This document shows, one piece after another, positions 1 through 64,000 of a stretch of 64,000 nt of DNA; position 1 is the stretch's first letter; each line of letters begins with the position of its first letter. Under the pieces are notes generated by a model. It made no database searches. It was not told where the DNA came from and worked only from the letters and a program-made list of their open reading frames with translations. The stretch comes from Hormiphora californensis (lineage: Eukaryota > Animalia > Ctenophora). The DNA lies in the NCBI GenBank assembly GCA_020137815.1, contig CM035355.1, positions 2,852,001-2,916,000 on the forward strand, in the 5' to 3' direction. The position numbers were made by a program, and so were the translations under genes.

Positions 1-1207
1 GCTATTTTCATATTTAGGAGAGCTAAAACATGTTTTAGGTCCTAATAATATTATAGAAAGAATGCTCTGCAGAACAGAGATGGCGGTGTGAATTATAGAC
101 ATGTACCTCATGAAAAGTAGAGTAATTTATTATTTATCACAGTATATATATATTTTATTATCCGATTCAAACGCGGACTTTTTATGAGCCGCCTACCGTT
201 ATAACGGATAAATTTCGGACCACCTTGTTCTGGGCCTCAACATCATTGATATGTTCAAAGTGATTTTTTTGGATCATTTGAATACCTTTGTACTACCGAA
301 TGAGGATGGAGAGATTAGGATAGAGATAGAGAGAGGAGGAGGAGAGTGAGAGAGATGACGTAGCAAGAAGATCAATAGGAGCAGACACTAGCGTTCACTT
401 CACGCAAGAGTATAGTATCATATTACTTGATTCGTAATGCTTGCTTGCAGCTAGTAAAACCGTAGTTAGAAGATTTTTTGATACTACCCTGTATAAGTTG
501 GGATGCCATCGCACACCCCCTATAATAGGGGGCTCGAGATCAATTTCAACGCAAGAACCTATAACTTCAGGGGAGAGAGTTCAGAAAAAGTACTCAAAAA
601 CTAGGTTTAATGGTATGGTTTAATGGTTTATGGTTGTTCAAAACTGGTATTAAAGGGCCGTGCGGCTCGGCCCCGTTGTTTGTTTAGGGGGAGTTTAGGG
701 GGGATGGGTTGTTTTGGGTTATATCGGGTCGGGTCCTTGCCGGCCCCAATGTTAGACGTGTTCAGTTTGATCCAGTTTAGTATTCTATTATCGTGAGCTG
801 GTCCTAATAATATTCGACCACACATACGATATGTTTAGAACGTTGTGAGAGTCTACACATCATTGGATATCACAAAAGTGAGTTTGTTTTGTATGCATTG
901 GAATAGACCCTTTTTTACCACCGATGGAGGGGAGAAGGAGAGGGAGAGGGAGAGGATAGGGGGGGGGGGGAGAGAGAGAGAGAGAGAGAGGGGGGGGAGA
1001 GACAGATAGGCGTTCACTACTGCAAGAGTAGTAGTTATCATATATAACGTTTGATTTCGTAAATGGCTTGCTTGTTATGGCTAAAGAAAAAGAGGAAAGA
1101 AAGAAGATTTTGAATATGAGATAGACATGTGGCATGAAGTAGACGCATAGAACAAGACTAAAATTAGTGGAAGGGTGGAGAAGAGAATATTTGAACAAGA
1201 AGAGAGA

Positions 1208-1265
<58 letters not shown>

Positions 1266-1285
1266 GAGAGCGAGAGCGAGAGATC

Positions 1286-1329
<44 letters not shown>

Positions 1330-1818
1330 GAGCTAGAGAGATAGAGAGTGAGAGAGAGAGTGAATAGAATCGAGATGCTATCCTTCGCGTAATCTTTCTC
1401 ACTATCTTTCGTGTTTTGTACGTTTCCGTGTCTCCCATATTGTCCCCATCTACCTAAAGAATTGTATCTGGCATATTCAAGATGATGTACTAGTTGGACA
1501 TCTGGTAATTTATTCACATATGTATGTGTGTGATACAGGTCATTTTCCATTGAACATAAGTTTTAGTTTCGTGCATGTGATTTTAGTAAGTTGCCATCAC
1601 TAGCGTACAAATTGGATTTATGTTCTTGAGGCTCAGAAATATATTCGTGGACGAGGTTTTAGTTATCTCTCTGTTTGTTAGATTATACTGCCAATGTTGC
1701 TTATGAGGCCAAACATATCGACACACTTGATGAACTTACAACTAAGCTTACAGCCCCATGCTTAAAAACGATTACGATTAATAATCCTTTAGGGATTAGC
1801 TTTAAAATGATCACTTAC

Positions 1819-17523
<15,705 letters not shown>

Positions 17524-17754
17524 CCTGCTCTTATAGGGTGTGTTAACTGTTAATTGTGGCTGAATTTCGTGTTTTGAGTAGGTAAACGTAATTTTTGATA
17601 AGCCGCTGTACATTCAACCAAATACAATTGAAAACCAAACTATCAATAGTGACACAAACTGAGGGCAGCTCAATAATCTTGAAGCTTAGAGATTTAGAGG
17701 GTAGTGCCTATCAGATGAGTGCATTTTGATCAGAGAAATGAGGATACAGAATAC

Positions 17755-17863
17755 CAGAAACCGACCGAATCAGGAAATACTGGTCCCTGATTGGCTGATA
17801 ACCAGTCACGTGACCTAAATAACGAGTTCTGATTGGTTGTTTACTTAATCCGGTCGGTTCCTG
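17755..17863. mobile_element. 109-bp hAT-type MITE with 8-bp TSD
   Basis: TIRs cagaaaccgaccg / cggtcggttcctg; perfect TSD cagaatac at 17747-17754 and 17864-17871; internal ctgattgg x2 and tcacgtga. Confidence 0.9.
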
Positions 17864-19390
17864 CAGAATACAGATCCACGCTAAATATAGTAGGAATCCT
17901 ACTGCAGTAGGAGGGTCTACTGCAGTAGGAGGGTCTATGATTGAATCCATTTTAACTACAAGGTACAGATGTAATAACAGGTTAATTGCATAATAAGGAT
18001 CGGTTCACGGGATATGATTTATTTAGCTGCACCCCATCACAAAAAATTGGAAAATGTAATAGGACATTGTGGCAAATGTCAACAAGTTCGTTTCGAGATG
18101 TTTTTTGAAAATAGGTTTAAAATTGAACAGATCTATACTATCAAAGTTAAAAATGTACAAGATTTGAGCGCTGATATCAAGTCCATTATTTATTCTTCCA
18201 GGAGATCTCTCATCTCCCTGGGACTTCCCCAGCTGAGGGATGTCCAAGAAGCAATCTACTGCTAAAATTTGCGTCAGAATTGTCACTGAGTCACTTTTCT
18301 GGCATTGGATTACGTCTTGTGTGGTGCATCTATTACATCCCCCAGCTGGAACGTCCGGCCAGCCCGGGAGAACTGTCGGGGGTACAAGGGAGGCTGCAAG
18401 GTAGGGGATTGCAAGGCAAGGTAGGGGACTGTGGCATATGAAAAGTCACTATTTGAAAGTCCATGGTGAGCTCAGGGCTGCCACGTCCGAGTTATTTTGA
18501 ATTTTGAAATTTGATCACAGAAAAACCAAGACACCCGAACGCGACAGAACGTAAATTTTTGTTTTTGAAACAAATTCCGCGCGCGCGATAAAAAACTATT
18601 AAACTATTAATGCGCGGCAATTTATTTGCGCGTGCGAAATATCGCTCTTGAAATTTTGCCAAAATAAAAACTGCTCCAAGTCAAAATTTTTGAAACTGTC
18701 CGCCCTTTTGGCTTTTTTTTTGCGTTACCTGAAAAGCGCTGCCTTATAGGGATCCCTAAAAAAGTTCAGTATTTACACAGAGTTTACACAGTCTTTACTC
18801 AGTCGTTACACCCAGAGCGGCGCGTGCTGCGCACAGTGGCTTTTTCCAAGAAAATATTGGATTGTGTGCTGCACAATTGACAAAATTGAGCGCTGCGGCG
18901 AAAAAAGTTTCCGAAAACGCTGCAAATCGAGTGCGAAAGACGCAGTCGTTACACCCAGAGCGGCGCGGGCGCTCTGGGTGTGGTAGCATACAATAATGCC
19001 TACGGTCAATAATGCCTACACCCTAAAACACCTAATTAGAGGTGGAGGGTAGGCAAAACTGCTTGTAGGCATTATCGTCAACACCAGGGGGGTAAACCGC
19101 AGTTTTGCCTACGGTACATAATGCCTACCATGTAGGCAAAACTGTGATTTTACCACTGATGTTGACAATAATGCCTACGAGCAGTTTTGCCTACCCTCCA
19201 CCTCAGGGTGTAGGCAGTATTGCATTGCAGTTGACAACTCGCTAAGGATATCTCGATTCGGTATATATATTTACCGAATCGAGATATTCTTAGCGAGTTG
19301 TCAACTGCAATGCAATCTTTCATTCTCTTTTCTATCAATATTTCAATATATAGAAATATATATATTGATAGAAAAGAGACTGAAAATAGA

Positions 19391-19421
<31 letters not shown>

Positions 19422-19438
19422 AAGAGAGAGAAAGAGAA

Positions 19439-19532
<94 letters not shown>

Positions 19533-19588
19533 AAAACAAGCTAGTTCATTATTATAAAACTGAAATAAAACTGAAATACAACTGAATT

Positions 19589-21737
19589 TTACACAAGTCT
19601 GCTCAAAGATCTGCAGTAAAGGGCAAGTCCGACAGTTCCGTAGTTACTGATGGCTTTCTTGATCCTCTCCTCAAGGTCCCGATACTTCTTCCTCCTCTTA
19701 GCGGCAGGAACGTTCCCAGTGAGGCAGTGCTCGATGTGTAGTTCGGCCTGTTGATTGAACTGGGTCAGGGCGTCCGCCAGGAGTCCACCAGAGGGATTAC
19801 TGCAACCGATGAAGCGGTTCAAGGCATTGTTGTTCCCCTCCGAGTGGTTGTTGGTACGGGGACCTCCGTCTAGGACAGTCTGGAACATGTTCCACATCCG
19901 GATAGGGTAGATGGGTGAAAGGATCCAGGTGGCTTCAAAGTAGTCTAGGAATACTCCCGCCGCAGCTGCTGTGGATGGTGAGAGGTTCAGTTTGAGGTAG
20001 TTCCAGGAGTCCACCACCTCGCCAACAGGAACGAATGCCAGTCCAAACAGAGTTTCCAGCTCCAGCTTGAGCACCGGGTCAGAGGGGTAGTCCTGGAGCT
20101 TCATTAGGTGTCGCCGTACTGCTTGCTTCCAGTGGAATAGGCAGCCCCGTATGTCTGCATCAGGGAAGTGTAGATTGATGGCTCCATGTTCGGCCTGCTC
20201 AAAGTCACAGAGTATGGTGTCCATGTTTAGGCGGGGGCAGGCAGCTTTTAGGATTTCCAGGCAGGTGGAGTAGGAAGAGGTAGTCTGGTCCTCCAGGAGA
20301 AAGTAGGCCAAAGGAGTAGCCTCGGAGCTTCCACATACATGGCCGCAGACGATCCAAAGTTGCCGGAAGTGTTTGGGTGCCACCTTGAAGGTTCCATCCA
20401 GATAGAGGGTGGAGTGGTGTTGGTTGAGGACTTCGAGGGTGTTGGTGGAGGCCATTGCAATAACACGCCGGTTGAGGTTGGTAATGAAATTCCCCCTCTG
20501 CGCTAGCTCACGGAGGGGTAATAATATCGCTTGTACGGCGGGAAAAAAATTCCTGTGTCCAAACTACAAAACAGAAAGTTCTAATTTTTTGAACATACCG
20601 AGGAAATTGTCTGAGCTACCATTACATACCGGAATTTTTCGATATTTTGGCCATTAACACTGTTTTTGTTTTTGGAAAACTATGAAGATGCTGGAATTTG
20701 GCTACAAAAAGCTTCAGAAATGTGCAAAATGCCATTCCAAAGGTATTAGAGGTGGATTCATTGATAACTAAGCTATAGTCGAGTCAGAATAAATTCCACA
20801 AGATTGGAATTTTATGCCCATATAAGGAGTTATGCGACACACCTCTGTTGTTAAACATGTGGTGGAATCGCTACCGGTCGCTACTTTCTGTAGAATGCAG
20901 GTCCTGGTTACTATACAAACTAGTACCATACGTTTTAGATAGGTTTTAGACAAGTTTTCGATAACTTTTCATGAGAAGGTCCTGTAAATTTTCATTTTTA
21001 GGTAGGCGGTATTGTCACCCCTTTGGCTGCGAAGGGGTTCGCGAAAAATCGCGCGCGAAAAAGAGGGCGCGACGTGCCCAAGTCACCCCTATATGCAATA
21101 ATAGGGGTGACTTCGTAACCAAGGTTGAGGGAGGTGGTGGTGTCCGAGAATATATGGAAGCCGGTCCCAGATGAAGGAAGAGGTAGGGAAAACTCTGTAG
21201 CGCATGTAGCTTCAATCAGGGGGTATCCTCTCTCCAGTCTCCTCTTGTAGGTAACTTTTCTCTTGAGCTTTTTTAGGTCAGGCAGCTCATGGATGGCGTC
21301 CTGGGGGGTCCCGCCTAGTAGACTGGTTACCAGCTTCGCAGGGGCGTCAGATGAAGAGGTAGTAACTTGCCGGAGTCTAGAGAGGAAGGCATTTGCCGAT
21401 GTTGTCTGGATGGAGGGGTCATGGGTGTGCGGGGTCTCCTTTACTACTCCAACTGGTTCATCGAGGGTGGTAGTTAGTCGTCCCGTACAGTTTGGTGTGT
21501 ACTGTTTCCGGTCCTTGCAGGCCCAGTGCTGGACTTTCTGGGTCTTCCTGTTTCCACAGTAGAGGTATCCATTATAGGCGGCCTGTCGTCCACCTTTAGC
21601 ACCAGTCAGGAATTGAAGAGAGGATGTGACAGGAGGAGGAGGGGTAGGTAGGGTAGGTGTAGCAGGCGGAGGAGGAGGAGGGGTAGGTAGGGTAGGTGTA
21701 GCAGGAAGAGGAGGAGGAGGAGTAGTAGGTCCAACCG
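19589..21737 (-). pseudogene. MULE transposase (FLYWCH zinc finger + MULE DDE domain), interrupted
   Basis: C-terminal part 20477-19589 has LYLDGTFKVAP, CDFE, GCLFHWKQA and RTNNHSEG motifs. N-terminal part ~21737-21123 reads FLTGAKGGRQAAYNGYLYC..HWACKDRK..CTGRLTT..PHTH. Removing 20478-21122 plus one TSD fuses them in frame (..TTTSLNRRVIAMAS..). No in-frame ATG was found at the 5' end. Confidence 0.9.
20478..21122. mobile_element. 645-bp non-autonomous TIR element inside the MULE transposase
   Basis: 8-bp TSD ggttgagg (20470-20477, 21123-21130); imperfect 20-bp TIRs ttggtaatgaaattccccct / aggggtgacttcgtaaccaa (15/20 match). Confidence 0.85.
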
Positions 21738-23072
21738 ATTAGCATAGTGAATGAGACATGAGAGCTCCTCTAATCGTTGTAACAAGCCGTTAGATGAACC
21801 GCCCATATCACGTATCCAATCCGACATGAGACATGAGAGCTTAAGCCTTACCGATTAGAGGAGCTCTCATGTCAATCGGTTTACTCCAATAACTAACGAG
21901 CCATATCTCCTATATCGTATTGGTGCCGCCCTCAGGGTCACGTTACCAATCGGGATATGATGATTTGACGCTTGTAGGCATTATCGCCATATCAACAATA
22001 ATATTGACGCTTTTGCCTACACCCAATCACCCCTGTAGGCATTATCGCCATATCAACAATAATATTGATGCTTTTGCCTACACCCAATTATCAATAATGT
22101 AGGCATTATTGATCGTAGGCATTATCGTACTTTATCGTAGGCATTATTGCCACCGTAGGCATTATTGCCGTTTTGACGGTTTTGCCTACACCCAATTATA
22201 TATGCCTATATACCCTGTAGGCATTATTGACCGTAGGCATTATCGTACGTAATCCTGGGTGTAACGACTGAGTAAAGACTGTGTAAACTCTGTGTAAATA
22301 CTGAACTTTTTTAGGGATCCCTATCCCGCGCTGCCAGTAACGTTTGCCAATTGCGTCGGTTACAGGTCATAGCTCCTGGGGAGCTCCTCCCAGCTCCACC
22401 CCCTGATAAGTTGAAATCTCCAAACTTAGAGGTTAGGAACTAGGAAGAATTCGACATTTTCTTCCTAGCCTCCAAATTTGAAGTTTTTATCTTTACAGGA
22501 ATCGGAGAGACGTAAGTTTTTTAAAATCAATGGTGGATTGGTGGGCGGACAGTTTTAAAATCGACATTTCTTTTTATTCTTTTGCTAGTATTGAATTCTC
22601 CTCCCTTTAAGAGGGGCCTACAGCGTATCCCAACTTTTTCTTTGTTCAAAGCCAATGCTCTGAGTCAAAGCCTCTGACAGGTTCAAAGAGGGCTCTCCGG
22701 CCTCCGCAAGCGGTGTGTAGTATGCATCAAAAACGCACGGTAAACGGCAAACACAAGACTTTTAAATTGTGTCATGTGTGTGCAAATGTTTCCAAGATGT
22801 TTCCAATGTATGGGATATGTTCACCTCAAACATTTGGCAGCGAAGCTGTCAGAGCATTGGCCTGACCCTATTCTCGGAGCGCGCAAGAACTGTGGTCAGA
22901 GCATTGGCCTGACAGGTCGGAAGGGGATAGCGCAACGTGCCCAACTCAAACATAAGGTCAAAAAGATTTCTGATAAGTTAAACGATTTCCAATTTTATTT
23001 CTAAAAGATAAAAACATAACAATAACTCATATTAATACTTCAAATGATCAATGAAAGAAAGTGAGCTGTCCC

Positions 23073-26000
23073 TCACTCCTCGTCTTTCAGCCACGGAGTC
23101 CATTTCAATAATTTCGTCTCACTGATGTCATTATACTCAACCTCTCCCTCCTTGAAGTCATAAGTCTTTATACCCACTCCGTCCGCAATATCTTGTGCAG
23201 AAAGTTTAAACTCGTCCACGAAAAACAGGGGCTTCCCCATTTTCGCTGCGTTCTCCGCCAAAACTGAGTACATTTTTCGAGCCATGCTTTCAAAGCGGCT
23301 ACTTTCAGTAAACAGGTCATATGACTCACTGGGATCAGATGACAGATCAAATAGCATTATATTGTCCGTTGTGAATGCCCCCACTTCCGAAATGTTTTGG
23401 TAAAATGTTCTAGAGGCACTATTTTCCGCCATTTTCTGTATGAAGCTCGACTGATTTCCAAAAAGAATCTTCGAATATTGAGAATACATTGTATCGTCGC
23501 CTTTGTAGTAGGTAGTGTCATTTTCTTTTATTAATGGTTGGAAAACCTCATCATAGGGACGTGGTGAGGGGTCCCCTACAATCAGTTTGTAATCGTTTGT
23601 AATGTACGCTGCCTGCTTGTAACATGGATCCAGCTCCAGGATTAGATCGGTCCGGGTCGGCTTATCTGCGTTACCGTACAGCACATCTGGACAAGAATTC
23701 AGTTAGTTTGTGAGTCAGAGTATAAAATTTATTTATATTTAATACAAAATTGTCTTGCAGTTAGCTCTAAACTTGTTGAGTAAGTACTACTAAGTAATAC
23801 TCAACAACTCAAAACTGAAGAATGACAGGTGTAAAACTTCTAAACTCACCCATCTGATTGACACCGTCCAATTCCAGCTTAGGTTTAACCCGGGCGATTT
23901 TAGCCAGCGTGGGTAGCCAGTCGGTAATGTGGAAGAGCTGATCGGAAACCCCCTGGGTGATGCCTGCTCCCCACACAAAGGCCGGTACCTTCACTCCTCC
24001 CTCCCATACCGTCCACTTGCTCCCCCTGAGTGGGTAATTATTGCCCCCAATCCAAGGGCTCCCTGCCCCCGGTCCCTGAACTGCCCCTCCATTATCACCA
24101 GTAAATATGACGATAGTGTTGTCTCCCATACCATTGGCTCTCAGTGCCTCCACTATCTGCTGCATCCCCGAGTCCAGACTGCTCATCAGCGCCGAGAACT
24201 TCCTCCGTATCTGGGGGTGGGGATGAGACGTAACACCACATACAATATAATAACTTATGTTAACACGTCCAGATACAATGGATCACGGTATTACTGATCT
24301 GTAACAGAAGATCTGTAACAGATCTATTATATTATAACTTCAGGTAATAAATACAGGTGATTGATCAGAGGACAACCTGAGCTGATGCTTCTGCTAGAGG
24401 CAGCTACCATGATAGCAACCCATGGCATTAAAATACTACCAAAGCAATCCATGATGAGGGGTTACCATAGCAACCTAAGAACCTACCGTATTTGTTGCGT
24501 TACTGGGAACTTTAGCGAGATCTTCATCCAGTGGTTGTAAGGGGCTGTGCGGGTTCATGTAACTGACAGTCAGGAATAGTGGGTCTCTCGTGTCGTGTCC
24601 CTTGGAGAAAAGACAGTTATGGGAAACTGGAATATAATATCTTATGCAGGATTTATTTCACGATTTGGGCGAACAACCAAATCTTTATTCATCAAACAAG
24701 AATAATTGCGGTATAATGCCATACCGCCTGATTTCCCCGCCAACCATGTGATCTGGCATGTGCCAGTTGCCACACCTGCTTCTAATTGGGCACTGATACG
24801 TGAGCCGGTATAGCTGATGGGTTGCCTGAGCTATGTGATATCCTAGTAATAATAATAAGTCGCAGTTCCGATCACAAATGCAGAACAATGTTCATTGCAC
24901 AATGACGTAGGGCGCGATGACAAATCTATGAACAATTGTAATTGCAAGTGCAACATAAAGGCGCCGCGCACATGCGCACGAACTTCCTGTTGTGTTCAGT
25001 CAGTAAGTGACAGCATTCCGCACTGGATAGTTGCCAACAGCAACTCAGGAGGTTACGTTACAGGATTTAAGCGTGACACTTCACTAGTATGTAAAATAAA
25101 ATTGTCGAATTCTAAACCCCTATGCCTTTTTACAAAAGGCATCCGGGTGAATGCCTTCGGCATTCACCGGGCGGGGAAAAAATCTTTTTCTAACATTAAT
25201 ATATGAACAGTAGATCTACCTCGATGATCTCCACAGCTTTGTCTGTGAAGAGTTTCTCTGAAAATACACCGTACGTGTCCATGATCAGTTTTCTGTTCGC
25301 TTCATCTGTCTCAACTATATTACCGTCTGATGGGGGGGGGGGGGTTAAGGGGTGATGATAGTCAATGATCTTTGGTCACACATTTTTGAGGAATAACGGG
25401 GTGTGGGTAACATGTTAAATAGCTGGTTGGAGACAGAGTATAATTATAAGGTAGTTTATAATGTCTTCTCACCCGAATCAAGTGTTTGTTCGTGCAGATC
25501 AAATACTTGGACACCCGGGGACTCTGGCTCAGCCATTTCGTGGGTAAAATAGTCAGCGAACCCACCGTACATTCCCTGGAACTTATCGAATCCTCTCCTG
25601 GTGGTAATTAAGAGTTGTGAGGACTGCTGTACGAAAATTGGTACAAGGAGTGACGTGACAAAATGTGCTTTATAAATTATTCACAAATAGCTACACAAAA
25701 CAGCTGGTTTCCCCGCAGCTACAAATACGCAAGAAAAAAGCTAAATTTTAGCAACTTTTTGTTCTGCAAGCTTTTTTGAAACTGATCCTCTCTCACTTAG
25801 CACAGTGACCCACATGAATGACGAGGTGCTGTGATTTTCTTAGAAAAATGCTGTTAATCAGGCTGTGTAAGAGAGGAATATATACCACTTAACTACAGCT
25901 ACAACATCATAATAAAGGTACTGGTTAGCGTTGGAAGGTCGCACACACACCCTCCCTTAACACAGCGCTGACAAGGGCTCTAGAAATATTATGTGCTGTA

Positions 26001-26721
26001 ATTACTCAAGTGGGGATTTGTGAGTTAGGTAGTTGGAGACTCCTCCGTACATTCCATAAAACATATCAAATCCTCTCCTGAGTAGTATTGTTATATGTTT
26101 TCAATCCAATCACTGATCTGTTTTCAAAAGCTGTGAGTATCGTGTAGTTATGACATGCGTTACTATTTTGCAGGAAGATAAATGCCTTCGCATTGATTGA
26201 AGTGTTGGTATTTTGACGAGAGCTATAGATCTGAGGACTGTATTTGAAATGGAATATACCCTGCGTTGAGACGAATATTGGGTAGGTGTTCAGAAAGGGA
26301 CTGATGTCGGAGCTTGAATGACTTGAATTCTGATAAATTTTAAGTAGAAGATGAGAATGACAGAGAGTATGTGATGCGAAAGTATATTTCAGAAAATTCT
26401 ATCAGGTTTTTTTTTAAAACAAACTTCCTACTGATATGATTGGTTGTGAAGAGTTACAGGAAACGATCGTCCCCCATAATGATTCTTCATCAGAACCTGA
26501 AGACACCCTTCTGAAACACCCTGTAATACCCACTCTGCACCCACTTACTTTAGCGGAGTGTAGTCCCAGGATGCATATCCCAGGTGCCACTTCCCCACCA
26601 GGGCTGTCGTGTAACCTCCCTCTGACATTATCTGAGAGAAAGGGAGGGGTTGGGAGAGAGATGACAGACAGAGAGACAGGTACACAGAAACAGTCGCAGA
26701 AAAACAAACAAACAAACATAC

Positions 26722-26764
<43 letters not shown>

Positions 26765-27423
26765 TTGTACGCTACCTGTGGTAGCAGTTGATTTTCACTG
26801 AGTGGCAGGCCGATTTTAGCCCCATATAAAAGAGGTCGGGCTCCCTGCATGCCATACCGGAAAGGGTACCGGCCTGTGAACAGGGCTGCCCGAGCCGGGG
26901 TACAGATCGACTGGCCATAGTAGTTATCAAGCCTCAATCCCGAACTGAAACATGGGGAGTCTAATGTTAGAGTGAAGTTGAGGTGGTAACTAGGTGCTTC
27001 CCAGTCCCCTTTCCACTTGTTTCCCACCCCTGACTCAACAACTATAAACCACCGGCCCTAGATTGAAGATTCCCATTCTCGAATCCACCTAACTTTTGTC
27101 TACTTCATTTCAATACCTTGCTAGTTTGTCCAGGAATGGTGTCCTAATATCACCATGCTGGTTATAATACCCGATATCGTTGTGACCCATATCATCAGCT
27201 ATTATCAGCACCACATTCGGTTTAGGCTCCTGGAATTGGTTTTGATAATTTACCCGCTGTTCTTTTGAAGGAATAATTAGTGAAATATTAAGTCAATTGG
27301 TTTTATTACTACACCCCACGGTATAGAATGGTGTAAAACGTACCTGTTTGCCCTTTACTGTCAGGGTAATTGATAGCGTTACTATAGCGACAATGATAAT
27401 ACACAGAACCAGTAATAGGTAAT
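23073..27423 (-). CDS. Arylsulfatase (ARSB/ARSI/ARSJ-like, formylglycine-dependent sulfatase) with N-terminal hydrophobic segment
   Basis: In-frame exons 27423-27344 ([20 protein letters not shown]), 27229-27117 ([19 protein letters not shown]), 26944-26776 ([13 protein letters not shown]), 26631-26549 ([12 protein letters not shown]), 25597-25473 (RGFD), 25326-25220, 24600-24487 (PLFL..NPHSPLQ), 24210-23850 ([29 protein letters not shown]), 23686-23073 ([10 protein letters not shown], stop). The first exon is ambiguous (see findings). Confidence 0.95.
24694..25182 (-). mobile_element. Helentron-associated non-autonomous element (HINE/DINE-1-like), copy 1
   Basis: T-run, subTIR tttccccgcc, two hairpins, then subTIR ggcggggaaa, stem-loop gcggtat..ataccgc and terminal ttcttgttt. 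Confidence 0.7.
26006..26077 (-). CDS. Duplicated RGFD exon of the arylsulfatase (cassette or relic)
   Basis: [23 protein letters not shown] parallels [20 protein letters not shown] of exon 25597-25473; CAG acceptor and GTAATT donor, 72 nt, phase 2-2. Confidence 0.6.
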
Positions 27424-27880
27424 CTGAAAAGGAGGGGGGGGGGGTAATTATTGTTTTATAGTTATCTGGCTATTATGATCGGCTGACAAAATAGTTGTCC
27501 TTTGTGTGCATGTTTTTGAATGCTACAAGATAGCTCTGAATGTCGTATGCAAAAAGGCAGTACTCAGAGCTATGTGTTTCTAAAAATAGAACACCACGCT
27601 TCGTCCATGCAGTGATTCATGCAGTATTTCTATTTGTCTCTAATCAATAGTAATACATCAGTGATGCATCTTGTGTACTTTCTAGTCACTGTCTAATGTG
27701 GTACTTTGACGATCTCAAGTAATAATGCGATGCTTCACTTTGCAACCGTCCGATTCAATACGTTCAACCCATTTGCATATAATTCACCCCCACCGTCCCA
27801 AAGGCCCAGACCCCCTAAAGGTAAACCACCTTACATCTTAGCCAATACATCTCACTCAATATAAAACATCTTGAACTCAC

Positions 27881-27977
27881 AGGTAATTTCCCTGTACAAC
27901 AGGGGTTGTCGAAAGATCAGCCTCCACAAGAGGCAAGCAAGTAGGATGGTAAAAAACACTGCCGTCATGGCCACCAT
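27881..27977 (-). CDS. Candidate first exon of the arylsulfatase
   Basis: ATG 27977, MVAMTAVFFTILLACLLWRLIFRQPLLYREIT, GTGAGT donor in phase 1 matching exon 27423. Confidence 0.5.
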
Positions 27978-29056
27978 CTTATAACCACACAACTGTTTTA
28001 AAGGTTCATCAACTTTGACAACCGTTCAAGCTGGAAAACTGAATTACAAAAGGCAACAAATAAGGCTTCTCTGAAAATTGGAGTGTAACCAAGTTTTGAG
28101 TGGCCAGTAAAGTATTATACGCATATGTTATATGCTTAGATCTTTTTTAAGAATTGAAACAGATTTCTCGGAAACGTGAGTTTCTCCATCTTTCCGGGAT
28201 GAGGATTGAGGGAAGGTTGGAAAATACGAAGTTATTTTGGAAAAAACAATGTTGGCCAAAGGCATTTGGAGCATGTACCTAACAAGTTAAAAAACCAATA
28301 GATGTGTGCTGAGTAGTACTCATGCAGAGATTAAAGTGCTCAGAAAATACGTGTATATCTTTTAAAAAAGACCATTACTGCACACGGTGTGCTAACAAGC
28401 GCCGTAATGCAATACACCCGTCAACAAACTGGTAACGAGAATAGGCGTGTTCACACTCTGCTGCTGTAGTGACATAGTTCGAAAAGCTATAGATAATACA
28501 CGGCCAATAACAATTACGTTACATGTGTATTATAACCTAGAATCATTTTGTCCTCTGCAAGGAAAAGTGACCCCAACGACCAACTGTCAAACAACAAGTC
28601 TACTATTTCCTCTCTAAAGCCCTAATTTCAAACACGTTGTTAAATACTGTTCTGCTTGCTCCAAGAATACACAAACATGGGTTTGCTGTTTGGCGGCTAG
28701 AGTAGGAAACAGTGAGAGCAAAGACAGGCCGTTTTATTTAGAGATACTTGGAACTAAACAGGATCGGTAATTGCAGGTTTTGGAATTGCAGTGGGAAACT
28801 AGGAAATCTATAAATAGCTGCGCAAGTACTTGGAGATGTCTATGACAGTTCGCAGTGTTATACCAGCTGTAGAGTTACACAATTGCACACATGAATATGA
28901 GTGAGACACGAACTATATTTTACTCAGTGGCATTATTATTGATTACGTAACGTTCATGGTCTCGGATATATATGTATTGACAAACAAAAAGCAACTACGA
29001 CCAGTCATTCTTTTAATACAATGCAACCTGATACAGATGTGTGTCATGATCACTGA

Positions 29057-29442
29057 TAAGGAACCATAATAAAGTTCAAGAGCCTCCAAGAGCACCCAAG
29101 AGCGCACCCGATCGAAGAGAGACCACACCTGAGAGCGCACCACACCCAAAAGAGACCACATCCAAGAGCGCACCACCTCCAGAAGACACCACTTCAAGAG
29201 CACACCACATCAAAGAGAGCTCCCCATCCAGAAGATACCACGCGCAGGGGACACCACGCGCAGAAGAGACCAGCGCGGCGTTGTATTTGCGCGTGCGGTC
29301 TCTTCTGCGCGTGGTGTCCCCTGCGCGCGGTATCTTCTGGATGGGGAGCTCTCTTTGATGTGGTGCGCTCTTGGAGTGGTGTCTTTTGGAGGTGGTGCGC
29401 TCTTGGATGGGGTGCGCTCTTGAACTTTATTATGGTTCCTTA
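29057..29442. mobile_element. Fold-back MITE with internal short tandem repeats
   Basis: Termini taaggaaccataataaagttcaagagc / gctcttgaactttattatggttcctta; arms made of aagagcgcaccac-type units; near-palindromic centre. Confidence 0.85.
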
Positions 29443-29864
29443 TAGCAAGCTAGAAAGCAGAGAGATATGTAATGAACTAACGGAGAAATCAGAAATACTT
29501 CAACAGCTGAATATATGTATACGACATACACGCAGAGAGTTGTAGAGAGAGCGTACTCGATATGAAGACAGAAATAGAGAGGGAGAGAGAGAGAGAAAGT
29601 AAACGAGTAGTAGCAGACAGGTACTGACTACTGAGTGCTACTAATGAAACTTCTTCTCGGAGTTTCAGAATACGCAACTGCTGTCTTCGCTAATTGTAAA
29701 ATATCCAAGAAATTCATGATGATATTATATACTGTGGTGACAATGCCACATCCCCAAAATTCACCGTTTTTTCTTGAATAATATGGTAACGGGTAACCTT
29801 TCCCCACCATTTGGATCAACTAATTAATTAATTAACTAACTAACTAATTAATAATGGTACTCAC

Positions 29865-30006
29865 GTTTCCCTTCTGTCCCGGAGCATCTGGTTTTTGACC
29901 AGGGTGGGGATGCCTCTGATCTAGTGACACTATTTGTCGCTATCCCATCCTCTTCCTCCCCTGCCTCTTCTCCTATCGCCAAGGGCGTGTGGGCCGCAAC
30001 AGGCAT
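29865..30006 (-). CDS. Candidate upstream/alternative exon of the arylsulfatase
   Basis: ATG 30006, 47 codons (MPVAAHTPLAIGEEAGEEEDG..GTEGK), GTGAGT donor in phase 1. Confidence 0.45.
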
Positions 30007-31897
30007 TACTGATCTCACATAGCAAGGGGGACTAGGATGTTAATTAATCTGGTCACTTTAGTTTTAAAGCAAGTTAATTATTGTCGAGTAACAAGATCTA
30101 ATTTACAAAATGATCAGTAAACAAGCCGCACAAAAACTAAATTACGATTTGTTTGAGGGAGAGAGAGAGAGAGGAAGAGAAACATTTAAAAGCGACATGG
30201 GAGTAGGAAAGAGACAGTTAGATCGATATCGTATTGGCAGGAGAAAAAAAGAAGAGAAAAACGGAATGGTAAAAAAGAAAGATAATTACGTGTTGGAGAC
30301 CAATAAGAATCAGCTAAGTGAACAACTGTTATTTAACTGCAGAAGGAAATACAAAGTTTTTTCTGGTAATGATGATCTGGTAAAACCACAATCTTTGCAA
30401 AAAATACCTAGAGACCTTGCAAGCGAAAACTGGCCTGATCTTTCTGTAATCTAGCCAACTTCTCAAACAACTGTCCTTTCTCTTCCTCTGATCATCCCCT
30501 AAATAGCTTTTGCAACGAATTATAAAAATTAAATGACAGCTAAGCTCATTTCTGAAGAGAACAGTTATGCCTTTCTATGGAATGAATATATGAAGAGTCA
30601 GGCCTATACTAGCTAGTTCCTTGGAACATGAACAGTAAGAAAAAGTAGAGAGAAGAGATAATAATGTTTCTTTAACAGAACAAATATTTATTTAGCTATG
30701 CCAAAGGTAGCGTTAGAGGAGAACCAAAGAGGGAAGACATGGTCATTGAAAAGGATGAAGGAAAAACATAACATACATCTGTGAAGAACGGAGTATGAAG
30801 TTGCAACAGACCAAAAAAGAGCCGTGGACGTGTAACATTTACAATGCAATGCAGTGTTCCATAATGCAAGCTGAAATATTATATATGACATAGGAAAGGG
30901 TATAACCCCTAGCATCTACCTCCTAGATATATGGGTCTACACTCTACATAGATTATTGATCACCCCAGCTCTCACTCTTCCCTTTTCTCGCTCCCCCTCT
31001 AACAGTATTTTCTTATATCTCTCGCCCTATCTCTTCCTTTCTATCTCTTCCGTTCTCTCTCCTATCCTTGATAATATCTAAAACAACAAAAGGCCAAATT
31101 GTGAAATCATAAACTCGTGAATTCTGCTTGTACTGCCAAAATAAATCAGGGAAAACAAATATAGAGAGAGATAGAGAAATGCATGTGTTGGAACTGGTAG
31201 TGCAGATAGAAACGAATGACCAAATCTAATTTCTCTGAACGCAGCACAAAAAAGTGTTATTACAAGCAACAATATAACAGTGAGCGAAGAGAGCACCCGA
31301 TGCTTTTCGACCGTCAGTGTACGCAGAGAAATCTGTTGTGGGTATTAAAAATAAACAAAGACAGTATTCTCTCTCCCGGTCTTCCGAGCTATCTTTATTT
31401 TTCACGACTCACAGTCGTTCCACCCATCATTTTTGCTTTTGGCATCCAATTTTCGGAATATTTCCGTTTCATTGCATAACACAATTACATCATCACTTAT
31501 AACTATTACCACTGCGACTAAAACGTCTTCGCAAGATCGGTAACAGGATTTAGCAAAGCATTCCAAATAGGATTTAAAAATCAAACTGGTCGAGTTTGAA
31601 AGATTTGATTACAAAAAGAGAGATACAGAGAAGAACAATTACAGTAATGGAAGAGTATTAAAGAAACGGAGTATAAAATAGACATTAATAACAACACGAA
31701 GCAAAAACTTGGCTAAGCGATTATGATGGAGAGAAAGATGAGGAGAGAGAGGAAGAGAGGGAGAGAAAGAGAGAGACATAGCTCAAATTAGTAGCCTCCA
31801 AAACTTTTGTAACTTTACTGAGTCAAAATAAAAGGAGTTAGTTAATTGAATCTCAACGTCCATAGAAACAAGGAAAGAGAGAGAAAGGGAGACAGAG

Positions 31898-31941
<44 letters not shown>

Positions 31942-32526
31942 GACATAAAGTGTGTAGTAAACAGTAACCTATGTATATGACAATGTGACGTATGCATATA
32001 ACATGTAAAACGACCCTCTTCCTGCCCTCACCTAACGAGGTGTCCCAATTGAAACAACCTGCAATGTTCAATCGCAGAGTGCGTAAAATTAAACTACAGT
32101 GTTCGACAAGAACATGTACTTTGTTTTTGTTCACATGCGATGTTTTCGATCCCACGTAGGTAATCTTCCGTGCTAAGAAAGCTCAATCGCTCTGCCGATT
32201 GAGAACTCTCAGTGTATTTGGTGCCATATCACACTGTGCTAACATCTAAAAACATCTAAATGACTAAAGCTAACACATTACCACACAGTCATCGCTAGGC
32301 GATCTAAGAGTTTATACAGGATCACTCACTCATATGAGCGCAATCAAGTGATATATTATATGAGGAAACGGTAAAATTTGCTTTCACTCACACACACATT
32401 ATAATGACTCATCACTCTCACTGCAGTACTACACATGGCCATGGGACAAACACAATAAGAAGAGTGCTTCACAATAATTGAGATCACGGACATGACATAC
32501 AATGGGCTTCAGCGATCAGTACTCAC

Positions 32527-32620
32527 GTATGATTCCAATGTGACGGAGGTTATTGTCAGAGCTGTAGTTGTTGTTTGATTGCGACCACGCATTCTGAATG
32601 TCATTGTACATGTCCCTCAT
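32527..32620 (-). CDS. Candidate upstream/alternative exon of the arylsulfatase
   Basis: MRDMYNDIQNAWSQSNNNYSSDNNLRHIGII followed by a GTGAGT donor in phase 1; a phase-1 TGCAG acceptor lies 5 nt upstream of the ATG. Confidence 0.45.
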
Positions 32621-32629
32621 CTTGGCTGC

Positions 32630-33165
32630 AGCAGTAGGGGGTGTTTGAGGGGTGGGAAGTGGGAGTGGGGGGGTGGCATGTAGTAGGGTGTGTTTGAGGG
32701 GTGGGGTGTGGGAGTGGGGGGGGGGTGGCATGTAGTAGGGTGTGTTTTTGATGGGTGTTTTCAGTGTTGTCGGTTGGGGTGAGGAGTGGGGGTGTGTCAT
32801 GTTGTTGATCAGGGTACATGTTAGTGGGATGGGGCCTGGGCCCTGGGGTGTGTTTGTGGGATGGAGGCATCTTGGCTGCAGCAGTGGGGTATGTGTTTTT
32901 TAGTAGAGGGGGTTGGGAATGGGTGTGTTTGAGGGGTGTTTTCAGTGTTGTTGGGGGGGGGGGTAGGGTGTTTGAGGGGTGTTTTCAGTGTTTGAGGGGT
33001 TGGGAGTGGAGTGTGTTTGAGGGGTGTTTTCAGTGTTTGAGGGGTTGGGAGTGGAGTGTGTTTGAGGGGTGTTTTCAGTGTTTGAGGGGTTGGGGGGTAG
33101 GGTGTTTGAGGGGTGTTTTCAGTGTTTGAGACGTTGGGGGGGGGGGGGGGGGTAGGGTGTGTTGT
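32630..33165. repeat. G/T-rich degenerate minisatellite
   Basis: Repeats of gtgtttgaggggtgttttcagtgtttgaggggttgggagtgga and variants. Confidence 0.8.
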
Positions 33166-34201
33166 GTTGAGGATACGGCTGGGTATGCCATTGGGTATTG
33201 GTAATGGAGAGAGTCTATCGAGGTCTGGGAAGTCCGTACATTACGTACTGAACCGAATCGGCGTTGCACTAAGTTGATTGACTCAATGACTCAACAACAA
33301 GCGGGTCCTAGTTGCAGTATACGTGCTAAAACACATGCAACCCTACCTTGTATGAAATTCATGACGAGATATCAACGTTTAACGGATCGGTATACACACA
33401 AGAACAAAGCAGCAAATATTGACAGTCGACAGATATAATGCAATGAACACTTGAAGATTAATTGGGTGATCATGATCGCACTGGACCTAGTATTTTACAA
33501 TTTAATCCTATCATTCATGATGCCATCATGTAACTGTTATATTATATTCTTTTAGTAGGCGTAATGGAATTTATGGCTGGGCTCGTAATATCTCTATAAA
33601 ATGAGAAATCATCTGAAATGCAATCACGTACAATCACGTGCAGGGTACAATCACACACAACTTACCTCAAAAAGCAATAGATCTGTTCCACCAGCCGTGG
33701 AAATTAATAACTGATGCCCGATGGTCGTCTGTGAGACGCCGATAATGGAAAGATTGGGGAGAGACGAAGATAGTTATGATAGAGATAGGCCAAACTATGC
33801 AATAGGCATGACTAATTGAAAATCATTTTGGAAATAGGCTGGAGACTCGGTATAATGAGCCTGTAAATGAGACACTTTTAGTAACTGATTAAAGCCTGAT
33901 GAGATGTTGTACACGTGGAGTTACAATAAATTAATTTGGGCTACAAATGTATAGACCAGGGCTGCGGGATGATCACGTCATGGTAACAGAGCTGTATATA
34001 TCTACCACGATCCAATTCCAATTGAACCACAATAATTGGTAGGTGAGAGATAGTAGTGAATAAATGACTGGTGGAGAGATTAGTGATTATTATTATTCAA
34101 TTGAGATCAAATGAATGGATAGCAGGAAATAATTAGTTATACGTGCCCGCGGTGTCGTGGTCTCATAATTAAGCTATGTACTTTGGAGAGAGTTGGAGAG
34201 T

Positions 34202-34287
<86 letters not shown>

Positions 34288-35798
34288 AAAGATAGAGAGA
34301 TAGAAGGATGGGAGGAGAGTGAGAGAGTCATAGAGCGAGAGAGAAAGTGAGAGAGAGAGAATGAGAAAGAGAGAAAGGAGAGAAAAATAGAGAAAACAGG
34401 CACCGCTTGACCGCGTCTCTTTTAGGATCAGTAGAGATGTGAGTAGAGAGATGCAGCTATTACATTTAGAGAAGGATAATCGATCAAAGAGATGATCCTT
34501 ATCAAAACAGTATACCAAAAAGAATATAAGTATTAATTATGTCGCTATAATTGGCATTGTATTTATCCCACTCATGTGTTTGAAGGTATATAAATTACTA
34601 AAACGTAGCATCGTAGCCAGGCATTATTATTGTAACTAAGAGAACAATCTCCGATCACACACAAACACGTGTGTTGGAGCACTTCTAACTAACTACAACT
34701 TTAAGTATAACTACTGTTATCATTACTACTATCGGTATCTATGAAGATCCGTTTAGTATGATGGACGCTTATTTGCAGTCTGTGGTTTTGTCATGGAAGC
34801 CACAAATGGAACCACACAGCCATAATAATCATCATATATCGTGTACTGCAAATCCGTTTCTAAATAGTACTCAATCAAAGTGAATATAAGTATATCTAAC
34901 TGTCTATAGAAGCTAGAAGAAATAGCTCCAGTCTCCGCTCAAAATATTAATAATAGATTTACCAGACCTAATTCCCAATATACCCCCTCTACTCACCCAT
35001 GTTGAGAATTAACTGCAATTTCCACTTTTTACTTAATGCAGCACTGAAAAGTGCAAAGGTCACCCTTTCCCACTCCAAGTGCCCAAATGTAATAACTTTC
35101 CAAATTTACTATAAACTTCCAAAATGTACTTCCCAAATGTACTAACTTCCTAAATGTACTTACACCCTTTCCTCCTACTTGGCGCAAAACAGTCCTCCGG
35201 CATTATTTCTGGAAATCTGATGGAAGAAGTAATATGGAGCCCTGGTTGAATTATCCACGGACCACGTTCAGATAAGACACAAAAGAAACAAAGAAATTTT
35301 GGGAATTAAGTTTCGAACTTTGCAGAGCCACCCTGGTATAAAAAGGGAGAGAGAGTGAGAGAGAGATAGAGGGAGATAGAGAGAAACAGGGAGAGAGACA
35401 GGGAGAGAGATAGGGCCCTAGTCTTAATCTAAAAAGATTGAGTTACAGGGGATTGTTAGCGCATGAAACAATTTTTACGGGCAGGATGATTGAATTGAAA
35501 ATAATAAAGCCAGCTAGCATTCTAGATAGGGGGTGGCGTATTGTGAATTAGGCCCTATTTTAGATCAGAGATCCCGGATCATTATGGATCCCTTTCCATC
35601 GAGTTTTCTAATTAGTTGTGGTCGGTGATTGTTCCCAAATCAAATTGGAAGAATGCCACATAGCCCAAATTAGTTTGGAACAGAGCTGAAGGAGAAATTG
35701 GGTTTCCTATATGTGAGAAAACAAGGTTCTAAAAGGGGGTTAAAATGGATAATTACAAACCCATAGAAACACTCTTATAAGTTCCCTCGGGGGCCTTT

Positions 35799-35898
35799 NN
35801 NNNNNNNNNNNNNNNNNNNNNNNNNNNNNNNNNNNNNNNNNNNNNNNNNNNNNNNNNNNNNNNNNNNNNNNNNNNNNNNNNNNNNNNNNNNNNNNNNN
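35799..35898. other. Assembly gap (100 N); further gaps at 44747-44846 and 57011-57110
   Basis: Runs of N. Confidence 1.
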
Positions 35899-35983
35899 TT
35901 ACAGAAAACATTAATACCCCCCCAGGACACATCAAGCAGCCCCCCCGGTTTCCCAATTTGCATTCCCCCTCCTTTCCCAGGTT

Positions 35984-36229
35984 AACATGTCTAACACAGG
36001 TTACACCCCCTCCCAGGTCCGTCCCAGAGTTCAACATGTCTAACACAGGTTACACCCCCTCCCAGGTCCGTCCCAGAGTTCAACATGTCTAACACAGGTT
36101 ACACCCCCACAGGTCCGTCCCAGAGTTCAACATGTCTAACACAGGTTACACCCCCTCCCAGGTCCGTCCCAGAGTTCAACATGTCTAACACAGGTTACAC
36201 CCCCTCCCAGGTCCGTCCCAGAGTTCAAC

Positions 36230-36234
<5 letters not shown>
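35984..36234 (+). repeat. 49-bp tandem repeat (5 copies) overlapping a splice acceptor and start codon
   Basis: Unit aacatgtctaacacaggttacaccccctcccaggtccgtcccagagttc; the third copy is 2 nt shorter. Confidence 0.93.
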
Positions 36235-48845
<12,611 letters not shown>

Positions 48846-49359
48846 GTAAATGCAGGCTGTTTGTGTCTGGGGACTGGGGGGGGTAGCTGTCCTTTTAAGA
48901 TAAGTCTTTGAGGACGTTCAATTTTAGCTGGGCTTGAAGTTGAACCAACTCTATTAATAATAAGTCTCCACTTCTGTTCTCGAGCAATAATTGCACTAAA
49001 ACTACTGTCTAGCTACCGCACTAATAATCTACGCAATTGCACATTTTCCCAAGTGACAGAGGACTTCATAATGAAGTTTTATCTCTCTCTACCTTCTACC
49101 GAGGGGGTCCTAATAATTCCCCTCATAAAGCTGGCAATTATAAAAGGACCAATATTCATCGTGGGACTATCAGCTGGGAGAAATTGTAGTTTCGTTATTT
49201 CGTTACTCTTCTTGATCTGGGTTCCCTTATGGCTTCTCTTTTAAAACCGCTCTATACTTTGTCTGGCGTAGTCTATTTGGCGGCCGATCTGAGAATCAAT
49301 CTGGCGTAGTTATGCTGAGGCAAATCTGCTGCATTTTCAGCTCCACTAACGGCCCTTCT

Positions 49360-50229
49360 ATCACTGCGCTGGCAAGCGCAAAGGTGACCATCCCCTCCCC
49401 CAGCCACGCGTGCCAGAGTGCAGTAATAACTTTTTTCAGTTTTTAGCCAAAAATGGCATTTTGCGACGCCCATAGGGAGGCCCCCACTGCACCGATCGGT
49501 CTGAAATTTGGTATACAGTGTCACATAGTCTAGATCTACTGTAGTTTAAAAGGGCAAGTCTCTATCTCTTTTAGTTTTAGAGATATGGTATCGTGAAAAA
49601 AGCAATAAATGTCCCGGGTCTATGTATCTATCTATGTATCTATGACAGTATGGATGACCTATTTTAAAAAATTTAATCGTTTTGAAGAAAACAACCTAAT
49701 AGAACTTCTCGTTTTTTGATTCAAAAAATGATCGTTCAAATGTGTAAAAGAATAGTTTTCATGTTTTAAAAGGGCCAACCCCAAAAACTCTTAAAAAAAC
49801 TGTCATAAAGATAAAAGTTTTTTCAAAACAACCAAAATTTTTTGAGCTCAATTTCACCCTGAAAGGTTTGATTGAAAAAACGGAACCACACTTATGAAAG
49901 AAAATCGTCTAAAACTTTCAGAAACTTTTATCTCGTTTTTGTGAAACCCCTTTTCCCAAAGGGGGTCTCAAATCCCCGTCTGGGGTTTTAAGATTTATGA
50001 AAATAGATATGACGAAAAAGGGTTTTTCGCCATAGCAAACCTCAAATTTGGGCCCAAATCGATCTTAAAAACTAAAAGCATTTTAATCTAGATGAGCCTG
50101 ATAATAATACATCCCTTTTTGGCGTTTTTAACGTCGTGACGTCACGCTTTGACCGTAATAATGACGTCAAAATTGAAATTTCTTTTTTTAGCGATTCCTG
50201 AGGGTTTTTACACGTCCAGCATGTCTGAA

Positions 50230-50230
<1 letters not shown>
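49360..50230. mobile_element. Unclassified interspersed repeat; second noisy copy at ~57680-58330
   Basis: Both copies start tatcactgcgctggcaa..caaaggtg and share later tgaccgtaat..gtc..aaa and gtgacgtca blocks; ends are lost in low-quality sequence. Confidence 0.4.
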
Positions 50231-50271
<41 letters not shown>

Positions 50272-53200
50272 GGGAAAAGGGGCCTTTTTTTAAAAACCCC
50301 CCCCCGGGGGGGGTTTGGGGGGGGGGGGGGGGGGAAAAAAGGGAGAAAAAAGGGGGGAAAAAAAAAAAAGGGGGGAGAGAGAGAGGGGAAAAAAAAGGGG
50401 GGAAAAAGAGGGGGGGAAAAAAAAAAAAGGGGAAAAAAAAAAGGGGAGGGAAAAAGGGGGTTTTTTTCCCCGGGCCCTTTTTTCCCCCCCCAAAAAATTT
50501 TTTTTAAAAAGAAAAAAAAAAAAAGGGAAAGGGAAAATTTTTTTAAAAAAATTTAAAACCAATTTTCCCCCTTTTTTTTTAAAAAAAAATTAAAATTTTT
50601 AAAAAAAATTTTTTTTAAATTTTTTTAAAAAAAAGGGGAAAAAACCGGGAAAAAAAAAGGGAAAGGGGAAAAAAGGGAAAAAAAAGGAAATTTTTTAATT
50701 GGGGGAAAGGGGGGTTTCCCCCTTTTTTTTTTTTTTTTTTTTTTGGGGGGAAAAAAAAGGGGGGGGGGGAAAAAAAAAAAAAAAAAAAAAAATTTTTTTC
50801 CCCCCCCCGGGGGGTTAAAATTTGTTCCCTTTTTTTTTAAAAAAAAAAAAAAAAAATTTTTTTGGTTAAATTTTTTTTTTCCCCCCTTTTTTTTTTTCCC
50901 CCCCTTTTTTTTTTTCTTTTTTTTTTTTACTTTTCCCCCCCCTTTCCCCTTTTTCCCCTTTTTTTCCCCCCCCCCTTTCCCTTTTTTTTCCCCCTTTTTT
51001 ATTTTTTAAAAATTTTTTTTTTTTTTTTTTTCCCCAAATTTTTTTCCCCTTTTCCCCCCTTCCCCCTTTTCCCCCTTTTTTTTTTTTTCCTTTTTCCCCC
51101 CCCCCCTTTTTTTTTCCCCCCCCCTTTTTTCCCCCCCCTTTTAAGTGATGATTACCTGTATTCCCCCGATCGGAAGAAAGGAAATTTACTTTACAGAGTC
51201 AGGTAGGATGGGGAAGAAGACGTGAGGAAGTTGTATTTAGAGGAGAGAAGAGGGAGAGAGAGAGAGCGAGGAGCAGAGAGCGAGACGGGAGAGAGGGCGA
51301 GAGAGAACGGAGAGGGAGAGGGGCCCCGAGCAAGAGGAGAGAGAGAAAGGGAGAGAAGATGGGGGAGGGGAGAGAACGACGAGAGAGGAGAGAGAGAGAG
51401 AGTCGAGAGAATGAGAGAGAGGAGTCTATATCTCTATCTCCTATAGATCTTCCCCTAACCCCGAAGATAATTTTTGGCCTACTCCTCTCCTCTCGCTCTC
51501 TCCTCTATTTTTACCATCCATATCCCACCCAAATTTTAAACTTCCAAATTTTTCCGGGCTATCTCATTTATTTACCTTTCAATTTTCCCTATCTCTCATC
51601 TCTCTTCCATTGTTCCATATGTCTCCACCCCTCTTGGTCTTTTCTCTTTTTTCCCCGGGTCGGGTACTTCATTTCAACAGTGGAATTGGTTAACGTTTTT
51701 GCCTTCTAGGTTTATTTGAAAACAGATTCCTCGTTTTTTCTTCCTGCTTCTTCTTGATGACTTTTTGAAATTGAATAGTAAAGACTAGATTTGCGATGTT
51801 ACTCACTGTTTTGCAGTTTTTATTTCTCAATGTCAGTTTTAGAAACCACTGTTTATGCTTCTGTCTTGCCCTAGTTTCTTACTTCCCCATTATTTAAACA
51901 GAGCGACTCCATTAAGATTAATTAGCTGGAATCTTTTAGGGAGACAGCAGTGTCCAAACGCGGATCTGCGTTATTTAGCTTGACAAGCATTGGAAGAATG
52001 TAAAAATAAAGGAGAGAGAGAGGAAATTTAAGAGTTTTGAAGAAGGGGAGAGGAAGAGAGAGCGGGAGAAAGGAGAGAGAGATTCCAATGATAATAAACT
52101 ATCGCTACATCTAACAATAGTCTTTACTTATGCACATAATTGTTTATCCTAGCCAAAGTCGCAGTGAACAAGCCTCCTCTTTAGTCTAATTAAGTGCTCT
52201 GGCATCTATAATTATGTAGTTAATGTTCGTTTAACGTTTTTTATATTTTATTACTGGCCTATTTTCAAAGAAATGTTACATCCCTGATCCACATTTTTTC
52301 CGTTTAACTTCCACAAGAAAGTGAAAATATATTTTAAAACTAGAAAAATTTAAAGAATATGGTGTCCCGGCTTGTAAAAATTTACACTTACTAATAGTAT
52401 TGGGAGCGCGGGGGTATATACGACCTGTTTAGTGGGGGCTAGTGCATGTCCCAGCTGGTGCAATACAGCTCTGTAGTAGGTCCAATCTGCAATCTAAATC
52501 GGTGATTTCTCATTTTGGGATTCTTTATATCTCCACCCCTCAACAAATTAAAATCGAAGGATATTCTAGAAAATTGCATTCTTTTCAGGTATTCTATTCT
52601 ATTCTCCATCGCCAAGATGAATGCGAGATTCCCTATTCATTCTCCTCTCTCTCTATTCTCTTCTCTGCTCTCTCTCTCGCTCTCGGGAGAGAGAGCTCTC
52701 TCTGTCTCTCTCTCGCCTCTCTCTCTCTCTCATCTCGATCTCGCTACTCTCTCCCTCTCTCCCTCTCTCCCTCTCTCCCTCTCCCTCTCTCTCTGATCTC
52801 TCTCTCTCTCTCTCTCTTTCTCTCCCTCCCTTTCTATCTAATATTCGCTTCATTATGTATGTCCTATTTTTCTGCACAGTAGCCTAACTCTGACACACAG
52901 GAAACATTATTGCAGCTCGATTCTTTAAATAACGCAGCAGTGCACGGCCAAATTCCGTTGTGTTTTAAACAGAATGAGCTTTTGTCGTTCAACTTGAACA
53001 ACAAAAGCTCTACTCTACTACTCATGTTCTGTGTGCACGATGATTTTTAGAGAAACAAAAACATAATCAAAATTCAAATAAATTTGACCTTTTTCAGTAT
53101 TGCACAGATCTACATTAGCTGTTTTGTTGTGTGCCGTAATGCTATAAATTGCTTTTGTCATGATCACAATGTTTAATAAGTGCAGGAAGAGCTGGAAACA

Positions 53201-53657
53201 AGGCGGCCGCGGTACTCTCTCCTTGGTTCCACCTTTCTTTAAATCCGTCTTTTCACTCTACAAGTTGAGACTCACTCTCCAATCTCTCTGAGGGAATCTA
53301 ACACCTTGACACACGTGGCTTTTAGTTTCGAAATTTCAGTGTGATTTATGGGGCACCAGCTGATCATGATGAGAGTCGTTATGAAGAGTTGATACACAGT
53401 CCTGCTACACTAAAACAGTAGCACCAGCTGATCATGATGGTTATGAGTTGATACAGTCCTGGTACAGTCCTTGCCTTGATCGATCCTCTTTCTCTCTGCG
53501 GTTTGAGCAAAATAATACAGTCCCTATATGGCTGATTTGAAGAGATAATGATAGTTTATAATAATGATAATGAGTAAAGAGGGGCTGACATAGAGAGAAT
53601 TGTGGTTACATCTGAATTATTATTTTAGGATTGTGAAATGAGCTATAGTTCTCGTAT

Positions 53658-53863
53658 TACACGGTCGCTTGTAGTGGGAATACTGTAATGGAAAACGGAG
53701 ACACTGTATGAAGACGCGCAACCGCGTCCAATCGGCGCGGTAGTACGTGCTGACCACAAAGTACTTTTAACAGATTGTTGACAAAAGCACTCGCGCGTTA
53801 CGCAAATTCCGCGCAGATTACTGTATTCTGCGTTACAGTATTTTCACTGCAAGCAGCACTGTT
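53658..53863. mobile_element. Degenerate MITE
   Basis: Imperfect arms gcttgtagtgggaatactgtaa / ttacagtattttcactgcaagc. Confidence 0.45.
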
Positions 53864-54693
53864 AAGGTCATTGGATCATTATAAACTAGATAGATTCAAA
53901 CTATAGGGACTACATATAAGAGTTTCCATAGGTAATGAATTACTTGCCCACCACTTGCTCAATATCAAGATTAAGATTGGGTTTTATAATCACACGTATA
54001 CAGTCCCACTTCTAGCATAACCTGCAAGAACTCCTATCAAATCCTACTTGTTGCCAAATTCCCTATAATTTTGTATATCTCGTGTGGTACTGCAGCACTA
54101 CCCCTGATCCAGAGAGGATGGCAGAGAGAGTGGGAGTGTTCTATATCGACACATGTCTAATGAGAATTGGCACAGTCCCCCCCCTATGACACACACTGTT
54201 CTCTACTGTTCTAGATGAGATACTACAGCTCTAGATGAGATGATGATGTAGATATGAGATCTGACGCTACCACCGATATGAACTAAAGTGCTGTAGTTAT
54301 TGCTGTAAATTGGCTGCTACATACCGCCTTTCATCTCATGACAAGATGATTTATAAAGTCTTTTAGTCTTCAGGTTGTTATATTCGTTGCAGAACTGATA
54401 GGACCCCTTCTTTGTTCTCTCTCTCTGAACTTACTCAACAACTTTCGGAACTCTGTGCAGCTGCAGTAAAGCTTATAAAAGACTGTTTAACAAATATGGT
54501 AGCTAAGATATATAGTTCACTTCATAGTTCACTTCATGGCAGCTGTTAAACAGGTCACTTAGCGCTTCTAGGTAGTTCTTCCCGAGGTGTTTGTGATAAA
54601 CAGGTAGTACATGTTGTATTGTATCAACTTATTTTTTTCTTGTTTTTTTCGTGTCTTCTCCGTACTAATTCTACTTGTTCTTCTCGAGCTGTA

Positions 54694-55280
54694 TTTTTTC
54701 CCTGCCCGGGTGGATGCCGTAGGCATCCACCCGGATGCCTTTTTACTTTGTAAAAAGGCATAGCAGGGTTAGAATTCGAAAACGACATTTTGGTATACTA
54801 ACTAATCGGTAGAGGGACCATTTTGGTCACACTTTCGTTGCGAGGGGCAACCCGGTACCACCCGGTGTACTCAGCGTAGCAACTGAGCCGCGCACACAAC
54901 AACAAGTTGCTCCTTTATCAAAACTTACAATGGCACAGTTTGATGGACGTGTATGCGCGCGCCACTCAACAAAACATGAATAGCGCTGCCGCGTGTTTCG
55001 CGTGTTACATACACATTGTCATCTTGCGGGTCGAGTGTGAGAGGTTATATAAGTAGTTAAGTTGGAATGTCAAAAGCTGGTTAGTAAGTGTCATGTGAGT
55101 AAACTAAGCTATGTGAGAAGTATACTGACAGCTAGATCGTATGCATCTCACATTACATTATGACCAAGCCTTGATCCTGTTGACAGTGATACGTGAAACG
55201 GGTTGTTGAGTAAGAGTAACAAGAAACGGGAGGGCAGGGAAACACAGCATTATGAATACATAATGCAATGATTCTTGTTT
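54694..55280 (+). mobile_element. HINE-like element, copy 3
   Basis: subTIRs tttccctgcc / ggcagggaaa, double 5' hairpin, 3' stem-loop gcattatg-aata-cataatgc, end ttcttgttt. Confidence 0.7.
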
Positions 55281-56040
55281 GAGAAAAAAAACTCAACAGC
55301 TTTTACAGTGCTGTGGTAAATAGCATTTTGGGGAAGTTGGATTTAGGAACACCAACGAAGTGGTTAGGTGTTTAATGGTTACTGGTTAGGTGTTTATATT
55401 CTCAAATTCTGCAACCAGAATTTGCAAAAATTCCTTGCTAAATAACTTAATTTGAAACCGAATTCCAGTTGATGCACGTGCACCGTGTCCTATCATAATA
55501 TCCTTTGTTTTCTAAAAACCCTTCCACGTGTCATATCTCTCCCTTTGTTTGCCAGTGCAAGTTCTCTCCCCTTTTCTCCTCTTGTCCAAATACATCCCGT
55601 ATAATCGTGTAGTCAGTCCATTAGCAATAGAGTTCAAACGAGGATCTAGTATTTGACTGAGAGAGTGGGTGAGTGAAATGGGATGCATCACTCACATCCA
55701 TTATCCTAGACATAGCTATTGAGGGAGATCACAAAACGAGAGAAGGGAGAGAGAAAGAATGTGAAACCATTTCGCTTGTTCTTGGGAACCGTTTCGCGTC
55801 TGATTGCACTCTATAATAAGAACTCAAAACATTTTAGTGCCACAATCCTGACTAGACTCATACACACAAATAGTACCACTTGCTCGTAAGCACGAAACAG
55901 CCATTTCACTACTCTTTCTGTTATGCACGTTCACAATAACTATCGCTTCAGATATCTTAGTTCCTCCCAGCGCGGTTTGAACAAACTAATCTCAAAATTT
56001 TGTTTTATCGCGGGATCGCCTCATTTTTCATTATAGGTAT

Positions 56041-56990
56041 ATGCATATAAAATGTGTGGTGTTGTATGGGCTTAATATATCTTCCTTATAACTCATCTAT
56101 TTGGGGTATTAAAATCATACCGAGTCCAATCTTTTAGCAGGGGCCCGGAAGAGGGCCCGAATAGAGGAGAGAGACGGAAAGAGAGATGGAACCCAGGAAC
56201 CCCTCCTTCGCCTGACAGAGGGCACAATGGAGAGGCGACCTTCCGAGAAATTCAGAAGCATCCGGATGAGACACCCACCCGACTGAGGCGAAGACGTGAA
56301 ATGGGAGCGGCAGACCCACGACGAGAGACGAAGAGAGACGGAGAGAGCGGAAGAGAGAGGTTGACCAGCCAAGAGACGAGGAAGAGACCAAAAGGAGGAG
56401 AGAGAGAAGAGAGAAGAGGTTAACCAAGGTGAAGGGGACGGGAGGGAAAAGGAGGAAAGAGAGAAAGAAGGAGAGGGAAGTCACTAACTCATAGTTAAAC
56501 TGGGGATAAAGAATAGAGAGATAAAAAGAGCGAATAAAAGTAATGAAAGCTTGAAAGCTAAAGTTCAAAGGTTTGCGAATGCTGTGAATGGTGGTTTCTA
56601 GGTGGAGGCCGAGGTCCCAAGAGGGTGTCACATACAAAAAAATAGCGTCCCCCCAGGGATCTTTTGTTTGTGAATTTCGGGGGTTTTTGGGCTCTTAGCT
56701 CACCATCTTTCATTTGGCAGCAGTGGAAAAGGGTTGTTTATACAAGTGGGTCCCAATTTCCCGTAATAGGGGAATAATAGGAACAATGGAACATTTGGAA
56801 CTCCAAATTTGGCTTTTTTAAAAAACTAATTCGACTGGTTACCCGTTCTGGTTTTATTTTGTTTTCGCTTGCCAAAAACTATTGAGAAAAAGTTAATATT
56901 GGTATCATACAAATCGTCGTGAATCAGTTTAATCCCCAAATTATGTTGTAAAGCCATAATTAGTGGAATCCTTTCTTTGTCCCCTAACTC
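56041..56990 (+). repeat. Noisy duplicate of ~58870-59660 (likely uncollapsed haplotype or low-quality read)
   Basis: Colinear shared blocks (tgtgtggtgttgtatggg; gtgtcacatacaaaaaatagcgt; ggaacatttggaactccaaatttggcttt; caaatcgtcgtgaatcagttt) on either side of the N gap at 57011-57110. Confidence 0.8.
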
Positions 56991-58645
56991 CCTCAAACCC
57001 CCCCCTTTTTNNNNNNNNNNNNNNNNNNNNNNNNNNNNNNNNNNNNNNNNNNNNNNNNNNNNNNNNNNNNNNNNNNNNNNNNNNNNNNNNNNNNNNNNNN
57101 NNNNNNNNNNCGAGAAAGGAAAATTTTTTTGCCAGGAGAAGTGGGGGGGAAAAAAGGGAACCCCAATTCCCCATTGCCTTTTTCTTAAGAGGGGGAGCCC
57201 AAAAAAAAAGGGAAGGGAAGAAAAAAAAAAAAAGGGGGGGGGGGAAAAAACCGGGGGGGGGGCCCCCCCCTTTCCCCCCCCCCCCTGGGGTTTTCCTCTC
57301 ATTCATTCTGGGCCTTTCCCTTGATGCACTTTAAAAGAACCCCCAAAAATTTTAAGTGCTAACTCACTTGATTTGTGGGGTTTGTGTCACTCCTCAGGAA
57401 AACTCGACAGGGCAATGAAATTTCCCTGGAGTCTGACAATGATGTCTAACCGCTGGTATAAAAAACTTTGTTTTCTTTTAAAAAACTGGGTTTTGTATTT
57501 TTTAGGGGCTAGACTCATCCCCACAAATAGTACCCTTCGGGTAACCCAAAAAACAGCCTTTTACACCTTTCTGTTTCAAGTTCAAAAATAATTTCCCCCT
57601 TTTTCCCAGATATCTTAGTTCCTCCCCGCTTTGAAACAAAACAAATTCTCACTCTTTATTCCGGGGGTGCCTCTTATCATATCACTGCGCTGGCAACCAA
57701 AGGTGGCCCCCCCCCCCCCCCCCAAAAATTTTTTCCCGAAAAAGTGGGCCCTTTGCCAACAGCGTAGATATAACTTTTTGAAGTTTTGCCCTTTTTGGCC
57801 TTTTCGACCCCTCCTAACTCAGGAAAACCCCAGATGCTAGGGGCTAAAAAAAATTGGGTATAAAAACTTCCAATAGACCTCTACTGATGGTAAAAAATTT
57901 TAAGTAATAACCATTCCCGGGCGCAAATTTTTGACAAAACCCCCCCCCCAAAAAAATCATTTGGGGGATAGGTATATAAAAATAATATAAGATTGGGCGT
58001 TTCCCGTGTAAAATTTTAGCCCGAAACCCTACTATAAAAGACTTAACCAAGTTTTTTATCCCTTAGGAAAACTTCGGGGAATCTTGTTAAGGTTTCGAGT
58101 GAAATGTCCCTTGACGACCGTAATGAGTCCAAAAATACGTCATTGAAAAAATCTCAGACCCCAAATATTTTCAACCCTCAACAAACCCCCCCAAAAATGT
58201 ATTTTCCCATTCCTGTTTTACGGGAAAAACGTTAGTGGGGAAATTGTTGAATTTCAATTTTTTTTTTGGCGTTTTTTTCCCCTTGTCTTTTTTTGGGCCT
58301 TAAAAAAAAAAAAAAAAGCGTCAACTCAAAAAAGTGAATAAAAAACCCCCATAAAAAAATCACTTTCGGCAATAACTCAAATTTTTTTTTGCTAAAATGG
58401 CCTTTAAAACTTTTCACACCCCCTTTTTTTGTGCTTCATTGGCCAAAAGTCTGTTAATTGTTTTCGTTTTTCGTGACGTCAAAGTGTGACGTACGAGTCA
58501 AAACGACGCGAATTTCAAAAATTTTTCCCAAAAATCAAAAGTCCTACAAGCCCAGGATACATTTGAATTACATTTGAACACTTTAGTTGACAATTAGCTT
58601 AGTTGTTTGAGGTCATAAATGACCTCAAACGACCAAAAAAAAGAG

Positions 58646-58870
58646 TACAAATTTAGAGCAAAAACTAATTGAAATTAGTTCGCCAGAAAGGTGGCCCATT
58701 TCGAACTTACTCCTTCATTTCCGTCACCTTTTAGTTGAAGGCGGAAAAGTTTATGGATACCTCAATGTCTTTGAAGCCTCAACTCAAAGGTGAAGGAAAT
58801 GAAGGAGTAAGTTCGAAATGGGCCACCTTTCTGGCGAACTAATTTCAATTAGTTTTTGCTCTAAATTGTA
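58646..58870. mobile_element. TA-flanked MITE with ~90-bp TIRs
   Basis: aatttagagcaaaaactaattgaaattagttcgccagaaaggtggcccatttcgaacttactccttcatttcc and its exact reverse complement; TA at both ends. Confidence 0.88.
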
Positions 58871-58997
58871 TTATGCATAATTAATAATGTGTGGTGTTGT
58901 ATGGGGCCTAACAATATCTCTCTTATAACTCATCTATATTGTGGGTATAATAATCATACGAGTCTCAATCTTATGAGGTGGGTGCAAGCAGGGAGAG

Positions 58998-59090
<93 letters not shown>

Positions 59091-61555
59091 AGAGAGGGAG
59101 AGAGAGAGATCACTATCACTCATCAGTTGATAACATGGGGGCATAATAGAGATACCGAGAGATAAAAGGAGAGGGTAGTAAGAAGTAATAAACTTTCAAG
59201 TAAATGAGAATGTTGCAAAGAGAATATGAAACTGAAATTGTTAATGCCTGGTTTGCTGCATGGGTGTGTGCAGGGAGGTCCGAGGGGGTGTCACATACAA
59301 AAAATAGCGTTCCCCCAAGCATTATTTTGTTTGTCGAATTTCGGGGGTTTTTGGGCTCTTTAGCTCACCATCTTACACTGCAGCAGCTGGAAGGGGTTGT
59401 TATACCATGTGGTGTCCCATTATTCCCCTATAATAGGGGAATAATAGGACCACATGGAACATTTGGAACTCCAAATTTGGCTTTAAAAAACTAACTTCGA
59501 CTAGGTTTACCCGTTGCTGGTTATATTTTGTTTTCGCTTGCCCAAAAACTTATGAGATAAACAGTTAACTATTGGTTATCATATCAAATCGTCGTGAATC
59601 AGTTTCAATCCACAAATTACTGTCTGGATAAAGCCACTAATTAGTGGAAACCTTTGCTTTCGTCTCTCTCACTCTCTCTCTATCTCTCTCTCTCTCGGTC
59701 CACTACACGCACCACTCCCACATGGGGCCGTAAGGTCCCATGTGGAAACAGGGTTAAATCCCCCGAGCCCGGATCCTGTTGGATCTGAGGGCCCGGAGGG
59801 CCTGCGGAGTAAAGGTAGGTAGAACAATGTACATATGGGTAGGTAGAACAATGTACATATAGGTTAAGGTAAGGAAAAATTAAAATAAAATAGGGGAAGT
59901 AAAGCTCATGGTGGCGGAGCAAAAGACCTCCTAAACTATCTGGAAAGAAGCCCAATCTGCTGCAATGAAGCCTAAGGAGAGTCAACCTATCAGGAACAGA
60001 AGAAGCGAACCATCTGAATCTAAGGCAGCCTAAAACAAGCAGGAACGGGTTTAAAAAAATAATTAAGTGGGTACAAATACAGGAGGATGCTTACATGTCG
60101 AGAACTTTCCGGAGCGTGTTCATCGAGTTAAACAGGACCGACTTCTGGAGCTGAGAGGTGTATATCTGGCGGGTTATAGCAGACAGGTACTTCTCCAGTC
60201 GGGGGCTTACTCCACCAAGAGCTCCGATCACGATGGGGATGACCGTTACCTTTTTGAGTTCCCAGATTCTCGTGATCTCCCTCCGTAATTCCTGGTACTT
60301 CTCGATCTTCTCCACCTCCCTGTCCGAGACTATCCTGTCTTTCGGAACGGCAACATCAATGAGAAGTGCCTCTTTCTTTCTTTTGTCCAAAAGAACCAAG
60401 TCGGGCTTGCAGGCCTCGATGGGGTTGTCTGTTTGTATGTGGAAGTCCCAGAGTATCTTATAGTTGTCGTTTTCCAGTACTTTTTCTGCGTAATGGCTCC
60501 ACCACTTGGACTCTGCGGGGAATCCAAGGTCTCTACACATTCCCCAGTGTAGTGCAGCAGCTACTCGATCATGACGCAGTTTGTAGTCTCCATTGGCTAG
60601 TTTCGTGCATCCGTTGAGGATGTGTTCGACTGACTCATTGTGTTGGTTGCAGATACGGCATTTCTCTGTCATTCCGGTTTCTTTCTGTATGGCAGCTCTC
60701 AACCAGTTCGTGCGAGTGGCTTGATCCTGGGCAGCAAATACATCGGCTTCGGTGTATCTGCTGAGGCTCTCTTTGTTGAGCCAGGCCCAGGTCGCGTCAG
60801 GGTCGCAGCCCCCCTTCTTCAAGCTGCGTCAAGAATCTTCCATGTAACACTTTGCTCTTCCATTTCTCCATCAGCTCCGCTTCCAATCTTTCCTTGAGAG
60901 CTTCTGCATTCTCTGGGGGCGTGTTCATCATGTTCTCTCTCTGCATCGCTGCGTGGAGTGCACGTAACTTAGGGTCTGTGGTGTTGTTGAAGAAACGTCA
61001 CTAGTCCTGTTTCCTCCTTTACTATGACGTCTTCAATCCGCTGGAGGCCCCTTCCTCCCAGCTTCCTATTTACGTACAATCGATCAATGTCGCTGTTACT
61101 CTTGATGAACCCTCTTCTCAGGATCTTTCTAGTAATCATGTCTAATCCTTTGGCCTCAGCAGTGGTCCAGTCCAGTATCCCAGCACCGTAACGGATCACT
61201 GGTATCGCCCAGGTGTTGATCGCAGTGACAAGGTTCTTGCTATTCAGGCTCGAAGCTATTAGTCTTTTAATTCTTCTGATGTATTCAGATCTGACCTTCG
61301 TCTTCATCTCTTGGTGCAGGATATAGTCAACCTCCAGGATGCCGAGGTATTTATATCCACCATCTTCCACTTCCGGGATTGTATCTCCACTGGGTAGTTC
61401 GATACCTTGCATCTGTTGTCTGACCCCGTCAACAATGTCAATTGATCCACATTTAGCTATGCCAAAAGACATGTTGATATCGGTACTGAACTTCTCAGTA
61501 ACTTCCAGAAGATGTTGGAGGTCTTCTCTTGGCAGGTGAGTAGAACTTCGCTCCT

Positions 61556-61672
61556 AATAAAAGGCTGCAATAAAAGGCTGCAGAAAAAGGCTGCAATAAA
61601 AGGCTGCAATAAAAGGCTGCAATAAAAGGCTGCAATAAAAGGCTGCAATAAAAGGCTGCAATAAAAGGCTGC
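61556..61672. repeat. 13-bp tandem array aataaaaggctgc x9 (left TIR)
   Basis: Counted directly; unit 3 is the variant agaaaaaggctgc. Confidence 0.97.
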
Positions 61673-62668
61673 AAGGGATCACGTATCCAACCAGACTAAA
61701 GCGGGGGATAGACCGAATCGTCCTACCCTAATAGTGTTTCGTATCACGTATCGGCTGTAGAGAGACCGAATCACCATCCCCTAATTATAGTGATTCGTGT
61801 CACGTATCCAACTAGACCATATGCGATAGAGACCGAGATAGAGAGCGAGTACGAATGAGAACTGAGAGAGTGAAAAATCAGAATCACGGTATGGTATCAC
61901 GTACCATGGTATCCTCTAATGAAAAGCGGTTACCAATTGACAATGAGACCTCATCGGTCCCGATACGTGATTCTCTACCGCTATGTATTCTCCATTAGTC
62001 TTTCCGTATCGATCCACGATTCAGTAGAGGTAGTCAGTAACTACTGAGAGTGTTGGTCTAATGAGGTAGCTACCTACCGGTACGATAGATCCATTGATTG
62101 AGCGTGTAGCACAATGACAGGTGAACCACCCAACCACTTGGTTCACCTATCATAGTATTATGTGTGATTCCGCTCTACTGAATTGTGTACATAAAGACTA
62201 TTGGCGAATAACGGTAGAAAATCAGTAATCACGTATTGGCACCGATTAGGTGAAATTATAGGTAACCGCCTTTCATTTAATTAACCAACACTCTCAGTAG
62301 TTACTGACTACCTCTACTGAATCGTTGATCGATACGGAAAGACTAATGGAGAATACATAGCGGTAGAGAATCACGTATCGGGACCGATGAGGTCTCATTG
62401 TCAATTGGTAACCGCTTTTCATTAGAGGATACCATGGTACGTGATACCATACCGTGATTCTGATTTTTCACTCTCTCAGTTCTCACTCGTACTCGCTCTC
62501 TATCTCGGTCTCTATCGCATATGGTCTAGTTGGATACGTGACACGAATCACTATAATTAGGGGATGGTGATTCGGTCTCTCTACAGCCGATACGTGATAC
62601 GAAACACTATTAGGGTAGGACGATTCGGTCTATTCCCCGCTTTAGTCTGGTTAGATACGTGATCCCTT

Positions 62669-62798
62669 GCAGCCTTTTATTGCAGCCTTTTATTGCAGCC
62701 TTTTTCTGCAGCCTTTTATTGCAGCCTTTTATTGCAGCCTTTTATTGCAGCCTTTTATTGCAGCCTTTTTCTGCAGCCTTTTATTGCAGCCTTTTATT
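62669..62798. repeat. 13-bp tandem array gcagccttttatt x10 (right TIR)
   Basis: Counted directly; two variant units gcagcctttttct. Confidence 0.97.
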
Positions 62799-63522
62799 AG
62801 GAGCGAAGTTCTACTCACCTGCCCTTCTCTTGAACTTGAGTAAAGTTTCAAGTCGTCCATGTAGAGCCTATGATTAATGTTGATCACTTCTTCTTCCTCT
62901 TGTGTGTCTGGTGCGGATATGGTGTAGCCTCTTCCTTCGGCAGTTAGGAGCATGGACAGGGGGATTAGTCCGATAATGAAATGTATCGGGGAGACAGAGT
63001 CTCCTTGGAAGAGGCCTCTCTTGATATGTACTTTGCCTAAGGTGGAGCCGGACTGTACTAAATTGACTCTGCACTGCTGGAACGATGCTTGGAACAGTCT
63101 TATTATCTGGGGGTGTACTTTCAGCATTTCCATTGTCTTCAGGATCCAAGAGTGGGGGATGGAATCGTATGCCTTCTGATAGTCTATGAAGGCCATGTGT
63201 AGCTCAGTTTTGTTGCGCTTGCAGTGGCGAAGGATTAATTTGTCAATCGCTAACTGTTCTTTACACCCTCTGCTCTTCTTGCGGCACCCCTTCTGCTCCT
63301 CAGGGAATAAACTGTTTACATCCAGGTGCTCGTAAATGTCCTCTGATAAGATTCCTGTATACAACTTCCAAAGGTTTGGGAGGCAGGTGATGGGTCTAAA
63401 ATTCCCCGGGTTGGACATTCCCTTCTTGGGGTCTTTGATCAGGAGGAATGTTCTACCTTCAGTCATCCACTCTGGGACCTGACTTGTAGTGAGGCTGTCT
63501 GTCTCTCTCTTTCTCTCTCTCT

Positions 63523-63554
<32 letters not shown>

Positions 63555-64000
63555 CCCCCCTCTCGTTGTGTACTTATAATAGCTGTGGTTTACCTAAGAT
63601 CAATGCCATACAGAGTAACAACAAGAAGCTCTTTCTGCTCTCTACATATAATAACCTCCCTCTATACTGATCCAAGTAGCTCCACTCATGTGTACAAGCT
63701 TACTAGTTTATGCCATGCAACGTTACTTCATCTCTCCAACCTGTTAACCCGCTCAAAGCAGCTCCTCCGTATTTTACTAGACCTTAGCTCATTGTAATGA
63801 AAGCTCCTGACTAGTAATCTCCTGAGTAGTAAAGATACTGTAAGATTGTAAGTGAATTACTATATCATGCTACAATCGCGCTTCAATTCATGTTCCTTTC
63901 GTCAATTTCTGTTTACTCACTGTTGTTTTTACCCAACATGTAACAAGAGATCTCAGAATCTATCAGTATCATCCTCTCAAACCGTTATATTATTGCCCGT

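What the first reader, a model, noticed from the sequence alone, without database searches (positions are those of the whole stretch)
61531..62823. Candidate bidirectional introner: a fold-back transposon whose TIRs encode its own in-frame removal by splicing
Seen: each end begins GGCAG|GTGAGT, a consensus 5' splice site 5 nt inside the terminus. Read toward the far end, the same TIR gives repeated CCTTTTATTGCAG (pyrimidine tract + CAG) and finally CCTTTTATTAG|GAGCGAAGTTCTACTCACCTGCC. Splicing from the donor to the last AG (61536-62800 on +, 62818-61554 on -; 1265 nt) leaves 5+23 nt of element plus the 8-nt TSD = 36 nt, a multiple of 3. The 28 element-derived nt contain no stop in any of the three frames. 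In the host RT ORF the product would read ..SSSRE-GQERSSTHLPRE-DLQHLL.., restoring the frame at this site. Because the element is palindromic this holds in either orientation. Established: introners are DNA transposons that create spliceosomal introns. Inference: this is an orientation-independent version using long TIRs. Caveats: internal CAGs would give 47-, 60-, 73-nt scars (frameshift or stop here), the long hairpin could hide the splice sites, and the host ORF is already broken elsewhere.
Basis: partly seen in the sequence, partly recalled or inferred. Interest (0 to 1): 0.85.

Follow-up and report, generated by a model that had tools for sequence, protein, structure and literature searches.

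The report
Fold-back transposon with unproven splice signals
A young, many-copy, hairpin-shaped jumping element, likely from a comb jelly, carries a textbook intron start and a frame-keeping intron end in both directions, but nothing yet shows that it is spliced out, and its own predicted hairpin and rival splice sites would work against clean removal.

Summary
The family is multi-copy with the same end in two organisms; the host is likely a ctenophore. The anatomy (short terminal motif, 9-10 subterminal 13-bp repeats, 8-bp duplication) is that of Muta/Phantom-type Mutator fold-backs, where such repeats aid transposase binding. Splicing is not shown: four shallow RNA runs gave no element or junction contig, and the tool probably cannot see scars at other loci. 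Against clean in-frame removal: 9-10 upstream CAGs with equal pyrimidine tracts, 0 of 8 inferred host introns ending in TAG, all splice signals predicted paired in a -1,100 kcal/mol stem, eight AATAAA after the donor, and a truncated, broken host LINE. For it: the donor beats all 8 host donors and is unlikely by chance at that place. Either-orientation introners and 12-nt-scar introners are already published. The scan noted a similar unproven case on other DNA. Verdict: new Mutator-like fold-back family; introner reading open, about 20%.

The parts
61523..61530 (.). left copy of the 8-bp target site duplication (CTTCTCTT)
   Evidence: single copy at empty sites
62824..62831 (.). right copy of the 8-bp target site duplication
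61531..62823 (.). non-autonomous fold-back DNA transposon, 1,293 bp, no ORF (longest stop-free frame 70 codons)
   Evidence: contigs with unlike flanks stop at its ends in X1, X2, X11
61531..62057 (+). left inverted arm, 527 bp
62284..62823 (-). right inverted arm, 540 bp
62058..62283 (.). 226-bp spacer between the arms, non-coding
61556..61674 (+). left subterminal array, 9.2 copies of a 13-bp unit; reads as eight AATAAA on +, as nine pyrimidine-CAG units on -
62667..62798 (+). right subterminal array, 10.2 copies; ten pyrimidine-CAG units on +, eight AATAAA on -
61533..61541 (+). 5' splice-site consensus CAG|GTGAGT (predicted donor, cut after 61535)
62813..62821 (-). same predicted donor on the minus strand (sense of the host LINE)
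62790..62803 (+). terminal predicted acceptor CCTTTTATTAG|GAG (TAG gives 36 nt, GAG 33 nt with the duplication)
61551..61564 (-). same terminal predicted acceptor on the minus strand
60091..63499 (-). host: 5'-truncated non-LTR retrotransposon copy (residues 517-1215 of a 1,215-aa relative), interrupted shortly after the YMDD motif and frameshifted again downstream

Best explanation
This is a young, multi-copy, non-coding fold-back DNA transposon that landed in a broken LINE with an 8-bp duplication, is likely moved in trans by a Muta/Phantom-type Mutator transposase, and is likely not a clean in-frame intron. Its 13-bp arrays are likely transposase-binding repeats whose two strands happen to read as AATAAA and as pyrimidine-CAG. 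If a transcript runs through it, the strong donor would be seen first and may be used, but the arms are predicted to zip into a stem of more than 500 bp that buries all acceptors, so the likely outcomes are mixed: splicing to one of many CAGs or to a host acceptor, hairpin-triggered imprecise excision, early polyadenylation, or silencing. Shown: structure, duplication, multi-copy family, conserved end. Inferred: superfamily, role of the arrays, fate of transcripts.
For: Anatomy matches Aedes Muta families: 8-9 bp duplications, TIRs over 100 bp, 9-15 bp subterminal tandem repeats in 10 of 12 long-TIR families, Muta1 with 9 copies of a 12-bp unit (PMC5225508 passages); more repeats strengthen transposase binding and excision (PMC5499845 passages); Tm1 fold-backs have 13-15 bp units in unequal numbers at the two ends (PMC3169594 passages). 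The same window holds a FLYWCH+MULE fold-back with an 8-bp duplication and subterminal repeats. Only 2 of 13 (+) and 2 of 12 (-) AGs from the array outwards give a frame-keeping scar free of stops in all frames; 10 and 9 CAGs with equal pyrimidine counts come first. Of 8 introns inferred in a host sulfatase gene none ends in TAG (6 CAG, 1 AAG, 1 CAG or GAG). Predicted fold -1,099.9 kcal/mol; donor and all 11 AGs tested on the minus strand are paired, and freeing an 11-nt U1 footprint does not free the TAG. The host LINE lacks its first 516 residues and is frameshifted again, so nothing is rescued here; 0 of 120 RT relatives carry the scar peptides.
Against: The donor has 10 of 11 possible U1 pairs (G-U counted), more than any of the 8 inferred host donors (6-9), and its place in the terminal motif has a chance of 1e-4 to 8e-3; frame plus stop-free scar adds about 1 in 11. 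No variant at 1% of depth or more is listed in the outer 32 nt (TTTTATTAG to the end) in X1 or X11, while the array varies. No transposase partner was found: tblastn of 17 MULE relatives gave nothing (best E 0.61), and the shared motif with the window's MULE is not significant (35 of 500 shuffles reach the score). Equilibrium folding ignores co-transcriptional U1 binding.
Confidence: 0.62

Rival explanations
1. Bidirectional in-frame introner: U1 binds the donor as it is made, the stem then hides the internal CAGs, the spliceosome uses the outermost TAG or GAG, and exonic copies persist as introns with an 11-12 residue scar.
For: Donor stronger than all 8 inferred host donors; both terminal AGs keep frame and are stop-free; joint chance roughly 1e-5 to 1e-3 per family; outer 32 nt without listed variants in two organisms; when the first 25 nt are held open only the terminal TAG becomes partly free (0.51) and all CAGs stay paired; precedents for scar-leaving and either-orientation introners; Tc1 is speculated to carry spliceosomal sites in its ITRs (PMC12779559 passage).
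Against: No junction or element contig in 4 RNA runs (weak); no exonic copy known; pyrimidine tract and branch region stay paired even in the most favourable fold (mean unpaired 0.06); TAG absent from 8 host acceptors; Muta-type elements make 8- and 9-bp duplications, and 9 bp would give 37 nt; surveyed introner families have median lengths of 30-654 nt and only two animal groups had them in 2022; conserved ends are expected for transposase binding alone.
Confidence: 0.2
2. Hairpin-triggered, spliceosome-independent excision (SOS splicing) removes the element from mRNA at scattered sites near its ends, whatever its splice-like motifs.
For: Base-paired inverted terminal repeats are necessary and sufficient in C. 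elegans and human cells, excision is imprecise and rarely GU-AG (PMC12779559, first part of the text and passages). This element is predicted to be an almost perfect stem.
Against: Shown only in two bilaterians; the factors (AKAP17A, CAAP1, RTCB) could not be looked up in this host; the Tc1 repeats tested there are 54 nt, a tenth of these arms.
Confidence: 0.1
3. Same non-autonomous fold-back, but of the Merlin (or hAT/P) superfamily and not Mutator.
For: Merlin makes 8-9 bp duplications, can hold tandem repeats and has intact ORFs in ctenophore genomes (PMC8101967 passages); GG ends are typical of Merlin (recalled).
Against: 0 hits for four terminal or array motifs in the 11 supplementary files of that paper, which include Pleurobrachia Merlin contigs; arms over 500 bp with a subterminal array fit Mutator fold-backs better.
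Confidence: 0.08

Closest known systems
Muta1 and relatives of Aedes aegypti (Phantom group of Mutator-like elements; type 2 fold-backs; PMC5225508, PMC5499845, PMC6446971, passages read)
   Same: Short terminal motif, about nine subterminal repeats of 12-13 bp, 8-bp duplication, many non-autonomous derivatives.
   Different: Arms here run 527-540 bp and fill most of the element; no 10-bp palindrome at the very end; no transposase partner identified; no splice signals came up in the passages read.
Tm1 Mutator/Foldback family of root-knot nematodes (PMC3169594, passages read)
   Same: Non-coding fold-backs with 13-15 bp tandem units, unequal numbers at the two ends.
   Different: Tm1 has asymmetric 7-bp outer motifs and 9-bp duplications in the copies described; here the ends are perfectly inverted.
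Introners of Aureococcus sp. family 4 (PMC9860276, Fig. 2F legend read) and Polarella glacialis classes 6, 8, 10, 3 (bioRxiv 10.1101/2020.10.14.339549, first two of four parts read)
   Same: 8-nt duplication; both splice sites carried with added codons (Aureococcus sp., 4+8 nt); introns made in either orientation (Polarella).
   Different: Those are found as introns inside host genes; the Aureococcus example is under 100 nt; here the element is 1.3 kb, would add 36 nt, has ten rival acceptors, sits in a dead LINE and has no splicing evidence.
Tc1/Tc3 removal from C. elegans mRNA, SOS splicing (PMC12779559)
   Same: Paired inverted ends in a read-through transcript; possible back-up by spliceosomal sites in the ends.
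   Different: Not spliceosomal in the main route, imprecise, and untested outside bilaterians.

Membership tests
Introner | Multi-copy mobile element whose similarity stops at its boundaries | tested here: met
   10 contigs in X2, 11 in X11 and 4 in X1 leave the element at its end into unlike flanks
Introner | Carries or co-opts both splice sites | tested here: met
   In sequence only: donor and terminal TAG/GAG on both strands
Introner | Is removed from transcripts at those sites | tested here: inconclusive
   No element or junction contig in X19, X20 (left half) or X15, X21 (right end); depth about 2-14 on the LINE at best, and a scar elsewhere shares only 25 nt with the window
Introner | Copies stand as introns in host coding exons, absent in orthologues | not testable with these tools
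   No genome held; the only copy in hand is in a broken LINE
Introner | Reading frame kept across the family (constant duplication length and acceptor) | tested here: inconclusive
   True on paper for this copy with TAG or GAG; duplication length known for one insertion only
Muta/Phantom-type Mutator fold-back | TIRs longer than 100 bp | tested here: met
   527 and 540 bp
Muta/Phantom-type Mutator fold-back | Subterminal tandem repeats of 9-15 bp | tested here: met
   13-bp unit, 9.2 and 10.2 copies
Muta/Phantom-type Mutator fold-back | Duplication of 8-9 (up to 11) bp | tested here: met
   8 bp, confirmed by empty sites
Muta/Phantom-type Mutator fold-back | Mobilised by a MULE-domain DDE transposase sharing the same ends | tested here: inconclusive
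   No coding remnant; the window's own MULE has different ends and no significant shared sequence
Muta/Phantom-type Mutator fold-back | Muta1-like 10-bp imperfect palindrome at the very end | tested here: not met
   Read directly from the sequence: the first 10 nt are not palindromic; an imperfect palindrome lies at nt 8-23. This feature is described for Muta1, not for the whole group
Merlin | 8-9 bp duplication | tested here: met
   definition
Merlin | DDE_Tnp_IS1595 transposase with the same ends | tested here: inconclusive
   0 motif hits in the supplements holding ctenophore Merlin contigs
SOS-splicing substrate | Base-paired inverted ends in an mRNA | tested here: inconclusive
   Pairing predicted; presence in an mRNA not shown
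SOS-splicing substrate | Host has AKAP17A, CAAP1 and RTCB | not testable with these tools
   No genome held

The most novel reading that the evidence does not exclude
A 1.3-kb Mutator-type fold-back of comb jellies is an orientation-independent introner that carries both splice sites in each arm and uses its own hairpin to hide ten decoy acceptors and steer the spliceosome to the last one, leaving an 11-12 residue scar in any frame: the first introner of a ctenophore and the first of fold-back build in the papers searched.
Probability: 0.2. Interest if true: 0.72.

Novelty: new member of a known kind. Interest (0 to 1): 0.4.

Why it matters
As it stands it is one more non-autonomous fold-back family, though a clean and young one shared by two organisms. 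If junction reads confirmed it, it would add an animal lineage to the short list with intron-making transposons, give a case where RNA structure selects a splice acceptor inside a transposon, and allow a direct test of spliceosomal against hairpin-triggered removal of one element in an early-branching animal. The test is cheap: one k-mer search in species RNA-seq.

Tried and rejected
Whole genome: none held. Terminal 23-mer: 0 hits in JGI metagenomes, IMG/VR and GTDB genomes; array motif 0 in IMG/VR. A looser two-motif pattern gave 4 loci, all the same bacterial-type region with no similarity to the element by blastn: rejected as chance. No second copy in the window. Link to the window's FLYWCH-MULE through a shared ATCACGTATCCAA motif: score 30, reached by 35 of 500 shuffles: rejected as evidence. 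Five DNA joints from the terminal 24-28 nt or the array to inner positions do not fit GT-AG on either shift tested: not splice-derived copies. Scar peptides (5-residue words, three frames) in 137 fetched proteins: none; 108 of 120 RT relatives have the uninterrupted spacing after the DD motif, none the longer one (6 without the motif, 4 not scored, 2 shorter). Sulfatase homolog search for the taxon: no hit. Rfam: 0 matches in 60000-64000. Depth sums were not used as copy numbers. Paper searches without result: introner+ctenophore (1 unrelated paper), ctenophore+foldback+transposon (0), six splicing terms (0), Pleurobrachia+intron gain (5 listings, none on introners by title), three sequence motifs (0); ctenophore names and the terminal motif in 12 of 14 supplementary files of PMC12130899 (0; files 13 and 14 not searched, and long tables may be cut, so this does not show whether ctenophores were surveyed).
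Full report
Observation. The stretch 61531-62823 is a 1,293-bp fold-back: arms of 527 and 540 bp around a 226-bp spacer. The first 106 nt of the arms are identical, the inner 383 nt differ at 4 places, and the right arm has one more unit of a 13-bp array (9.2 against 10.2 copies). It is flanked by CTTCTCTT on both sides. It encodes nothing (longest stop-free frame 70 codons) and matches no Rfam family.

Host site. The element interrupts the reverse-transcriptase frame of a non-LTR retrotransposon on the minus strand shortly after YMDD. Against a 1,215-aa relative at 84-94% identity over the main pieces, the window's copy covers residues 517-1215 only and changes frame again downstream of the insertion. 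So even perfect splicing would rescue nothing at this site. The named relatives among the RT hits are from Bolinopsis microptera, a ctenophore (51% and 50% identity); two further hits, one to the RT and one to the window's MULE, carry 'sb' identifiers that I recall as Pleurobrachia gene models. The host is therefore likely a comb jelly; this is an inference, and a search with a host sulfatase exon gave no hit.

A real, young family. No genome is held, so I used public runs (24 listed, 6 DNA runs of organism A at about 0.7 of the words, 5 of organism B at about 0.2, 6 RNA or possibly-RNA rows, all environmental). Contigs leave the element exactly at its end into unlike flanks: 10 in X2, 4 in X1 and 11 in X11 of organism B. 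Other LINE copies show the empty site with one copy of the 8-mer in X1, X2, X11 and in one 151-nt contig of the oligo-dT run X19, which proves the duplication length for this insertion. In the table of other letters (threshold 1% of depth, so single-copy variants can be hidden) no variant is listed in 62792-62823 for X1 or X11, whereas the array shows substitutions, indels and shortened forms in X11. The donor and the TTTTATTAG are thus kept in both organisms, but so would any transposase-binding end be.

What it looks like. Aedes Mutator-like families have 8-9 bp duplications, TIRs over 100 bp and 9-15 bp subterminal repeats; Muta1 has nine 12-bp units behind a short terminal motif and makes both 8- and 9-bp duplications (PMC5225508, passages). 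More repeats strengthen transposase binding and raise excision (PMC5499845, passages). Nematode Tm1 fold-backs have 13-15 bp units in unequal numbers at the two ends (PMC3169594, passages). Muta elements fall in the Phantom group (PMC6446971, passages). The window itself holds a FLYWCH+MULE element at 18982-22254 with an 8-bp duplication and subterminal repeats. Its ends differ from ours and a shared inner motif is not significant (35 of 500 shuffles), so the partner is not identified. Merlin is a lesser candidate (PMC8101967, passages; 0 motif hits in its 11 supplementary files). This gives an ordinary reason for the array that needs no splicing.

Evidence for function of the splice signals. 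The donor has 10 of 11 possible U1 pairs with G-U counted, against 6-9 for 8 donors inferred in a host sulfatase gene (the gene model is my inference from frames, a ninth anchor pair failed, and the U1 consensus is recalled). CAGGTRAGT occurs nowhere else in 124,814 positions (0.87 expected); the chance of one in a 25-nt end is about 1e-4, or 8e-3 for GTRAGT alone; 27% of 28-mers are stop-free. The TAG is followed by GAG, and that site also keeps frame (33 nt).

Evidence against clean removal. Ten CAGs on plus and nine on minus precede the TAG with the same pyrimidine count; three on each strand keep frame but carry a stop in one frame, the one the RT uses here; the rest shift frame. None of the 8 inferred host introns ends in TAG. 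The transcript is predicted to fold at -1,099.9 kcal/mol. On the minus strand the donor and all 11 AGs tested are paired; holding an 11-nt U1 footprint open leaves the TAG paired; holding the first 25 nt open frees the TAG half the time (0.51) while its upstream 20 nt stay paired (0.06) and all CAGs stay buried. That last result is the one hint that the stem could favour the terminal site. Eight AATAAA follow the donor within 130 nt in either orientation, a possible early poly(A) site (from general knowledge of animal 3'-end signals). A 9-bp duplication, as Muta1 also makes, would give 37 nt.

Direct test. Four of the six RNA rows were laid. X19 (3 contigs) and X20 (4 contigs) cover only LINE sequence at depth 2-14; none enters the element beyond the one chance base at the empty site. 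X15 and X21 gave nothing on 62600-62900. All are contigs of environmental runs, and the shortest piece listed on its own was 31 nt, whereas a scar at another locus shares 25 nt with the window, so this test likely cannot see it. None of 120 RT relatives has a scar. Splicing is neither shown nor excluded.

What is known. Introners that carry both sites and add codons exist (Aureococcus sp., 4+8 nt), family median lengths are 30-654 nt, and only two animal groups had them in the 2022 survey (PMC9860276, parts 1-3 of 7 and passages). Classes with 8-nt duplications that make introns in either orientation are described in Polarella and said to resemble Aureococcus (bioRxiv 10.1101/2020.10.14.339549, parts 1-2 of 4; its supplements are closed). 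The 2025 survey adds a sea urchin and names no ctenophore, Mutator or fold-back in its main text (PMC12130899, parts 1-2 of 7 and term search). Paired inverted ends by themselves trigger imprecise, mostly non-GU-AG excision in C. elegans and human cells, and the authors speculate that transposons also evolve spliceosomal sites in their ends (PMC12779559, part 1 of 13 and passages). Orientation independence is therefore not new; an introner of this size and build in a ctenophore would be, as far as the searches reach.

Verdict. Real element, correct arithmetic, unproven function. Most likely a new non-autonomous Muta/Phantom-type fold-back whose transcripts would be handled in mixed ways (0.62); clean bidirectional introner 0.2; hairpin-triggered excision as the main route 0.1; other superfamily 0.08. 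Interest 0.4, because one k-mer search in species RNA-seq would settle a question worth 0.7 if positive.

Noticed in passing
window 18982-22254: A second fold-back: FLYWCH and MULE frames on the minus strand, 8-bp duplication CTGGGTGT, subterminal repeats with a GTAGGCA core at both ends; its ends carry no donor consensus.
   Followed up: partly
window 23073-27420 (-): Arylsulfatase-like gene with at least 8 inferred GT-AG introns of 87-954 nt; a second RGFD-type exon-like stretch at about 26030-26085 lies upstream of the one at about 25595, possibly a duplicated or mutually exclusive exon.
   Followed up: partly
window 61554-61599 to 61828-62188 (run X1): DNA contigs pair the outer 24-26 nt or array pieces with different inner positions; not GT-AG; either copies nested in other copies or deletion derivatives.
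   Followed up: partly
window 61679-62662: The inner arms repeat a TCACGTA motif (six times on plus, five on minus); similar motifs lie at 21808 upstream of the MULE frames and at 24797 in a sulfatase intron.
   Followed up: partly
window 12236-13156: Tandem array of 28.8 copies of a 32-bp unit at 96% matches.
   Followed up: no
window 56540-56990 and 59270-59660: Two rough copies of one stretch on either side of a 100-N gap, the first full of homopolymer errors: likely an assembly artefact.
   Followed up: no
window 46511-47464 (+): Open frame of 317 codons with no Pfam match.
   Followed up: no
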